Positions 1-64,000 are shown, numbered from the stretch's first letter. The stretch is DNA of 64,000 bases from Dehalococcoidia bacterium (GCA_965116305.1 OZ220673.1:1379362-1443361); one strand, 5' to 3'. Numbers and translations are program-made. The notes: generated from the letters alone by a model not told the origin.

Positions 1-950
1 AGCGGCACGTTGATGAACTCCGGGTCGCCGACGTATGCGAGGCGGTCGGCGAACGCCAGCCGCTTCGCCTCGACCATCGTGTGGATGCTCTCGATGGTGT
101 TGTGGCCCATCGCCGCGAGGTCGAACCCGTCCAACAGGCTCAGCAGCTCCAGCGTGAGCATACCCTGCGACGGCAGTCCGGTCGCGTAGACCGTGTGCCC
201 GTGGAAGCGCGCGGAGGGCGGGTTCTCGTAGACGGACGTCTCCTGCCCCGCGAGGTCAGCCTCGTCGATGAGGCCGCCGCCGTCCTCCATCGCCTGCGCT
301 ATCTGCTTGGCGATCGAGCCGAGGTAGAACTCGTCCGGCCCGTGCTCTGCGATGCGCCGCAGTGACCGCGCAAGGTTCGGCTGCGCGAACACGTCGCCCA
401 CCTGGTACGCGGAACCGTCAGGCTTGATGTACGTCTTCGCGGTCGACTCATACTTGGCGATCTTGTCGTAGTGGTCGCTGAAGTAGCTGGCGGAGCGCGG
501 CGGGAGCGAGAACCCATCGGCCGCGAGGCTGATGGCCGGGTCGATGAGCGACGCCAGCGAGCGCGTCCCGAACCGGTCGACGATCGTCTGCCACGCGCGC
601 ACCTCACCGGGAACGGCGGGCGTCAGCGGGCCGTCGGCCGGCATCTTCACGTAGCCCAGGTCGGTGAAGTACTCCCGCCTCGCTCGCATCGGCGCCTTGC
701 CGGAGCCGGAGACGCCGTAGAGCGTGCCGGACGCGGCGTGGTAGAGGAGCGCGAACACCTCGCCGCCGATGCCGCACATCATGGGCAGCGTCACGGCTTC
801 CGCCGCCGCGACCGCTACTGCGGCGTCGAATGCGTTGCCTCCCTCGCGCATCACCTGCGCTCCCACCGCGCCTGCAAGCGGCGAGGCGGAGCCGACCAGT
901 CCACGCGTCGTGTATATGGGGCTATGCGACCTGTTGATTACGCTGCTCAC
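1..950 (-). CDS. gamma-glutamyltransferase (GGT) family protein, N-terminal ~316 aa; 3' end lies beyond the left edge
   Basis: Absent from the ORF track because there is no in-window stop. My minus-strand translation from GTG at 948-950 reads VSSVINRSHSPIYTTRGLVGSASPLAGAVGAQVMREGGNAFDAAVAVAAAEAVTLPMMCGIGGEVFALLY...VEAKRLAFADRLAYVGDPEFINVP. This is colinear with the GGT large-subunit N-terminus. GAGAGG lies upstream of the GTG. Confidence 0.8.
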   Translation of the reverse strand, partial: MSSVINRSHSPIYTTRGLVGSASPLAGAVGAQVMREGGNAFDAAVAVAAAEAVTLPMMCGIGGEVFALLYHAASGTLYGVSGSGKAPMRARREYFTDLGYVKMPADGPLTPAVPGEVRAWQTIVDRFGTRSLASLIDPAISLAADGFSLPPRSASYFSDHYDKIAKYESTAKTYIKPDGSAYQVGDVFAQPNLARSLRRIAEHGPDEFYLGSIAKQIAQAMEDGGGLIDEADLAGQETSVYENPPSARFHGHTVYATGLPSQGMLTLELLSLLDGFDLAAMGHNTIESIHTMVEAKRLAFADRLAYVGDPEFINVP

Positions 951-1077
951 GATGACGCACCTCTCTCACACGAGTATCCGGGCAGCGGCATGATATGCTC
1001 CGCATCTGTCACGGGCAACGCGCGCACCCCTGAACCGTACCGCGCTGCGCGGCACAACACGGAATCGAGGAGGCATC

Positions 1078-1701
1078 ATGGCCGAGGACTTCACCTACGA
1101 CCGCTGGATGAACAGCCAGGGGATACCTGTGCACCGCGGCTACTACATCGAGGACCTGCGCAACATCGAACTCGGGCGTTGGAGCCTGCGCGATTGCGAC
1201 GCCGCCTTCATCCAGTTGGAGGGCATGCCCGGCGTGGTGGAGGGGCGCGTGCAGGAGGTGCCGCCGGGGGGCTCCATCAAGCCGTTCAAGCAGGCGATAG
1301 ACGAGATGGTCTACGTCGCCAGCGGACAGGGAACGGCGTCCGTATGGAGCGGCGACGGCGAGCCGCACACGTTCGAGTGGTCGCCGCGCTCGCTCTTCCT
1401 CATCCCGCGCAACTCGTGGGCGCAGTTCAACAACATGCAGGGCGACAGGCCCGCGCGCCTGCTGCACTACAACTACCTCCCCATCGCCATGTCCGCCATC
1501 CCCAACCCGGACTTCTTCTTCAACAACCCGTTCGAGGAGAACGTGCTGGCAGAGGCTGCTGACTTCTACTCCGAGGCCGAGGCGACGACGCAGGAGCACG
1601 TGGCCGAGGGCGCAGCCGGACGCACGCTCTGGCTCGGCAACTTCTTCCCGGACATGGGCGTCTGGGACAAGCTGATGCACCGCCCGGACGCGGCTCCCTG
1701 A
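1078..1701 (+). CDS. cupin-domain protein, probably the N-terminal (non-metal) half of a bicupin
   Basis: ORF track 207 aa. One cupin barrel (GGSIKPFKQAIDEMVYVASGQGTASVWSGDGEPHTFEWSPRSLFLIPRNSWAQFNN) without His ligands. It stops 15 nt before the next cupin ORF. Confidence 0.7.
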   Translation: MAEDFTYDRWMNSQGIPVHRGYYIEDLRNIELGRWSLRDCDAAFIQLEGMPGVVEGRVQEVPPGGSIKPFKQAIDEMVYVASGQGTASVWSGDGEPHTFEWSPRSLFLIPRNSWAQFNNMQGDRPARLLHYNYLPIAMSAIPNPDFFFNNPFEENVLAEAADFYSEAEATTQEHVAEGAAGRTLWLGNFFPDMGVWDKLMHRPDAAP

Positions 1702-1715
1702 ACCGCTCCGTCTAC

Positions 1716-2171
1716 ATGCGCATACCGGGCTCCGAGCTGCGCGCGCACATGTCGGTCTTCCCCGCGGGGACGTACAAGAAAGGACACCGCCACGGACCCG
1801 GCCGCGTCATCGTCATCCCCGGCGGCGAGGGCTTCTCCATCATGTGGCAGGAGGGCCAGGAGAAGATGGTCATCCACTGGCACGAGGCGAGCTGCTTCGT
1901 GCCGCCGGACCGCTGGTTCCACCAGCACTTCAACCTCGGCGCCGTCCCCGGACGCTACCTCGCGCTCCATCCACCGAACCAGTTCATGGGCATGTCCGAG
2001 TCCGTACAGGACCTCTCGCGCGACCAGATCGAGTACCCGGACGAGGACCCGTGGATACGCGAGTACTTCGAGAGCCAGCTTGCCGAGCGCGGCATAGAGT
2101 CCCAGATGCCGGACGAGGCGTACCGCGACCGCAACTACCGATGGGACTACACGGGCGTCAAGGAGAACTAG
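1716..2171 (+). CDS. cupin-domain protein with His-rich metal motif, probably the C-terminal half of the same bicupin
   Basis: ORF track 151 aa with GHRHGPG...HWHE...HQHFN. Its reading frame is open upstream back to 1563, overlapping the end of the previous ORF. Confidence 0.7.
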   Translation: MRIPGSELRAHMSVFPAGTYKKGHRHGPGRVIVIPGGEGFSIMWQEGQEKMVIHWHEASCFVPPDRWFHQHFNLGAVPGRYLALHPPNQFMGMSESVQDLSRDQIEYPDEDPWIREYFESQLAERGIESQMPDEAYRDRNYRWDYTGVKEN

Positions 2172-2219
2172 CGCCTCCACCCATCGCAGAGACACCAGCC
2201 GAAAGGAAGACCAGCCCTC

Positions 2220-3782
2220 ATGCACGACGAGCCCTGGGCGCACGTCCACGACCCCGACGAGGAGCGCCTCGCCAAACTCACCATCGAACTGAACAACCCC
2301 GACCACGACTACTACCACTACGAGGTCATCGAACTCACGACGGTCGGCATCGACATCGGCTCCTCCACCTCGCACCTGATGTTCTCCAGCATCACGCTCC
2401 AGCGCGTGCAGGAGATGCACTCCAGCCGGTACGTCGTCGTGGACAGGCAGACGCTCTACAAGTCGCCCATCCTGCTCACGCCGTACACGCACGACAACCT
2501 CATCAACACGGAGCAGCTGGAGCGGTTCGTGGCCGAGTCGTACGCGGAAGCGGGATTCGAGCCGCAGGACGTGGACAGCGGCGCCATCATCCTCACGGGC
2601 GAGGCGATCAAGCGGCGCAACGCCCACGCGATAGCCGACATCTTCGCCGACCAAGCGGGCAAGTTCGTCTGCGCTTCCGCAGGCCACAACCTGGAGTCTG
2701 TGCTCGCAGCGAACGGGTCGGGCTCGGTTAAACTGTCGCGCAACCCGCGCCAGACCGTCTTGAACGTCGATATCGGGGGCGGCACGACGAAGTTCGCACT
2801 CGTGCAGGGCGGGCGCATCCAGCACACCGCCGCGCTCAACGTCGGCGGACGGCTCGTCGCCACGGAGGGCGACGGCGTCGTGACACGTATCGAGGACGCG
2901 GCGCACACCGCCGCCGACAGCATCGGCGTGCCGCTCGCGCTGGGCGAACGCCTGCCGGACGAGCACCGCACCGCCATCGCCGACGCACTCGCCGAGTGCC
3001 TGCTGGACGTGATACAGGGGCGCCCACGCTCCGAACTGACACAGGCGCTGCTGCTGACCGCCGACATGCCTCAGGACATGGCGTTCGAGGCGCTCGTCTT
3101 CTCCGGGGGCGTCTCCGAGTACGTCTACGACAACGAGACGCAGGAGTTCGGTGACCTCGCTGTGGACCTAGCCGCAGCCGTCCGTCGCAAGATGGCGGAG
3201 CACGCCCTGCCCGCGCCGGTGCAGCCCGCGGCGGAGCGCATCCGCGCCACGGTCATCGGTGCGTCGCAGTTCACCGTGCAGCTGAGCGGGAACACGCTCT
3301 CCATATCGGACCCGTCGCTCCTCCCCTACCGGAACGTACCGGTGCTCATCTCCCGGCTGCCGGAAGACCACGAGGTGCAGCCGGAGGAGGTCGCCGAACT
3401 CGTCGCGGAGGCGTTCGAGCGGCAGGACCTCGTGGAGGGTGAGCAGCAGGTCGCGCTCGCGTTCGAGTGGGACGGCCTGCCGCGCTACGCGCAGATACGG
3501 AAGATAGCGGACGGGATCGCGTCGGCGGTGCCGCGCTCGCTGGCGAACGGAGCACCGCTCATGCTCGTCTTCACCGGCGACTTTGCCAAACTGGTGGGCG
3601 ACACCATCACGAAGGACATGGGCATCGCGAACCCGGTCATCTCGATCGACAACCTCTTCCTGCAGGAGTTCGATTTCATCGACATCGGGGAGATGATCTA
3701 CCCGGCGCGCGTCGTGCCGGTGGTCGTGAAGTCGCTGCTCTTCCCGGAGATCGAGAAGCAGACCGCCGAGGTGCTGGACTAG
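2220..3782 (+). CDS. EutA-like ASKHA-fold ATPase (ethanolamine ammonia-lyase reactivase family homolog)
   Basis: ORF track 520 aa. Actin/Hsp70-like phosphate motifs GIDIGSSTSHLMF and NVDIGGGTTKFALV are present. The overall layout recalls the EutA family (my recognition, not a search). Confidence 0.6.
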   Translation: MHDEPWAHVHDPDEERLAKLTIELNNPDHDYYHYEVIELTTVGIDIGSSTSHLMFSSITLQRVQEMHSSRYVVVDRQTLYKSPILLTPYTHDNLINTEQLERFVAESYAEAGFEPQDVDSGAIILTGEAIKRRNAHAIADIFADQAGKFVCASAGHNLESVLAANGSGSVKLSRNPRQTVLNVDIGGGTTKFALVQGGRIQHTAALNVGGRLVATEGDGVVTRIEDAAHTAADSIGVPLALGERLPDEHRTAIADALAECLLDVIQGRPRSELTQALLLTADMPQDMAFEALVFSGGVSEYVYDNETQEFGDLAVDLAAAVRRKMAEHALPAPVQPAAERIRATVIGASQFTVQLSGNTLSISDPSLLPYRNVPVLISRLPEDHEVQPEEVAELVAEAFERQDLVEGEQQVALAFEWDGLPRYAQIRKIADGIASAVPRSLANGAPLMLVFTGDFAKLVGDTITKDMGIANPVISIDNLFLQEFDFIDIGEMIYPARVVPVVVKSLLFPEIEKQTAEVLD

Positions 3783-3800
3783 CGGAGTCCGTCCCGGTGC

Positions 3801-4262
3801 TCAGTCCTCGTCGTTCGACAGTGAGGCTTGCCCTGCTACCTCCGGACGGCGGATCCGCCGGTACAGCGGCGACGTGAACCAAAGGGAGAGAAAGGCTACT
3901 ACTCCCAGCGCGATGCCGCTCCAGAACAGCGCGGCCGCAGCCTGTCCGCCCGGAGTCGGGCCTCGCCATGTACGTGACGGCTCCGCTGAGTCGAACGTGA
4001 CGACGACCTCGTCGCCGTCGGCATAGTAGGTAACGCACTCGTCGGCACGGCGCGAGTAGTACTTGCACTCGGTCCACGCGGGGATCGTTACCGTCTGGCC
4101 CGCCTGCGTGATATACGTCAGGCGGCTGTCCTCGTAGACCGCCATCGACCGCTCCGCCCGCTCTGCGAGTTCCGTCACCACGCCAAGCCACGCCCACCCC
4201 GCGAAGATTACTATCGCAGCCACGACGAGGCCGGCGAAGGATATCCGCATGTTGATCTTCAT
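3801..4262 (-). CDS. membrane protein, two TM helices flanking a small soluble domain (DUF3592-like layout)
   Basis: ORF track 3801..4415. I prefer the internal start MKINMRISFAGLVVAAIVIFAGW, because the upstream 51 aa are Cys/Arg-rich and overlap the neighbouring gene. A C-terminal TM (ALFWSGIALGVVAFLSLWF) is present. Confidence 0.5.
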   Translation of the reverse strand: MKINMRISFAGLVVAAIVIFAGWAWLGVVTELAERAERSMAVYEDSRLTYITQAGQTVTIPAWTECKYYSRRADECVTYYADGDEVVVTFDSAEPSRTWRGPTPGGQAAAALFWSGIALGVVAFLSLWFTSPLYRRIRRPEVAGQASLSNDED

Positions 4263-4275
4263 GTCAGGGCGCGGT

Positions 4276-4533
4276 TCACCCCGGGAAGCGGTTCTCTCCG
4301 GAAGCCACCCACTTGGGCGCGAGCCAGCGAAGCAGCAGGAACAGCACCATGTAAAGCACGACGATGGCAACCGCAACCGACACGTACCCGACCGGCCCGT
4401 AGTCCCCCGCCACAAGCGGCTTCAGTACCTCGATAAGAACGTACGTCACAACGAGCGCTACGGCAGCCGCAAGTAGTGCGCCGACCGTGTTCCAAACAGC
4501 ACGGGCTCTCGTTCCGTTCCCATCGTTCTGCAC
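4276..4533 (-). CDS. small membrane protein (2 TM)
   Basis: ORF track 85 aa with hydrophobic helices VGALLAAAVALVVTYVLI and VSVAVAIVVLYMVLFLLL. It lies directly downstream of the TctA-like gene. Confidence 0.45.
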   Translation of the reverse strand: MQNDGNGTRARAVWNTVGALLAAAVALVVTYVLIEVLKPLVAGDYGPVGYVSVAVAIVVLYMVLFLLLRWLAPKWVASGENRFPG

Positions 4534-4560
4534 GTCCGGGCTCCTTCCTTCGGTCCGCTT

Positions 4561-6588
4561 CTAGCTCAACCAGTCCAGGATGAACGGAGTCGGCCAGATG
4601 ACGGCGAGGGCAAAGTCGAAGAAAAGCAGGTTCAGGATGAGGATCGTAACTCCGGCGACGATACCCCCAATCACGCCCGTCTTGTTCTGCATCATCAGCA
4701 TCGGCCCGAGCGTGGCGATAACGACTGCGCCCCATTTCAGGCCCTCGTTCATCAGACCGGTCATCAGCAGCATGGTGAGCAGCATGACGAGGAAGATGAG
4801 GCCAGCCGAGCGGGCCCCTTCCATCCCACGGCTGCGGATGCCGATGTCCATGATCTCGCCCGTTTCGGCGCCCAGCCCCTCGCGGACGAACTGGATAGCG
4901 CAGAGTCCAAGGCCCATGATCGCGATGCTCATCGGGAACCACTTGGACAGGTAGGCGAAGGTCGTCGATTCCCAGATGGCGTACCCGAGAACGAGCATCA
5001 CCCCAATCGTGAAGATGTGCTCCTCACGCCAGCGCCAATGCCAGCGCCGGCGCGCCGGCGCGCCCGGGGCTTCGCCTGCGGGCGCACGCACGGGCATGTC
5101 CTCCATGCCGGGCGTGGCCATTCCCCCGCTCATGAATTTGGTGAAGAGGGCTCCGATGGCGATCGCCAGTACCAGTAACACGATGAAGAGCGGGCGCGTG
5201 AACGTGCCCTCCCAGCCGAGCAGGGCGACGGAGTCCGTGATGTTCTTCTCGATGATGGAGCCGAGGATGAACCCGATGAGCAGCGGTGGACGTGGCCAGC
5301 GGTAGCGCTTCATCAGCATGCCGAGCACCGCGCCGCCTAGCACGATGCCGATGGCGCTCACGTCCCGCGTATCCTGGAACGCCGCAAGGAGCGATATGGG
5401 GATGATGAGGAAGCCCAGCACCGGGTACGGAAGGAGGGTGAGGCGCGCCATCTGCCGCGTGAAGCCGAATCCGAGCAGCGTTACCATCAGATTCCCCAAC
5501 CCAAGGCTGACGATGATCATGATGGTGATGTCCGCGTGGTCCTCCAGCATCCGCGGGCCGGGAGCGATGCCGTAGGCCAGCATCGCAACGATGACGAACG
5601 CCCAAGCACGTCCGCCCGGTATGCCGAGCGCCAGTGTGGGGACCGCCTGCCCGGCCTCCTTGGAGTTCTGCGCCGACTCGGCGAAGAGCACGCCGTCCAG
5701 CGAACCCTTGCCAAATTGGCTCTTGTCCTTCGTCCAGAAGATGCCGAACGCGTAGGACATCCAGTCCACGACGCCGCTGCCGATGCCCGGTACCGCGCCG
5801 AGGAAGACGCCGAAGAGCGACTGCCGGATCGCCATCGGCCAGCGGGCGAACCCGTACCGTGCGCCTCTGTATATCTCGCGGTAGCTGATGCGGGCGTCCC
5901 TGGGAGCGAGCGGCTTCCGTGTCATCGTGAGGTCTATGATCTCCGGCAACGCGAAGACACCGATGGTCGTCGCGATGAGCGGGAAACCCGACCATTTCAG
6001 CCACTCCTGCTCAAAGGAGAACCGGAAGTCGAGGCCGAGCGGTCCGACGGCACTGAGCAGCATGCCGAAGATTGCAGCCGCGATGCCCTTGACCATCGCG
6101 CCGCCGCTCAGCGCCGCGACCATCGCGACGCCGAAGATCGCCATCGCGCCGATCTCGGCAAACCCGAACGCCAGCACAAAGGGCGTGATGACCGGGATGA
6201 TGATTGCGAGCGTGAACGCGCCCACCACCCCGCCTATTGCGGAAACGGCATAGACCGCCCCCAGGGTATGCGCCGCCTCGCCTCGTTGCGCGAGCTGGTT
6301 CCCTTCCAGAAAGGTGACCTGCGTCGCCCCGCCCGGCATACCCAGCAGGATGGCAGGGATGGAGTCGAGGGTGTTGTCGATGCCGGTCAAGGTCGCCAGC
6401 ATGACGAGGCCGATGACCGGGTCGTCCACCGATATGACGATGAACGGGATCATGATGGCCATCACCAGGGTTGCCGAAATGCCCGGGATCAGGGCGATCG
6501 GCACGGTGACGAACACGGCAACCAGAAAGCCGGTCCAGTAACCGGCAGTTCCCAGATAGGAGAGGCCTTCACCGAAGTCAGCTAGCAT
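4561..6588 (-). CDS. tripartite tricarboxylate transporter permease, TctA-like large subunit fused to a C-terminal TctB-like 4-TM module
   Basis: ORF track 675 aa. The N-terminal ~490 aa are colinear with the 510-aa TctA at 31134..32666 (e.g. DSIPAILLGMPGG vs EPIPSILIGVPGS). A charged linker (APARRRWHWRWREEH) follows, then ~160 aa of extra TM helices. Confidence 0.8.
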   Translation of the reverse strand: MLADFGEGLSYLGTAGYWTGFLVAVFVTVPIALIPGISATLVMAIMIPFIVISVDDPVIGLVMLATLTGIDNTLDSIPAILLGMPGGATQVTFLEGNQLAQRGEAAHTLGAVYAVSAIGGVVGAFTLAIIIPVITPFVLAFGFAEIGAMAIFGVAMVAALSGGAMVKGIAAAIFGMLLSAVGPLGLDFRFSFEQEWLKWSGFPLIATTIGVFALPEIIDLTMTRKPLAPRDARISYREIYRGARYGFARWPMAIRQSLFGVFLGAVPGIGSGVVDWMSYAFGIFWTKDKSQFGKGSLDGVLFAESAQNSKEAGQAVPTLALGIPGGRAWAFVIVAMLAYGIAPGPRMLEDHADITIMIIVSLGLGNLMVTLLGFGFTRQMARLTLLPYPVLGFLIIPISLLAAFQDTRDVSAIGIVLGGAVLGMLMKRYRWPRPPLLIGFILGSIIEKNITDSVALLGWEGTFTRPLFIVLLVLAIAIGALFTKFMSGGMATPGMEDMPVRAPAGEAPGAPARRRWHWRWREEHIFTIGVMLVLGYAIWESTTFAYLSKWFPMSIAIMGLGLCAIQFVREGLGAETGEIMDIGIRSRGMEGARSAGLIFLVMLLTMLLMTGLMNEGLKWGAVVIATLGPMLMMQNKTGVIGGIVAGVTILILNLLFFDFALAVIWPTPFILDWLS

Positions 6589-6723
6589 CGATATCTCCCA
6601 TCAGGCCGTTGAAACTGTCCCCAGCCGCGCCCACACGGTCAGCCGGAGAGCGTGCTCCTTGGCCTGTGTAGAAAGAGAGGCGGCGCGGATGTCCGCGCCG
6701 CCCCTTGTTGCAGGTGATTCCTA

Positions 6724-8091
6724 CTACCCGCTTACGTACTGGGAGAAGTACTTCGGCAGGAGTCGAGCAGCCTGCTCATCAACGACGGCCTTGGAGCCCT
6801 CGAACAGGTCCTCGTTCTCCTTCGTCGCCGCCTTCAACTCGGCACGGCCTATCCAGCCGGGCTCCTCGCCCGCCACGCCGGCGTACTTCTGGATGAGCTC
6901 TGCATCGGTGGTGAGCGCTTCCTCGAACGCAGCGGAGAGCGCGTCCGCGATGTGCTCCGGCGTGCCCGGCGGCAGCCAGAGTGCCTTCGACGCGTAGTTC
7001 GTCGGTCCGATGAGAGAGTTGAATATGTGTGTCTGGTCGGCGTTCAGGTGGTCGCGGACGTCGCCACAGTGCGGCTCGGTCTGTGCGTTGCCACGCAGTG
7101 TGCCGGGGCCCATGCCTGCCATCAGGCGCATCAGACCGCTCGGGATCCAGTCCGGGTTCTCAACCGGGAACCGGTACCAGAGGCTGGAGCGGACCGTGCT
7201 GTTGATGTCGCCGCGTGCCCACATCAGCCGAACCGCGTTGGTGTCGACCGTCGTGAAGCCGAGGTAGGTGAACGGAACGTCCAACTGCTCCGATGCGTAG
7301 ACGGTCGCAAGCATCGTCGGGTTGCCTTCGGCGATGTCGGAGAGCTCGTCCGCGAGGATGAATTCGCCGTGGGCGCCGCCGCCCGTGCTGCTCTGGCCGG
7401 AGTAGTCCCAGAGACAGCTCTCAGCCGCACTCGCGCCGAGGTTGCCAACCGGGTCGTACAGCATCCAGCCGCGGGTCGGGTCGATCGTGGAACCGAGCGG
7501 CTCGAACGTGCTGCGCTTGATGAACTGCGTGCTCTCCGAGAAGCCGAACGCCAACTGCGGCGTGCTGTTCCAGGAGATGTAGGTCCCGTCCTTGGGCGCC
7601 TGTGTCGCGGAGTAGATGTACTCCAGCGGCTTGTTCGGCTGGTTGGTGAACACCACCCGCGGGTTGCCGGGGATGTACTTGCTCATGAAGGCAGACATCA
7701 CGCGGCCCTGGGTGTCGGTGCCGCCACCAGGCGAGGAGTTCGCGACGATGCGGACCGTCTTGCCGCTGAAGTAATCAGCAGCGTTGAAGCCGGGCGGAGG
7801 CGTCGGGGTTGCCGTCGGCTGAGGCACCGGAGTAGCCGTCGGGGCCGGTGCAGGCGCCGTCGAGCCGCTGTCCGCCGGTACCGGAGTCGGCGTTGGGTCA
7901 TCCTTCTCCATCATCGCCTCAGGGGTAGGAGTCGGATCCTCCTTTTCCATCATCGCCTCAGGCGTAGGCGTCGCGGTCGGTTCCGGTCGCGGCGTGGGTG
8001 TGGGGTCTTCGCCTCCACACGCAGCGATAACGGCCACCGTGGCCACTGCGGTGATGACTCCGACGAGCCATCGGTTCATTCGAGTCCGCAT
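6724..8091 (-). CDS. TctC/Bug-family periplasmic substrate-binding lipoprotein with Pro/Thr-rich linker
   Basis: ORF track 6724..8118. I prefer the start MRTRMNRW at 8091, which has GGGAGGA 5 nt upstream. Lipobox is VIAAC. The linker carries PTPT and EAMMEK repeats. The core GKTVRIVANSSPGGGTDTQGRV matches the TctC-type G-G-G-x-D motif. Confidence 0.8.
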   Translation of the reverse strand: MRTRMNRWLVGVITAVATVAVIAACGGEDPTPTPRPEPTATPTPEAMMEKEDPTPTPEAMMEKDDPTPTPVPADSGSTAPAPAPTATPVPQPTATPTPPPGFNAADYFSGKTVRIVANSSPGGGTDTQGRVMSAFMSKYIPGNPRVVFTNQPNKPLEYIYSATQAPKDGTYISWNSTPQLAFGFSESTQFIKRSTFEPLGSTIDPTRGWMLYDPVGNLGASAAESCLWDYSGQSSTGGGAHGEFILADELSDIAEGNPTMLATVYASEQLDVPFTYLGFTTVDTNAVRLMWARGDINSTVRSSLWYRFPVENPDWIPSGLMRLMAGMGPGTLRGNAQTEPHCGDVRDHLNADQTHIFNSLIGPTNYASKALWLPPGTPEHIADALSAAFEEALTTDAELIQKYAGVAGEEPGWIGRAELKAATKENEDLFEGSKAVVDEQAARLLPKYFSQYVSG

Positions 8092-8112
8092 GTCATCCTC
8101 CCTGTATTGATA

Positions 8113-8136
8113 ATCCACTCCCTGTCAGGAGTGGAT
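8113..8136. promoter_or_regulatory. 9-bp inverted repeat ATCCACTCC-N6-GGAGTGGAT in the 5' leader of the binding-protein gene
   Basis: Perfect arms read directly from the sequence. It sits just upstream (in mRNA sense) of the RBS of the gene at 6724..8091. Confidence 0.4.
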
Positions 8137-8174
8137 CGGCCGCGCTAGAGCAGCTGGATACAGACCTGTGATGT

Positions 8175-8203
8175 TTATCACGGAAGGAACGAAGTGTTTT
8201 CAA
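8175..8203 (-). promoter_or_regulatory. candidate sigma70-like promoter for the TctC/TctAB operon (TTGAAA-17-TGATAA on the minus strand)
   Basis: The reverse complement reads TTGAAA acacttcgttccttccg TGATAA. Palindromes GTGATgtttATCAC (8168..8181) and TGTTTTcaaAAAACA (8195..8209) overlap the -10 and -35 elements. Confidence 0.45.
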
Positions 8204-8209
8204 AAAACA

Positions 8210-8238
8210 TTGCAAAGTACGATAGCAAATGTTGTAAT
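8210..8238 (+). promoter_or_regulatory. candidate sigma70-like promoter for the regulator gene (TTGCAA-17-TGTAAT)
   Basis: Read directly: ttgcaa agtacgatagcaaatgt tgtaat, about 30 nt upstream of the GTG start at 8268. It lies in an AT-rich divergent intergenic region. Confidence 0.45.
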
Positions 8239-8267
8239 GCGGTTTACATTCCGAGAGGAGCAACCCG

Positions 8268-9434
8268 GTGCTCGGTTCGATACTCAAGACACACCACATC
8301 TCGCGCGCGAACCTCGCGCACCGGCTCGACGTCTCCATCCAGACCGTCCACAACTGGTGCAGCGGACGCGTTCGAGTGCCGAGCCATAAGCTCGGACGCC
8401 TCTGTGACCTGCTCGAAGAGCTGGGGGTGTCGCCGGACGAACTGGCGCAGATGGCTGTCCGCGAGCTGGAAACGCTCGGCGTGCAGCAGGAGCGGCTTGC
8501 CCTGCGCTCCAGGAGCGCACAGCCCCTCGTCGGGCTCGTGACGTGGAACCTGATGAGTTCCGGACTGTTCGGCCCTCTTGCGCGCGTGACCCGCATCGCG
8601 TTGGAAGGCATGGGCTACCAGTGCATGGCGCTCGACTGCGGCGGAGAGCACCGCCAGAGGCGGGCCTACCTGCAGTGGGCCGTTCAAACCGGCGTGGACG
8701 GACTCGTCCTCTGCGGCGTCCCCGGCGACGTGCCCGACCCGGACGACGACCTGTTTGCATCGCTCAAACCGGTGACCACGGCGGGCATACCTGTCGTTCT
8801 GCTCAAACCCTGGGCGGGCTCTTCCGTGGCCGTTCCGGAGGGCATAGGAAGCATCGGCTGGGACTACGTCGCCGCCGTCGAGATGGCGGCGGGCTTGCTG
8901 CAGGAGCTTGGGCATGAACAGGTGCACGCCGTCCTGGCAGCGACAGCCGCCGGCTTCGGCGCGCGCTACTGGGGGCTCGACCGCGCGTGGAGCAACCTTG
9001 GGCTCACCTTCGACGAGGACTCGATCATCTGGTCACAGGAAGGCGAGACCGCACATGAACTCGCCGATGCCCTTTCAAGCGCAAGGGCCGTCTTTACCCC
9101 CCCGTCGCAACTTCCCACCATTGCCCGCGCCTGCTTCGCGAGCGGTATCCGCTGGCCTGACGACTTCAGCGTCGTTTCGCTCGGCAACAGAGCGTTCGTG
9201 CCACAACTGGACCGGCGGCCGTTCACGTTCGTCAGCATCCCGGTGGGACGGGTGGGGCGCGGCGCGGCACAGCTCCTCTCCAGCATGATTCGCGGCGAGC
9301 GCTTCCAGACAGGACAGGAGTACGTCATCTACGGCGCGAGCACGATGTCGGTGGAGAATGCGGAGGGCGGATCAGTTGCTCCTCGGCGCCAAGGAGCAGG
9401 GTATCCCCGCATGGCCCGCGCAACCCTCGCGTAG
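8268..9434 (+). CDS. transcriptional regulator: XRE-type HTH fused to a periplasmic-binding-protein-like (LacI-type) ligand domain
   Basis: ORF track 388 aa, GTG start with GAGAGGAG 6 nt upstream. The N-terminus ISRANLAHRLDVSIQTVHNWCSG resembles a Cro/C1 HTH. The remainder resembles a LacI/PBP1 sugar-binding fold (VGLVTWNL...GIPVVLL...DFSVVSLGN). Confidence 0.65.
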   Translation: MLGSILKTHHISRANLAHRLDVSIQTVHNWCSGRVRVPSHKLGRLCDLLEELGVSPDELAQMAVRELETLGVQQERLALRSRSAQPLVGLVTWNLMSSGLFGPLARVTRIALEGMGYQCMALDCGGEHRQRRAYLQWAVQTGVDGLVLCGVPGDVPDPDDDLFASLKPVTTAGIPVVLLKPWAGSSVAVPEGIGSIGWDYVAAVEMAAGLLQELGHEQVHAVLAATAAGFGARYWGLDRAWSNLGLTFDEDSIIWSQEGETAHELADALSSARAVFTPPSQLPTIARACFASGIRWPDDFSVVSLGNRAFVPQLDRRPFTFVSIPVGRVGRGAAQLLSSMIRGERFQTGQEYVIYGASTMSVENAEGGSVAPRRQGAGYPRMARATLA

Positions 9435-9443
9435 CCCGGCTGC

Positions 9444-10730
9444 TCAGTCCCTCCGCAGCGTCTCGCGAAGCACGAGTCCGATGAGCAGTGAGGCGGCTAT
9501 GGCGAATCCTCCCATCGACGCGAACGCCACCGTGAAGCCGCCCGCTCCCGCGATGAGCGCCACTGAGAGCGTGAATATGCCGGGGTTGGTGGCCGAGCCA
9601 GCCTCCGCGATGAGACGGTTGACGCCGAAGAACTTGCCGCGCGCCGCTGCGGGCGCCACGTCCGAGCCCAGGGTCTGCATCGAACCTGCCATGAACGACA
9701 CCGCAAGGTTGATGGTGATGAATCCCAGGATGAAGAACGGCAGCCCCAGTTCGCCCCAGGCAACGCCGCCCATGATCCAGAGCCCCACAGCCAGGAGCGC
9801 GCTCGCAGGTACGATGGTGCGCTTCCGCCCGAACCGGTCCATCACCTGCCCGGCCATCAGTGTCACCGGGATGCCTATGATGCCCATCGCCGAGCTGATA
9901 CCACCCAGCGCAAGCGCATCGAGACCATAGGCGAAGGCTGCGTAGGCCACGTAGATGCCGCCCTGCCCCTGCACGCCGCCTCGTCCCACGTTCGCCATGA
10001 ACTGAGCCGCGAACAGCACCACCACCGCCCTCGTGATGAGCCGCGCCCAGGAGACGTCCACCTGCGCAGCCGCTGTATCGCCCCGGCGGCGCGCCAGCAC
10101 CGCGGGCGCAGTCTCGCGCACGAACATGTAGGACGGCACCGTCGCCAGGAACGCGAAGATACCGAACACCAGGAAAGGCATGCGCAGTCCGAACAGTTCA
10201 GCGATAGCCCCGCCGGCGAGCGGCCCCAGCAGCGTGCCGGCCCGGTTCACGCCCGCCATGCCGGTGATCATGCGTCCGCGCCGGTTCTGCGCGCTGGAGT
10301 CCGCGATGACGGTAAGCCTGGTCATCTGCCACATCTGCTGTGCGAGGCCGTTGATCCCTAGGTAGATGAGTATCTCGGTGAAACTCGAGGCCTGGAGCAC
10401 GAGCAGCGCCGACAGCGAAAGCAGAAGCGTGCTGGCGATGAGCAGCTTCCGACGCCCTATGCGGTCCATGAGGTAGCCGGTGGGCAGCGAGACGATGACG
10501 CCGCCGAGCATCGGTACGAAGAGCAAGAGTCCGGCTCCAGTGGCGCCTGCACCGAAATCGATCGCCATGAGCGGCAGGACCGGCACGATGAAGCCGCGCC
10601 CCATGCCCAGCAGGAACGCGGGCAGCAGCAGCGATACGAGCGCCTCGTTGCGCTCAGCCCAGCCCCGCATGCCCGCTGCGGGTTTCGCCTCGTCGGTGGA
10701 AGTCCGGGCTTCTTGCTCGTCGGGCGGCAT
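9444..10730 (-). CDS. MFS transporter
   Basis: ORF track 428 aa, about 12 TM segments, with the MFS loop motif GYLMDRIGRRKLL. Confidence 0.8.
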   Translation of the reverse strand: MPPDEQEARTSTDEAKPAAGMRGWAERNEALVSLLLPAFLLGMGRGFIVPVLPLMAIDFGAGATGAGLLLFVPMLGGVIVSLPTGYLMDRIGRRKLLIASTLLLSLSALLVLQASSFTEILIYLGINGLAQQMWQMTRLTVIADSSAQNRRGRMITGMAGVNRAGTLLGPLAGGAIAELFGLRMPFLVFGIFAFLATVPSYMFVRETAPAVLARRRGDTAAAQVDVSWARLITRAVVVLFAAQFMANVGRGGVQGQGGIYVAYAAFAYGLDALALGGISSAMGIIGIPVTLMAGQVMDRFGRKRTIVPASALLAVGLWIMGGVAWGELGLPFFILGFITINLAVSFMAGSMQTLGSDVAPAAARGKFFGVNRLIAEAGSATNPGIFTLSVALIAGAGGFTVAFASMGGFAIAASLLIGLVLRETLRRD

Positions 10731-10733
10731 CGC

Positions 10734-11594
10734 CTATCCGGTGGCGTCCGTCAGCCGTTCGAGCTGCTCCAGGTCCGGGGTGACGGGCCGGAAGATGATC
10801 TCGTCCGAGCCCAACTCTTCGTGCATGCTTATCGCGTTGCGGATGATCTCCGGCGACGTCGGCTGCAAACGCGCCTGGCGAGAGGGGTCCCCGCCGTAGT
10901 AGTCGGCCAGCGCACCGGCAACGGCGTCGTCACCGCCGGGGCCAAGCGCGCACGGCAGCGTTACGACGATGCGTGGCCTGCCCTCTCGACCATTCTCCGC
11001 CCACGACTCTTCTACCTGGGTGATGATGCCCTTGGACCACTCTGCCTCCAGCGCCCTGCCGCCCATCACGTAGCCGTTGGCGAACCGTCCCACGCGCGCG
11101 ATAGCCCTCGGATGAGTCCCGCCGATGAGTATCTCCGGGCCGCCGGGTTGCACCGGCGCGGGCCCCACGGGACGCTGCGCGCCCTCCAGCACCTCGCCGT
11201 TCCAGATGCGCTTCATGTGGATGAGCTGCTCCTCGAACAGCTTCCCCCGGTTGCGGAACTGCGACGGGGCAACGATGGCGTCGTCCTCGCGCCCGCCGAC
11301 CGCGAGCCCCAGCGAGAGCCGTCCGTCCGAGATCGCGTCTATCGTCGCGGCCTGCTTGGCGAGCACACCCGCGTTGCGCACGGGCGCAAGCAGGATGGTC
11401 GTCACGAGACGCAGGCGCTTGGTGATGGCCGCCACTGCCGCGAGCTCGGCCATCGCCTCGAAGTTGTCGTAGGCCAGCCGGTCGAGCGCCGCGAACGAGG
11501 AGTAGGGCCCCTCGTCGGCGCGCCGCGCCAGCTCCGATATATACGCCCAGCTGTCCGTCGGCATCTTGAACGGAAGTCCAACGCCAACCTTCAT
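10734..11594 (-). CDS. luciferase-like (LLM class, probably F420-dependent) oxidoreductase
   Basis: ORF track 286 aa. It contains ...LAPVRNAGVLAKQAATIDAISDGRLSLGLAVGGRE..., typical of the LLM/F420 family. It is a paralog of 47523..48410. Confidence 0.75.
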   Translation of the reverse strand: MKVGVGLPFKMPTDSWAYISELARRADEGPYSSFAALDRLAYDNFEAMAELAAVAAITKRLRLVTTILLAPVRNAGVLAKQAATIDAISDGRLSLGLAVGGREDDAIVAPSQFRNRGKLFEEQLIHMKRIWNGEVLEGAQRPVGPAPVQPGGPEILIGGTHPRAIARVGRFANGYVMGGRALEAEWSKGIITQVEESWAENGREGRPRIVVTLPCALGPGGDDAVAGALADYYGGDPSRQARLQPTSPEIIRNAISMHEELGSDEIIFRPVTPDLEQLERLTDATG

Positions 11595-11598
11595 ACGC

Positions 11599-12498
11599 TC
11601 ACCTGCCTTTGAATTCCGGCCTTCGCTTGTCGAGGAAGGCCCGTACTGCTTCCTTGTGGTCTTCCGAGCGGCGCGCCAGCTCCTGCGCGGTCTGCGCCAG
11701 GCGCAGGCTCTCGCCGAACCCCATGTCGAACGACCGCTGCACGAGGTACTTCGTCAGCGACATCGAGTACGTCGCGCCGGAGGCAAGACGCCCTGCGAAC
11801 TCCATCGCGGCGGAGAGCATCTCCTCGTGGGGATGCACCCTGCTCACGAGTCCCATCCGGTAGGCCTCGTCGGCGCTCAGCCGGTCGCCCGTGTACTGCA
11901 TGTAGTAGGTGTTGCTCAGGCCGATGAGGCGCGGCAGCTGCCAGCAGGAGCCGTCGCCGGGCACGAGCCCCATCCGCACGAACGCCTCCGCGAACTCCGC
12001 TTTCTCGGACGCGATTCGGATGTCGCATGAGAGCGCAAGTCCAAGCCCAACGCCGATCGCGTGGCCGTTCACCGCCGCGATGGTCGGCTTCTGCACCTCG
12101 CTTATCCGCAACGGCACGTTGGAGACGGAACCGAACCCCGCCTCCGCCTTCTCCGACGCGCGCTGGCCTAGCCGCGCCTCCATGTCGCCCCACGGCAGCG
12201 GCTGCCGCTCCGCCCGCGCACCCTCTTCCTGTTCGATACGCCCGATGGTTTCGTCGAACCGGCGGATGTTCGCGCCTGAGCAGAACGAGGGGTCGCGTCC
12301 GGTGAGCACCAGCACGCGGTCTGCGTCATCCGACTCGAATGCTTCGAGTTCGGCGTACAGCTCCGCGGCCATCTCCGTACCGAGCGCGTTCCGCGTCGGC
12401 GCGTGATCGAGCGTGATGAGCACGACGCCGTCGGCCCGCTGGACTTCGATGAATTCGCTCGTGACGTTACCTCCTCGCAACGTGGGGTCGCTCGGCAT
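11599..12498 (-). CDS. enoyl-CoA hydratase/isomerase (crotonase) family protein
   Basis: ORF track 11599..12588. Crotonase motifs VLVLTGRDPSFCSGANI and AAVNGHAIGVGLGLALSCDIRIAS are present. I prefer Met-31 (12498) as the start because the upstream 30 aa are Arg-rich. Confidence 0.8.
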   Translation of the reverse strand: MPSDPTLRGGNVTSEFIEVQRADGVVLITLDHAPTRNALGTEMAAELYAELEAFESDDADRVLVLTGRDPSFCSGANIRRFDETIGRIEQEEGARAERQPLPWGDMEARLGQRASEKAEAGFGSVSNVPLRISEVQKPTIAAVNGHAIGVGLGLALSCDIRIASEKAEFAEAFVRMGLVPGDGSCWQLPRLIGLSNTYYMQYTGDRLSADEAYRMGLVSRVHPHEEMLSAAMEFAGRLASGATYSMSLTKYLVQRSFDMGFGESLRLAQTAQELARRSEDHKEAVRAFLDKRRPEFKGR

Positions 12499-12611
12499 TC
12501 TATGGAGCGCCCTGCCTGCTGTCCAACGACCGCGCCGCACTTCCACGCCTCCACGATTGACGCGGCGCGGACGGCAAACTACGCTCACTCCAACCCGACC
12601 CGAGGTAGCAC

Positions 12612-13136
12612 ATGAGCGCAGGCGAGATATCGAACGCAGCGTACGACCGCATCGGCGGCGTCTTCCAGCGCGCCCTCACCGGCCTGACCATTGAGCAGCT
12701 CAAGGCTCAGCCTTCGGGCCCGGAGAGCAATCCCATCGGATGGTTGGCCTGGCACCTGAGCCGCACCCAGGACAAGAACTACTCCGAGCTGCTCGGCGAG
12801 GAACAGGCGTGGACAGCCGGCGGCTGGTGCGAGCACTTCGGGCAGCCTGCCGACAGGGGCACCGGCAACGGCGACTCGCTGGAGCAGGTGCGCGCGTTCG
12901 ACCCCGTCGATTCAGACACGCTGGTCGCCTACTTCGAGGCAGCTCGGGAGAAGTCCCGCAGGTTCCTCGACACGGTGACCGACGACGACCTGGAGAAGCC
13001 GAGCGCAGCGGGCGTCGTGCGGGACGAGACGATCAAGTTATCCATCGCCCGCGTCACCGGAGACCTCATCCAGCACACGGGCCAGATCGCCTACGTACGT
13101 GGACTCGTCGACAGGCACGGCTGGTACGGCGCATAG
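12612..13136 (+). CDS. DinB-family (four-helix-bundle) protein
   Basis: ORF track 174 aa. It contains ...NPIGWLAWHLSRTQD... and C-terminal ...DLIQHTGQIAYVRG..., matching the DinB/DUF664 His-triad layout. Confidence 0.6.
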   Translation: MSAGEISNAAYDRIGGVFQRALTGLTIEQLKAQPSGPESNPIGWLAWHLSRTQDKNYSELLGEEQAWTAGGWCEHFGQPADRGTGNGDSLEQVRAFDPVDSDTLVAYFEAAREKSRRFLDTVTDDDLEKPSAAGVVRDETIKLSIARVTGDLIQHTGQIAYVRGLVDRHGWYGA

Positions 13137-13167
13137 GACTACTGAAGCCAACAGAGAGGAAGAGAAC

Positions 13168-14445
13168 ATGCTGACGCAGGAGCAGAACGACCGCATCACA
13201 CGAGTAGGTCCCGGCACGCCGATGGGCGAGCTCATGCGCCGCTACTGGCACCCCATCGCCGCCGCCGCCGAGCTCGACGAACGCCCCACAAAGGCGGTGC
13301 GCGTCCTCGGCGAAGACCTCGTCCTCTACAAGGACAAGTCCGGCACTCTGGGCCTCATCGACCGCTTCTGCCCCCATCGCCGCGTCGACCTCTCCTACGG
13401 CATCCCCGAGGAGCACGGCCTCCGATGCATGTACCACGGCTGGATGATGGACGAGACCGGCCAGTGCATCGAGCAGCCGTTCGAGGAGACCGTTCACCCG
13501 GATGGACGCTTCAAGGAGAAGGTGAAGGTCGCGGGTTACCCCGTGCAGGAATTGGGCGGCCTGATCTTCGCGTACATGGGCCCGGCGCCGGTGCCGCTGC
13601 TCCCCAACTACGACATCCTCGCGCAATGTGAGGGCGTGCTCCGTGAGGCGTTCATCGCGGTTGTGCCGTGCAACTGGCTGCAGTGTATGGAGAACTCCGT
13701 CGACCCGGTGCACCTGGAGTGGCTGCACGGCGTCTACGGCGCACACCGCGCGAAGCTCGAGGGACGCCGCGACGCGGTCGCCGAGAGCCTCGCCATGTAC
13801 GACCGCCACAAGGAGATCGGGTTCGACGAGTTCGAGCGCGGCATCATCAAGCGCCGCGTCTACGGCAACACGACGAAGGAGTCGCCCAAGTGGAGCGTCG
13901 GCCATCCCCTGCTCTTCCCGAACATCCTGCAGCAGGGCGGCGGCGGACGCTACTTCTTCCAATACCGCACACCGATAGACGACACCCACACCTGGCACGT
14001 GGAGATAACGAGCTACTGGTTCCCGGACGACATCGAGGTCCCCGAGCAGGACACCGTCCCCTACACGAACATCGGGCTCAAGACGCCTGACGGCTACTGG
14101 CGCAGCGAGGACACCATGGCGCAGGACCACGCCGCGTGGATACTGCAGGGACCCATCATGGACCGCACGGCGGAGCGCCTCGGCGAGTCCGACCGCGGCC
14201 TCATCCTCTACCGCAAGATGCTGGACGAGCAGGCGGCCGTTGTCGAGGATGGTGCGGAGCCGCTCAACGTGATCCGCGACCCGGCGGAGAACGTGATGAT
14301 CCACGTGCCGCAGGAGGGCTGGGGCAAACTCGGCCGCACGTCGGACATCGACGAGGTGGCGCGCTACGGCAGCGCGCTCAAGCCGCTCATCGTCGACCTG
14401 CTGACGCAGACCTCCTTCGTGCAGCAGCACCACGCTACGGCGTAG
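13168..14445 (+). CDS. Rieske [2Fe-2S] non-heme-iron oxygenase, KshA/phthalate-type alpha subunit (paralog 1)
   Basis: ORF track 13099..14445 trimmed to MLTQEQNDRITRVGPGTPMGELMRRYWHPIA. Rieske motif is CPHRRVDL...CMYHGW. Fe motif is NWLQCMENSVDPVHLEWLH (D-x2-H-x4-H). Confidence 0.9.
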   Translation: MLTQEQNDRITRVGPGTPMGELMRRYWHPIAAAAELDERPTKAVRVLGEDLVLYKDKSGTLGLIDRFCPHRRVDLSYGIPEEHGLRCMYHGWMMDETGQCIEQPFEETVHPDGRFKEKVKVAGYPVQELGGLIFAYMGPAPVPLLPNYDILAQCEGVLREAFIAVVPCNWLQCMENSVDPVHLEWLHGVYGAHRAKLEGRRDAVAESLAMYDRHKEIGFDEFERGIIKRRVYGNTTKESPKWSVGHPLLFPNILQQGGGGRYFFQYRTPIDDTHTWHVEITSYWFPDDIEVPEQDTVPYTNIGLKTPDGYWRSEDTMAQDHAAWILQGPIMDRTAERLGESDRGLILYRKMLDEQAAVVEDGAEPLNVIRDPAENVMIHVPQEGWGKLGRTSDIDEVARYGSALKPLIVDLLTQTSFVQQHHATA

Positions 14446-14463
14446 AGACACGGACGGTACGCC

Positions 14464-15690
14464 ATGACGACCAACGCACCACTCAACTTCGGCATCATCG
14501 GCCTCGGCGCGGGCGCGATGAACATGATCCCCGAGCTGCGCGCCAACCCGAATGCACGCATCGTGGCAGTCGCCGATCCACGGAAGGCCGCCCGCGATCG
14601 CTTCGAGCGCGACTTCGGCGGGAACGCGTACGATGACGCGGAAGGCCTGTGCGCCGACCCCGGCGTCGACGTCGTCTACGTGATGACGCCGGACGAGATG
14701 CACGCCGCGCACACCATCATGGCGGCGGAGCAGGGCAAACAGGTCATCCTCGACAAGCCGATGGGGCTGACGCTCGCCGAGTGCGACGCCATCATCGAGG
14801 CGACGGAGCGCAATGGCACGCGTGTACTCGTCGGCCATTCGCAGAGCCTCGACCTGCCCAACCTGAAGATGGCGGAGATCGCCAACAGCGGCAGGCTCGG
14901 CAAAGTCGTGATGATGCACACCATGTTCTACAGCGACTGGATCTACCGCCCGCGCGCCAGGGAAGAGCTGATGCAGGACCGCGGCGGCAGCATCGTGCGC
15001 CGGCAGGGGCCCATCCAGGTGGACATCTCCCGCATGATCGGCGGCGGCAAGGTCCGCTCTGTCCGCGCCCGCACCAACATCGTCGACCCCGACCGCCCCA
15101 TCGACGGCTCGTTCATGGCATTCCTCGACTTCGAGGACGGGCACACGGCCACCATCACCTACGACGGCTACGGCCACTTCAACAGCGCGGAGTTGACGTT
15201 CGGCTACACGCTCCAGGGGCAGCAGATGGATCCGGCGCTCCACGTCAACTCGCGGCGGCGCATCGCGGCGTTCGCGGACGCCGACGCCGAGGAGACGTAC
15301 AAGGACTCGACGCGCTACGGCGGCTCGCTCGAACGCTCCATCGAGCACCCCGTCTCGCCCGACCGGCGGCACGCGTTCTTCGGCCTCACGCTCGTCTCGT
15401 GCGAGCACGGCGACATGCGGCAGACGCCCACCGGCCTCATCATCCACGGCGACGACGGCAACGAGGAAGTAGACCTCCCGGCGGGCCCGGGCTACAACCG
15501 CCGCTACTGCTCGATAGAGGTCGACGAGATGTGCCGCGCCGTCCGCACGGACACGCCCGTCCGCATCCACGACGCGTACTGGGGCAAGGCGACGCAGGAG
15601 GTCGTGCTCGGCATCATCCAGTCTTCGGACGAGCGCCGCGAGGTGTTCATGCAGCACCAGGTCCCATACACGGGACAGGGCGTCGAGTAG
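14464..15690 (+). CDS. Gfo/Idh/MocA-family NAD(P)-dependent oxidoreductase (paralog 1)
   Basis: ORF track 408 aa. N-terminal Rossmann segment FGIIGLGAGAMNMIPEL and ...EKP-type motif ILDKPMGL. It starts 19 nt after the Rieske gene. Confidence 0.85.
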   Translation: MTTNAPLNFGIIGLGAGAMNMIPELRANPNARIVAVADPRKAARDRFERDFGGNAYDDAEGLCADPGVDVVYVMTPDEMHAAHTIMAAEQGKQVILDKPMGLTLAECDAIIEATERNGTRVLVGHSQSLDLPNLKMAEIANSGRLGKVVMMHTMFYSDWIYRPRAREELMQDRGGSIVRRQGPIQVDISRMIGGGKVRSVRARTNIVDPDRPIDGSFMAFLDFEDGHTATITYDGYGHFNSAELTFGYTLQGQQMDPALHVNSRRRIAAFADADAEETYKDSTRYGGSLERSIEHPVSPDRRHAFFGLTLVSCEHGDMRQTPTGLIIHGDDGNEEVDLPAGPGYNRRYCSIEVDEMCRAVRTDTPVRIHDAYWGKATQEVVLGIIQSSDERREVFMQHQVPYTGQGVE

Positions 15691-15821
15691 CAGCGGCACT
15701 GCCCGCAAAGGCAGATCGTCCTTCACCCGTTCCCACAGCACGGACTACTGACGGCGCTGCGCCTGTGATAGGCTCACCGCGCCCCATCATCGAGGGCGTA
15801 TGCGCTGGCGCAGGGGGAGGA

Positions 15822-16910
15822 ATGAAAGCAGCCGTTCTGGTAGAAGCGAACGAACCGCTCAGGATAGAAGATGTCGAACTCGACCCGCCGAAGGCGAACG
15901 AGGTGCGCGTCAACATCGCAGCTGCGGGCGTCTGCCGCAGCGACCTCCACTTCATGCGCGGCGAGGCAGTCATCGCCAAGCCCGCCGTCCTCGGCCACGA
16001 GGGCTCCGCCATTGTCCAGGAGGTCGGCGAGGGCGTGACGCGGGTCGCTCCGGGCGACCACGTCATCCTCTCGTTCGTGCCGTTCTGCGGGCGCTGCCCG
16101 TCCTGCATCAGCGGGCGCGCCAACCTCTGCGACACCCACCTTGCAACCGGCCCGCAGATGTTCGACGGCACGCGCCGCCTGCACTGGAACGGCCAAGACC
16201 TCGCGCACATGGGCAAGGTTGCCTGTTTCGCAGAACAGGCCATCGTGCCGGAAGCCGGCTGCATGAAGATAGACCCGGACTTCCCGCTCCCGGTGGCCGC
16301 GCTCATCGGATGCAGCGTCACCACCGGCGTCGGCTCGGTGCTGTTCAGCGCCCAGGTCGAGCCCGGCAGCACCGTCGCGGTCATCGGCTGCGGCGGCGTG
16401 GGGCTGAACGTCGTGCAGGGGGCCCGGCTCGCGGGCGCCAAGCGCATCATCGCAGTGGACATCAACGACGCCGCGCTCGAGTTCGCCACGCGGTTCGGCG
16501 CGACCGACACCCTGAACCCGAACGACGGCGACGCCTTGAAGGCGATACGGGACATGACGGGCGGAGGCGTGGACTACGCCTTTGAGGCGTTCGGCTCATC
16601 CGAAACGGCCACGATGACGTTCGACGCCGCGCGCAAGGGCGGCACCGCCGTCATCGTGGGGCTCGCGCCGGTGGGCGACTACGCCAGCATCGATCCGGTC
16701 GCGCTCGTGCGGTACGAGAAGACGTTGAAGGGCGCGTACTACGGCTCTTCGCGGCCGGCCATCGACTTCTACCGTATGGTCGACTTCTACGAGAGCGGCA
16801 AGATAGACGTGGACAACCTCATCACCCGCACCTACAGCCTGGACGAGATCAACGAGGCGTACGAGGAGTTGGACCGGGGCGTCGTGGGCCGCGGGGTCAT
16901 CACGTTCTGA
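15822..16910 (+). CDS. zinc-dependent alcohol dehydrogenase (MDR family)
   Basis: Lies inside the spurious 753-aa ORF 14649..16910. Start MKAAVLVEANEPL has GGGGGAGG upstream. Motifs are GVCRSDLH, GHEGSAIV, CGRCPSCISGRANLC and GCGGVGLN. Confidence 0.9.
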   Translation: MKAAVLVEANEPLRIEDVELDPPKANEVRVNIAAAGVCRSDLHFMRGEAVIAKPAVLGHEGSAIVQEVGEGVTRVAPGDHVILSFVPFCGRCPSCISGRANLCDTHLATGPQMFDGTRRLHWNGQDLAHMGKVACFAEQAIVPEAGCMKIDPDFPLPVAALIGCSVTTGVGSVLFSAQVEPGSTVAVIGCGGVGLNVVQGARLAGAKRIIAVDINDAALEFATRFGATDTLNPNDGDALKAIRDMTGGGVDYAFEAFGSSETATMTFDAARKGGTAVIVGLAPVGDYASIDPVALVRYEKTLKGAYYGSSRPAIDFYRMVDFYESGKIDVDNLITRTYSLDEINEAYEELDRGVVGRGVITF

Positions 16911-17383
16911 TGCGACAGGTAACGCTCACGGTCAACGGACGGCGGCGCACGGCGGAGGTCGAGGACCGCGACCTGCTCGTGGACATGCTGCGCGAGAAGC
17001 TGCGCCTCACCGGGACGCACATCGGCTGCGATACGAGCCAGTGCGGCGCGTGCACCGTGCTCTTGAACGGCGCGGCGGTGAAGTCGTGCTCGCTGTTCGC
17101 CGCGCAGGCGGATGGTGCGAAGGTCATGACGATCGAAGGGCTCGCGAAGGGCGATGCGCTCCACCCGATCCAGCAGGCGTTCCACGAGGAGCACGGTCTG
17201 CAGTGCGGCTTCTGTACGCCCGGGATGGTGATGCTGCTGCACGAGTTCCTGCGCCGCAACCCTGATCCGACGGAGCACGAGGTTCGCGCTGCCCTGAGCG
17301 GCAACATGTGCCGCTGCACCGGCTACCAGAACATCGTCGCGTCCGCGCTCCATGCCGCGCGTACGATGCGAGGCGAGGAATGA
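16910..17383 (+). CDS. (2Fe-2S)-binding small subunit of the xanthine dehydrogenase / CO dehydrogenase family (CoxS/CutS-like)
   Basis: ORF track 157 aa with GCDTSQCGACTV and CGFCTPG...CRCTGY cluster motifs. The start overlaps the ADH stop (TGATG). Confidence 0.9.
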   Translation: MRQVTLTVNGRRRTAEVEDRDLLVDMLREKLRLTGTHIGCDTSQCGACTVLLNGAAVKSCSLFAAQADGAKVMTIEGLAKGDALHPIQQAFHEEHGLQCGFCTPGMVMLLHEFLRRNPDPTEHEVRAALSGNMCRCTGYQNIVASALHAARTMRGEE

Positions 17384-18252
17384 TCCCTGCAGCGTTCACC
17401 TACCACGCGCCTCGGACGCTCCGCGATGCGGTGCGCCTGCTACGCGCCCACGAGGGTGACGCCCGCGTCGTCTCCGGCGGCATGAGCCTCATCCCGGCGA
17501 TGAAGCTGCGCCTCGTGCAGCCCGAGCATCTGATCGACATCGGCAGGCTCGGCGAGCTCGACTACGTCCGGCGCACCGAGGACGGCGGGGTCGCCATCGG
17601 CGCGGGCGCGACGTACCGCAGCATCGAGCGGTCGCGGATGGTCGCGGCGGTCGCGCCGATGCTCGTTGAGACGGTGCGCCAGGTGGGCGACATCCAGGTG
17701 AGGAACCGGGGCACGCTGTGCGGCAGCGCCGCCCACGCCGACCCCGCGGCGGATGCCCCAGCCGCGCTCCTCGCGCTCGACGCCACGCTCCACACGACCG
17801 GCGGGCCGAGCCGCCGCTCGATTCAGGCGCGCCGCTTCTTCGTTGACGCCTACGAGACCGCACTTGGGCCAACCGAGGTGCTGACCGAGATACGCATCCC
17901 GAAGCAGCCCGCGCGTACGGGCTCAACGTACCTGAAGTTCGCGAACAAGGCTTCGCGGTTCGCCATCGTGGGCGTTGCGGCGGCGGTGACGGTCGACCGG
18001 AAGGGCGTCTGCACGCGGGCGCGCATCGCGGTGACGGGCGCAGGGCCGCGAGCGGTGCGCGCCACAGCGAGTGAGCGCTACATCGAGGGGCGGCAGGTCT
18101 CGCCGGAGACGATTGCGGCAGCGGCAGCGCGAGCGTCGCGCGGCATGGAGTTCATCGAGGACGTCCACGGCTCCGAGGAGTACCGCGAGCACCTCACCGG
18201 AGTCATCACCCAACGCGCGCTGGCGGAAGCCGCGCGGCGCGCGGGTGCATAG
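17380..18252 (+). CDS. FAD-binding medium subunit of the xanthine dehydrogenase / CO dehydrogenase family (CoxM/CutM-like)
   Basis: ORF track 17308..18252 trimmed to MIPAAFTYHAPRTLRDAVRLL, with an ATGA overlap with the CoxS-like stop. FAD motif is VVSGGMSLIPAMKLRL. Confidence 0.85.
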   Translation: MIPAAFTYHAPRTLRDAVRLLRAHEGDARVVSGGMSLIPAMKLRLVQPEHLIDIGRLGELDYVRRTEDGGVAIGAGATYRSIERSRMVAAVAPMLVETVRQVGDIQVRNRGTLCGSAAHADPAADAPAALLALDATLHTTGGPSRRSIQARRFFVDAYETALGPTEVLTEIRIPKQPARTGSTYLKFANKASRFAIVGVAAAVTVDRKGVCTRARIAVTGAGPRAVRATASERYIEGRQVSPETIAAAAARASRGMEFIEDVHGSEEYREHLTGVITQRALAEAARRAGA

Positions 18253-18254
18253 CC

Positions 18255-18866
18255 TCAACCCAGGTTGCCCCACTTGTCCCAGTGTGTGACCTCCGACGCG
18301 GGCCGGCGCGTCGTCGGGCCGTAGCGGTGGCCGTCCTGCGGCCAGCCGAGCGGGATCATCGCCGCGGTCACGAAGTCGTCGGGCAGGCCGATGGCCTCGC
18401 GTATCTGCGGCTCGAAGCCCCGGCGGACGCGTGTGGTCAGCACACTGCCGAGCCCGTAGGCACGCGCCGCGAGCAGCATGTTCTGGACGGCAGGGTAGAT
18501 GGAGGCGCCGTTGTGGATGTCCGTGCCCGGATGGCGCGTGACGGCGAGTATCCAGACCGGCACGTCCATGATGTGCTCCCCGAGGTAGTCCGCCGACTCC
18601 GCGGCGCGCCGCTCGGACGCCGTCGCAGCCTCGCCGTGGTTGGGACGCCCCACACCCGCGTAGTGGTCCGCGACGATGCGCTTGGTGACCTCGTCCTTGA
18701 TGACAACGAACCCCCACTGCTGAGAGTTGCCGCCGTTGGGCGCGCGGATGCCTGCCTCGATCACCTTCCGCACGAGGTCGTCCGGCACGGGGTCGGTCTT
18801 CAGGTAGCGCAGCGCCCGCTGCGTGTACATCGCCTCGAATAGTCCTATGTCCTCGCTCATCGCCAC
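18255..18866 (-). CDS. nitroreductase-family flavoprotein
   Basis: ORF track 203 aa containing RALRYLKTDPVPDDLVRKVIEAGIRAPNGGNSQQW. Confidence 0.8.
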   Translation of the reverse strand: MAMSEDIGLFEAMYTQRALRYLKTDPVPDDLVRKVIEAGIRAPNGGNSQQWGFVVIKDEVTKRIVADHYAGVGRPNHGEAATASERRAAESADYLGEHIMDVPVWILAVTRHPGTDIHNGASIYPAVQNMLLAARAYGLGSVLTTRVRRGFEPQIREAIGLPDDFVTAAMIPLGWPQDGHRYGPTTRRPASEVTHWDKWGNLG

Positions 18867-18890
18867 TCCTCGTTTCGTCGTTATGCAGCC

Positions 18891-19088
18891 TCAAAGGTCA
18901 AAGATGGGCATTATCTCCCAGTGCGTCCATACTCCTGTGTCGGTGTTGCACGGTGGCGGAGGGTTGCGGCGAGCATACTCCTGTGCTTCCGCCAGGGTTG
19001 CGTAGGACTCGAGCCAGGACTCTCTCCCGTGCCTCTCGCACGAGGCTATCAACTGATACCTGCTCGGTTCGCCTAACTCTGCGGCCAT
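18891..19088 (-). CDS. small hypothetical protein
   Basis: ORF track 18891..19115. I prefer the internal Met (MAAELGEPSRYQLIASCERHG). No recognisable family. Confidence 0.3.
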   Translation of the reverse strand: MAAELGEPSRYQLIASCERHGRESWLESYATLAEAQEYARRNPPPPCNTDTGVWTHWEIMPIFDL

Positions 19089-19212
19089 CTCCTCCCCTCT
19101 CCTTCTACCATCCACCCCTCTCTTCCTTCACTCCTGACGTGCAGCATTCTATATAGTTCCGTAAACTTACCATCGCGGAGTCCATCCCCGATACCGAACA
19201 CGGAGGAACTCG

Positions 19213-20445
19213 ATGCTGACCAGCGACATGAACGACCGGCTGACGCAGGTGGGGCTCGGCACGCCGATGGGCGAACTCATGCGCCGCTACTGGCACCCCA
19301 TCGCAGCCAGCCTCGAACTGACCGAGGATAACCCCACGAAGGAGATACGCCTCCTCGGTGAGGACCTCGTGCTCTACCGCGACGCCAGCGGCAGGGTCGG
19401 CTGCATCGAGCCGTCGTGTGCGCACCGTAAGGCGAACCTCTCCTACGGCATCCCCGAGGAGAACGGGATCAGATGCGCCTACCACGGCTGGATCTTCAAC
19501 GAGACGGGCCAGTGCGTGGACCAGCCGTCGGAGCCGGAGGGCTCGAAGTTCAAGGAGAAGGTGCGCATCAAGGCGTACCCGGTGGAGGAGAAGGGCGGCG
19601 TCATCCACGTCTATATGGGGCCTGACCCCGTGCCGGTGCTCCCCAACTGGGACCTCTACCAGTGGGAAGGCGTGGAGCGCTCCACCTACGCGGTGATGCT
19701 GCCGTGCAACTGGCTGCAGTGCCACGAGAACTCGCTCGACCCGGTCCACTTCCAGTGGCTGCACCGGTACTACGGGATGTGGCGCGCGTCGAAGATCATG
19801 GGCGAGGAGCGGCGCGACGAGTTCGACCGCATCTCGGCGGCGCGCGGCAAGGCGCACGTGAAGATCGGGTTCGACCGGTTCGAGTACGGGATCATCAAGC
19901 GCCGGATGCTCGAGGGCGAAGACGAGCAGAGCGAGTGGTGGCGCATCGGCCATCCCATCCTGTTCCCGTACACGCTGCGCGTCGGCCAGGGGACGTGGTT
20001 CGAGTTCCAGCACCGGGTGCCGGTCGACGACACTCACACGCTGCACTTCGGCTACACGATCCGCACACCGGAGCCCGGCGAGGTCATCGCGCCCACACCG
20101 ATGACGCACGAGGACCGTCCCGCCTTCTTCGACAACGGGCGCATCAAGGACGACTGGGTCGTGGGGCAGGACCAGCTCGCATGGATCATCCAGGGGCCGC
20201 GCATGGACCGCAGCACGGAGGCGCTGGGCATCACGGACATCGGCCTCATCATGTTCCGCAACATGCTGAACGAGCAGATCAAGGTGGTGGAGGACGGCGG
20301 CGACCCGGTCAACGTCCACCGGGCGCAGCGGGAGATCATCGAGCTGCCGACCGAGTACGCATGGTTCCCCGGCTACGACCGCACCGGCGGCCCGTTCGCC
20401 GACCTCCAGCCCCAACCCGTCGAGCTGGAGCGGAGCCTGCAGTAG
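19213..20445 (+). CDS. Rieske non-heme-iron oxygenase, KshA/phthalate-type (paralog 2)
   Basis: ORF track 410 aa. Motifs are CAHRKANL...CAYHGW and NWLQCHENSLDPVHFQWLH. Confidence 0.9.
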   Translation: MLTSDMNDRLTQVGLGTPMGELMRRYWHPIAASLELTEDNPTKEIRLLGEDLVLYRDASGRVGCIEPSCAHRKANLSYGIPEENGIRCAYHGWIFNETGQCVDQPSEPEGSKFKEKVRIKAYPVEEKGGVIHVYMGPDPVPVLPNWDLYQWEGVERSTYAVMLPCNWLQCHENSLDPVHFQWLHRYYGMWRASKIMGEERRDEFDRISAARGKAHVKIGFDRFEYGIIKRRMLEGEDEQSEWWRIGHPILFPYTLRVGQGTWFEFQHRVPVDDTHTLHFGYTIRTPEPGEVIAPTPMTHEDRPAFFDNGRIKDDWVVGQDQLAWIIQGPRMDRSTEALGITDIGLIMFRNMLNEQIKVVEDGGDPVNVHRAQREIIELPTEYAWFPGYDRTGGPFADLQPQPVELERSLQ

Positions 20446-20451
20446 GGCGGC

Positions 20452-21282
20452 CTAGGTCCCCTGGCCGACCCCGGGGCCGCCGTGCTGCTGCTGGCCGAGG
20501 CGGTTGTAGGTGACCGGCGTCGTGACGAGCAGGCCGGCGTCGACCGGCAGGACGACGCCGGTGATCCAGCGGGCCTCATCGCTCGCGAGGAAGACCGCGG
20601 CCCAGCCGATGTCCCAGGCGGTGCCCTCGGTCCCGAGCACGCCCGCCTCACGGCGTATCTGCCGCAAGTCGTCGTCCATGCGCGGCGCGACCATCGGGGT
20701 GTAGACGAGGCCGGGGGCGATGCAGTTCACGCGGATGCCGTCGCGTCCGTGGTCGCCCGCCATCGACTGCGTGAGGCCCACCACCGCCGCCTTCGACGTG
20801 GTGTACGGCGTGCTGCTGTTCGCGCGCAGGCCCGCGATGGAGGAGAGCGTGATGATGGAGCCGCCTCCACCCTTCTTCATCTCAGGGATGGCGTACCTGG
20901 AGGTGAGGACGATGCTCTTGACGTTCACCGCCATGATGTGGTCCCACTGCTCCTCGGTGACGTCGGTCACGTCAGCGCGAGTCGAGATGCCCACGTTGTT
21001 GTGGACGATGTCCAGCCGGCCGTATCGCTCGACCACCGCGCGCACCATCGCCTCGCAGTCGGCGGCGCTCGTCACGTCGGCGGCCATGGCGGACGCGGTC
21101 CCGCCCTCTTCCTCGATCAGCCGCAGCGTCTCTTCGGCACGTTCGAGCTCACGGTCGACGAGCAGCACCTTCGCGCCCTCGCGGGCGAAGAGGATGGACG
21201 CCGCCTTGCCGTTCCCCACGCCGGGGCCGCTCGACCCCGCGCCCGTTACGATCGCCACTTTGCCTGCGAGCCTGTCTGCCAC
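20452..21282 (-). CDS. short-chain dehydrogenase/reductase (SDR)
   Basis: ORF track 276 aa. Motifs are VTGAGSSGPGVGNG and YTTSK (Y-x3-K). GTG start with AGGAGGAG 5 nt upstream. Confidence 0.85.
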   Translation of the reverse strand: MADRLAGKVAIVTGAGSSGPGVGNGKAASILFAREGAKVLLVDRELERAEETLRLIEEEGGTASAMAADVTSAADCEAMVRAVVERYGRLDIVHNNVGISTRADVTDVTEEQWDHIMAVNVKSIVLTSRYAIPEMKKGGGGSIITLSSIAGLRANSSTPYTTSKAAVVGLTQSMAGDHGRDGIRVNCIAPGLVYTPMVAPRMDDDLRQIRREAGVLGTEGTAWDIGWAAVFLASDEARWITGVVLPVDAGLLVTTPVTYNRLGQQQHGGPGVGQGT

Positions 21283-21283
21283 G

Positions 21284-21499
21284 CTACTCCTCCTCTGGAT
21301 CGCCGTCGTCAGCGGTGAGGCCGCTCACCATGGGGTGCCCCGCGAGCAGGCCGGACATCTCCGTGACCCGCCCCTCGAATATCTTGCCTTCTATCGCTGA
21401 CTCGACCTGCGCATACCAGCCGTCGGCCAGCTTGAACAGCTTGATGGTGAGGTGACCGTCGCGCACGACGATCTCGTCTGCAGCCTCCGGCCACCGCAT
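21284..21499 (-). CDS. small hypothetical protein
   Basis: ORF track 21284..21649, trimmed to MRWPEAADEIVVRDGHLTIKLFKLADGWYAQVES.... Its stop abuts the SDR start. Confidence 0.35.
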   Translation of the reverse strand: MRWPEAADEIVVRDGHLTIKLFKLADGWYAQVESAIEGKIFEGRVTEMSGLLAGHPMVSGLTADDGDPEEE

Positions 21500-21589
21500 A
21501 GGCGCGCCTCCGTTCGCTGTGGGGCATCTTCCGCTACGCGGGGCTGGGGCGCAAGCGGGAGCGAAGACAGCCGATGTAGCATTGTTCGT

Positions 21590-21844
21590 ATGGCAAGAGT
21601 AATCAACTTCTCGATAGACGAAGCGCTCCTCGAACGGCTGGACAACCATGCGGAAGTACGTGAGCGCGGGCGCTCCGCAGTGGTCAGGGAAGCACTTTCC
21701 GACTACCTAGATCGGCAGGCGGCTGAGGAGAAGCGCAAGGAAACCGAAGAGGAGATAAACCGCGCGTGTGCACGGGCGTATGGGCCGGGCATGCCGCCCG
21801 ATGAACTGGAGGATTGGGCTACGGAGGCCGTGTGGCCTGACTAG
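21590..21844 (+). CDS. ribbon-helix-helix (CopG/antitoxin-like) protein, orphan
   Basis: ORF track 21452..21844 trimmed to MARVINFSIDEALLERLDNHAEVRERGRSAVVREALSDYL, a classic RHH beta-strand plus two helices. No toxin gene is adjacent. Confidence 0.6.
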   Translation: MARVINFSIDEALLERLDNHAEVRERGRSAVVREALSDYLDRQAAEEKRKETEEEINRACARAYGPGMPPDELEDWATEAVWPD

Positions 21845-21877
21845 CCCGCGCCCTCCGCTGGCTCACCCCCATCCTAA

Positions 21878-21900
21878 CCTTCCCCCGTCAAGGGGGAAGG
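21878..21900. repeat. REP-like hairpin CCTTCCCCCgtcaaGGGGGAAGG between convergent genes
   Basis: Perfect 9-bp arms read directly. It belongs to the same style of GC-rich hairpins as the clusters at 56.3, 60.1 and 62.6 kb. Confidence 0.6.
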
Positions 21901-21971
21901 GATCAGGCACCTGCTCCCCCACACCGCATCACCGACGCCCTCACCCGCCGCAGGCGCGCTGGAGCGCGGGG

Positions 21972-23237
21972 CTACGCGAAGTTGGCGTCGATCTCCGGTG
22001 CGAGTTGCGCCTCGATGAGCGGTTTGAGGTTTGGCTTGTCGCGGAAGGGGCCGCCGGTGACGTCGTAGCCGGGGTAGTAGGAGTGCTCCTGCGGCAGGAC
22101 GATGACGCCCTTGTCCTCACGGTGGACGTTCATCGGCTCCCCGCCGTCTTCGACGATCTGCATCTGCTCCTCGAGCACCTTGCGGTAGAGGATGATGCCG
22201 ACGTCCGTGACGCCGAGCGCCTCGGTCGTGCGATCGCTGATGGGACCCTGCATGATCCAGGCGGCCTGGTCCTGGCCGAGCACCCAGTCGGCGCGGATGC
22301 GTCCATCGTTCTTGAACACGTTCTCGTACTTGTAGGGAACCTCGGTCTGCTCGACGATCTCGCCCGCCTCGGGGACGCGGATGCGCAGGACGATGTGGTA
22401 GGTGTGGGTGTCGTCCATCGGCACGCGCATCTGGAATCCGTGGTTGCGCTGCTGGCCGACGCGAAGGATGTTGGGGAAGAGGACGGGGTGGCCGATGCGC
22501 CACCACTCGTTCTCCTCGGTGTCGCCCTGCATCAGGCGGCGCTTGATGACGCCGTACTCGAAGCGGTCGAACCCGACCTTCACCTCGTGGCGTCCGCGGG
22601 CGCCCTCGCCCTGCATCTGCTTCTTCCAGGCCTCGCGCTCTTCCGGGGGCTTCTCCATGCCGAGCACGTAGGAGCCCCAGTAGTTGTGGAGCCACTCGAA
22701 GTGCACGGGATCGAGCGAGTTGTCCATGCACTGGAGCCAGTTGCACGGCAGCTCCATGGCGACGACCCAGCGCTCGACGTTGTCCCACTCGAGGAGGTCC
22801 CAGCGCGGAAGCATGGGCACGGGCGCGGGCCCCATGTAGGCGAAGATGATGCCGGCCTTCTCCTGGACGGGGTATGCCTTGATGCGCACCTTGTCCTTGA
22901 ACTTGGAGCCCTCAGGCTCGGACGGCTGGTCCACGCACTGGCCGGTCTCGTTGAAGATCCAACCATGGTACGCGCACCGGATGCCGTTCTCTTCCGGGAT
23001 GCCGTAGGAGAGGTTCGCCTTGCGGTGCGCGCACGACGGCTCGATGAGGCCGAGGGTGCCCTTCGCGTCGCGGTAAAGGACCAGGTCCTCGCCGAGGAGG
23101 CGCACTTCCTTCGTGGGGTTGTCGGCGTTCAGTTCGGCGCTTGGCGCGATGGGGTGCCAGTAGCGGCGGAGTAGCTCGCCCATCGGCGTGCCCGGCCCGA
23201 CCCGTGTGAGACGCTGGTTCTGTGCTGCAGTGAGCAT
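21972..23237 (-). CDS. Rieske non-heme-iron oxygenase, KshA/phthalate-type (paralog 3)
   Basis: ORF track 421 aa. Motifs are CAHRKANL...CAYHGW and NWLQCMDNSLDPVHFEWLH. It shares a 50-aa identical run with paralog 2. Confidence 0.9.
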   Translation of the reverse strand: MLTAAQNQRLTRVGPGTPMGELLRRYWHPIAPSAELNADNPTKEVRLLGEDLVLYRDAKGTLGLIEPSCAHRKANLSYGIPEENGIRCAYHGWIFNETGQCVDQPSEPEGSKFKDKVRIKAYPVQEKAGIIFAYMGPAPVPMLPRWDLLEWDNVERWVVAMELPCNWLQCMDNSLDPVHFEWLHNYWGSYVLGMEKPPEEREAWKKQMQGEGARGRHEVKVGFDRFEYGVIKRRLMQGDTEENEWWRIGHPVLFPNILRVGQQRNHGFQMRVPMDDTHTYHIVLRIRVPEAGEIVEQTEVPYKYENVFKNDGRIRADWVLGQDQAAWIMQGPISDRTTEALGVTDVGIILYRKVLEEQMQIVEDGGEPMNVHREDKGVIVLPQEHSYYPGYDVTGGPFRDKPNLKPLIEAQLAPEIDANFA

Positions 23238-23320
23238 CCGTCACACCTCCGTGGTGAGGTCGTTCGTCCTTCTGTGCTAATGATACTCCCGCGACGCAAG
23301 GGGTTCTGCGCCGCCGGGTA

Positions 23321-24559
23321 TCAGAGACCGTAGTCCGGCGACATCGGCACCTGGTGTGTGAGGTGCACGTCCTTGCCGGTGCGCGACGACTCCATGATGC
23401 CGGTGATGAGCTCCAGCGTCGCCATGCCCCACGGTCCGTCGTGGTAGACGGGCGCGCCGTTCCGCACGGCGTTGTAGAGCTCCATCAGGTCTTCCCTGCC
23501 CGCGTGGTAGCGCGAAATCGTAAGCGAGCGGTCCTCGATGCCGCCGTCCTTGTAGACGTACAGCCCGTAGCGGGACTGCCGCAGGTCGCCTCGCTCACAC
23601 GTCGCGATGAGGATGCCGAGGTTGGTCGGGCGCCAGGGCGGCGTCTCCTTCGGCTGCTCGCGCCAGAAGCGGCGCTCGTGGTCGGAGCCGATGCGGAGCG
23701 AGTCCTTCGCCTCGAACTCGTCGCGCGTGCCGTCCTTGAGTCCGGCGCGGATGCGGATGCGATCGTCGTGGGTGTAGCCCTCGATCAGCCCCCTGCCCTG
23801 CTCGTCGCTCCACGGCACGAGATCGGCGGTCATGGAGTAGCCGTAGCCGTTGTTGGTGACTGTAGCGGTCGCGCCGTTCTCGAACTCCATGAAGGCGGAA
23901 TAGTAGCCGACGGCGTTGCGCTCCGGCCACCACTTGCCCGTGGCGCCGCGTATGGTGCGCACCATGCCGCCGCCGAGCACGCGCAGGCTGTCCAACTGGT
24001 GCGGCCCCTGGCGGTAGAGGACGCCGCCTCCCACGCTCTCGTCCAACTCCTCCGGCTGGCGTGCCTGGAGCATCCAGTCCGTGAACGCCCAGTTGTTGAG
24101 CGCCTTGAGCGGCCCGAGCTCGCCGGAGAGGATGATGCGCCGCATCTCGAGGACGGGCGGGCTGAACCCGAGCGTGTGACCGCAGAGCAGCTTCACGCCG
24201 TTCTTCGCCGCCGCGTCCACCATCGCCTCGGCTTCCTGCATGTTCAGCGCCATCGGCTTCTCGGAGACGGCGTGCTTGCCCGCATTCGCAACGAGCACGA
24301 CGTGCGGGCTGTGGAAGTTGTTGGGCGTTGCGACCCACACGGCCTCGACGTCCGGGTCGGCGCAGAGCGCCTCGGCGCTGTCGTAGACGTGCGCGTCGGG
24401 GAAGCGGGCTTGAAATGCCTCGCGGACGCGGGGGTTCGTGTCCGCCGCGGCCATGAGTTCTATCTCGTCCAGGCTCTCCATGCTGGGCATGATCTGCGTC
24501 GCGCCGACGCCCACACCGATGATGCCCATCTTCAAAGGTCTGGCAGAGCCTGTTGTCAT
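23321..24559 (-). CDS. Gfo/Idh/MocA-family oxidoreductase (paralog 2)
   Basis: ORF track 23321..24988 trimmed to MTTGSARPLKMGIIGVGVGATQIMP, with GGAAGGAG upstream. EKP motif is VSEKPMAL. It is colinear with 14464..15690. Confidence 0.85.
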   Translation of the reverse strand: MTTGSARPLKMGIIGVGVGATQIMPSMESLDEIELMAAADTNPRVREAFQARFPDAHVYDSAEALCADPDVEAVWVATPNNFHSPHVVLVANAGKHAVSEKPMALNMQEAEAMVDAAAKNGVKLLCGHTLGFSPPVLEMRRIILSGELGPLKALNNWAFTDWMLQARQPEELDESVGGGVLYRQGPHQLDSLRVLGGGMVRTIRGATGKWWPERNAVGYYSAFMEFENGATATVTNNGYGYSMTADLVPWSDEQGRGLIEGYTHDDRIRIRAGLKDGTRDEFEAKDSLRIGSDHERRFWREQPKETPPWRPTNLGILIATCERGDLRQSRYGLYVYKDGGIEDRSLTISRYHAGREDLMELYNAVRNGAPVYHDGPWGMATLELITGIMESSRTGKDVHLTHQVPMSPDYGL

Positions 24560-24579
24560 GTCTCGCTCCTTCCGGTTCC

Positions 24580-25635
24580 CTATCCGATGGAGCCGACGAC
24601 TTCCTGGCGCGCGCCCTCTTCCTCGCGGTAGAGGCCCATCGCCTCGATCACCGGCAGGTCGCTCATCGAGAAGAGCACTGCGTCGTCCTGCGAATCGGTG
24701 CCGTGCTCGTGCAGCGCCCACGACGGCAGCACGAAGGTGTCGCCCCTTGACCAGTCGAGCCGCTTGCCGTCGATGATCGAGTAGCCCTCGCCCTTCGCGA
24801 CGTGGTAGACGACGCTGGACGTGTGGCGGTGGGCATCGGTGTGGGAGCCGGGAGCGAGGCGCTGCAGCTTGAGCGCGAGTGTCGGCATGGAGTGTCCGCC
24901 CGTCACCGGGTTGGCGTACTCCATCATCACGCCGTCGAAGGGGTCTTCCTCGCCGTAGCCGAGGAGCGCGCCGTAGGCCTCGTCCCACCGGTAGGTGAGC
25001 GGCAGGGCGCCGCCGTGGACGTCTCCCAGGTTGGGGCGCATGAGGCCGTTGCCGATGGACGCGTTGGTGAAGCCGACGGGCTTGGTCACGGGCTGCACGT
25101 CCTCAGGGAACGGCTCCTGGAACATGGCGTCGAGGTAGCCGACCAGCGGAGCGTCGAGGCAGTCGAGCCAGATGACGGGTTTGTCGGTCGGGTTGTTGTG
25201 GTCGTGCCACGCCCAGCTGGGGGAGAGGACCAGATCGCCCTCCTGCATCCGGAAGCGCTCGCCCTCCTGCACCGTGAAGGCGCCCTCGCCCTCGATGACG
25301 AAGCGTATCGCGGCTGCAGTGTGGCGGTGCGCCTCGGCGATCTCGCCGGGCCAGACGATCTGGACGGCGGCGGACATCGTCTTGGTGGCGCCGGCCATCG
25401 GGTTCTTCAGGCCGGGGTTGCGCATCGTGAGCGCCCGGCGGAAGCCCTGCCCTTTCAGGCTCTCCAGCTCGCCCGCCTGTATCGCGAGCTCGCGCATCTT
25501 GTCCCAGCGCCACACGTGCGGCGCGAGTTTCGGACGCTCAGGGGGGTTCGCGTGCATCACCCACAGCGGGTTGATGTTCTCGTCGTCCAACTCCTGGTGG
25601 TACGCCTTCTCGGTCTCCGGCATCGTCCAGCTCAT
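24580..25635 (-). CDS. gentisate 1,2-dioxygenase-like bicupin ring-cleavage dioxygenase
   Basis: ORF track 351 aa. Two cupins are present, with AEAHRHTAAAIRFVIEGEG and TDAHRHTSSVVYHVAKGEG. N-terminal ...NINPLWV... is as in GDOs. Confidence 0.8.
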   Translation of the reverse strand: MSWTMPETEKAYHQELDDENINPLWVMHANPPERPKLAPHVWRWDKMRELAIQAGELESLKGQGFRRALTMRNPGLKNPMAGATKTMSAAVQIVWPGEIAEAHRHTAAAIRFVIEGEGAFTVQEGERFRMQEGDLVLSPSWAWHDHNNPTDKPVIWLDCLDAPLVGYLDAMFQEPFPEDVQPVTKPVGFTNASIGNGLMRPNLGDVHGGALPLTYRWDEAYGALLGYGEEDPFDGVMMEYANPVTGGHSMPTLALKLQRLAPGSHTDAHRHTSSVVYHVAKGEGYSIIDGKRLDWSRGDTFVLPSWALHEHGTDSQDDAVLFSMSDLPVIEAMGLYREEEGARQEVVGSIG

Positions 25636-25648
25636 CGCAGACCTCCCT

Positions 25649-26509
25649 TTACTCTCTCGCCTGTGCCCTTGCGGACAGTTCGCCTACCTGACTGATATTG
25701 ATGGTAACAAGGTCGCCGGGCCCAACGGAGCCAACGCCCTCCGGCGTGCCCGTGAACACGAGGTCTCCGGGCTCCATGCGGGCCACCCACGACATATTCG
25801 CTATCTGGTTCTTGCAGTCCACGATCATGTCGCGGGTGAACGCGTGCTGGCGGAGCTCCTCGTTCACCCAGAGGTTGATCTCGAGGTCCTGCGGGTCCGG
25901 TATCTCATCCGCCGTCACGATGCACGAGCCTATGGGCGCGAACGTATCGAACGATTTGCGCTTGCTCCTGTCCTCGGGCCCCCGCACGGTCATGTCAAGT
26001 CCGCAGGTGTAGCCGAACACGTGTGAGAGCGCCTCGTCCAGCGGGATCATGCTACCGCCCTTGCCGATGACCATGACCAGTTCGGACTCGTGGTGGATGA
26101 CGCGGTCGGAGTATGGCAACAGGATGGCGTCGTTCGGGCCGGAGACGGCGCTGGACGCCTTCAGGAACATCCCCTGGTCCGACGACACCTGCGGTGCAGT
26201 GCCGCTCCACGGGCTGTCCTGCATCTCCGCTTGGTGCGCCCTGTAGTTCACGGGTTGCGCGTACACCTTGCGCGGCGCAGGCACCGGCGGGAGCAGCCGC
26301 ACCGAGTTGAGCGGCACGCCGCTCTCCGACGCCGCCATCGCCTCCACCTGTGGCCGCAGGCCGTCCCACCGCTCGATGAGGAGCAGCATGCGCATAGGCT
26401 CGAACTCGGCCGGCAACTCCGGCAGCAGGCCGGTCACGTCAACAACGTTGTCGTCGCCGATCAGCACGCCTATGCGGTAGTCGTCGAAACTCACGAGGCG
26501 CATGCGCAC
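25649..26509 (-). CDS. fumarylacetoacetate hydrolase (FAH) family protein (fumarylpyruvate/acylpyruvate hydrolase-like)
   Basis: ORF track 286 aa. Motifs are HHESELVMVIGKGG, GYTCGLDMTVR and DLVFTGTPEGVG. Confidence 0.85.
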   Translation of the reverse strand: MRMRLVSFDDYRIGVLIGDDNVVDVTGLLPELPAEFEPMRMLLLIERWDGLRPQVEAMAASESGVPLNSVRLLPPVPAPRKVYAQPVNYRAHQAEMQDSPWSGTAPQVSSDQGMFLKASSAVSGPNDAILLPYSDRVIHHESELVMVIGKGGSMIPLDEALSHVFGYTCGLDMTVRGPEDRSKRKSFDTFAPIGSCIVTADEIPDPQDLEINLWVNEELRQHAFTRDMIVDCKNQIANMSWVARMEPGDLVFTGTPEGVGSVGPGDLVTINISQVGELSARAQARE

Positions 26510-26605
26510 CCTCCTGTTCGCATATCAGGCATGACGCTAACACCGGCGCGGAGGCGGGGTCAACGCGCGTCGGAGCCGTCGCTGGCGCGCCGACTCCGAC
26601 GCGTA

Positions 26606-27220
26606 TCAGTGCAGCGGCGAGAACGACGACGGGACCATGTGCCGCACGAGCTGGTGTACGGCGCTCACGTCCGTGTGCGCCGGCCAGATCCCCTCTTTAA
26701 GATAGATGGCGCGCAACTCGTCACGGTGCGCCCAGTCCTTGTACGGCCACAACTGGTAGAAGCGATTGAGCTGGCCGAGGTCGCTCATGAAGAAGCAGCC
26801 GGGGTACATCTCCAGACGTTTCCCAGCCTGCTCGCTGAACTGCTGCATCACGGCGCGGACCGTGCCCGACGGGAAGGTGTACATCCGCAGTTCGTAGAGG
26901 TTGCCCCACTCCCGCGGGCCATCCAGTGGGTCGTTCACCGGCGAGCCCACGAGGATGTCGCTCTCCATCGAGACCGCGAACTGGGTGATGTCCGGCGGCC
27001 AGATGCCATCTGCGATCGCCCTGGTACGCACGTCCGCACGCTGCTGCAGCGACTCGTACGCCCACAGGTGAACGATCTGGTTGAGCGGCCCGATCTCCGT
27101 GTGCCAGAAGCCGACCAGGGGCGAGAGTTTCGTGCGCGCCTCTATCTTCTCGGCGAAGCGCCGCTCCACCTCGGGCACGGAGTTAGCCGTGAGGTTGTAG
27201 GTCCGCAGTTCGTAGATCAT
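26606..27220 (-). CDS. NIPSNAP-family protein (two NIPSNAP repeats)
   Basis: ORF track 26606..27340, trimmed to MIYELRTYNL with AGGAGGA 7 nt upstream. The second repeat is LYELRMYTF. Confidence 0.7.
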   Translation of the reverse strand: MIYELRTYNLTANSVPEVERRFAEKIEARTKLSPLVGFWHTEIGPLNQIVHLWAYESLQQRADVRTRAIADGIWPPDITQFAVSMESDILVGSPVNDPLDGPREWGNLYELRMYTFPSGTVRAVMQQFSEQAGKRLEMYPGCFFMSDLGQLNRFYQLWPYKDWAHRDELRAIYLKEGIWPAHTDVSAVHQLVRHMVPSSFSPLH

Positions 27221-27467
27221 CAGCATTCCTCCTGGAAAGGTCAGAGTGAGTGTAGCGCAGCGAGGAAGTCCGCGCCCCACACCTCCGGTCCCTTGCTGTG
27301 GAGCATCTGGACGGGGTAGATGGGCGCAATTCCGCCGCATCAGGCGTGTTCTTGAGAAATTCCCTCAAAAATGAGGCTTCAGGGGACTTGTAGAGTGCCT
27401 ATCTGGTAGGAAAGCATTGCTCAGTGATACTGCGGCCCACAGGCTGCGACTGCAGAAGGAGGACAGA

Positions 27468-27623
27468 ATGCAGGCATACTGCGTCAAGTGTCGGGACAAG
27501 CGCGACATGGGTAGCCCCCGCGACGAGACGACCAAGAACGGCAAGCCCATCATCAAAGGGACATGCGGCGTCTGCGGCACAGGCCTCAACATTATCGGCA
27601 AGACCATGGCCCAGATGGGCTAG
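27468..27623 (+). CDS. small zinc-ribbon protein (DUF5679-like)
   Basis: ORF track 27417..27623 trimmed to MQAYCVKCRDKRDMGSPRDETTKNGKPIIKGTCGVCGTGLNIIGKT, with GAAGGAGG upstream. Pattern is CxxC...CxxC. Confidence 0.65.
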   Translation: MQAYCVKCRDKRDMGSPRDETTKNGKPIIKGTCGVCGTGLNIIGKTMAQMG

Positions 27624-27676
27624 AGCCTCAGGCTCTATTGCGGGAAGCCCGGCGACGAGCCGGGCCTTCCCGTTGC

Positions 27677-28510
27677 CTAGTACATCACGTCCCCACCGGA
27701 GACGGAGACCGCCAGGCCGGTTATGTAGTCCGATTCAGCGGACGACAGGAACGCGGCCATCTTGGCGATGTCTTCCGTCTCCGTGATGCGTCCGAGCGGG
27801 TTCGCCCGTGTGCGATCAGCCACCATCCCCCGCAACTGCTCCTCAGCCGTCGTGCCTGACGGCTTTATCGCGTCGGCGATGAATGCGGCGCGCTCCGTCT
27901 CCGCGAGTCCCGGACAGATGGCATTGACGTTCACCCCGTGCGGTCCCAGTTCGTGCGCCACCGACTGCGTGAAACCCACCAGCGCGAACTTGGACGCCGT
28001 GTAGGCCGCGTAGCGCGGCATCCCCCGCTTCCCTGCCGTGGAGGCGATGATGACGATCTTCCCTCCTCCGCCACGCTCGATCATGTGCCGCGCCACCGCA
28101 CGCGTGCAGAGGAAGGTACCGCGCACGTTCACCCGCTGCACCTCGTCGAACGCCTCCTCCGTCAGCTCCACGAGCGGCACGCGGTCCGGCCCCGGTCGGG
28201 ACCCCGCGTTGTTCACCAGGATGTCTATCCGCCCGAAACGTTCCAGCGTCTCCTGGACCATCCGCTCGACGGACGCGCTGTCCGACACGTCGCCGACCAG
28301 CGCAAGCGAACTTCTCCCTGTTTCGGCTATCTCGGCTGCGACCGACTCCAGCCCCTGCCAGCCGCCGGAGCTTCCGTAGGGGTTCAGCGCGACGTCGTTC
28401 ACGGCGACGTCCGCGCCCTCGCGCGCCAGCCTGTTGGCGATGGCGCGACCGAACCCGCGTTCGCCGCCGGCGCCCGTCACCAACGCCACTTTGCCCGTGA
28501 GGTCGTACAT
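27677..28510 (-). CDS. short-chain dehydrogenase/reductase (SDR)
   Basis: C-terminal 277 aa of the spurious 709-aa ORF. Start is MYDLTGKVALVTGAGGERGFGRAIA. Other motifs are NNAG and YTASK. Confidence 0.85.
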   Translation of the reverse strand: MYDLTGKVALVTGAGGERGFGRAIANRLAREGADVAVNDVALNPYGSSGGWQGLESVAAEIAETGRSSLALVGDVSDSASVERMVQETLERFGRIDILVNNAGSRPGPDRVPLVELTEEAFDEVQRVNVRGTFLCTRAVARHMIERGGGGKIVIIASTAGKRGMPRYAAYTASKFALVGFTQSVAHELGPHGVNVNAICPGLAETERAAFIADAIKPSGTTAEEQLRGMVADRTRANPLGRITETEDIAKMAAFLSSAESDYITGLAVSVSGGDVMY

Positions 28511-28515
28511 CGCAC

Positions 28516-29541
28516 TCACGCCATCCCGTAGAAGCGCTGTGCATTCAGTCCGGCAACCTTCGCCCGCTGCTCGGGCGTCATGTCCTCGCGTGCAAGCAGG
28601 TGCTGGATGTTCTCCGGGAACTCGGCGTCCCAGTGGGGAAAGTCCGACGCGAACATGATGATGTCCTCGCCCAGGATGCGCATCGTCTCCGGCAGCATCC
28701 GCTCTTCGGCCTCGCAGGAAATGAAGATGTTGCCGGAAGCGAGGTATTCGCTCGGGTACTTCGTGAGCAGCGGCGAGTCCACGTGGCCGCGCAGGTGGTA
28801 GCGCTCGTCCATCCGGTCGAGCATGTAGACCGTCCAGCCGCAGCCCGCCTCCAGGAATGCGAGCTTCAGGTCCGGGAACTTCTCCGGCACGCCGGAGAGA
28901 ATGATGCTCACGAACTGCTTCATCTGCGTGAACGCGTGGCCGAGCGAGTGCACCTGCGAGAGGTTGTCGAACAGGAACTCGTCGTAGGAGCCGGTGATGC
29001 GTCCGCTGCCGTGCACCGCGAGCGGCACGCCGAGACGTTGCGCCTCCTCGTAGATGACATCGAACTGCGGCTTGCCGAACTGGTACGGCCCCTCCGGCAA
29101 CATCCCTCCCAGCATGCCTAGCTCCTCGACGCAGCGACGCAGCTCGGCCGCCGCCGCGGGCGGGTCCTGTACCGGCAGCAGGGCAACGCCCTTGAACCGC
29201 GAGTCCAGTTGGAGGTAGGTGTCGAACAGCCAGTTGTTGTAGGCGCGGGAGCGCACGATGGCGAAGTCCGGTTCCATGAGCCAGCCTGCGCCGAGGCTCC
29301 CCGTGGGGAAGAGCGCCGACGCCGCAAGTCCGCCGCGGTCCAGCGCATCGAGCCAGACACCGGTGTCCACCTGGCGCGTTCCGAGACGGCCGCCCAGCGT
29401 GTTGTCGAACCCGTCGCGTGGGGAGTTCGCGCTCAGGCGCGGCCTTTCGTTGTACGGCGCTGGCAGATACGGGCGTATATCCTCGTCCGCGTCGCGCACG
29501 TGTCCGTCTGCGTCGATGCAGAGCGTTGCCGTCGTCGTCAT
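28516..29541 (-). CDS. amidohydrolase_2 (ACMSD-like metal-dependent hydrolase/decarboxylase) family protein
   Basis: ORF track 28516..29928 trimmed to MTTTATLCIDADGHV, with GAAGGAGG upstream. The C-terminal motif is FASDFPHWD. Confidence 0.8.
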   Translation of the reverse strand: MTTTATLCIDADGHVRDADEDIRPYLPAPYNERPRLSANSPRDGFDNTLGGRLGTRQVDTGVWLDALDRGGLAASALFPTGSLGAGWLMEPDFAIVRSRAYNNWLFDTYLQLDSRFKGVALLPVQDPPAAAAELRRCVEELGMLGGMLPEGPYQFGKPQFDVIYEEAQRLGVPLAVHGSGRITGSYDEFLFDNLSQVHSLGHAFTQMKQFVSIILSGVPEKFPDLKLAFLEAGCGWTVYMLDRMDERYHLRGHVDSPLLTKYPSEYLASGNIFISCEAEERMLPETMRILGEDIIMFASDFPHWDAEFPENIQHLLAREDMTPEQRAKVAGLNAQRFYGMA

Positions 29542-29765
29542 GCCCGGCCTCCTTCTGTGCTGTCCTGCCACCGGGAGCAGGATAGGCCGGTGCTGTGAAG
29601 TCGGCAACTTGTGAACGGGTTTCACACAAAACACTCCGAACGATTGACCTGACGCTCGCACGCAGGTACATTGCGCCGCGACAATCGACTGCACACGGCG
29701 ACCCGCTCGGAAAGCGGTTCGACAACACGTGTCTGGAATACAGCGCAACGCAGGAGGAAAACCGA

Positions 29766-31052
29766 ATGCGCATCCACCGATTCCTGGCCCTCGGCGCGCT
29801 AGCCATGATTCTGGCGCTCTTCGCAGCATGCGGAAGCGATGAAGAGCCAACCGCAACGCCGCGCCCGGCGGCTCAGCCGACTCCGACCCCCACCGCCGAG
29901 GCGATGATGGCGGAGGACCCCACTCCAACGCCCGAGGCTATGATGGGCGAGGACCCGACTCCCACGCCTGAAGCGATGATGGAGGGAGACCCGACGGCCA
30001 CTCCGACGCCACGGCCCACCCCCACCCCCGTACCCCCACCGGCCGGCTTCGACGCAGAGGAATACTTCGGCGGCAAGACGATCAAGATCATCGTCGGAGC
30101 GAGCCCCGGCGGCGGCTATGACACCTTCAGCAGGCTGGTTGCGCAGGCAGCCGAACGGCAGTTCCCTGACAGCACGCGCTTCATCGTGCAGAACCTCCCC
30201 GGCGCCGGACAGCTCCGCGGGCTGCGAGGCGTGATCGAGTCGGAGCCGGATGGCTACACCATTGGCCCGACGCACTCGCGCTGGTTCGCACGACAGTTGC
30301 TGGTTGGCGACGTGCCCGGATTCGACATCGACGCCATACACATCCTCGGTTCCCCGACCTTCACCATCGGCGAGGACGGCTTCTGCCTGGACAGTAACTT
30401 CGCATCCTCCTGGCAGGAAGTGATCGACAATGACCTCACGATCAGGGTCGGGTCTGCAGCGGCAGGCAACGAGCCTGCCATCGAGTTCATGGTCCAGAAC
30501 GGCGGCCCGTTCAAGCTCATCTACGGCTATGGGGGAACGTCCGAGATCATGGCGGCGTTCGACCGAGGCGAACTGGACGGCACGAACCGCTGCAGCCCGG
30601 GCACCGCAGGCCGCCTCTTCCCCGAGTGGATAGAGCAAGGGCGCATGGTCCCGATCTTCTACGAGAAGAAGCCGTACAACGATGAATGGCTGGCCGAACT
30701 CGGACACGACGGCCCGCTCCCCTCCTTCCGCGACCTGCCGGGCCTCACGTTCGACGCGGCACAGGCTGAGGCGCTTGAGTTGAACCTGCTCGTGACCGAG
30801 ATCTCGCGTGTCTTCTTCCTGCCTCCGGGCGTCCCTGACGACGTGAAGCAGTACTGGCAATCGGCATTCGATCAGATGATGGAAGACGCCGCATTCAAGG
30901 AGCAGGTCTCCATCGCCGGATACGCAGACGACTTCGGCTATGGAAGGGCCGAGGACATCCTCGACATCGTCAGGCGGGTACAGAACGCCAGCCAGGCGAC
31001 GCGCGACATAGCGCTCGAACTGAGCGGCGTCGGCAACCTGACCATCAACTAG
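29766..31052 (+). CDS. TctC/Bug-family substrate-binding lipoprotein with Pro/Thr-rich linker
   Basis: ORF track 29595..31052 trimmed to MRIHRFLALGALAMILALFAACGS, with AGGAGGA upstream and lipobox FAAC. The core is GKTIKIIVGASPGGGYDTFSRL...NLPGAGQ...PDGYT. Confidence 0.85.
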   Translation: MRIHRFLALGALAMILALFAACGSDEEPTATPRPAAQPTPTPTAEAMMAEDPTPTPEAMMGEDPTPTPEAMMEGDPTATPTPRPTPTPVPPPAGFDAEEYFGGKTIKIIVGASPGGGYDTFSRLVAQAAERQFPDSTRFIVQNLPGAGQLRGLRGVIESEPDGYTIGPTHSRWFARQLLVGDVPGFDIDAIHILGSPTFTIGEDGFCLDSNFASSWQEVIDNDLTIRVGSAAAGNEPAIEFMVQNGGPFKLIYGYGGTSEIMAAFDRGELDGTNRCSPGTAGRLFPEWIEQGRMVPIFYEKKPYNDEWLAELGHDGPLPSFRDLPGLTFDAAQAEALELNLLVTEISRVFFLPPGVPDDVKQYWQSAFDQMMEDAAFKEQVSIAGYADDFGYGRAEDILDIVRRVQNASQATRDIALELSGVGNLTIN

Positions 31053-31133
31053 GGACGGATCGCGCCGGTGCAGGCATGGCGCCCGCACCGGCGCAGGTAA
31101 CGGAGTCGAACCAGCAGAAAGGACGGCCGGAGC

Positions 31134-32666
31134 ATGTGGGAAGCAAGCATCAGTGCGGCTCAACACCTGTTCAGCCCAGGCCCGCTCATCGCATTCGCGA
31201 TCATCACGCCCATCGCGCTTTTCAACGGTGTGATGATTGCGGGCGGCGTGCCCGTCTTCATCCTGCTGCTCAGCTTCGCCGCTCAGCTTGACCCCTTCAT
31301 AGCGCTCCCGGCAGCCGTCTTCTACGCCGCCGCCAACGACGCCACGGAGCCCATACCGTCCATCCTCATAGGAGTACCGGGCTCACGAGGGTCGCAGGCG
31401 ACGATCATCGACGGTTACCCGATGTCACGCCAAGGACGCGCTGGGGAGGCGCTCGGGGCCGTTTACGTCTCCTCCCTCATCGGCGGCATCCTCGGGGCAG
31501 CGATGCTGATGACCGTTCTCCCGATCGCGCGTGAGCTGCTCAAACTCTTCGGAGCGGCAGAGTTCTTCCTCCTCTCGCTCCTCGGCATCGCCACGGTTGC
31601 GCTGCTCAGCTCCGGCGCGATGGTCAAGGGGTTGCTCACCGCAGCGTTCGGCCTCGCGATCGCCCTCATCGGGTTCTCACCCATCGGCGGAGTGGTCCGC
31701 GCGAATATGGGAATCGGCTACCTGTGGGACGGGCTCCCGCTGGTGCCGGTGCTTCTGGGCGTGTTCGCCATACCGGAACTGGCGAACCTCGTCGTCAGCA
31801 ACACGACCATAGCGACCGAACGGCTGGACGAAGTGCTCTCCGGTTCCGGCTCCGGCGTGAAGAAGGGCATGAGGGAGGCGATGCGCCACAAGTGGCTCAT
31901 CACGCGCTCATCGCTCATCGGCGCGTTCGTCGGCATGATGCCGGGCCTCGGGGCAGTCCCCGCACACTGGATCGCTTACGCGCAGGCGCGGCAGACCGAG
32001 TCGGGCGCCACCGAATCGTTCGGCACAGGCGACATCCGGGGCGTCATCGCGCCGGAGGCGTCGAACAATGCGATAGACGGCGGAGTCCTGGTGCCGACCC
32101 TCTTCTTCTCTATCCCGGGCAGCCCGAATATGGCGCTCATCCTCGCCATGCTCATCCTGGTCGGCATCCAGCCCGGCCCGCCGATGCTGAACCAGCACCT
32201 GGACCTGACCGTCGCTCTCGTCTGGACGATCGTGCTCGCCAACATCATCGTGGTGCCGATCGTGCTCCGGTTCGCGCCGCTCATCGCCCGCGTAACCGTC
32301 ATACCGCCGAACATCCTCTTCCCGCTGGTGATGGCCATCATCGTCATAGGCGTCTACCAGAGCTCGCAGTCGGTAGGCGACCTCTGGTTGTTCGCCGGGG
32401 CTGGGGTGCTGGGCCTGTTTATGAAGGCATACGCCTGGCCACGCCCACCCATCGTCATCGCGATCGTGCTGGCGAACGAGGCGGAGAAGTGGCTCTGGAT
32501 CGCAACCAACACCTACGGTTGGGAGATGTTCCTCCGATGGCAGTTCAACGCCATCCTGGCATTCGTTGTCATCGGCGCCATCGTGGGACTCCGCGTCCAG
32601 CGTAATGCGTCGCGCATCCGCCAGCAGGAAGAGTCGAGCGAGCGCCTGGGAGAAGCAGCGCCATGA
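31134..32666 (+). CDS. tctA: tripartite tricarboxylate transporter large permease TctA
   Basis: ORF track 510 aa, polytopic, with typical TctA segments IPSILIGVPGS and IDGGVLVPTLFFSIPGS. Confidence 0.85.
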   Translation: MWEASISAAQHLFSPGPLIAFAIITPIALFNGVMIAGGVPVFILLLSFAAQLDPFIALPAAVFYAAANDATEPIPSILIGVPGSRGSQATIIDGYPMSRQGRAGEALGAVYVSSLIGGILGAAMLMTVLPIARELLKLFGAAEFFLLSLLGIATVALLSSGAMVKGLLTAAFGLAIALIGFSPIGGVVRANMGIGYLWDGLPLVPVLLGVFAIPELANLVVSNTTIATERLDEVLSGSGSGVKKGMREAMRHKWLITRSSLIGAFVGMMPGLGAVPAHWIAYAQARQTESGATESFGTGDIRGVIAPEASNNAIDGGVLVPTLFFSIPGSPNMALILAMLILVGIQPGPPMLNQHLDLTVALVWTIVLANIIVVPIVLRFAPLIARVTVIPPNILFPLVMAIIVIGVYQSSQSVGDLWLFAGAGVLGLFMKAYAWPRPPIVIAIVLANEAEKWLWIATNTYGWEMFLRWQFNAILAFVVIGAIVGLRVQRNASRIRQQEESSERLGEAAP

Positions 32667-33304
32667 CGACGCCCGGCACGAACGAGGCGGCTGCCCCTCG
32701 CAGCCGCTTCACATCCCTGGAGTTCATCGGGGAGGTGATCCTCCTCATCGCAGTCGGCGCGTTCATGGTCTACATGTACTGGGACTCGTTGCCGGAAGAC
32801 GCGGGAGCGTTCGGATGGTTGCCCTGGCAGTTGGACTGGAGCAGCGGCGCATGGCTGCTCCCACGTATCACCATCCTGTTCGCCATCCCGTTCTGGTTCT
32901 GGCGGGCAGTCTCCCTCTTCCAGCAGGGTGCATCGAGTGCGAGTGGCCAGATCATGGACACCGGTTTCCTCGAAACGGACGACGAGCCGGCCGTGGTCAT
33001 GCGGCGCTGGATGCTGCTCATCGGCTCAACTGCCGCGCTGCTCGTGGGTGTCTGGCTGTTCGGCTTCCACATCGCCGTACCGGCATACACCATCCTCTAC
33101 CTCGTCATCTTCGGCAAGGTGAAGTGGTACTGGACCATCATCCCTGCCGTCTTCTTCGAGATCATCATCATCGCGATCTACGGCTATATCCTGCTCGCCG
33201 AGTGGGGCACGCCGGTCGCGCGCGACTGGCCCGTCATCGGCACGATATGGGACGGCGCTGTCGACGCCTGGCACAGCTTCTACGAAGCCAACATCGAGGC
33301 GTAG
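32663..33304 (+). CDS. TctB-like small membrane subunit
   Basis: ORF track 213 aa, 4-5 TM helices. ATGA start/stop overlap with tctA. Confidence 0.6.
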   Translation: MTTPGTNEAAAPRSRFTSLEFIGEVILLIAVGAFMVYMYWDSLPEDAGAFGWLPWQLDWSSGAWLLPRITILFAIPFWFWRAVSLFQQGASSASGQIMDTGFLETDDEPAVVMRRWMLLIGSTAALLVGVWLFGFHIAVPAYTILYLVIFGKVKWYWTIIPAVFFEIIIIAIYGYILLAEWGTPVARDWPVIGTIWDGAVDAWHSFYEANIEA

Positions 33305-33408
33305 TCGCACCTTGCACACGGGATGTTGCATGCCGCGCTGTACAGGAGTAGTACAATCGGCAGCAGCAAGTAACACCCGGAGAACAATCTCAGCAGGAGG
33401 AGCAAGCC

Positions 33409-34677
33409 ATGCTTTCCAGGGAGAACAACGAACTCATCACTCAAGTAGGTCCCGGTACGCCGATGGGCGAGGCCATGCGGCGCTACTGGATCCCCGCACT
33501 CATGGACTTCGAACTTCCGGAACCCGACTGCGACCCCGTGCGTGTGCGGCTCCTCGGCGAAGACCTCGTCGCGTTCCGTGACTCCAAGGGACGCGTCGGC
33601 CTGCTACCGGACGCGTGCCCCCACCGCCGCGTGAGCCTCTACTTCGGGAGGAACGAAGAGGAAGGCCTGCGCTGCGTCTACCACGGCTGGAAGTTCGACG
33701 TGGACGGCGTGTGCGTGGACCAGCCGAACGAGCCGGAACAGAGCAACTTCAAGCACAAGGTGAAGACGCGCGCCTACAAGACATGGGAAGGCGGCAACGT
33801 CATCTGGGCCTACCTCGGCCCGTCCGGCGAGGTCCCTCCCCCACCCGCATTCGAGTGGACGACCGTGCCGGACTCCCACCGCGGCGTCACCAAGCTCATC
33901 CAGACGTGCAACTGGGTGCAGGCCGTGGAAGGGGGCATCGACACCTCCCACTCGTCCTTCCTGCACAACAACGACCTCTCCGACAAGACGCTGCTCCGCT
34001 CACGCTCCACGGCTCCGTACCTGGAGGTCGAGCAGACCAACTACGGCTACACCTACAGCTCCGTACGCCCGCTCTCCAAGGAAGAGGGCAACTACGTGCG
34101 CACCTACCACTACGTGCTCCCCTTCCACCAGCTCCGCGCCGGTCAGGTGGGACGCAGCGGCGAGCCCGTGCAACCGCGCAGCTCCGGCCACTGCTGGGTG
34201 CCCATAGACGACGAGAACACGATGGTCTTCAACTGGACGTTCACCTGGGACGAGAACCCGCTCGGCGACAAAGACAGGCGCCTCGCAGGCACCGGCAATG
34301 AGTGGGACGTCGACATCGACCGCACGACGTTCCGCACGGTGCGGAACAAGGAGAACGACTGGATGATCGACCGGCAGATGCAACGCACCGAGAACTTCAC
34401 CGGCATCGTCGGCGTCAACACCCAGGACCGCGCTCTGCAGGAGACGATGGGCACCATCGCCGACCGCAGCCAGGAGCACCTCGGCACGAGCGACCGCGCC
34501 ATCATCGCGATGCGCAAGCTGCTCCAGGAAGCGATACGCGTAAACTCGGACGGTGGCACGCCGCGCGGCAGCCAGGGCGAGTTCATCGGCATCCGCGCCA
34601 TCGACCGCATCCTTCCCGCCGACCAGCCGTGGTCCGTGCTTAAACCGGACATGTACCCCGCGACGGCCGGGCGCTAG
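33409..34677 (+). CDS. Rieske non-heme-iron oxygenase, second subfamily (paralog 4)
   Basis: ORF track 422 aa. Motifs are CPHRRVSL...CVYHGW and NWVQAVEGGIDTSHSSFLH. Confidence 0.9.
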   Translation: MLSRENNELITQVGPGTPMGEAMRRYWIPALMDFELPEPDCDPVRVRLLGEDLVAFRDSKGRVGLLPDACPHRRVSLYFGRNEEEGLRCVYHGWKFDVDGVCVDQPNEPEQSNFKHKVKTRAYKTWEGGNVIWAYLGPSGEVPPPPAFEWTTVPDSHRGVTKLIQTCNWVQAVEGGIDTSHSSFLHNNDLSDKTLLRSRSTAPYLEVEQTNYGYTYSSVRPLSKEEGNYVRTYHYVLPFHQLRAGQVGRSGEPVQPRSSGHCWVPIDDENTMVFNWTFTWDENPLGDKDRRLAGTGNEWDVDIDRTTFRTVRNKENDWMIDRQMQRTENFTGIVGVNTQDRALQETMGTIADRSQEHLGTSDRAIIAMRKLLQEAIRVNSDGGTPRGSQGEFIGIRAIDRILPADQPWSVLKPDMYPATAGR

Positions 34678-34710
34678 GGGACCGCGCCCCGGGCGCACGA
34701 GAGAGAATCG

Positions 34711-34744
34711 TTACGGCAGGGCTCGACGTCGAGCCCTGCCGTAA
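34711..34744 (+). terminator. perfect 34-nt palindrome (stem-loop) downstream of the Rieske gene
   Basis: TTACGGCAGGGCTCGACGTCGAGCCCTGCCGTAA equals its own reverse complement. It is followed by GTTATTGT, a weak U-tract. Confidence 0.5.
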
Positions 34745-34765
34745 GTTATTGTCCGTACAACTGGT

Positions 34766-34785
34766 GCCGTACAATTGTGTACGGC
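34766..34785. promoter_or_regulatory. candidate operator: GCCGTACA-attg-TGTACGGC inverted repeat upstream of the RHH antitoxin gene
   Basis: Perfect 8-bp arms. Further CCGTA(C/A) and GTACGG half-sites are at 34739, 34753, 34792 and 34806. Confidence 0.55.
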
Positions 34786-34799
34786 AAGGAGGTACGGCA

Positions 34800-35051
34800 G
34801 TGTCTGTACGGCTGGAAGTGCGGCTGGACGAGAAGCGCCGCGCACAACTAGAAGAGATAGCCGGGAACAGGGGTGAGTCTATCTCGGACGTGGTGCGGGC
34901 GTTGATAGACGACGCCTACGAAGAGATCCGGCGGGAGCGCATCAGGCGTGCCGTCGAGAGGCTCATCAACCTGAATGGGCCCACTCCTCCCGATCCTGAA
35001 ACGCTCTCCCGCGAGCTGGAGGCCGCCCATGAACCCTGCGGCATTGATTGA
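34800..35051 (+). CDS. ribbon-helix-helix antitoxin (VapB-like)
   Basis: ORF track 34749..35051. I prefer GTG at 34800 (AAGGAGG 7 nt upstream), giving VSVRLEVRLDEKRRAQLEEIAGNRGESISDVVRALI. It overlaps the PIN gene by 23 nt. Confidence 0.7.
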   Translation: MSVRLEVRLDEKRRAQLEEIAGNRGESISDVVRALIDDAYEEIRRERIRRAVERLINLNGPTPPDPETLSRELEAAHEPCGID

Positions 35052-35475
35052 CGCCAACATCCCCATCTATGCCTCCGGTGGCCAGCATCTGTTCAGAGAA
35101 CCTTGCGTCCGCATCATGCAGATGGTCGTGGAATACCCCGATTCGTTCGTAACGACATCAGAGGTGCTGCAGGAGATACTCCATCACTATCGCGCACGCA
35201 GGCAGTGGTTGTTGATGAGGCAGCTGGTCTACGAATTCGGCGAGGTCATGCATGGACGCATCGAGGCGGTTCATGCCGAGGACATCGTCCATGCCGCGGC
35301 ATTCGCCGATGACCATTCAGGTGTCGGTTCGAGAGACCTCGTGCATGCCGCAGTCGCGCTCCGGCTCGGCGTATCGCACATCATCTCCACGGACTCGGAC
35401 TTCGACCGCCTGCCCGTCATAACGCGCTTGGCCCCCGATCGCATCGACGAGTGGGCCGACGCTCTGATGGCGTAA
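35029..35475 (+). CDS. PIN-domain toxin (VapC-like)
   Basis: ORF track 34975..35475 trimmed to MNPAALIDANIPIYAS. The acidic PIN residues lie in IDAN, TSEVLQE, SRDLVHAA and STDSDF. Confidence 0.75.
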   Translation: MNPAALIDANIPIYASGGQHLFREPCVRIMQMVVEYPDSFVTTSEVLQEILHHYRARRQWLLMRQLVYEFGEVMHGRIEAVHAEDIVHAAAFADDHSGVGSRDLVHAAVALRLGVSHIISTDSDFDRLPVITRLAPDRIDEWADALMA

Positions 35476-35487
35476 GGGCGTGTAGCG

Positions 35488-36759
35488 TTACGCCTTCGTC
35501 ACCGGCTTGGCGAGCGCGAACGCAACGAACGCGATCCCGAATACGCCCGCGAATATGGTGAACGACAGGTCGTAACTGCCCGTGATGTCCTTCAATATCC
35601 CCGCAAGTATCGGTCCCACCATACTTACCCCTGCCATGATGGGCGCCGCGAAGCCTCGTATCGTCCCGAAGGACCTGCGCCCGAAGTAGTTCGCGAACAT
35701 CATCCGGCTCACCACCGTCCACACTCCCAACGCGGAGCCGAACGCGACGCTGAACGCCACTGCCGTCGGGAACGAATCGACAGCTATCGCCAGCACCATC
35801 GCCGTGAGGTAGAAGAGCACCGATGTGAGCGCCAGATAGCGCGTGTGCACACGCTCCATCAGCAGTCCCCAGCCGAACACGGAGAGCGCCGCCACGGTCA
35901 GGTAGATCGTCACGGCCATCGCCGCCGAAAACTGCGACAGGCCCTTGTCCTGCAGGCTCACGTTGATGTGCAGGTTCGTCGCGTTCACCGCCAGCACCAC
36001 GGCGGCCTGCGCCACGATGAGGGCCCATAGCGTCACCGTCCGCTTCGCCTCCGCCAGGCTCCACAACTCCTCGCCGGCCTCCCCGGACACTTCTCCTACC
36101 TGCACGTCATGCGTGGGCTGGCGTCCGTCCGGCAGCAACCCATAGTCTTCGGGTCTGCGGCGCATGTACGCGGCACTCGGCAGCACGAGCGCGAGAAAGG
36201 CGAAACCCGCAAGCGCGAGCCACGCCTCGCGCCATCCGAGCCATGTCATGACCGCCACTATCGGAAGCGGCATGATGAATTGTCCTGTCCGCTGCCCCAC
36301 GCCCAACAGGCCCACCACGCGGCCACGCTTCTGTACGAACCACGACGCCAGCGCGACCATCGTTCCGAGTTGCGCGCCAGCCGCCGCTGTCCCGCGCGCC
36401 AGCCCGAAGAACCCCCAGAAGTGCCAGACCTGCGTCATCGCGGCGAGGCCCACCATGCAGCCCACGATGATCATCCCCGCCGCCACGGTGACGCCACGCG
36501 CGCCGCGCCTGTCGAGTATCCGCCCCACCCATACCGAGGAGATGCCGCCCAGTCCCGACCCCAGCGCGAAACCGATGCTGATGGACGTTGCAGACCAGCC
36601 CAACTCGTCCTGCATGGGGCGGACGAACACGCCCACGATGGGCCCCTGCATCGGGACGCTCGCCGCGGCGTTCAGCATGCTCGCGGTCATGATGGCCCAG
36701 CCGTAGTAGAGACGTGGGAACGGCCAGAAGCGGGATATACGAGGCTGCTGCATCGTCAT
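35488..36759 (-). CDS. MFS transporter
   Basis: ORF track 423 aa, about 12 TM, with motif GRILDRRGARG. Confidence 0.8.
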   Translation of the reverse strand: MTMQQPRISRFWPFPRLYYGWAIMTASMLNAAASVPMQGPIVGVFVRPMQDELGWSATSISIGFALGSGLGGISSVWVGRILDRRGARGVTVAAGMIIVGCMVGLAAMTQVWHFWGFFGLARGTAAAGAQLGTMVALASWFVQKRGRVVGLLGVGQRTGQFIMPLPIVAVMTWLGWREAWLALAGFAFLALVLPSAAYMRRRPEDYGLLPDGRQPTHDVQVGEVSGEAGEELWSLAEAKRTVTLWALIVAQAAVVLAVNATNLHINVSLQDKGLSQFSAAMAVTIYLTVAALSVFGWGLLMERVHTRYLALTSVLFYLTAMVLAIAVDSFPTAVAFSVAFGSALGVWTVVSRMMFANYFGRRSFGTIRGFAAPIMAGVSMVGPILAGILKDITGSYDLSFTIFAGVFGIAFVAFALAKPVTKA

Positions 36760-36846
36760 GGGAGTGCCGCAACCCTACCACTCGCGCGCAGCCCACGCCC
36801 GCGAACGGCTATACTCCCCACGCTCACCCTCCGTTCCGAGGCGCTC

Positions 36847-38022
36847 ATGCAACTGTCCGAAGACCAGCGCACGCTCGTCGCCACCGTCCGCGATTTCGTG
36901 AAGCGGGAGGTCATGCCCGCCGCGACCGAACTCGAACTCGCCGACGAGTACCCTCACGCCCTCGTGGCACAGATGCGCGAACTCGGCTTCTTCGGCGCGA
37001 CTATCCCGGAGGAGTACGGCGGCAGCGGCGCTGGCGCTGAAACCTACGCGCTGCTTATCGAGGAGCTGTCCAGGGGTTGGATGAGCCTCACCGGCGTCCT
37101 GAACACCCACCTCCTCGTCGCGCACATGATTCACACCTTCGGGACCCCGGACCAGAAGGAGCGCTTCCTGCCCGTCATGGCACAGGGAGAGCAGCGCGCC
37201 GCCCTCTGCATCACCGAACCCGACGCGGGAACGGACGTGGCTGCCGTCAAGACGAGCGCAGCCCGCGACGGCGACGACTATGTCGTGAACGGGCGCAAGA
37301 TGTTCATCACCAACGGCCGCTACGGCAGCATCTACGCCATCGTCTGCAAGACCGACCTGCACGCCGACCCACCCCATCGCGGCATCAGCATTCTCCTCGG
37401 CGAGAAGGGCCCCGGCCTCGACGTCGTCCGCGACATCCCCAAACTCGGCTATCGCGGGGTCGAGACCACGGAGATCGCGTTCGAGGACTTCCGGACCCCC
37501 GCCACGAACCTACTCGGCGGGACGGAGGGCGAGGGCTTCAGGCACGTCATGGGCGGGCTGGAGCTGGGACGCATCAACGTCGCTGCGAGGTCGGTCGGCG
37601 TGGCGCGCGCCGCGCTCGAGGCCGCGATGCAGTACGCGCAGCAGCGGCACACATTCGGCAAGCCTATCGCCGAGCACCAGGCGATACAGCAGAAGCTCGC
37701 CGACATGGCGACGCAGGTGAAGGCCGCGCACCTGCTGGTTATGGACGCCGCGCGCAAGAAGGACCTCGGCCAGCGCGTCGACCTCGAAGCGGGCATGGCC
37801 AAGCTCTTCGCCAGCGAGACATGCCTGAACGTCGCGACCGAGGCGATGCGCATCCACGGCGGCGTCGGCTACACGCAGGACCTCCCCATCGAGCGCTACT
37901 TCCGTGACGCCCCGCTCATGATCATCGGCGAGGGCACGAACGAGATACAGCGGCAGGTCATCGCCCGGAACCTCCTCCGCAACTACTCCTCCGGCGACTT
38001 CCTCTTCGAGGCCGGCCTGTGA
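36847..38022 (+). CDS. acyl-CoA dehydrogenase
   Basis: C-terminal 391 aa of the spurious ORF 36109..38022. Start is MQLSEDQRTLVATVRDFVKREV. Motifs are CITEPDAGTD and IGEGTNEIQR. Confidence 0.9.
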   Translation: MQLSEDQRTLVATVRDFVKREVMPAATELELADEYPHALVAQMRELGFFGATIPEEYGGSGAGAETYALLIEELSRGWMSLTGVLNTHLLVAHMIHTFGTPDQKERFLPVMAQGEQRAALCITEPDAGTDVAAVKTSAARDGDDYVVNGRKMFITNGRYGSIYAIVCKTDLHADPPHRGISILLGEKGPGLDVVRDIPKLGYRGVETTEIAFEDFRTPATNLLGGTEGEGFRHVMGGLELGRINVAARSVGVARAALEAAMQYAQQRHTFGKPIAEHQAIQQKLADMATQVKAAHLLVMDAARKKDLGQRVDLEAGMAKLFASETCLNVATEAMRIHGGVGYTQDLPIERYFRDAPLMIIGEGTNEIQRQVIARNLLRNYSSGDFLFEAGL

Positions 38023-39221
38023 GCATGCCCCTGGAAGACGTCCGCATCCTGGAGCTCACCGCCGTGCTCGGTGGGCCGCTCGCCGGGCGGCTGCTGGCCG
38101 ACCTCGGCGCGGACGTCATCAAGATCGAACAGCCCGGCTCCGGCGATGCGTCGCGCAAGCTCGGCCCCTACTTCCTGAACGGCGAGAGCGCCTACTTCCT
38201 CGGCTTCAACCGCAACAAGCGCAGCGTCACGCTCAACCTCCAGACCGACCTGGGGCGCGAGGCGTTCTACGCGCTCGCCGCGAAGGCCGACGTCGTGCTG
38301 GACAACTTCCGCCCCGGCGTCCTGGAACGGCTGCGTATCGATCACGAGACGCTCAAGAAGGTCAACCCGTCCATCATCTCCGCATCGCTCTCCGGCTTCG
38401 GGCAGGACGGCCCCTACTCCGGACGCCCCGCGTTCGACGGCGTCGTGCAGGCGCTCGGCGGCGCGATGAGCGTGACCGGCAACCCCGGCGACGACCCCGT
38501 CTACATGGGCTTCCCCATGGGCGACGTGGGCGGCGGCTGGGGTCTCGCGTTCGGCGTGCTCACTGCGCTCCACGAGCGCTCGCGCACGGGCGAAGGGAAG
38601 CGCGTGGACGTGAGCATGCTCGACATGCAGGTCTCGTTCCAGGCGCACCTGGCCGCGTTCTACCTCGCCTCCGGAGTCACCCCGCAACCCATCGGCTCCG
38701 GCCATCCGAGCAATATCCCGGCCAAGGCGTTCCGCGCCAGCGATGACAGGTGGGTGCAGATCCACTGCAGCACCGAGCCGTTCTGGTTCAAGACTGCCGA
38801 TATGATGGCCGCAACCGTCCCAGGTTTCGAATCGCTGCCGGACGACCCCCGCTTCAAGACCGCCGATGGACGGATGAAGCACCGCGGCGAGCTGGAGGAC
38901 CTGCTCGCGGAGGCCGTCCGTCAGAAGACGCAGGAGGAATGGCGCAGCCTGTTCGCTGAGTGGGACGTTCCCGGCGCGCCGATCAACGACATCGCGGACG
39001 TCTACCAGGACCCCCAAGTGCTCCACCGCAACATGCTCGTGGAGATAGACCACCCGACGGCAGGGCGCATCCGCACAGGTGGCAATCCCATCAAGACCGG
39101 CCACGTGGAGCGTTTCACGCCACCGCCGACGCTCGGACAGCACACCGTCGAGGTGCTCCGCGAGATCGCAGGCTACACGGACGCCCAGCTGGACGCCCTG
39201 CGGGCCGCGCAGGCGATATAG
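38019..39221 (+). CDS. family III CoA-transferase (CaiB/BaiF-like)
   Basis: ORF track 400 aa. Motifs are LAGRLLADLGADVIKIE and GFNRNKRS. The GTG start overlaps the ACAD stop (ATG at 38025 is an alternative). Confidence 0.85.
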   Translation: MSMPLEDVRILELTAVLGGPLAGRLLADLGADVIKIEQPGSGDASRKLGPYFLNGESAYFLGFNRNKRSVTLNLQTDLGREAFYALAAKADVVLDNFRPGVLERLRIDHETLKKVNPSIISASLSGFGQDGPYSGRPAFDGVVQALGGAMSVTGNPGDDPVYMGFPMGDVGGGWGLAFGVLTALHERSRTGEGKRVDVSMLDMQVSFQAHLAAFYLASGVTPQPIGSGHPSNIPAKAFRASDDRWVQIHCSTEPFWFKTADMMAATVPGFESLPDDPRFKTADGRMKHRGELEDLLAEAVRQKTQEEWRSLFAEWDVPGAPINDIADVYQDPQVLHRNMLVEIDHPTAGRIRTGGNPIKTGHVERFTPPPTLGQHTVEVLREIAGYTDAQLDALRAAQAI

Positions 39222-39235
39222 GCCGGCGCGGCGTC

Positions 39236-40492
39236 ATGCAGACCAAGCAATCGCCCGCACCGGACATCGCCAGGCTCGCCATCCCCATCGCCCTCATCTT
39301 CTTCATGTGGGGGTTCGGCACCGGCGCACTGTGGGTGGCGCGTCCCCTCTTCGCCCTCGCGCTGGGTGGGACGCTGCTGCAGGTCGGTCTCGTCTCGTCC
39401 CTGAGCGCGATGCCACGCCTCATCTCCGGTCCCATCGCCGGCCTCCTCTCCGACCGCTGGGGCAGACGCCCCATGCTCATCCTGGGCGCGGTCGGGCACG
39501 GCTTGATCCTCGTCGGCCAGTTCGCAACCACCAACTACGTGCACTACGCCCTACTCGAAGCGCTGGCGGGCATCACCATCGCCATCTGGACGATCAGCTC
39601 CAGCGTCCTGATCGCCGATCTCACGAAGATCGCGAACCGGGGGCGCACGGTCGCCTTCCGCGACACGGCGATGCGGCTGGGGATGCTGGCGGGCCCGCTC
39701 GTCGGCGGGTTCATCGCCGCGCAGTTCGAGTTGCGGTGGGTATTCATCTTCATCGCGTCCACCAAAGTCGTCGCCATCTTCATCGTGCTGTTCCTCATCC
39801 CGGAGACGAGCCCCGTTCGCACCCTGCGTGAGCCCGTTGCTCGGCGCGGCAAGGCGCGGAGCGCAGGCGGCGGCATCCCGTGGGCGATGTTCCGCACGAG
39901 GTCGTTCGTGGCGATCGCCGCCGCCACTATATGCTTCGGCATGATCGGGCTGGGGCCCGGCATCTTCCGAACGTACTACCCCATCCACGCCCAGGAGACG
40001 CTGATGCTCTCCCCGGCCGTCATCGGCAACCTCGTGGCCATGGGGGCGGTCCTGACGATGCTCGCGGCGGCCCCCACCGGCTTCGCGGTCGACCGCTTCG
40101 GGCGCAAGTGGCCGCTCGTGTTCGGCCTCGTTTTGCTCGGCGGCTCCGTCTACCTGCTGGGGGCGTCGACAGCCTTCATCGGCATCGCGGTAGCCTTTGC
40201 CGTCTTCGCCATCGCGGAGGGGATGAACACGAACACCAATCAGACGTATGCGATGGACCTCGCACCGACAGAACAGCGTGGCGTCTTCCTGAGCGCCTTC
40301 CACATGGCGACGAGCGCCGGCATGATGGTCGGGCCGCTGCTCGCCGGGCTGCTAGCCGGACGTTTAGGCTTGGAGACCACGCTCCTCATCTTCGTAGGCG
40401 TCGCCGCGGGATGCATCCTGCTGTTCGTCGTGCTCGCTCAGGAAACGCTGCGACGGGAACCGGCGCAGGAAACCGCCTCTACCGCACGGTAG
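39236..40492 (+). CDS. MFS transporter
   Basis: ORF track 38960..40492 trimmed to MQTKQSPAPDIARLAIPIALIFFMWGF. MFS loop is GLLSDRWGRRPML. Confidence 0.8.
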   Translation: MQTKQSPAPDIARLAIPIALIFFMWGFGTGALWVARPLFALALGGTLLQVGLVSSLSAMPRLISGPIAGLLSDRWGRRPMLILGAVGHGLILVGQFATTNYVHYALLEALAGITIAIWTISSSVLIADLTKIANRGRTVAFRDTAMRLGMLAGPLVGGFIAAQFELRWVFIFIASTKVVAIFIVLFLIPETSPVRTLREPVARRGKARSAGGGIPWAMFRTRSFVAIAAATICFGMIGLGPGIFRTYYPIHAQETLMLSPAVIGNLVAMGAVLTMLAAAPTGFAVDRFGRKWPLVFGLVLLGGSVYLLGASTAFIGIAVAFAVFAIAEGMNTNTNQTYAMDLAPTEQRGVFLSAFHMATSAGMMVGPLLAGLLAGRLGLETTLLIFVGVAAGCILLFVVLAQETLRREPAQETASTAR

Positions 40493-41600
40493 CGTACCCG
40501 CCCGGTACGCCGCGCTTCGCCAGCACGATCTGCCACAGTTGGATGTTGCGCGCCCGGAACCCGCCCGCGCACGAGAGCAGGTAGAACTTCCACATGCGGT
40601 AGAACCGCTCGCTGTAGCGCTCCTTCAGCGAGTCCCAGTTGCTGCGGAACTTCTCGTACCACGCCACCAGGGTCTTGTCGTAGTCCGCGCCGAAGTTGTG
40701 CCAGTCCTCCACTACGAACAGCCCCTCGATCGCCCCGCCTATCTGAGAGACCGACGGCAGCACGCCGTTCACGAAGATGTACTTGTCCATCCACGGGTCT
40801 ATCGCATTCGAGGACTTGTTGGCGCCTATCGTGTGCAGGAGGAAGAAGCCTCCGTCTTTCAGCAGACGCTCTGCCGTCTCAAAGTACGCGCGGTAGTTCT
40901 TCGGCCCCACGTGCTCGAACATCCCCATCGAAACGACATGGTCGAACGACCCGGTCGCGTCGCGGTAGTCCTTCAGCATCCCCGAGACCGGCAGGTGGCT
41001 GTAGCGCTCGGCGATGTAGTTCACCTGCTCCTCGGAGATGGTGACGCCCGTGCAGCGCGCGCCGTACTTCTCCGCAGCGAACCCCATGAACGCCCCCCAA
41101 CCGCAGCCGATGTCGAACACCGACTGCCCCGCCTGCAGCCCGATCTTGCGACAGATGAGGTCCAGCTTCGCGTCCTGCGCTGCATCGAGGTCGGTCGCCT
41201 CCTTCCAGTAGCCGCAACTGCCCGTGAGGCGAGAGTCGAACGTCGCAGCGAAGAGGTCGTTGCCGAGGTTGTAGTGCTGATCGCCCACGTCCCACGCGCG
41301 CTTCTTGCTCTGGCGGTTCATCCAGCGAGCGGCCAGCGCGAGTTTCACTGTGTTGAGGTTGCGCCGGAGGTTGTGCTGCACGCCCGAGCCGAGGATGCGC
41401 GCCATCGTCTCGTCCAACTGCCCGGAGTCCCACCAGCCATCCATATACGATTCACCGAACCCGAGTGAGCCTTCCGCGAACACGCGTGCGAACAGCCGCT
41501 CGTCGTACACCTGGATGTCCCACGGCTCGGGGCCGTTTATCGCCACCTCCGCCTGTGCCAGGAGGCGTTCTGCCTGCTCTCTGAACTTCGCATTCGCCAT
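40479..41600 (-). CDS. cfa: cyclopropane-fatty-acyl-phospholipid synthase family SAM-dependent methyltransferase
   Basis: ORF track 373 aa. Motifs are HYNLGNDLF, the SAM motif VFDIGCGWG, and C-terminal FYRMWKFYLLSCAGGFRARNIQLWQ. Confidence 0.85.
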   Translation of the reverse strand: MANAKFREQAERLLAQAEVAINGPEPWDIQVYDERLFARVFAEGSLGFGESYMDGWWDSGQLDETMARILGSGVQHNLRRNLNTVKLALAARWMNRQSKKRAWDVGDQHYNLGNDLFAATFDSRLTGSCGYWKEATDLDAAQDAKLDLICRKIGLQAGQSVFDIGCGWGAFMGFAAEKYGARCTGVTISEEQVNYIAERYSHLPVSGMLKDYRDATGSFDHVVSMGMFEHVGPKNYRAYFETAERLLKDGGFFLLHTIGANKSSNAIDPWMDKYIFVNGVLPSVSQIGGAIEGLFVVEDWHNFGADYDKTLVAWYEKFRSNWDSLKERYSERFYRMWKFYLLSCAGGFRARNIQLWQIVLAKRGVPGGYATVR

Positions 41601-41750
41601 GTGGGTCGTAGCGCTCCTTACCCCTCTGTCGGCGAGAGAGTATAGCGCGCCGCGCGACGGTATGCGTACGTCGAGATTCTCCGTTGTATGACACTGTCAC
41701 GCACAGGCGTATACTCACGGACGTACCCGCGTGTGCCAGAGGAGGGGACC

Positions 41751-42872
41751 ATGCCAGGAATCGTCGACGCAGACACCCACATCATCGAACACCCCGGCGT
41801 CTGGGAACACTTCGACGCCGACATGTACGACCGCAGGCCCCTGCTCGCCTCCATCCCGCTCGACGGCGAGGACGGCCCCCGCGACTTCGTCTGGATGGTC
41901 AACGGCACCGCCGTCCCGAAGCGCTCCGGTAAGGGCAGCTACGCCGTTGCCGTCGGCGGCTCCGACTCCGAGAACGCCCGCACCGACATCCGCGCCTCCG
42001 TGCGCTACATCACCGACCCCCTGGCGCGCGTCGAGGACATGGACATGCGCGGCGTCGACTCCGAGGTCGTCTTCCCCACCGTCCTCCTCGCCTACATCAC
42101 CGACGACGTCGACCTTGAGATCGCCATCTGCCGTGCCTACAACCGCTACATGGCCAACGCCTGGCGCGTGGCCGGCGACCGCATGGCGTGGGTCGTCGTG
42201 CCCCCGCTGCGCGACATCGAGGCGTCGCTGCAGGAGATCGAGACGGCGCGCGACAACGGCGCGGTCGGCGTCTTCTTCCGCGGCGTCGAGGGCGACCGCT
42301 CCCTCGCGGAGTCGTACTTTTTCCCCATCTACGAGGCGGCGCAGCGGCTCGGCATGGCCATCAGCATCCACACCGGCGGCGGCTCGCCCGGCATGCTGCA
42401 GGTGTTCGACCGAAACGTCTCGCACAACCTGCCGCACGTCCGTTCGCTCCCGCTCTTCGCGTTCCGCGACCTCGTCGCGCACAAGATACCGGAGCGCTTC
42501 CCCGACCTGACGTTCGGCTTCATCGAGGCGTCGGCGTCGTGGGTGCCCTACGTCGTGCACCACCTGCGGCGCTCCACCCGCACCTCGGAGCGCGGGATCG
42601 GCCGGGCCAACCCCGACTCCGCGCTCGACTTCGGCCCCGCTCTCTTCCGCGACTACCGGCTCTTCATCGCCGCCGAGACCGATGAGGACATCCCCTACCT
42701 CATCACCTACATCGGCGAGGACAACATCATCATGGGGTCGGACTACGGTCACCAGGACCAGTCGAAGGACAACGGCATGGTCGGCGTCATGCAGCGCCGC
42801 GAGGACCTCCCCGCCCATATCGTCGAGAAGATCCTCGCCGACAACCCCACGCGGTACTACGGGCTGGGCTAA
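41751..42872 (+). CDS. amidohydrolase_2 family protein
   Basis: ORF track 41688..42872 trimmed to MPGIVDADTHIIEHPG, with GAGGAGGGG upstream. The C-terminal motif is MGSDYGHQD. Confidence 0.8.
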   Translation: MPGIVDADTHIIEHPGVWEHFDADMYDRRPLLASIPLDGEDGPRDFVWMVNGTAVPKRSGKGSYAVAVGGSDSENARTDIRASVRYITDPLARVEDMDMRGVDSEVVFPTVLLAYITDDVDLEIAICRAYNRYMANAWRVAGDRMAWVVVPPLRDIEASLQEIETARDNGAVGVFFRGVEGDRSLAESYFFPIYEAAQRLGMAISIHTGGGSPGMLQVFDRNVSHNLPHVRSLPLFAFRDLVAHKIPERFPDLTFGFIEASASWVPYVVHHLRRSTRTSERGIGRANPDSALDFGPALFRDYRLFIAAETDEDIPYLITYIGEDNIIMGSDYGHQDQSKDNGMVGVMQRREDLPAHIVEKILADNPTRYYGLG

Positions 42873-42959
42873 ACCTCGTCATTCCCACCCCTTTCCGCCA
42901 TTCCCGCGAAGGCGGGAATCCAGAACCACCGCGAGTAGGGCGGGTGAGGGAGGAGCCCC
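42873..42959. repeat. REP-like element cluster between convergent amidohydrolase genes
   Basis: Contains GTCATTCCCAC, the hairpin ATTCCCGCgaagGCGGGAAT (42900..42919), and GGGTGAGGG. Confidence 0.7.
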
Positions 42960-43973
42960 CTACCCGTCCAGCTTGAGCAGCCTGCGTGCATTCCCCTCGT
43001 AGATCTTCTGCTTGTCCTCGATGCTTGCCGTGATGCCGTCCATCACCGCGAGCGTCGACCGGATGTAGCCGGAGCCCTTCTCCGGGTCGAACGGCGCGTC
43101 CGACGCGAAGAGCACATGGTCCGCTCCGAAGAACGCCAGCCCGCACTCCGTCGCCGGAACGGAGCCGAACGTCGCCGTGTCCGCGTAGAACATGCGGAAG
43201 TAGTCGTACGGGCGCTTCGCCAGCCGCCCGAGCGTGCCCGCCTCGTGCGGGTCGTCACTGCGGCGCCCGAGCTGGTCGAGGCCGGGCCCGACGCGCCCCT
43301 CGAAGAACGGCACCATGCCGCCGAGGTGGTGCGTGATGATCTTGATGTCCGGGTATTTGTCGAACAGGCCGGACATGACGATGCGCCCCATCGCGACGCT
43401 CGTCTCGTACGGCCAGCCGAACGCCCACCACATGTCGTACCAGGAGCGCTCCTCCGTCACGTAGTCGGAAAACTCGGCGGAGCGCGTCGGGTGCAGCCAG
43501 ATCGGCAGATCGAGCTCGGCCATCTTGTCGAACACCGGCGCAAGCTCGGGGTCGTCCAGCGGGCGGCCGTTCACGTTCGTGAATATCTGCACGCCCTTCG
43601 CGCCTAGCTTGTTGATGGAGCGGTCGATCTCGTCCAGTGTGGCCTGCGTGTTGTTCATCGGCAGCGCCGCGACGAACCCGGGGAACCGGTCCGGGTGCTG
43701 CGAAACGACCTCCGCCATGCCGTCGTTGGCGATCTGCGCGAGCTCCGGGCTGTCTTCCGGCCCCGCGACCACCTCGACGGGCGGCAGGTTCAGCGAGAAC
43801 ACCTGCTTGTAGTCGTCGCCGAACTGGTCGATCTTTTCGAACCGCGCGTCGACGTCGTACAGCATGGGGATGGCGGAGACGCGCTTCATCATGTACGCGC
43901 CGCCTTCGCTCATGTTCGTCATCGTGTCGAAGTAGGGCTTGGGCAGAATGTGGTTGAAGATGTCTATCTTCAC
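42960..43973 (-). CDS. amidohydrolase_2 family protein
   Basis: ORF track 42960..44015. I prefer GTG at 43973 (ACGGAGGA 5 nt upstream), giving VKIDIFNHILP. Other motifs are ...ITHHLGG... and FASDAPF. Confidence 0.8.
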   Translation of the reverse strand: MKIDIFNHILPKPYFDTMTNMSEGGAYMMKRVSAIPMLYDVDARFEKIDQFGDDYKQVFSLNLPPVEVVAGPEDSPELAQIANDGMAEVVSQHPDRFPGFVAALPMNNTQATLDEIDRSINKLGAKGVQIFTNVNGRPLDDPELAPVFDKMAELDLPIWLHPTRSAEFSDYVTEERSWYDMWWAFGWPYETSVAMGRIVMSGLFDKYPDIKIITHHLGGMVPFFEGRVGPGLDQLGRRSDDPHEAGTLGRLAKRPYDYFRMFYADTATFGSVPATECGLAFFGADHVLFASDAPFDPEKGSGYIRSTLAVMDGITASIEDKQKIYEGNARRLLKLDG

Positions 43974-44068
43974 GTAGTCCTCCGTTGGGCGCGCCTTGTG
44001 GCGGGCCGTTATCATCCGGCTAACCCTAAGCCCTCACCCCCTCGCGGGTCAAAGGATAGGAGTAGCCC

Positions 44069-44842
44069 GTGCAGGTACGTATCGTCGGCGCGCACAGCCT
44101 GGACTCGAAGCACGCCCACCACAACTGCTTCCTCATCGACGAGCACATCGCCGTCGACGCCGGAAGCATCATGAGCGCGCTCGCCGTTGATGAGCAGGAG
44201 CGCATCAAGGCCGTCCTCCTCACCCACCACCACTTCGACCACTGTCGCGACCTGCCGACGCTTGCGCTGGACTCCCGCGACGCCGGCAGGACCGTCCAGG
44301 TGCACGGCGAACCGCCCGCGCTGCGGGTCACCAACACCCAACTGCTGGACGGACGCATCTATGTCGACGCCACCAGGGCCCCGGAGCCCGGCGTCTCCCC
44401 TCCCTTCTCGCTCCGCCCCTTTGGGGTCGGCGAGACGCATGAGGTGCTCGGCTATCGCGTCTCCAGTGTGCGCGTCGATCACCCTGTTCCGACGATGGGC
44501 TACGTCGTAAGCGCGGGCGGACTGAGTGTCGGCTTCTCCGGCGACACCGGCGGCGCACTGATGGGCTTCTTCACGCACCCCACGCCGCCGGACGTGCTGC
44601 TGATCGACGTCAAGTGGCCGGAGCGCATGCGCGCCTCGGCCGAGGCGTCGGGTCACATGACTCCCGGCATGCTGCGTGAGGAGCTGCTCGCGGCGAAGGA
44701 GGCGGGCGTCGCGTTGCCGAAGCTCCTCGCCGTCCACCGCTCGCTCCGCGAGGAGCCGGAACTACTGCGCGAACTCGCCGCACTCCAGGCCGAGCTGAAC
44801 GTCGACCTGGAGCCCGGGTACGAGGACATGGTCATCGGCTAG
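44069..44842 (+). CDS. metallo-beta-lactamase-fold hydrolase
   Basis: ORF track 257 aa with the THHHFDH motif. GTG start. Confidence 0.75.
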   Translation: MQVRIVGAHSLDSKHAHHNCFLIDEHIAVDAGSIMSALAVDEQERIKAVLLTHHHFDHCRDLPTLALDSRDAGRTVQVHGEPPALRVTNTQLLDGRIYVDATRAPEPGVSPPFSLRPFGVGETHEVLGYRVSSVRVDHPVPTMGYVVSAGGLSVGFSGDTGGALMGFFTHPTPPDVLLIDVKWPERMRASAEASGHMTPGMLREELLAAKEAGVALPKLLAVHRSLREEPELLRELAALQAELNVDLEPGYEDMVIG

Positions 44843-44903
44843 GAACCCCGTTTAGTATGGACAGGTCATCCCGAAGTTGAGCATGAAGCAGATCCACAGG
44901 GGC

Positions 44904-44968
44904 TCATCAGCGTCGACGAGCGCTTCTTCGAGCCACTGCCTGAAGAGGAACTGGAGCTCTGGGGTGTT
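44904..44968 (+). pseudogene. remnant of the 3' end of a Phd/YefM-type antitoxin gene
   Basis: A ~65-nt stretch reads (L)ISVDERFFEPLPEEELELWGV. It matches 45491..45555 of the intact antitoxin gene with about 6 substitutions, counted by eye. No upstream antitoxin body and no downstream toxin are present. Confidence 0.7.
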
Positions 44969-45025
44969 CGACTTGTCAGTACCGCTGACAAAAGTCAGGC
45001 TGTGCTCAAGGAGTCCTGAGTCGCC

Positions 45026-45235
45026 ATGAAGCGAATACTGCTCAACCTGCTATTGACACCGTTCCGGGTGGCGTTTTGGGTATGGCGGATCGATAGGGAC
45101 GCTCAGGAGTGCCAGCGGAACATTCAGCAATGGCAGCGGCAGGCAGCGGTAATCGACAGGGAGATGCGTGAGGCGAACGGTGGCAAGCGCGGGCGGCAGT
45201 ACCAGGGCCTACGCGGTAAGTGGCCTTCCCCTTAG
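45026..45235 (+). CDS. small hypothetical protein (N-terminal hydrophobic helix, Gln/Arg-rich tail)
   Basis: ORF track 69 aa, in a lower-GC segment. AAGGAG lies 12 nt upstream. No family recognised. Confidence 0.3.
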   Translation: MKRILLNLLLTPFRVAFWVWRIDRDAQECQRNIQQWQRQAAVIDREMREANGGKRGRQYQGLRGKWPSP

Positions 45236-45294
45236 CCTCCGGCCAACCGACTAGGTAGTTACCTTCCGTTGATGTAACGCTGTGATTAGTCATA

Positions 45295-45308
45295 TACTTA
45301 GCTAAGTA
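45295..45308. promoter_or_regulatory. candidate operator: perfect 14-bp palindrome TACTTAGCTAAGTA upstream of the Phd-like antitoxin gene
   Basis: Read directly, 20 nt upstream of the ATG at 45328 in an AT-rich leader. Confidence 0.5.
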
Positions 45309-45327
45309 CAGTTCGCAGGATAGACCC

Positions 45328-45558
45328 ATGACCACCGTGAACGTCCACGAAGCGAAGTCCCAACTCTCCCGCCTGCTCGCGCAGGTCGAGGCCGGCGAGG
45401 AAGTCACCATCGCCCGCAACGGCAAGCCCGTAGCCAAGCTGGTGAGCTGTCAGCCCAAGCCCAAACGGCAGCCCGATACTCTAAAGGGAATCATCAGCAT
45501 CGACGAGCGCTTCTTCGAGCCACTGCCGGAGGAGGAGTTGGAGCTCTGGGGCGTTTGA
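45328..45558 (+). CDS. Phd/YefM-type (prevent-host-death family) antitoxin
   Basis: ORF track 76 aa. MTTVNVHEAKSQLSRLLAQVEAGEEVTIARNGKPVAKLV is the canonical Phd-family N-terminus. Confidence 0.85.
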   Translation: MTTVNVHEAKSQLSRLLAQVEAGEEVTIARNGKPVAKLVSCQPKPKRQPDTLKGIISIDERFFEPLPEEELELWGV

Positions 45559-45561
45559 TCG

Positions 45562-45948
45562 TTGCGGCTCCTGCTCGATACGCACGCTTTCATCTGGTGG
45601 TTCAGCGACAGCGCCAGGTTGTCGCGACCCGCACACCGCCTGATCGCTGATGATACGAACGATGTCTTCGTGAGTGCAGCCACAGCTTGGGAGATCGCGA
45701 CGAAGCACCGCTTGGGTAAGTTGCAGGACGCCGAGGCACTCGCCCTCGACATCCCTGGCGCTATCGTGCGGCAGAAGTTTGAGGAGTTACCTGTGACGGT
45801 GGGAGACGGCGTTCGGGCCGGGGAACTTCCCGGCCCGCTCCGTGACCCGTTCGACCGCATGCTCATCGCGCAGGCGCTGGCACACGACCTTATCGTCGTC
45901 TCGAACGAGACGCTCTTCGACCGCTACGGCGTGCGCCGCCTCTGGTAA
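45562..45948 (+). CDS. PIN-domain toxin (VapC-like)
   Basis: ORF track 128 aa (TTG start). Motifs are LLLDTHAFIWW, AWEIATK and DPFDRMLIAQA. Confidence 0.85.
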   Translation: MRLLLDTHAFIWWFSDSARLSRPAHRLIADDTNDVFVSAATAWEIATKHRLGKLQDAEALALDIPGAIVRQKFEELPVTVGDGVRAGELPGPLRDPFDRMLIAQALAHDLIVVSNETLFDRYGVRRLW

Positions 45949-45958
45949 CGCGACTGCC

Positions 45959-46666
45959 TCAGCCCGCGAGGTGCTTCCCGAACCATGCCAGTGCGTCGGC
46001 CCACGCGGCCTCGGCGGCCTCCTGGTTGTAGCGCTCCGCGTTCGTGTGGTTGTGGAACGCGTGCGGCGCGTTGGCGTACACCTTCATGTCGCACGTAGTT
46101 CCCGCGTCGTTCAGCGCCTTGGTGATGTCGTCGATGCCCGCGTTGATGCGCTCGTCCAACTCGCCGTAGACGGCGTAGACTGCGCCCTTGATGTTCGGCA
46201 CCTGCTCCAGCGGCGGGTTCGCGCCGTAGAACGGCACTGCAGCCGCGATGTCCTCGCTCTCCGTCGCCACGCGCCACGTGATGCCTCCGCCGAAGCAGAA
46301 GCCGATGATGCCGATGCGCGTCACGTCCGACTGCGCCTTGAGGTACGCGATCACCGCCTGCACGTCGCTCACGTGTCGCTCCCGCGGGATCTCGCCCAGC
46401 TTCGCCGGGATGTCCTCGATGCTCGCCGTGCCGCCGTCGCGCGACAGCAGGTCCGGCGCGACCGCGATGTAGCCGTTGCTGGCGAGGCCGTCCGCCACGT
46501 CGCGCAGGTACGGCACAAGGCCCCGGTTCTCGTGGATGACGATGACCGCCGGGGCGCTGCCGCCCGATGCCGGCCTCGACTCGTACGCCGCCAGTTGCGC
46601 GTCACCCGCGTCTATCGTGATGTCGCTTCCGTTGGGCTCAGGCCCGCCGATGAGAGGGTTCGCCAT
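45959..46666 (-). CDS. dienelactone hydrolase family protein
   Basis: ORF track 235 aa. Cys nucleophile elbow is IGFCFGGG, and VVIHENRG is an oxyanion-region motif. Confidence 0.8.
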   Translation of the reverse strand: MANPLIGGPEPNGSDITIDAGDAQLAAYESRPASGGSAPAVIVIHENRGLVPYLRDVADGLASNGYIAVAPDLLSRDGGTASIEDIPAKLGEIPRERHVSDVQAVIAYLKAQSDVTRIGIIGFCFGGGITWRVATESEDIAAAVPFYGANPPLEQVPNIKGAVYAVYGELDERINAGIDDITKALNDAGTTCDMKVYANAPHAFHNHTNAERYNQEAAEAAWADALAWFGKHLAG

Positions 46667-46704
46667 GTCTCCTATCCTCCTTTGATCTGGTCAGGCCGGC
46701 TGGT

Positions 46705-47502
46705 TCACTCCAACCTGACGTTCTTGCTGTAGTCGTAGTCCACCGAGATGTCGCTCGCGAAGTCCCAGGTCACGCGGCTCGTGTCCCAGCCGGCGCCGAA
46801 GGCTTCTTCGAAGAACGTGAGCATGTCCCGCCACGCAGCGGCGGTCTGCTCCGGGCGGTATCTTCCCGGCATCGTATCGTTGAACCAGCCGTGCGGCGCG
46901 CCCGGGTAGACGCGGATGCGGTAGCTCTTGTTCGCCCGCTCGAACGCGCCACGCCACGCCTGCAAGCTCTCGATGGAGATGATGTGGTCCGCCTCGCCGA
47001 ATTGGCCGAGTACGGGACACTGGGTCGCCGCGATGAGTTCGCTCATGGGCACCGGCTGCTCCGGCGTGGGCTTCCAGTTCGCATTGTCCACGCCCCCGTA
47101 GAGCGCAACAACCGCCGCCACGTCGTTCCGGTGCGCCGCATACAGGATCGGCTGCCGTCCGGTCTGGCAGACGCCGATGATGCCGATGCTGTCGCTCCGC
47201 ACGTAGTCCTGGCTTCGCAGGAAGCGGATGACCTCATCGAAGTCGTCGATGACCTCATTGTCCCGTATCTCGACGCGCGCCTCGCCGCGCGCCACCGCCT
47301 CGACGTCGCCGTCGTAGCGATGGAACAGGTCCGGCGACACACCCACGTACCCCACCTCCGCGAGTCGCTCCGCCATGTCCTTCGGGTGCTGGACGATGCC
47401 GTAACGCTCGTGCAGCCACATCACCGCGGGGCGCGGCTCGTCCGTGTCGGGACGCGCCAGCCAGACGCTCATCCCGCTCTCTAGGCGATGCTCTTCCAGC
47501 AT
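46705..47502 (-). CDS. dienelactone hydrolase family protein (paralog of 52366..53148)
   Basis: ORF track 265 aa. Motifs are MWLHERYG and IGVCQTG. Confidence 0.75.
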   Translation of the reverse strand: MLEEHRLESGMSVWLARPDTDEPRPAVMWLHERYGIVQHPKDMAERLAEVGYVGVSPDLFHRYDGDVEAVARGEARVEIRDNEVIDDFDEVIRFLRSQDYVRSDSIGIIGVCQTGRQPILYAAHRNDVAAVVALYGGVDNANWKPTPEQPVPMSELIAATQCPVLGQFGEADHIISIESLQAWRGAFERANKSYRIRVYPGAPHGWFNDTMPGRYRPEQTAAAWRDMLTFFEEAFGAGWDTSRVTWDFASDISVDYDYSKNVRLE

Positions 47503-47522
47503 GTGCTCCTCCTGGACCGGGC

Positions 47523-48410
47523 CTACAACCCGGCGACGAAATCCGCGAGACGGTCTATCTGGTCGATGTCGGCCAGGCCCGGCTCCAGTATCAGTTCATC
47601 GCAGCCGATCTCCTCGTAGGCGCGGAAGGCCTCCCGCAGCGTCTTGGGGGTGGACGGCACCTTCACCTCCATCGTCCGCGCAGCCTCGCCACGGAACGAG
47701 TAGTAGGAGCGTATCGACTCCGCCGTCCGGTCTGCGGCGTACTGTCCCCAGGCGCACGTGAGACCAGCGACCAGCCTCGGTCTGCCCGGCTTGCCCGCGT
47801 CCTTCCACGCCGACTCCACGATGCGGAAGTAGCTCATCACCTCCTGAGCCTGGTTGGAAGCCGCGCTGCCCGCGCTGCCCGCGATGTAGCCGTCGCCAAG
47901 CCTGCCGGAGCGCCGCAGCGCAACCTCCGTGCGCCCGCCGATGAGCAACTCCGGGCCCTTCTTGTACCCCGCTGTGGGGCCGATGGGGCCGACGTCCTCC
48001 TGCAGCGGTTCCCCCGCCCAGATGCGGCGCATCGCGGCTATCTGCTCCTCGAACCGCTTGCCGCGAGCCTTCATCTGGGCCTCGGCGGCAACGAAATCGT
48101 CCGGGCGCGAACCGACCCCGAGCCCGAGCACGAACCGCCCGCCCGATATGGAGTCGATGCTTGCGACCTGCTTCGCCATGATCGCCGCGTTGCGCAGCGG
48201 CGCGATGAGCACCGTCGGCATCAGCCGAACGCGCTCGGTCACGGCTGCCGCCGCGGCCATCGCTATCAGCACGTCGTGGTTGCCGTAGACCAACCGGTCT
48301 ATCTGTGCCAGGGATGAGAACGGTCCCTGGTCGGCCCTGACTGCCCAATCGACAAGGATGTCCCCCTTGTTCGCAGGGATCACCTTGGGGAATGCGATTC
48401 CTATCTCCAT
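47523..48410 (-). CDS. luciferase-like (LLM class, probably F420-dependent) oxidoreductase
   Basis: ORF track 47523..48518 trimmed to MEIGIAFPKV. It contains LIAPLRNAAIMAKQVASIDSISGGRFVLGLGVGSRP and is a paralog of 10734..11594. Confidence 0.75.
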   Translation of the reverse strand: MEIGIAFPKVIPANKGDILVDWAVRADQGPFSSLAQIDRLVYGNHDVLIAMAAAAAVTERVRLMPTVLIAPLRNAAIMAKQVASIDSISGGRFVLGLGVGSRPDDFVAAEAQMKARGKRFEEQIAAMRRIWAGEPLQEDVGPIGPTAGYKKGPELLIGGRTEVALRRSGRLGDGYIAGSAGSAASNQAQEVMSYFRIVESAWKDAGKPGRPRLVAGLTCAWGQYAADRTAESIRSYYSFRGEAARTMEVKVPSTPKTLREAFRAYEEIGCDELILEPGLADIDQIDRLADFVAGL

Positions 48411-48420
48411 GCGGGCTGCG

Positions 48421-49362
48421 CTACTCCGGCCTGACCACGAACACCGGGCCCGCGCTGTGCCGCACGACGCGGTCCGTAATGCTGCCGAGCAGCAGGCGCG
48501 CCATGCCCGCGCGGCCATGCGTCGCCATCGCCACCAGCTTGTCGCCAGTCTCGCCGACCTCGTCGAGTATCAGACTGGCCGGGTAGCCGGTGACTACGCT
48601 GCCCGTAACGTCCGCGACTCCTGCTGCCTGCACCTCCCCCACTTTCGACGTGACGTAGCTATGGGCTTCCGCCTCCATCTCCGTGGCAAGGTCCTGAACG
48701 CCACTGACTGGCGCGTACTCCGTGAACGCTTCACCATACGGGTTCGGCGGGATCGCCCGCAGCACGGTCACGCCAACCCCCAGCGCCGTCGCCATCTCTA
48801 CTGCGTGCGGCAACGCCTGCTCGGACAGCTCGGAGCCATCCAGCGTCAGCACCACCCGGTTGACCGGATGAGCGCCTCCTTCCTGGGCTCGAGTGATGAG
48901 CATCGGGTGCCTGCCGCTCCGCACCATCTTGTCCGTGACGCTGCCCAGCAACCACCTCCCGACGCCCGTGCGGCCGTGCGTGGTCATGGCGATGAGCGTG
49001 CCGGCGTCTTTGTCCGCCTCCTCCAGGAGGCAGTCCGCCGGGTCGCCGTCTTTCACCACTGTCTCAACGGTCACGCCGTCCGACCTGATGGTCTCGGCCA
49101 TCTGATCGAGATACGCCTGCGCATCGCTGTTGATCCTTGCAAGGATGTCTTCCCAATCTGCGGCCGATGGCAGAGGACCGGCCTGGTCATCCGTCTCCCG
49201 GTAGACGCTCATCCCTTCTCTGACCAGTTCACCGGGATAAGGGTTCACCACGCGCAGCAGTAACACGGTTGCTCCCGTGGACTTCGCGACCATCTCGGCA
49301 TACGGCAGCACCTGTGCTGCCAGATCCGACCCATCCAGTGGAACCAGGACACACGAATACAT
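48421..49362 (-). CDS. universal stress protein with tandem UspA domains
   Basis: ORF track 313 aa. Two copies of the G-x2-G-x9-G(S/T) motif are present (HGRTGVGRWLLGSVTDKMV, HGRAGMARLLLGSITDRVV). Confidence 0.85.
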   Translation of the reverse strand: MYSCVLVPLDGSDLAAQVLPYAEMVAKSTGATVLLLRVVNPYPGELVREGMSVYRETDDQAGPLPSAADWEDILARINSDAQAYLDQMAETIRSDGVTVETVVKDGDPADCLLEEADKDAGTLIAMTTHGRTGVGRWLLGSVTDKMVRSGRHPMLITRAQEGGAHPVNRVVLTLDGSELSEQALPHAVEMATALGVGVTVLRAIPPNPYGEAFTEYAPVSGVQDLATEMEAEAHSYVTSKVGEVQAAGVADVTGSVVTGYPASLILDEVGETGDKLVAMATHGRAGMARLLLGSITDRVVRHSAGPVFVVRPE

Positions 49363-49416
49363 GCAGACCCCTCCTGCCTCGTTATCGATGACGCTCTACG
49401 GACGCTGGGCCCGGTT

Positions 49417-50769
49417 TTACCCCTGACCCACCAGCTTGCGACGCTCGGCCGCGTCCTCGCCGCCCTTCACGCCGCGCTGGTTGAGGATGGGGCTGTACTT
49501 GCTCGCCATACCCTGGCGCTCGTACACGCTCGTGCCGGTGCCCGTGCCGCCGAGGTCGTTCGGGTTGATCTTCGCCGCGAGCTCGCGCGGGTACTCCGTG
49601 ACCATCCCGTGGTACCTGTTCTCCTCAGGCGTGCGGAACGTGTTCATCGGGTCGCCGCCGTCCTCGACGATCTTGATGTTGTCCTCCAGCATCTGGCGGA
49701 ACATGATGATGCCCTTGTCAGAGCGGCCCAGATGCTCGCCCGTGCGGTCGGCGATGTCGCCCTGCGTGATCCACGCCGCGACGTCCTGCGCGGAGTTGCT
49801 GTCCAGGATGACGTACTGCGGCTGGTCGTTCTCGTCCAGTTGGATGACGGGAGGCTCGAAGAAGGGAACGTCCTCCGCAGCCTGATCAGGTGTGTCCGCT
49901 TCCTTGGGATGGCACATCACCCACCAGTGCGCCGTGTTGTAGTCGTCGATCGGAACCCGTATCTGCACCGCCGGGCCGGTCATGCCCCACTTCTCACGGT
50001 CGAACCCGTCGCCGCCCTGGCGCAGGTAGTACGGGAAGATGATGGGGTGACCCTCGCGCCAGGAGGTGTCTTCCTCGGAGCCGCCCTCCATGACCCGGCG
50101 CTTGTAGATGCCGTACTCGTACTCCGTGAACGCGATCTTCTCGTGGTGCCGGATGACCTTCTGGCGCTCCGGCTCGTCCCGCATCACGGAGATGAAGTTG
50201 GACCAGTAACCGTGGAGCCACTCCAGGTGCACCGGGTCCAGCGAGTTCTCCTGGCACTGCAGCCAGTTGCACGGCAGCACTGCCAGCCCGATGTCCCTGA
50301 TGACGTCGTCCACCGCGAAGACGTCCCAGTTCGGCACGAGCGGCGCGGGGGTGGGGCCGAGGTAGGCGAACAGCAGCCCGGCCTTCTGCTCCACCGGGTA
50401 CGCCTTCATCTGGATCTTGTCCTTGAAACGCGCCTCCGGGTCCTCCGTCTCCTCGTACGGCTGCTCCGTGCACTGGCCCGTCTCGTCGTACAGCCAGCCG
50501 TGGTACGGGCAGCGGAGACCGTGCTCCTCAGGGATGCCGTAGATCATGTTCATACGGCGGTGGGCGCAGTGCGGCTCCATGAGGCCGAAGGTGCCGGAGC
50601 GGTCCTTGTAGAGGATGAGGTCCTCGCCCAGCAGGCGTACCTTCATCGTCCACTTGTCGTTCATCTGGGAGACGGCGGCGACGGGGTGCCAGTAGCGGCG
50701 CATCAGTTCGCCGGTGGGCGTGCCGGGGCCGACTCGGGTATAGCGGTCGTTTGCTTCCTGCGTCAGCAT
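49417..50769 (-). CDS. Rieske non-heme-iron oxygenase, KshA/phthalate-type (paralog 5)
   Basis: ORF track 450 aa. Motifs are CAHRRMNM...CPYHGW and NWLQCQENSLDPVHLEWLH. Confidence 0.9.
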   Translation of the reverse strand: MLTQEANDRYTRVGPGTPTGELMRRYWHPVAAVSQMNDKWTMKVRLLGEDLILYKDRSGTFGLMEPHCAHRRMNMIYGIPEEHGLRCPYHGWLYDETGQCTEQPYEETEDPEARFKDKIQMKAYPVEQKAGLLFAYLGPTPAPLVPNWDVFAVDDVIRDIGLAVLPCNWLQCQENSLDPVHLEWLHGYWSNFISVMRDEPERQKVIRHHEKIAFTEYEYGIYKRRVMEGGSEEDTSWREGHPIIFPYYLRQGGDGFDREKWGMTGPAVQIRVPIDDYNTAHWWVMCHPKEADTPDQAAEDVPFFEPPVIQLDENDQPQYVILDSNSAQDVAAWITQGDIADRTGEHLGRSDKGIIMFRQMLEDNIKIVEDGGDPMNTFRTPEENRYHGMVTEYPRELAAKINPNDLGGTGTGTSVYERQGMASKYSPILNQRGVKGGEDAAERRKLVGQG

Positions 50770-50840
50770 CGCTTCCTCCTTCTGTCTCTCTGTCTCGTCT
50801 CGATTTCGGGCGCATCATACAGCCGCCCGTGTTTACGTCG

Positions 50841-52208
50841 CTAGCGACGGTACGACGGCGAGCTCGGGAGCGTCCGCTCCTCGAACGCGCGCTGCACGTC
50901 CGCCAGCTTGCGCGGGAACTCCGTCGTCCGGCAGTTGTGCCAGTCGTCCAGCTCCGCCTCCCAGTCCGCGCCCGGCGGCAGGACCGTCGCGCACGAGCGT
51001 ACGTTGTAATGCTCCGGGTGCTCCGACGCCGGCGGGGGCGTGCCGTCCTCACGCAGCTGCGTCGCCGCCCGGAGCAGCATGCGCCGCGCGCGGATGATGC
51101 TCACGTCCGTCGTCCCCAGGTGCTCGCGGGTCCTGTCCATGATGCGGCCCATGCTGTGGATGACCGCCGAGTCCTGCAGCCGCACCGTCGGGATGCCCGT
51201 CGCGTTGCGCTGCTTCGCCGTCTGGTCCATCAGGAAGTCGCTGTCCGGCGCGGCCTGCGGCCACCATTTCGCGAAGAAGCGCCCATGCTGCTCCGACTTC
51301 ATCGGCCCGACGCCCGGCACGAGTGCGCCCGGCTCGTCCGACAGCGCCGAGTGTGGCTTGCCATTGCCCGGCATCTCGCCCGCGGGCTTCCACCAGATGC
51401 CCATGTGGACGGTGTGGTAGTCGTCCACCGGCAGGTAGATCGAGAGCGGCACGACGCCGTCCTGCGCGGGGAACATCCCGTAGATGGGGAAGATGAACTG
51501 CGTGGTGCGCCAGTAGACGTTGCCGTCGAGCTCGTGGCGTTCCGCGCCGTAGGTGAACCCGTAGGGCTTCTCCGAGATGTGGAAGAGCGCGCGCTGGTCG
51601 TTGTGGTAGAGGCCATAGCGCGGCGAGTCGTCGATGTTCAGCCGGCGATGGAGAAAGTACACGTGCGTCGAGTCCAGCTCGCCCTCGAGCGCCTGCATCC
51701 AGTTGCACTCGTACACGATCTTCTGTGCGTGGCTCACGTTCTCCGGCGGTATCTGCCCCCATTCGAACAACGGGATGCCGGGCGGGTCGTCCTGGTTCGG
51801 TCCCATGTATATCCACGTGACTCCGCCGTAGTCCGCGCCCTTGTACGCCGTTATCCGCACCTTCTGCTTGAAGGCGCTCTCAGCAGGCTCGTTCGGCATG
51901 TCGACGCACTGCCCGTCAGCGTCGAACTTCCAGCCGTGGTAGGCGCAGCGCAGCCCTTCCTCCTCGGTGCGCCCGTAGTAGAAGCCGGCGCCCCGGTGCG
52001 GGCAGTTCGCCTGCGTGAACGCGGGCGTCCCGTCCAGCGTACGCCACACGACGAGGTCCTCGCCCAACACGCGTACGCGCTGCGGCTGTCCCTCCGCTTC
52101 GTACTCCCACGAGTAGCCGACCGGCAGCCAATACTGCCGCATCAGGTCGCCCATCGGCGTGCCGCGTCCTACGCGGCAGAGCAGGTCCGTGTTCTCAGCA
52201 GACAGCAT
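50841..52208 (-). CDS. Rieske non-heme-iron oxygenase, second subfamily (paralog 6)
   Basis: ORF track 455 aa. Motifs are CPHRGAGF...CAYHGW and NWMQALEGELDSTHVYFLH. It is closest in layout to 33409..34677. Confidence 0.9.
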   Translation of the reverse strand: MLSAENTDLLCRVGRGTPMGDLMRQYWLPVGYSWEYEAEGQPQRVRVLGEDLVVWRTLDGTPAFTQANCPHRGAGFYYGRTEEEGLRCAYHGWKFDADGQCVDMPNEPAESAFKQKVRITAYKGADYGGVTWIYMGPNQDDPPGIPLFEWGQIPPENVSHAQKIVYECNWMQALEGELDSTHVYFLHRRLNIDDSPRYGLYHNDQRALFHISEKPYGFTYGAERHELDGNVYWRTTQFIFPIYGMFPAQDGVVPLSIYLPVDDYHTVHMGIWWKPAGEMPGNGKPHSALSDEPGALVPGVGPMKSEQHGRFFAKWWPQAAPDSDFLMDQTAKQRNATGIPTVRLQDSAVIHSMGRIMDRTREHLGTTDVSIIRARRMLLRAATQLREDGTPPPASEHPEHYNVRSCATVLPPGADWEAELDDWHNCRTTEFPRKLADVQRAFEERTLPSSPSYRR

Positions 52209-52365
52209 GCCGTCCTCCCGTTTACGCCCAGTGAAGCGTGGTGCACTCGGACATCATCCTGCAGGCGTCAGCATACGCCAATCCGCCGTGCAATTCACCG
52301 CACGATGCACCCCGTGCGCGTACTGGCGTATAGTCGCACTCGACACAACGCCGGAGGAGCAGAGC

Positions 52366-53148
52366 ATGGAGATCACCGAGAACGTCCTGCAGAGCGGTAT
52401 GCGGCTCTGGTACGCACGGCCTGAGACGAGCGAGCCACGCCCCCTGATGGTGATGCTCCACGAGCGCTACGGGCCGGTGGAGCAGAGCTGGAACATCCTC
52501 CGGCGCATGGCGGGTTACGGCTACGTCGCCTGCCTCTCAGACCTCTTCCACCGCTACGAGGGCGACCGCGGCCCCATCGAACGATCCGAGGCCCGCTGCG
52601 ACCCCACCGACGAGCAGACCGTGATCGACATCGACGAGTCCATCGCATTCATGCGCGGGCTGGACTTCGTGGATGGAAGCAACATCGGCCTCGTCGGCTT
52701 CTGCCAGAGCGGACGCACCCCCATGGTCTACTCCGCGGCAGGCCGCGACGTGCAGGCGCTGGGCGTCTTCCACGGCGGCATCTACCCCCGCGACTACGAG
52801 CCCATCTATGAGGGGCAGGAGCCCATCGCCGACGTGCTGCCCCGCGTCACCGCTCCGATCCTTGCGGGCTTCGCCGAGCACGACCAGCTCGTGCCCATGG
52901 AGAACGTCAAACGCTTCCGCGGCGAGCTGGAGTCGCTCGGCAAACGCGCAAGCGTCCGGGTCTTCGCGGGCATCGGCCACGGCTGGTTCAACGTCACCCG
53001 CCCGAAGGACTACAACGAGGCGGCGAGTGACGAGTCGTGGGACCTCCTCGCCGCCTTCGCGGCCAGCGCCTTCGCGGGCACGCTGGGCGACGACCCGAGG
53101 GTCGAGTTCAACGTCGACGCCTCGATCCCGTTCGATTTCTCGGTCTGA
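52366..53148 (+). CDS. dienelactone hydrolase family protein
   Basis: ORF track 52159..53148 trimmed to MEITENVLQSGMRLWYARPETSEPRP, with GGAGGAG upstream. Motifs are MLHERYG and VGFCQSG. Confidence 0.75.
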   Translation: MEITENVLQSGMRLWYARPETSEPRPLMVMLHERYGPVEQSWNILRRMAGYGYVACLSDLFHRYEGDRGPIERSEARCDPTDEQTVIDIDESIAFMRGLDFVDGSNIGLVGFCQSGRTPMVYSAAGRDVQALGVFHGGIYPRDYEPIYEGQEPIADVLPRVTAPILAGFAEHDQLVPMENVKRFRGELESLGKRASVRVFAGIGHGWFNVTRPKDYNEAASDESWDLLAAFAASAFAGTLGDDPRVEFNVDASIPFDFSV

Positions 53149-53220
53149 CGCGGGTAAGGAGCGCCTGCCCCACTACAGGAACGCCCTCCCGCGTGGGGAG
53201 GGCGTCCAACCCTCTTCTCT

Positions 53221-54147
53221 CTACCTCGAAGCCACCTTGGCCCTGACCCCGGCCGCGAGCTCCGCGCTCTCGGAGACGGCCGTGCCGTCCGGGTCCTCCC
53301 ACGCCAACTGACCGCCGAGGCCGTGCTCGATGTTCCACGTCACCACGTCGAAGCACTTGCCCGTTACCTCGGTCGACGCATCCTGCTTCGCGAGGAAGAG
53401 CGCCAGCGGGACCATGTGGTCGGCCCGCAGCGGCAGCGCCGCGTTCGGGTTCCCCATGCCCATCTCACGGCGCGCGATGTTCTGCTCGTCGAAGCCGGTC
53501 GTGCGCGTGTGGCCGGGGATCATCAGGTTCACCGCCACGTTGTCGGAGCGTATCTCGTCGGCCAGGTAGAACATCATCGTGAGCAGCGCGGCCTTCGTCG
53601 ACTGGTACGGCATCTCCCGGCTGTTCGGGCGGAGCGCCTTGTACGCGCCGCCGTACGAGTGATGCAGCGCGCCGCTGCTGATGATGGAGACGACGCTGCC
53701 GGAGCGCTGCTGGATCATCGGGCGGATGAAGCGCCGCGTCACCTTGAGCGCGCCGAACACGTTGACCGCGAACGCCTGCTCCCAGTCCTCGTCGCTCGTC
53801 TCCAGTGTCGTGATGCGCCCCGTCGGCGGGTAGAGGATGCGCTGACGCATCGCCGCGTCGTTGATGACCACGTCGCATGTGCCCCACTTCGCCATGGTCT
53901 CCTCGTACGCCGCGTCGATCTGTTCGCCGTTCGCGACGTCCACCGTCGCCACGATCACGTCGTCGGGACGGGAGCGCAGGCTGTCCAGGAACTCGGTGTC
54001 CTTGTCGCTGGAGAAGCCTGTCGGCTCCCACGACAGGTCCATCGCCACCACCTTCGCGCCTTCCGCCAGGAACGCCTGCGTGAACGCACGGCCCATCCCT
54101 CGCGCCGCGCCCGTTATCGCCACAACCTTGCCGGCCAGTTCGCTCAT
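53221..54147 (-). CDS. short-chain dehydrogenase/reductase (SDR)
   Basis: ORF track 53221..54435 trimmed to MSELAGKVVAITGAARGMGRAF, with GAGGAG upstream. The Y-x3-K motif is YQSTK. Confidence 0.8.
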   Translation of the reverse strand: MSELAGKVVAITGAARGMGRAFTQAFLAEGAKVVAMDLSWEPTGFSSDKDTEFLDSLRSRPDDVIVATVDVANGEQIDAAYEETMAKWGTCDVVINDAAMRQRILYPPTGRITTLETSDEDWEQAFAVNVFGALKVTRRFIRPMIQQRSGSVVSIISSGALHHSYGGAYKALRPNSREMPYQSTKAALLTMMFYLADEIRSDNVAVNLMIPGHTRTTGFDEQNIARREMGMGNPNAALPLRADHMVPLALFLAKQDASTEVTGKCFDVVTWNIEHGLGGQLAWEDPDGTAVSESAELAAGVRAKVASR

Positions 54148-54279
54148 CTCTTCACTCCTCGGATACCGCCCCGGATACGCGCGCCGGGCGGAAGATGCGC
54201 CAATCATACTCCGCCAGCCGATGGGACGCTCGCCCCGCGTGCCCGATAATGGTACGGGTGGCATACCGCCCGCAGGCGG

Positions 54280-55041
54280 GTGAACGTGAAGATACTCGGC
54301 AAACGCATCGGATGGGGGAACGGCACGGCCGCGGACGTCGCCCGTTTCCTGCGGGGGCCGGACCGCCGCAGGCGCGAGCTCCGGCAGGCCGCAAGCGTCT
54401 TCCGCGAGATGATCGGCGGCTTCCGCGCGCTCCACTTCGTCGGCCCGTGCGTCACCGTCTTCGGCTCCGCACGCACGCCCGAGGAGAGTCCCTACTACCG
54501 CATGGGCATGGAGGTCGGCGGCGCACTCGCGGACGCCGGTTTCACCGTCATGACCGGCGGCGGGCCCGGCATCATGGAGGCGGCGAGCCGCGGCGCCAAG
54601 GAGGCGGGCGGGCGCACCGTCGGCTGCACCATCCGCATCGATATGGAAGAGGACGCCAACGCCTACCTGGACACCTGCAAGGAGTTCAACTACTTCTTCG
54701 TCCGCAAGGTCATGCTCGTCAAGTACTCCTACGGCTTCATCGTCATGCCCGGCGGCTACGGTACCCTCGACGAGGTGTTCGAGACCGCCACGCTCGTGCA
54801 GACCAACAAGATCGCCGACTTCCCCATCGTTCTCATGGGCGCCGACTTCTGGAAGCCGATGCTCGGCTTCATCGAGGAGACGTTACTCGCCCAGGGGATG
54901 ATCGACCCCGAGGACTTCGCCGCCATCACCGTCACCGACGACGCCCGCGAGGCTGCCGCGCTCATCCGCGACGCCGCCGTCCGCAGCCACGGCGAACACT
55001 TCGACGAGATCCTCCGCCGCAACCGCCTCCTGTTCGAGTAA
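54280..55041 (+). CDS. LOG / TIGR00730-family Rossmann-fold nucleotide-binding protein
   Basis: ORF track 253 aa (GTG start). Motifs are GGGPGIMEA and PGGYGTLDE. Confidence 0.8.
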   Translation: MNVKILGKRIGWGNGTAADVARFLRGPDRRRRELRQAASVFREMIGGFRALHFVGPCVTVFGSARTPEESPYYRMGMEVGGALADAGFTVMTGGGPGIMEAASRGAKEAGGRTVGCTIRIDMEEDANAYLDTCKEFNYFFVRKVMLVKYSYGFIVMPGGYGTLDEVFETATLVQTNKIADFPIVLMGADFWKPMLGFIEETLLAQGMIDPEDFAAITVTDDAREAAALIRDAAVRSHGEHFDEILRRNRLLFE

Positions 55042-55078
55042 CGCGCCCCTGTTCCGCCCCTGTTCTTTGGGCGCGCGC

Positions 55079-56224
55079 CTACGCCGGCAGATAGCTCGGG
55101 AAGCCGTACAGCGCGACGCAGTTGTCGTGCACGATCTTTCGCATGTCCTCCTGCGCCTCCGGGCCGGCGAAGTCGCGCTCGATGAACTCCCGTGACTTCG
55201 GCCACGTCGACGCCGCGTGTGGGTAGTCCGACGACCACATCACCCGGTCCACGCCGATATCGCCCCGGTACCGGACGCCCAGCTCGTCGTCGATGTACGT
55301 GACGTACACCTGGCGGGCGAAGTACTCCGTCGGCTTCATGCTGAGCGGCGTCGAGAAGCCGCCCCGTCTGCTCGAGCCGCGCCCCACCGTGTTGTCCACC
55401 CGGCCGAGCCAGTACGGCACCCAGCCGAGGCCGTACTCGGCCGAGATGACCTGGAGCGTCGGGAACCGCTCCAACACCCCGGACGCGATGATGACCGCGA
55501 GCGACTTCTGCACCTCGTGCGCCGCGATGATCGGCCGCAGCACGCGGTTCTCCCGTCCGAACTCGTACCGGGGCCGCTCCATGCCGGTCGGTGGGTGAAG
55601 GCTGAGGGGCATCCCCAACTCCTCCGCCTTGCTCCAGAAGACGTCGTAGACGTCGAGGTGGTACGGCTGGTCCTCGGGCGGCGACGCCCAGATCATCGCG
55701 CCGCTCAGCCCCATCTTCGCGCAGCGTTCCAGCTCCTCCGCGCCGAGCTTCGGGTCGTAGAGGGAGATCAGCGCCAGCCCCTTCAGCCGGTCGGGCGCGT
55801 AGCTGCAGTACTCGGCCAGCCAGTCGTTGTAGACGCGGAAGCACTCGCGCTGCAGCGCCGGGTCCAGCAGCCAGAAGAGCCGGAACCCGAGCGTCGTGTA
55901 AAGCACCTCGGCGGCGACGCCGTCGACGGCCATGTCCTTCAGCCGCTCTGCCGGGTCCCACCCGCCGGGACGGGCGTCGGCGTAGCCGCCGGTCTTCATG
56001 AACTCGACCTTCTCCTCCTCGGTGCGGCTCTTGCCCCCCGCGACCCCTACCGCGAGGTCGTGGGGCTGGTAGCCCTCGTACACCCACCAGGCGCCCGGGA
56101 CGCCGTTGTACTCGTCCTCGACGTGCGGCGCTCGGTCCCTGAACTTCGCGTCCATCCGCGTCGTCCACAGGTCCAGCGGCTCGCTCATGTGAGAGTCCGA
56201 CGATATGTACCACGCGTCTGCCAT
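55079..56224 (-). CDS. amidohydrolase_2 family protein
   Basis: ORF track 381 aa. Motifs are ISSDSHMSEP and WSSDYPH. Confidence 0.8.
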   Translation of the reverse strand: MADAWYISSDSHMSEPLDLWTTRMDAKFRDRAPHVEDEYNGVPGAWWVYEGYQPHDLAVGVAGGKSRTEEEKVEFMKTGGYADARPGGWDPAERLKDMAVDGVAAEVLYTTLGFRLFWLLDPALQRECFRVYNDWLAEYCSYAPDRLKGLALISLYDPKLGAEELERCAKMGLSGAMIWASPPEDQPYHLDVYDVFWSKAEELGMPLSLHPPTGMERPRYEFGRENRVLRPIIAAHEVQKSLAVIIASGVLERFPTLQVISAEYGLGWVPYWLGRVDNTVGRGSSRRGGFSTPLSMKPTEYFARQVYVTYIDDELGVRYRGDIGVDRVMWSSDYPHAASTWPKSREFIERDFAGPEAQEDMRKIVHDNCVALYGFPSYLPA

Positions 56225-56310
56225 CGGTTTCCTCCCCGCGCCCCTGCGCGCGCACTCTTTTGGAACGCAATATCCTCCCAGCCCGCGCAGCCGTCAATCC
56301 TGCGAGGACC

Positions 56311-56472
56311 GTCATTCCCGCGCCAGCGGAGTGGGGATTGTCATTTCGAGCGGAGCGCAGCGAAGTCGAGAAATCTCTCGGGTTGCCTGGTGTAGAGGCA
56401 TCCCTTCGTGGGTGCCCTTCCCCACCTCTCCCCGAGGGAGAGGTCGACGCGCTTGCGCGGCGGGTGAGGGTT
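56311..56472. repeat. mosaic of REP-like elements (types A, C, D, B)
   Basis: Type A is GTCATTCCCGCGCCAGCGG. Type C is TGTCATTTCGAGCGGAGCGCAGCGAAGTCGAGAAATCTCTCGGG. Type D is GTAGAGGCATCCCTTCGTGGGTGCCC. Type B is CACCTCTCCCCGAGGGAGAGGTCGACGCGCTTGCGCGGCGGGTGAGGGT. The same element types recur at 60.0-60.4 and 62.5-62.8 kb. Confidence 0.8.
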
Positions 56473-56611
56473 GGCGGGGCGGTGGGTCACCCCGTCAACT
56501 TGCACGCGCCTGCCATCTGATTGACAATCCGCACTGACTGTAGGAAAACGCCAACTGTCCCCGGTACGGGAGCGCCCTCGTGGAAAACGAGCGCGGCGCA
56601 GGAGGACTGCA

Positions 56612-57997
56612 ATGGTCTCGATCATCAGGTCACGCGGTGACCGGTCGCTTCGCAGCCTGGTGAACCTCGACGAGGGGCTCATCGCACGTGAGATCTACGT
56701 CAACGAGGGCATCTACCAGCAGGAGCTGGAGCAGATATTCGCCCGCGCCTGGCTCTTCCTCGGCCACGAGAGCCAGGTCCCCAACCCCGGCGACTTCGTC
56801 ATCTCCCGCATGGGCGAGGAGGAGATTATCGTCACGCGCGACAGGAAGAACGTCATCCACGCGTTCCTCAACACCTGCCGCCACCGCGGCATGAAGGTCT
56901 GCCGCTACGACGACGGCAACACCCTCGTCTTCACCTGCCCCTTCCACGGCTGGTCCTACGACACCGACGGCAGGCTCGTCGGCGTTCCCCACCACAAGCA
57001 GGCCTACCACGAGGAGCTCGACAAGGGTAAGTGGGGGCTGTTCGAGGTCGCCCAGCTCGCCAACTACTACGGCTCCCTCTGGGCGACGTGGGACCCCAAG
57101 GCCCCGTCGTTCGAGGACTACCTCGGCGTCTACGCCCCCACCATCAAGTGGTGCTTCGAGAGCAGCGGCGGCGAGGACAACGGCGTCGAGCTCTTCAACC
57201 CCGCCACCAAGTGGTACATCCCCACCAACTGGAAGTTCCCCGGCTTCTCGTTCGACGGCGACAGCGCCCACGGCGCGATGACCCACCGCTCCGTCAACGT
57301 CGCCGCCATCGGCCCGCAGGGTGACCTGCAGGGCGGCAGCCGCAGCGGCATGCGGGCCCCCTTCCCGTCCACCTCCTACGAGATGCAGCTGCCTGAGCTC
57401 GGCCACGGCGGCCACAACTTCATGTTCGAGCAGCCCGGCACGCCGGAGTACATGGACACCTGGCAGACCGAGCCGCCCGAGGTCGACGCCTACTACCGCG
57501 AGCAGCGGGAGAAGAAGCAGGCCCGCTACAAGGACACCTACCTCCACGCGGGCAACGGCGGCACCGCCCTCGTCTGGCCCAACGTCAACATCCAGCCCCA
57601 CCGCATCCTCGTCTGGCACCCGCACGGAGTCGGCGTCACCGAGTCCTGGCGGCAGTACCCCGTCGACAAGGATGCCCCCAAGGTCGTCAAAGACGCCCAG
57701 CGGCGCTACATGATGCGCTACGGCGGGCCCACCGGCCTCACCGAGTCCGACGACATGGAGAACTGGAACTACGCCTTCCCCGCCAGCCTCGGCACCATCG
57801 CCCAGCGCCTCCCCTACAACTTCCAGATGGGCCTGGGACACGACTTCACGGACGAGCGCTTCCCCGGAATGACGTTCACCTTCCGCATCGCCGAGGCCAA
57901 CCAGCGCGCGCGTCTCCGCCGGTGGATCGAGTTCATGGAAGCCTCCAGCTGGGACGACATCTACCCCGTCCACCCCAGGAAGAACACGGAGCGCTGA
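56612..57997 (+). CDS. aromatic ring-hydroxylating dioxygenase alpha subunit (classical alpha/beta type)
   Basis: ORF track 461 aa, AGGAGGA upstream. Rieske motif is CRHRGMKV...CPFHGW. Fe motif is DSAHGAMTH. Confidence 0.9.
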   Translation: MVSIIRSRGDRSLRSLVNLDEGLIAREIYVNEGIYQQELEQIFARAWLFLGHESQVPNPGDFVISRMGEEEIIVTRDRKNVIHAFLNTCRHRGMKVCRYDDGNTLVFTCPFHGWSYDTDGRLVGVPHHKQAYHEELDKGKWGLFEVAQLANYYGSLWATWDPKAPSFEDYLGVYAPTIKWCFESSGGEDNGVELFNPATKWYIPTNWKFPGFSFDGDSAHGAMTHRSVNVAAIGPQGDLQGGSRSGMRAPFPSTSYEMQLPELGHGGHNFMFEQPGTPEYMDTWQTEPPEVDAYYREQREKKQARYKDTYLHAGNGGTALVWPNVNIQPHRILVWHPHGVGVTESWRQYPVDKDAPKVVKDAQRRYMMRYGGPTGLTESDDMENWNYAFPASLGTIAQRLPYNFQMGLGHDFTDERFPGMTFTFRIAEANQRARLRRWIEFMEASSWDDIYPVHPRKNTER

Positions 57998-58019
57998 GCC
58001 GGAACTGCAAGGAGACACG

Positions 58020-58685
58020 GTGGTCTCGTCCTCGTCAAACAACAGGCTCGTCGGCGTCGGCTTCATCGTCCTCGGCGTCCTCTTCCTGCTGCCGCTCATC
58101 AGCAGCTTCGAGTTCTCCTTCAGCGACTGGTGGCCGCTCTTCCTCATCCTCATGGGGTTCGGCAGCCTCTCCAAGGGCAGCACGAAGGGCGGCCTCATCG
58201 TCATCGCCATCGGCGTGGTGTTCCTGCTGAGCAACCTGGACATCCTGAGCATCAGCTTCTGGCTGCTCTGGCCGTTCGCGCTCATCGCCGTCGGCGTGGC
58301 CATCCTCTTCGGGCACTCCCGCTCCCGCCGGTCCGCGAACGACGCGCCTCCGGCGGGCGACGACCTCGCCGTCTCCGCACTCTTCTCGGGCAATGAGCAG
58401 CGCATCGACAGCCAGCGCTTCAACGGCGGCAACGTCTCGGTCACCTTCGGCGGCGCGGAGATAGACCTGCGCGGCGCCGCCATGGACGGGAACGCCGCCA
58501 CCGTCAACGTCAACGCGGTATTCGGCGGCGTCAAGCTCCAGGTCCCGCCCGACTGGGCCGTCGAGGTCCGCGCCGATTCGACCTTCGGCGGCGTCGAGAA
58601 GAAGCGCCCCGACCCGGCTGAACCGAAAGCCACGCTCACCGTCACCGGCTCATGCCTCTTCGGCGGCATCGAGATCACGTCCTGA
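58020..58685 (+). CDS. LiaF/YvqF-like membrane protein (DUF2154-type C-terminal domain)
   Basis: ORF track 221 aa, GTG start with AAGGAG upstream. Four N-terminal TM helices are followed by FGGAEIDLRGAAMDGNAATVNVNAVFGGVKLQVPPDWAVEV...FGGVEKK. Confidence 0.7.
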   Translation: MVSSSSNNRLVGVGFIVLGVLFLLPLISSFEFSFSDWWPLFLILMGFGSLSKGSTKGGLIVIAIGVVFLLSNLDILSISFWLLWPFALIAVGVAILFGHSRSRRSANDAPPAGDDLAVSALFSGNEQRIDSQRFNGGNVSVTFGGAEIDLRGAAMDGNAATVNVNAVFGGVKLQVPPDWAVEVRADSTFGGVEKKRPDPAEPKATLTVTGSCLFGGIEITS

Positions 58686-58704
58686 ACAGCACAGGAGGAA
58701 CGCC

Positions 58705-59556
58705 ATGACGACCGGACGACCGGACCAGAAGGGCGAAGAGCTCATCAACGTCAACAACACCGTCATCCTCACCAACCTGCCCATCGGGCAGCAGATCAAG
58801 CTCCGCGACGGCTCCACCGCCGAGGTCACCGCCAACCCGCGCGACGGCGGATGGGTCCGCGCGCGCTTCCTCGAATCGACCGTCAACCCGGCCCTCGTCG
58901 GGAACGAGGAGATGGTCTTCGCCACCGACGTCACCGGCCTCATCGACACCGCCGGACTGACGCCGTTCGCCCCCGCCGACACCGGCCCCGAGCGCTCCGC
59001 CGGCCTCGCCCGCCCCGTCACCATCACCTCCCCGGAGCAGACCCTCGAACGCCTCCTCTTCGAGCGCGAGATCGAGCGCTTCCTCTACCGCGAGGCCGAA
59101 CTCCTCGACGACCGCCGCTTCAACGACTGGATCGAGCTCGTCGCCGAGGACATCCACTACCACATGCCCGTCCGCCGCAACGTCAAGTTCGGCGAGCAGC
59201 ACCGCGAGAACACCGACCCCGAGTCCGAGATCTCCTGGTTCGACGAGGGCAAGCGCACGCTCGCGGGCCGCGTCCGCCAGATCAACACCGGACTCCACTG
59301 GGCCGAGGAGCCGTTCTCCCGCGTCCGCCACGTCATCAGCAACATCCACGTCGGCGAACTGCAGGGCGACGAGGTGCCCGTCCGCAGCAACTTCTTCGTC
59401 TGGACGAACCGCCTGCACGACGAGGTCAACGTCTTCGTCGGCACACGCCACGACGTGCTCCGCCGCGACCCGGACACCGGCTGGAAGATCGCCCGCCGCC
59501 TCATCCTGCTGGACCAGAACGTCCTGCTCTCCAAGGTCATCACGACCTTCTTCTAG
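58705..59556 (+). CDS. ring-hydroxylating dioxygenase beta subunit (NTF2/SnoaL-like) with ~110-aa N-terminal extension
   Basis: ORF track 283 aa, AGGAGGA 5 nt upstream of the ATG. The C-terminal ~170 aa (ERFLYREAELLDDRRFNDWIELVAEDIHYHMP...) are beta-subunit-like. The N-terminus is of unknown type but has high-GC3 coding character. Confidence 0.8.
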   Translation: MTTGRPDQKGEELINVNNTVILTNLPIGQQIKLRDGSTAEVTANPRDGGWVRARFLESTVNPALVGNEEMVFATDVTGLIDTAGLTPFAPADTGPERSAGLARPVTITSPEQTLERLLFEREIERFLYREAELLDDRRFNDWIELVAEDIHYHMPVRRNVKFGEQHRENTDPESEISWFDEGKRTLAGRVRQINTGLHWAEEPFSRVRHVISNIHVGELQGDEVPVRSNFFVWTNRLHDEVNVFVGTRHDVLRRDPDTGWKIARRLILLDQNVLLSKVITTFF

Positions 59557-59565
59557 GAGCCCCTA

Positions 59566-59612
59566 CCCGTCATTCCCGCACCTCTACCGTCATTCCCGCG
59601 AAAGCGGGAATC
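59566..59612. repeat. REP-like type A elements (one half copy plus the hairpin GTCATTCCCGCGaaaGCGGGAATC)
   Basis: Read directly. Same family as 42900..42919 and 60167..60190. Confidence 0.75.
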
Positions 59613-59691
59613 TCGCCCCCCTCAGGAGGGCCAAGCTAATGCACATCCTCCCCATCCACAAACCCCATAGCGGCGAACCCCGGTAGCGCCC

Positions 59692-60012
59692 ATGGCCCTC
59701 ACCGCGGAATGGCGTATCTTCGGCGAGTTCGACGTCGTCCTCGTCGTCGAGGACGGCATCGTGCGCGAGGCGATGACCGCGGACGCCGCCCTCCTCCACG
59801 ACTTCCTCACCTCCATGAGCGGCCTCTACTCCTGGCGCAGCGACCACGCCGTCGAGGGTGAGAAGGAGGGCCCGGAGCCGTGGGGCGCGCTCGTCATCTC
59901 CCGCGCCGAGACCGGCGAGATCGTCGACATGGACCCGCAACGCTTCTGGACCGGCGTCCACATCTGGTTCCGCTCCCGCGGCGTCGACTACGACACCCCC
60001 ATCCCCGTCTGA
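59692..60012 (+). CDS. hypothetical protein
   Basis: ORF track 106 aa with strong GC3 coding bias but no clear RBS. No family recognised. Confidence 0.45.
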   Translation: MALTAEWRIFGEFDVVLVVEDGIVREAMTADAALLHDFLTSMSGLYSWRSDHAVEGEKEGPEPWGALVISRAETGEIVDMDPQRFWTGVHIWFRSRGVDYDTPIPV

Positions 60013-60429
60013 TCCGCGCTTCAGCGCGCGGTGAGGGCCACCTCCGTCGTTCCTGCGGAGGCCCGCGCTTTAGCGCGCAACCTCGCCTCCCACCTCTCCC
60101 CGGGGGAGAGGTCGACGCGCTTGCCGCGGCGGGTGAGGGTGGACCGGACGTGGTGCGCCAGCACCGGTCATTCCCGCACCGGCGGGAATCCAGAGTGACC
60201 TGCCCGGTCACGCGGTGGGGCGGGCGTATGGGGCGGATGTGTCATTCCGAGCGAAGCCGCCGACACAGTCGGTGGCGCAGCCGAGGAATCTCTCGGGGGC
60301 TTGACTCCCTCGCCCCCTGAGAGAGGGTGCCGCGCTTGCCGCGGCGAGTGAGGGTCCCTGATGTAGGGGCATCCCTTGTGGGTGCCTTTGCCTGTCGTTC
60401 CTGCGTAGGCAGGAACTTCGCAGCCTTGC
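60013..60429. repeat. dense mosaic of REP-like hairpin elements (left border of a lower-GC islet)
   Basis: The order read is: type B at 60091..60142, type A at 60167..60190, type C at 60239..60296, a type B variant at 60305..60356, type D at 60362..60388, and type E (GTTCCTGCgtagGCAGGAAC) at 60396..60415. Confidence 0.8.
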
Positions 60430-61005
60430 TTACTGCCAGCCCCTCGTGCAATCTCCGCTACGGTTGTCTGCAAACAAGCCGAGGCTGTCATCCGGCCACG
60501 GAGTCTTGTCCTTCCTCTGAAATGCCCGCTGGACTTTCGGCATGACCCTTCGCGCTACCCTCCTCCGAGGCCACTTGTAGACGGCTGCAAACGAGTCTCT
60601 CTCGCCGATGTTGCGGGCCAGCCGTTCCGGAACCAAGTGGGGGTTGCGGTCCTGCGGCAACTTGTCATAGTCCGGGTGGGTAGGCAGAAGCAGGCCCACC
60701 AGTCCACATCGCTCGTTGTTGGGCCTGTCGATGATACTAGCCGAGATTTCCCAGTCCACATGCTTGCGCTGCCACGTGCACGGGCCAATCAGGACAATGG
60801 TGACCACGGCATCCGCAATGTGGTCATCCCTGATTCTGCGGCGTATCTCATCCAACGGGAGGTTCTCGTCGTGAATGTCTCCCGGGCTGACGGACTTGTC
60901 GATTACTTTGCTGTCCAACGCTTGGACCAGTCGGCGCTTATACTCCTCGTCGTCTGCGTGATAGTAGCTGACAAAAACCTTGTGCTTGGGTAGGGCATCA
61001 GCCAT
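60430..61005 (-). CDS. TIR-like domain protein (MTH538/DUF1863, ThsB-like)
   Basis: C-terminal 191 aa of ORF 60430..61356. Start is MADALPKHKVFVSYYHADDEEYKRRLVQAL. It contains VTIVLIGPCTWQRKHVDWEISASI, with the W-x-EI glutamate position typical of TIR-like domains. G+C is lower than in surrounding genes. Confidence 0.65.
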   Translation of the reverse strand: MADALPKHKVFVSYYHADDEEYKRRLVQALDSKVIDKSVSPGDIHDENLPLDEIRRRIRDDHIADAVVTIVLIGPCTWQRKHVDWEISASIIDRPNNERCGLVGLLLPTHPDYDKLPQDRNPHLVPERLARNIGERDSFAAVYKWPRRRVARRVMPKVQRAFQRKDKTPWPDDSLGLFADNRSGDCTRGWQ

Positions 61006-61016
61006 AGGTGTTGCCC

Positions 61017-61457
61017 CTACAAGACCCAGCCCCACGAAACCAGAACGGTAGTGGCGACGGGTAGATAGAACGGCAATATGGATACCGAGCCGAAGAGACA
61101 TCGCAGCACGAGGCGTGACCCCATGCCCGTCGGGGCTATCTTGTAGACCTCGCTTAGTTCCAGTTTCTCCTCGTACAGCTTGGCAACGAACGTGTTCTGA
61201 GACTTGATGAACGCTCGCTCCAGCGCGAGGTAGTAGGAGTCCAGGAACAGGAATAGTAGGGTTGGAATCAGAGCAATCAGCGCGTGTCGGGGTTCCCCTG
61301 TGCGCGCGACCAGCACGAGCACCGCAGCCACAAGGGTGACGCACCACACCTTGCACGAGCGGCTGTTCTCCGCCATCCTCTGAATCACACCCTGCATGAT
61401 GGTGAGATGGGTCTGTACGGCGGACGAGTCAACGCTGAGTTCACCGTTGTTGGCCAT
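61017..61457 (-). CDS. small integral membrane protein (TM hairpin + cytoplasmic helix + C-terminal hydrophobic segment), first gene of the operon with the TIR-like gene
   Basis: ORF track 146 aa, GGAGGA 4 nt upstream of the ATG. TM1 is VWCVTLVAAVLVLVA, TM2 is ALIALIPTLLFLFLDSYYLA, and the C-terminal segment is LFGSVSILPFYLPVATTVLVSWGWVL. The stop lies 11 nt before the TIR-like start. Confidence 0.6.
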   Translation of the reverse strand: MANNGELSVDSSAVQTHLTIMQGVIQRMAENSRSCKVWCVTLVAAVLVLVARTGEPRHALIALIPTLLFLFLDSYYLALERAFIKSQNTFVAKLYEEKLELSEVYKIAPTGMGSRLVLRCLFGSVSILPFYLPVATTVLVSWGWVL

Positions 61458-61637
61458 CTATCCTCCACTCGCATTATCTCCGCCGGCAGCCTCCTCTGTC
61501 TCCCTGCCAGTGTCAGAATCCCCCTCCCGTCACACTTGTGACATCTGCCCGTTGCGCGAGCGAGCCACCCTTCCCTACCCTGTTCTGGACGGCCCAGCGC
61601 CCTCTTGCGCGATGCCTCAGCAGGCCCCTGCCGGAAA

Positions 61638-61670
61638 CTGTCGGATTGCTGTCGGATTGCTGTCGGATAT
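61638..61670. repeat. three tandem 11-bp repeats (CTGTCGGATTG x2 + CTGTCGGATAT) in the divergent promoter region
   Basis: Read directly. The palindrome GTCACActtGTGAC lies about 100 nt to the left. Confidence 0.7.
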
Positions 61671-61740
61671 TGGCGGGTGCACTGTAGGGCAAGCGGGAGG
61701 GACTGACGGGTGAAGAAACCAGGAAACAGGAGTGAATGGC

Positions 61741-62148
61741 ATGGAGAACCAGCAGAATCCGACAGCTACGAAAAAAGTGGCCCTCACCCCCAGGCAGACG
61801 CTTGCCCTGCCCTATATCGCCGCGACCGCTTCCCTCTCCGCCGGGGCGAGGGCCGCTCGCATACACCGCTCCACGCTCCAGCAGTGGATGACCGACCCTG
61901 ACTTCAGGGCCGAGTTGGAGCGCCTGCGCAAGGACGCCGAGTCGCTCGCCCGCGTCGAGTTGCAGGGCCTCGTGCTCAAGAGCATCAGTACCCTGGCTGA
62001 GCTCCTGGAAGACCCTGACCCGAAGGTCAGGGCCACTGCGGTGCGCGCCGCTCTCTCCAATGCCCTCAAGGTCGGAGAGAACCGCGAACTCCGGCAGCAG
62101 TTGGAGATGATCGAGACAACCCAGGTGATGATGAGGCAGCAGCGATGA
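61741..62148 (+). CDS. HTH-containing protein, phage/mobile-element-like (homeodomain-like N-terminus, coiled C-terminus)
   Basis: ORF track 61732..62148. I prefer ATG at 61741 (CAGGAG 8 nt upstream). LSAGARAARIHRSTLQQWMTDPDF resembles small-terminase or phBC6A51-type HTH proteins. This is my impression only. Confidence 0.5.
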   Translation: MENQQNPTATKKVALTPRQTLALPYIAATASLSAGARAARIHRSTLQQWMTDPDFRAELERLRKDAESLARVELQGLVLKSISTLAELLEDPDPKVRATAVRAALSNALKVGENRELRQQLEMIETTQVMMRQQR

Positions 62149-62519
62149 TGAACGCCGTCCGCTCGCTCCGTAACTACTACGGTTGCCTTCTGGTGCAGGC
62201 GAAACTCAGACCCATCGCCGAGGACTACGTCCTGCGCTGGGTGGACGCCGTGGAGCGCGGCGATTACCCGCCCGACATCGCAGACCTCTTCGAGGCGGCG
62301 GGAGAGGCGCGCGTCCCCGTGCTCAGCCCCGTCCCCATCGACTCCTACCTCCGTCAGTGCTTCAGGGCCGGACGCATCCCGGACGACACCCGCATCGTGC
62401 AGGCCATCGCGCACGCCTACGCGGAGGGCGATCTGATGAAGGTGGGCGAAACGTGCCACTGCCCCGCGCGGCGTCCACTCTTCCAGCGCCCCGCCCGCAC
62501 CGGCTTCCGGGGTGACTAA
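62145..62519 (+). CDS. hypothetical protein
   Basis: ORF track 124 aa, ATGATG overlap with the preceding gene. No family recognised. Confidence 0.4.
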   Translation: MMNAVRSLRNYYGCLLVQAKLRPIAEDYVLRWVDAVERGDYPPDIADLFEAAGEARVPVLSPVPIDSYLRQCFRAGRIPDDTRIVQAIAHAYAEGDLMKVGETCHCPARRPLFQRPARTGFRGD

Positions 62520-62533
62520 GGTGAGCACAAGGA

Positions 62534-62830
62534 CCGTCATTCCAGCGAACGCTGGGATCCAGCGCGCGGAGCGCCCATATCCCCCTCGCCCTCTGGGAGA
62601 GGGCAACGCGCTTCAGCGCGTGGGTGAGGGTGACCTGCGGGATGGCGGGCTGCCGGCTCCCCTCTCCCCGGGGGAGAAGTCGTCGCGCGACAGCGCGTGG
62701 GTGAGGGTGACCTGCAGGATGGCGCCCTGCCTGCCTCCACCTCTCCCTGGGGAAGAGGTCGCCGCGCAGCGGCGGGTGAGGGTTGACGGCCCTACCCGTT
62801 GCCCCCTCTCCCGCAGCGCGGGTAGGATAG
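62534..62830. repeat. REP-like mosaic with ~77-bp tandem organisation (right border of the islet)
   Basis: A type A variant (GTCATTCCAGCGAACGCTGGGATCC) is followed by three type B copies at about 62581, 62657 and 62735. Each ends in GGGTGAGGGT. The first two are followed by GACCTGC(G/A)GGATGGCG. Confidence 0.8.
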
Positions 62831-62872
62831 CCCCATCCCCCTACGCACACCCAGTCCCCGAGGAGGACCAAC

Positions 62873-63277
62873 GTGTTGTCGAGGAAGAATCGAACAGGAC
62901 CCTTCGCACCTCTCGTTCTGCCCCTCATCCTCATCGCGCTCGTCGGCCTTGCCGTCGCCTGCGCCGAGCCCACCCCGACGCCCACCCCCACGCCGACTCC
63001 TACACCTACGGCCACCCCTACCCCCACACCCACTCCCGAACCTCCGCCCGCCGCGGGAGGAGGCGGCATCAAGGGAAGCGACCTCTTCGCCCTGCTCCCG
63101 GAGGACGAGCTCGCCTGCCTCAAGGAGACCGCAGGGGAAGCGATGTTCGCGATGGCCCAGGAGATGACCATCACGATGGAACTGGCCAACGACCCGGCAG
63201 GCGCGTTCATGTTCCAGTGCGTTTCCGAGGAGAGCCTTGCAAAGCTTGGAGAAGCCATCGTAGCCGCCGGAGGTTGA
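62873..63277 (+). CDS. small secreted lipoprotein with (TP)n linker
   Basis: ORF track 134 aa, GTG start with GAGGAGGA upstream. Lipobox is LAVAC, followed by AEPTPTPTPTPTPTPTATPTPTPTPEPPP. Confidence 0.65.
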   Translation: MLSRKNRTGPFAPLVLPLILIALVGLAVACAEPTPTPTPTPTPTPTATPTPTPTPEPPPAAGGGGIKGSDLFALLPEDELACLKETAGEAMFAMAQEMTITMELANDPAGAFMFQCVSEESLAKLGEAIVAAGG

Positions 63278-63281
63278 CGAC

Positions 63282-64000
63282 ATGGACCGCACGACGTTCC
63301 GGGCGATAGACGGGGACGGACACATCCGTGAGCGCGACGCCGAGATCTGGAAGCATCTCGACGAGCCGTACTGCTCGTCCGAGGTCACGCTCAACTACCC
63401 GTTCTTCCCCTCGCTGGACGGCTTCCAGCGCGGCGCGTTCGGCGCGACGGCGGGAGCGGCGAAGCGCAGGGAGGGCGTCATCGACGTCGGCGCCTGGCAG
63501 CGGCTCCTCGACGAGATCGGCCTCGACTACGCCGTCCTCTACCCCACCGCCGGGCTGAGCGTCGGCATGATCCAGGACCCGGATTGGGCCGTCGCCGTCT
63601 GCCGCGGCTACAACAACTGGCTCGACGCCACGTACCGGCAGGCCGACCCCCGCCTCGTGGGCGTCGCGCTGCTCCCGCTGCAGGACGTCGACGCCGCGGT
63701 GAAGGAGCTGCGCCGCAGCGTCGCCGAGCTCGGCATGGTCGGCGGCATGCTCCCGGCCAACAGCGCCAACATGGGCATCCGCAACCCCTTCGGCGACGAG
63801 ATGTTCTGGCCGCTCTACGAGGAGGCGCAGCGGCTGGACGTGCCCCTCGCCGTCCACGGCGCGCCGTCGGTCGGCCTCGGCATCGACTACGCCCGCAGCG
63901 TCACCCTGGCCAACGTGCTGGAGCACCCGCTCTCCGTCATGATCCAGCTCACCAGCATGTTCCTCGAGGGCGTCTTCGACGAGTTCCCCGACCTCCGCGT
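63282..64000 (+). CDS. amidohydrolase_2 family protein, N-terminal ~239 aa (runs off the right edge)
   Basis: Not in the ORF track because there is no in-window stop. My translation from ATG 63282 (GGAGG upstream) reads MDRTTFRAIDGDGHIRERDAEIWKHLDEPY...LPLQDVDAAVKELRRSVAELGMVGGMLP...PLAVHG. It is colinear with 28516..29541. Confidence 0.8.
   Translation, partial: MDRTTFRAIDGDGHIRERDAEIWKHLDEPYCSSEVTLNYPFFPSLDGFQRGAFGATAGAAKRREGVIDVGAWQRLLDEIGLDYAVLYPTAGLSVGMIQDPDWAVAVCRGYNNWLDATYRQADPRLVGVALLPLQDVDAAVKELRRSVAELGMVGGMLPANSANMGIRNPFGDEMFWPLYEEAQRLDVPLAVHGAPSVGLGIDYARSVTLANVLEHPLSVMIQLTSMFLEGVFDEFPDLR

Follow-up and report, generated by a model that had tools for sequence, protein, structure and literature searches.

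Type V Thoeris and Related Systems

Thoeris types V-XI were defined by Yirmiya et al. in a preprint of December 2025 (bioRxiv 10.64898/2025.12.03.692087). Type V consists of ThsB together with ThsF, a protein annotated as DUF2270 (PF10028) that possesses three membrane-spanning helices and that, when modeled with AF3, forms a ring in which pockets of positive charge lie between the protomers (bioRxiv 10.64898/2025.12.03.692087). Specifically, the type V system of Bacillus thuringiensis DAR 81934 defends against phage and its ThsB produces 3'cADPR in a phage-dependent manner; added 3'cADPR is toxic to cells carrying the system, and the sponge protein Tad1 inhibits the defense (bioRxiv 10.64898/2025.12.03.692087). 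In a second validated system, that of Bacillus sp. 1NLA3E, 3'cADPR did not cause activation, and defense has been seen only with Bacillus systems, the one from Vibrio cholerae having failed to defend (bioRxiv 10.64898/2025.12.03.692087). Among the sister types, the type VI system of a Gammaproteobacteria scaffold responds specifically to 2'cADPR, and the signal of type VIII is canonical cADPR (bioRxiv 10.64898/2025.12.03.692087). A further point of reference is provided by the PDC systems of PADLOC, unpublished candidates that were predicted from their recurrent embedding in known defense loci.

The gene pair described here lies in a 64,000-nucleotide stretch of DNA from a Dehalococcoidia bacterium (the window), and is probably a type V Thoeris system in a minimal two-gene form, with thsF followed by thsB, its proposed signaling mechanism included. 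An initial annotation of the window, made from the sequence alone, had proposed a minimal Thoeris-like module composed of a TIR protein and a membrane-only effector, and this proposal is supported by the TIR assignment, the conserved glutamate E86, the linkage of the two genes, and the tie to type V. The same annotation had also considered that the pair might be undescribed. It is not: the pair matches both PADLOC PDC-M50 and entries classed as type V Thoeris (Table S1 of the preprint), and thus its kind is already described and already catalogued, and does not constitute a new kind of immunity.

Organization of the Pair and Characteristics of the TIR Protein

Both genes are located on the minus strand. 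The thsF-like effector gene (gene 1; 61017..61457) encodes a 146-aa protein from an ATG start, and the thsB gene (gene 2; 60430..61005) encodes a 191-aa TIR-like protein; the operon junction between them is an intergenic spacer of 11 nt (61006..61016, minus strand), read from the sequence and in agreement with the gene boundaries and spacing given by the initial annotation. A GGAGG sequence precedes the ATG of gene 1 by 5 nt, and a sigma-70-like promoter match, GAGACA-18-GATAAT (61473..61502, minus strand), found by consensus matching only, is situated 16 nt upstream of the thsF start. Two such sites were found compared to 0.5 expected from shuffled sequences, which is weak evidence for a promoter. 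The adjoining open reading frames beyond the two-gene operon are either divergent or located past REP-like repeats.

The assignment of gene 2 as a ThsB-type TIR protein is solid at the level of sequence. The protein, which begins MADALPKHKVFVSYYHADDEEYKRRLVQAL, matches Pfam PF08937 (ThsB_TIR) with an E value of 1.1e-16 and 61.5 bits, above the gathering score of 21.2, as well as the ThsB models of PADLOC (E 2.9e-8) and PDC-M50B (E 2.3e-7), while the match to Pfam TIR_2 is sub-threshold. The TIR domain occupies approximately residues 8-112. Within it, the glutamate of a WEI motif (E86, in HVDWEIS), to which the initial annotation had drawn attention, is at least 95% conserved among 59 partner TIRs that are 42-86% identical to gene 2 and is invariant in 41 close homologs, and we propose it as the putative catalytic glutamate. 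Gene 2 therefore offers what is expected of the TIR component of a Thoeris system, namely a TIR domain with a conserved, putatively catalytic, glutamate. Additionally, a C-terminal extension of approximately 80 aa past the Pfam TIR match is also conserved, with P126, R128, W145, P146, R164, P171, N181, and G189 as its conserved residues. The alignment available for modeling gene 2 was shallow (sequences 70-91% identical) and gave a poor AlphaFold2 model (pLDDT 45.8), and a phmmer search of PDB sequences returned only marginal matches to the plant RPS4 TIR (E 0.06).

Characteristics of the Small Membrane Protein

Kyte-Doolittle analysis of gene 1 reveals three hydrophobic segments (approximately residues 37-53, 60-79, and 121-146) preceded by an N-terminal amphipathic helix, with a polar stretch of about 40 aa setting the second segment apart from the third. 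An AlphaFold2 model of the monomer, built on 40 homologs and of moderate confidence (pLDDT 69.5), places helices at residues 12-53, 56-95, and 114-145. Hydropathy and model agree with each other, and with the earlier reading of the sequence, on a layout of N-terminal amphipathic helix, TM1-TM2 hairpin, cytoplasmic helix, and C-terminal TM3. The earlier statement that the protein lacks a recognizable soluble ligand-binding domain likewise holds, as scans of both Pfam and NCBIfam returned no domain; a Foldseek comparison of the model with the PDB yielded no match below E 2. Gene 1 does, in turn, match all four PDC-M50A models of PADLOC (best E 1.9e-25). The profile searches that had been suggested as a check were thus divided in their outcome: gene 2 is recognized by PF08937 and both genes by PADLOC models, but gene 1 is recognized by neither the Pfam nor the SLATT models.

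The family to which gene 1 belongs is both large and uniform. An exhaustive profile search (E up to 1e-3) gathered 3655 clusters at 50% identity, and a word-indexed search gathered 1554 homologs; almost every member is a stand-alone protein, 130-160 aa in length, that is either unnamed or designated "hypothetical protein." In an alignment of 95 diverse relatives, R27 and K36 of gene 1 are invariant, and Q22, I25, N31, S32, W38, A45, P65, D73, Y76, L77, E80, S124, and Y131 are nearly so.

Relationship to Type V Thoeris

Two independent routes connect gene 1 to the proteins classed as ThsF. Firstly, gene 2 is 81% identical to the TIR protein IMG 2620551309, which is listed in Table S1 of the preprint as "DUF2270 - Type V" and placed in TIR cluster 2741407742 (bioRxiv 10.64898/2025.12.03.692087). 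This TIR is 100% identical to the one encoded downstream of a gene 1 homolog in one of the related loci collected in this study (L070), and the preceding "DUF2270 - Type V" row of the same table is 100% identical to the TIR encoded upstream of that homolog. Flanked as it is by both of these TIRs, the middle gene of L070 must be the authors' ThsF, and its product shares 60% identity with that of gene 1. Secondly, when the type V ThsB validated in B. thuringiensis is used as a tblastn query, homologs are identified on plasmids, and in Terribacillus, C. botulinum, and Klebsiella the gene that immediately follows the homolog is a relative of gene 1. The similarity between gene 1 and such a downstream partner is 28% identity by BLASTP (E 3e-18), rising to 99.5% probability (E 1e-22) by hhalign; comparison of the profile of the gene 1 family with that of the Bacillota ThsB-homolog partners gives 99.6% (E 6e-24). 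The tie of gene 1 to validated ThsF runs, then, through the neighbors of ThsB homologs and through Table S1 rather than through the sequence of a validated ThsF itself.

Taken together, these data show that gene 1 is homologous to proteins classed as ThsF, by way of L070 and of the partners of the B. thuringiensis ThsB homologs, and that, by hydropathy, AlphaFold2 modeling, and Pfam, it has the small size, the three TM helices, and the freedom from other domains that characterize ThsF. What it does not do is match PF10028. This profile fails to match either the window protein or the L070 protein at E values up to 10 and is not detected in the Bacillota homologs of gene 1, although it is the commonest weak Pfam match among the relatives, 12 of 95 of which show sub-threshold matches (best E 0.0012). 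The current PF10028 HMM therefore does not cover the clade of gene 1, and the "DUF2270" label is not reproducible there.

The window pair resembles type V in that its operon consists of two genes, one for a ThsB-type TIR and the other for a small three-TM effector devoid of a soluble domain. Beyond the shortfall against PF10028, it differs in belonging to a clade of Chloroflexota (Dehalococcoidia) that is known here from sequence, in placing the effector gene first, and in having a TIR whose cluster is common to types VI and VIII, such that its signal may not be 3'cADPR.

Gene Linkage and Exchange of TIR Partners in Related Loci

A scan of one genome per species identified 80 related loci, mostly in metagenome-assembled genomes (MAGs) of Dehalococcoidia and other Chloroflexota, with single MAGs of Opitutales, Gemmatimonadota, and Bryobacterales. 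In 75 of these loci, the gene 1 homolog has a TIR gene as its immediate neighbor on the same strand, and in most of them the spacing between the two is similarly tight (-19 to about +50 nt). The order found in the window, TM then TIR, is the commonest (38/80); a TIR-TM-TIR arrangement follows closely (34/80), and TIR-TM occurs in three loci. Plasmids of Vibrio, Klebsiella, Nostoc, Terribacillus, and Clostridium likewise carry a gene 1 homolog next to a TIR gene. The conserved operonic link between TIR and effector genes that is expected of a Thoeris system is thus apparent from the 11-nt spacer of the window, from the related loci, and from the plasmids, and the co-occurrence of the two genes across genomes is as the initial annotation had anticipated.

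The surroundings of the related loci are those of defense genes. Among the 150 nearest other neighbors in the 80 loci are 35 further ThsB_TIR genes, 20 HsdS, seven N6_Mtase, six HsdM_N, five AbiEii, and three PIN genes, and many copies accordingly reside within type I restriction-modification operons or defense islands, a context for which the initial annotation had recommended looking. The flanks of the window copy share nothing with those of the 80 loci, some MAGs carry two copies, and copies are borne on plasmids; on these grounds the TM-TIR pair behaves as a mobile cassette of two or three genes. The possibility, raised at the outset, that homologs of gene 1 are housekeeping membrane proteins does not hold, in that gene 1 is patchy in distribution, plasmid-borne in several phyla, and found in varied genomic contexts.

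While the membrane protein remains nearly constant, its TIR partners do not, and at least five different families have been observed. These include gene 2-like TIRs, which form two clades (approximately 70-86% and 42-51% identity); ThsB proteins of 164 aa and 122 aa that are encoded upstream; a 158-aa ThsB (PDLC00418, E 1e-65) that is accompanied by an Nmad2 gene; and a DUF1883-TIR protein. Such swapping of TIR families about a nearly constant TM protein, often with two TIRs per operon, is what would be expected if the components communicate by means of a diffusible signal and not by specific protein contact.

This pattern bears directly upon an alternative explanation in which the roles are reversed: the TM protein would act as a sensor or anchor, responding for example to phage-induced perturbation of the membrane or envelope, and the TIR would be the effector, killing through bulk depletion of NAD+ in the manner of the TIR effectors of CBASS, Pycsar, and pAgo systems. 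TIR domains can indeed be NADase effectors (bioRxiv 10.64898/2025.12.03.692087), gene 1 has no recognizable ligand-binding domain, and the conserved C-terminal extension of the TIR protein, some 80 aa in length, could be a regulatory or interaction module. A specific protein-protein relay is, however, difficult to square with a highly conserved TM protein whose TIR partners belong to five or more unrelated families and frequently number two at one locus. Furthermore, the type V ThsB alone makes 3'cADPR in a phage-dependent manner, and this molecule is toxic in the presence of the B. thuringiensis system (bioRxiv 10.64898/2025.12.03.692087). We consider a reversal of roles unlikely.

Base Composition and Flanking Sequences

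The initial annotation had remarked that the pair is lower in G+C than its surroundings, and this is the case: the pair has a G+C content of 58.3% compared to 66.1% for the window (sd 2.1% for windows of 1028 nt), which makes it the window's lowest-G+C kilobase and places it within the lowest 0.16% of 1028-nt windows. The low-G+C island around the pair extends over 60250..61650 (approximately 58% vs. 66% for the window). A similar disparity is seen at third codon positions, where GC3 is 73-76% for the pair and 95-96% for the neighboring genes. In addition, tblastx comparison of the window flanks with the 80 related loci revealed no synteny. Low G+C, low GC3, and the lack of synteny with related loci together point to a horizontally acquired cassette, and the island likely marks the acquisition of the pair.

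As had also been noted, REP-like palindromic repeat families lie on both sides of the pair, at approximately 59560-60420 and 62530-62840. The accompanying description of the neighboring genes as phage-like HTH genes survives only in part: the open reading frame at 61732-62148 has a weak PHROG match to small terminase subunits (E 2e-6), while that at 62145-62519 has no match. An Rfam scan of the window identified no RNA family. The window copy does not have the restriction-modification surroundings that are common to many of the related loci.

Consideration of this setting raises the question of whether what is seen here is an inactive remnant or a non-defense cassette, either decaying or providing, for example, a mobile element with its addiction module. 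Within the window, the pair stands apart from other defense genes, amid REP-like repeats and beside weak phage-like open reading frames, and the second, upstream ThsB that is present in 34 of the 80 related loci is absent from the window, where a search for a remnant of such a gene found none. Against this reading, both gene 1 and gene 2 are full length relative to their homologs and retain all of the family-invariant residues, R27, K36, and E86 among them. Moreover, thsF is preceded by a good Shine-Dalgarno sequence and by a promoter-like site, and among the related loci no arrangement is more frequent than the two-gene order seen here (38/80). That the pair is a remnant or has a purpose other than defense is accordingly very unlikely.

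Comparison with Other Defense Systems

Of the catalogued candidates, PDC-M50 (PADLOC-DB v2.0.0) is the nearest, in that the adjacent genes of the window match both PDC-M50A (1.9e-25) and PDC-M50B (2.3e-7), and in that the embedding of related loci in restriction-modification operons is in line with the criterion by which PDC systems are predicted. PDC-M50 is, at the same time, an unpublished and unvalidated candidate that comes without a proposed mechanism, the literature searched holds no paper that mentions "PDC-M50," and gene 2 scores slightly better on generic ThsB (2.9e-8) than on PDC-M50B (2.3e-7).

Several previously named Thoeris types also share features with the pair. Type II Thoeris, in which ThsB is coupled to a TM-Macro effector by way of His-ADPR, resembles it in combining a TIR with a membrane effector that presumably kills by disrupting the membrane; it differs in the family of its TIR and in its effector, as gene 1 has no Macro or other soluble sensor domain according to Pfam, and assignment to type II was rejected because of the missing Macro match. 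Type VI Thoeris (ThsB with ThsG/DUF6650, signaling through 2'cADPR) has its TIR cluster and a KHVDWEIS motif in common with gene 2. Gene 2 falls within cluster 2741407742 alongside type VI and type VIII TIRs, and the validated type VI ThsB, that of the Gammaproteobacteria scaffold, shares 41% identity with it. Assignment to type VI was rejected as gene 1 has no Pfam match to DUF6650 (PF20355). Lastly, the system designated Rst_2TM_1TM_TIR, to which the initial annotation had alluded, comprises separate 2TM and 1TM proteins in addition to a TIR; judged by gene content, it does not apply to the window, whose operon has only two genes and no third.

The small membrane proteins of type VII Thoeris and the SLATT effectors of CBASS are thought to oligomerize upon a nucleotide signal. 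That gene 1 is a pore-forming protein of this SLATT type (type VII ThsH-like), or another known effector, and not ThsF is highly improbable, for although SLATT proteins have a similar general architecture, with an N-terminal helix ahead of a TM hairpin, and one of the 95 relatives has a sub-threshold SLATT_6 match (E 0.0077), the window protein itself, for which the initial annotation had suggested a search of the SLATT families, has no such match at E values up to 1, the commonest weak Pfam match among the relatives is DUF2270 (12/95), and ThsF is favored by the direct connection to "DUF2270 - Type V" entries. All three alternatives, whether an NAD-depleting TIR, a remnant or non-defense cassette, or a SLATT-like effector, are less likely than the type V model.

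Proposed Mechanism and Nature of the Signal

The mechanism that we infer for the type V system of the window follows the one described for its characterized relatives. ThsB would be inactive until phage infection is sensed, whereupon its TIR domain, by means of the putative catalytic glutamate E86, would convert NAD+ to an isomer of cADPR. This signal would bind within an oligomeric ring of ThsF, in positively charged pockets on the cytoplasmic side that are probably formed by the N-terminal amphipathic helix, on which the invariant R27 and K36 reside, together with the helix C-terminal to TM2. Once activated, the three-TM ThsF would disrupt or permeabilize the membrane such that growth stops ahead of the release of phage progeny, an outcome that would amount to abortive infection. 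At the window locus, each of these steps, as well as the nature of the signal, is put forward by analogy, and the phage defense, the synthesis and toxicity of 3'cADPR, and the AF3 ring on which the analogy draws come from the preprint and from Bacillus systems only.

The identity of the signal merits particular care. As Bacillus sp. 1NLA3E is not activated by 3'cADPR, this signal is not transferable to the window locus by virtue of type V membership. A signal other than 3'cADPR is possible given that the TIRs of cluster 2741407742 include a validated type VI relative associated with 2'cADPR, and that two unrelated ThsB proteins occur together in 34 of the 80 loci. It is conceivable, though we hold the idea only tentatively, that the ThsF family has diversified in ligand specificity and that the clade represented in the window may read 2'cADPR or another TIR product in place of 3'cADPR. 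Were this so, it would explain why a validated type V system ignores 3'cADPR, and would make of this 146-aa, membrane-only protein a minimal and re-tunable receptor for cADPR isomers.

Implications for the Study of ThsF

The locus contributes an example from uncultured Dehalococcoidia to a Thoeris type that has been defined only very recently, and it directs attention to three points of interest: the poor coverage of ThsF in databases, the frequency of the TIR-ThsF-TIR arrangement, and the question of which signal is used. With regard to the first, the family of ThsF-like effectors is far larger than domain databases suggest, having been missed by Pfam, by NCBIfam, and by the source annotations; being beyond the reach of PF10028, most type V systems will be missed by annotation pipelines that rely upon this profile. 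With regard to the others, the pairing of a single, constant effector with a wide range of exchanged TIRs, in many cases two to an operon, provides a compact test case for the reading of nucleotide signals, and specifically for how a three-helix membrane protein devoid of recognized domains accomplishes it.

A final observation concerns the occurrence of the pair among phages. Unlike a tblastn search of GenBank phages with gene 1, which found nothing, PHROG families match both genes of the pair, with gene 1 matching phrog_19896 at an E value of 1.7e-19.

Variation in the genes that accompany thsF

Among the 80 related loci carrying a homolog of thsF, which encodes the three-TM membrane protein of the type V Thoeris pair, the genes on either side of thsF vary. 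Specifically, in 34 of these loci a second, unrelated thsB gene, encoding a TIR protein of either 164 aa ('RTFFSFHY') or 122 aa, is located directly upstream of thsF (at ~5480-6000 in the coordinates of each of the loci, L001-L080), producing a TIR-ThsF-TIR sandwich. The window itself is without this upstream second ThsB.

Downstream of thsF, several other partners are found. Firstly, in four loci thsF is followed by a different ThsB (PADLOC PDLC00418, E 1e-65), this variant being situated at ~6450-7570 in L029, L056 and L060 and ~7030-7655 in L061. In the first three of these, the ThsB gene is in turn followed by a gene encoding a ~205-aa Nmad2 protein (PF18753, E 1e-66), and in L029 an hsdS gene lies further on, after Nmad2. 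The thsF-ThsB-Nmad2 arrangement may represent a variant of type V built from three genes, in which the nucleotide-modification-associated protein would serve as an accessory component. Secondly, the gene downstream of thsF in L064 (6463-7260) encodes a protein that combines DUF1883 with a canonical TIR (PADLOC PDC-S66, E 2e-70). Additionally, a Hypoth_Ymh protein (PF09509) is encoded downstream of thsF in L062 (6578-7375), where no TIR accompanies it on the downstream side. An hsdS gene lies directly 3' of both the DUF1883-TIR gene and the Hypoth_Ymh gene.

Copy number, spacing and inactivation

Several Dehalococcoidia MAGs possess two thsF-thsB cassettes at separate positions (L013/L015, L017/L021 and L027/L034), and in L027 the TIR genes do not adjoin thsF but lie 1.3-2.6 kb downstream of it. 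On the Klebsiella plasmid NZ_AP021974.1 (L084, 2770-3039), a thsF homolog adjoins a gene for a type V-like ThsB, and insertion of an IS3 transposase has shortened the thsF homolog to 89 aa. This locus is an inactivated system, and an example carried by a conjugative plasmid.

Surroundings of the Thoeris pair

Two small ORFs (61732-62519, +) diverge from thsF. The first of these (61732-62148) displays a weak match to PHROG small terminase subunits (E 2e-6) together with sub-threshold HEAT/HTH Pfam matches, while no match was found for the second (62145-62519); the two may be the remnant of a mobile element that delivered the Thoeris cassette.

The Thoeris pair is bracketed by REP-like palindromic repeats, which fill intergenic regions. 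These comprise several families, exemplified by GTCATTCCCGC..GCGGGAAT and CCTCTCCCCGGGGGAGAGG..GCGGGTGAGGGT, and are clustered at 59560-60420, 62530-62840 and ~56290-56470, with others scattered; the motif GTCATTCCCGC has 36 matches within the window (allowing up to 2 mismatches). In L054, an ORF judged by eye to be IS200/RAYT-like directly follows the thsF homolog.

At 56612-59556 (+), a gene encoding a LiaF-like membrane protein (58020-58685, +; Pfam LiaF-TM and LiaF-like_C) is flanked by genes that, read by eye, look like those for the alpha (56612-57997, +) and beta (58705-59556, +) subunits of a Rieske ring-hydroxylating dioxygenase. A second patch of low G+C (~59%), at 45328-45948 (+), contains two ORFs resembling a toxin-antitoxin pair: as judged solely by inspection of the translations, the first (45328-45558, +; containing MTTVNVHEAKSQLSRLL) looks like a Phd/YefM-type antitoxin and the second (45562-45948, +; containing MRLLLDTHAFIWW) like a PIN/VapC-type toxin.
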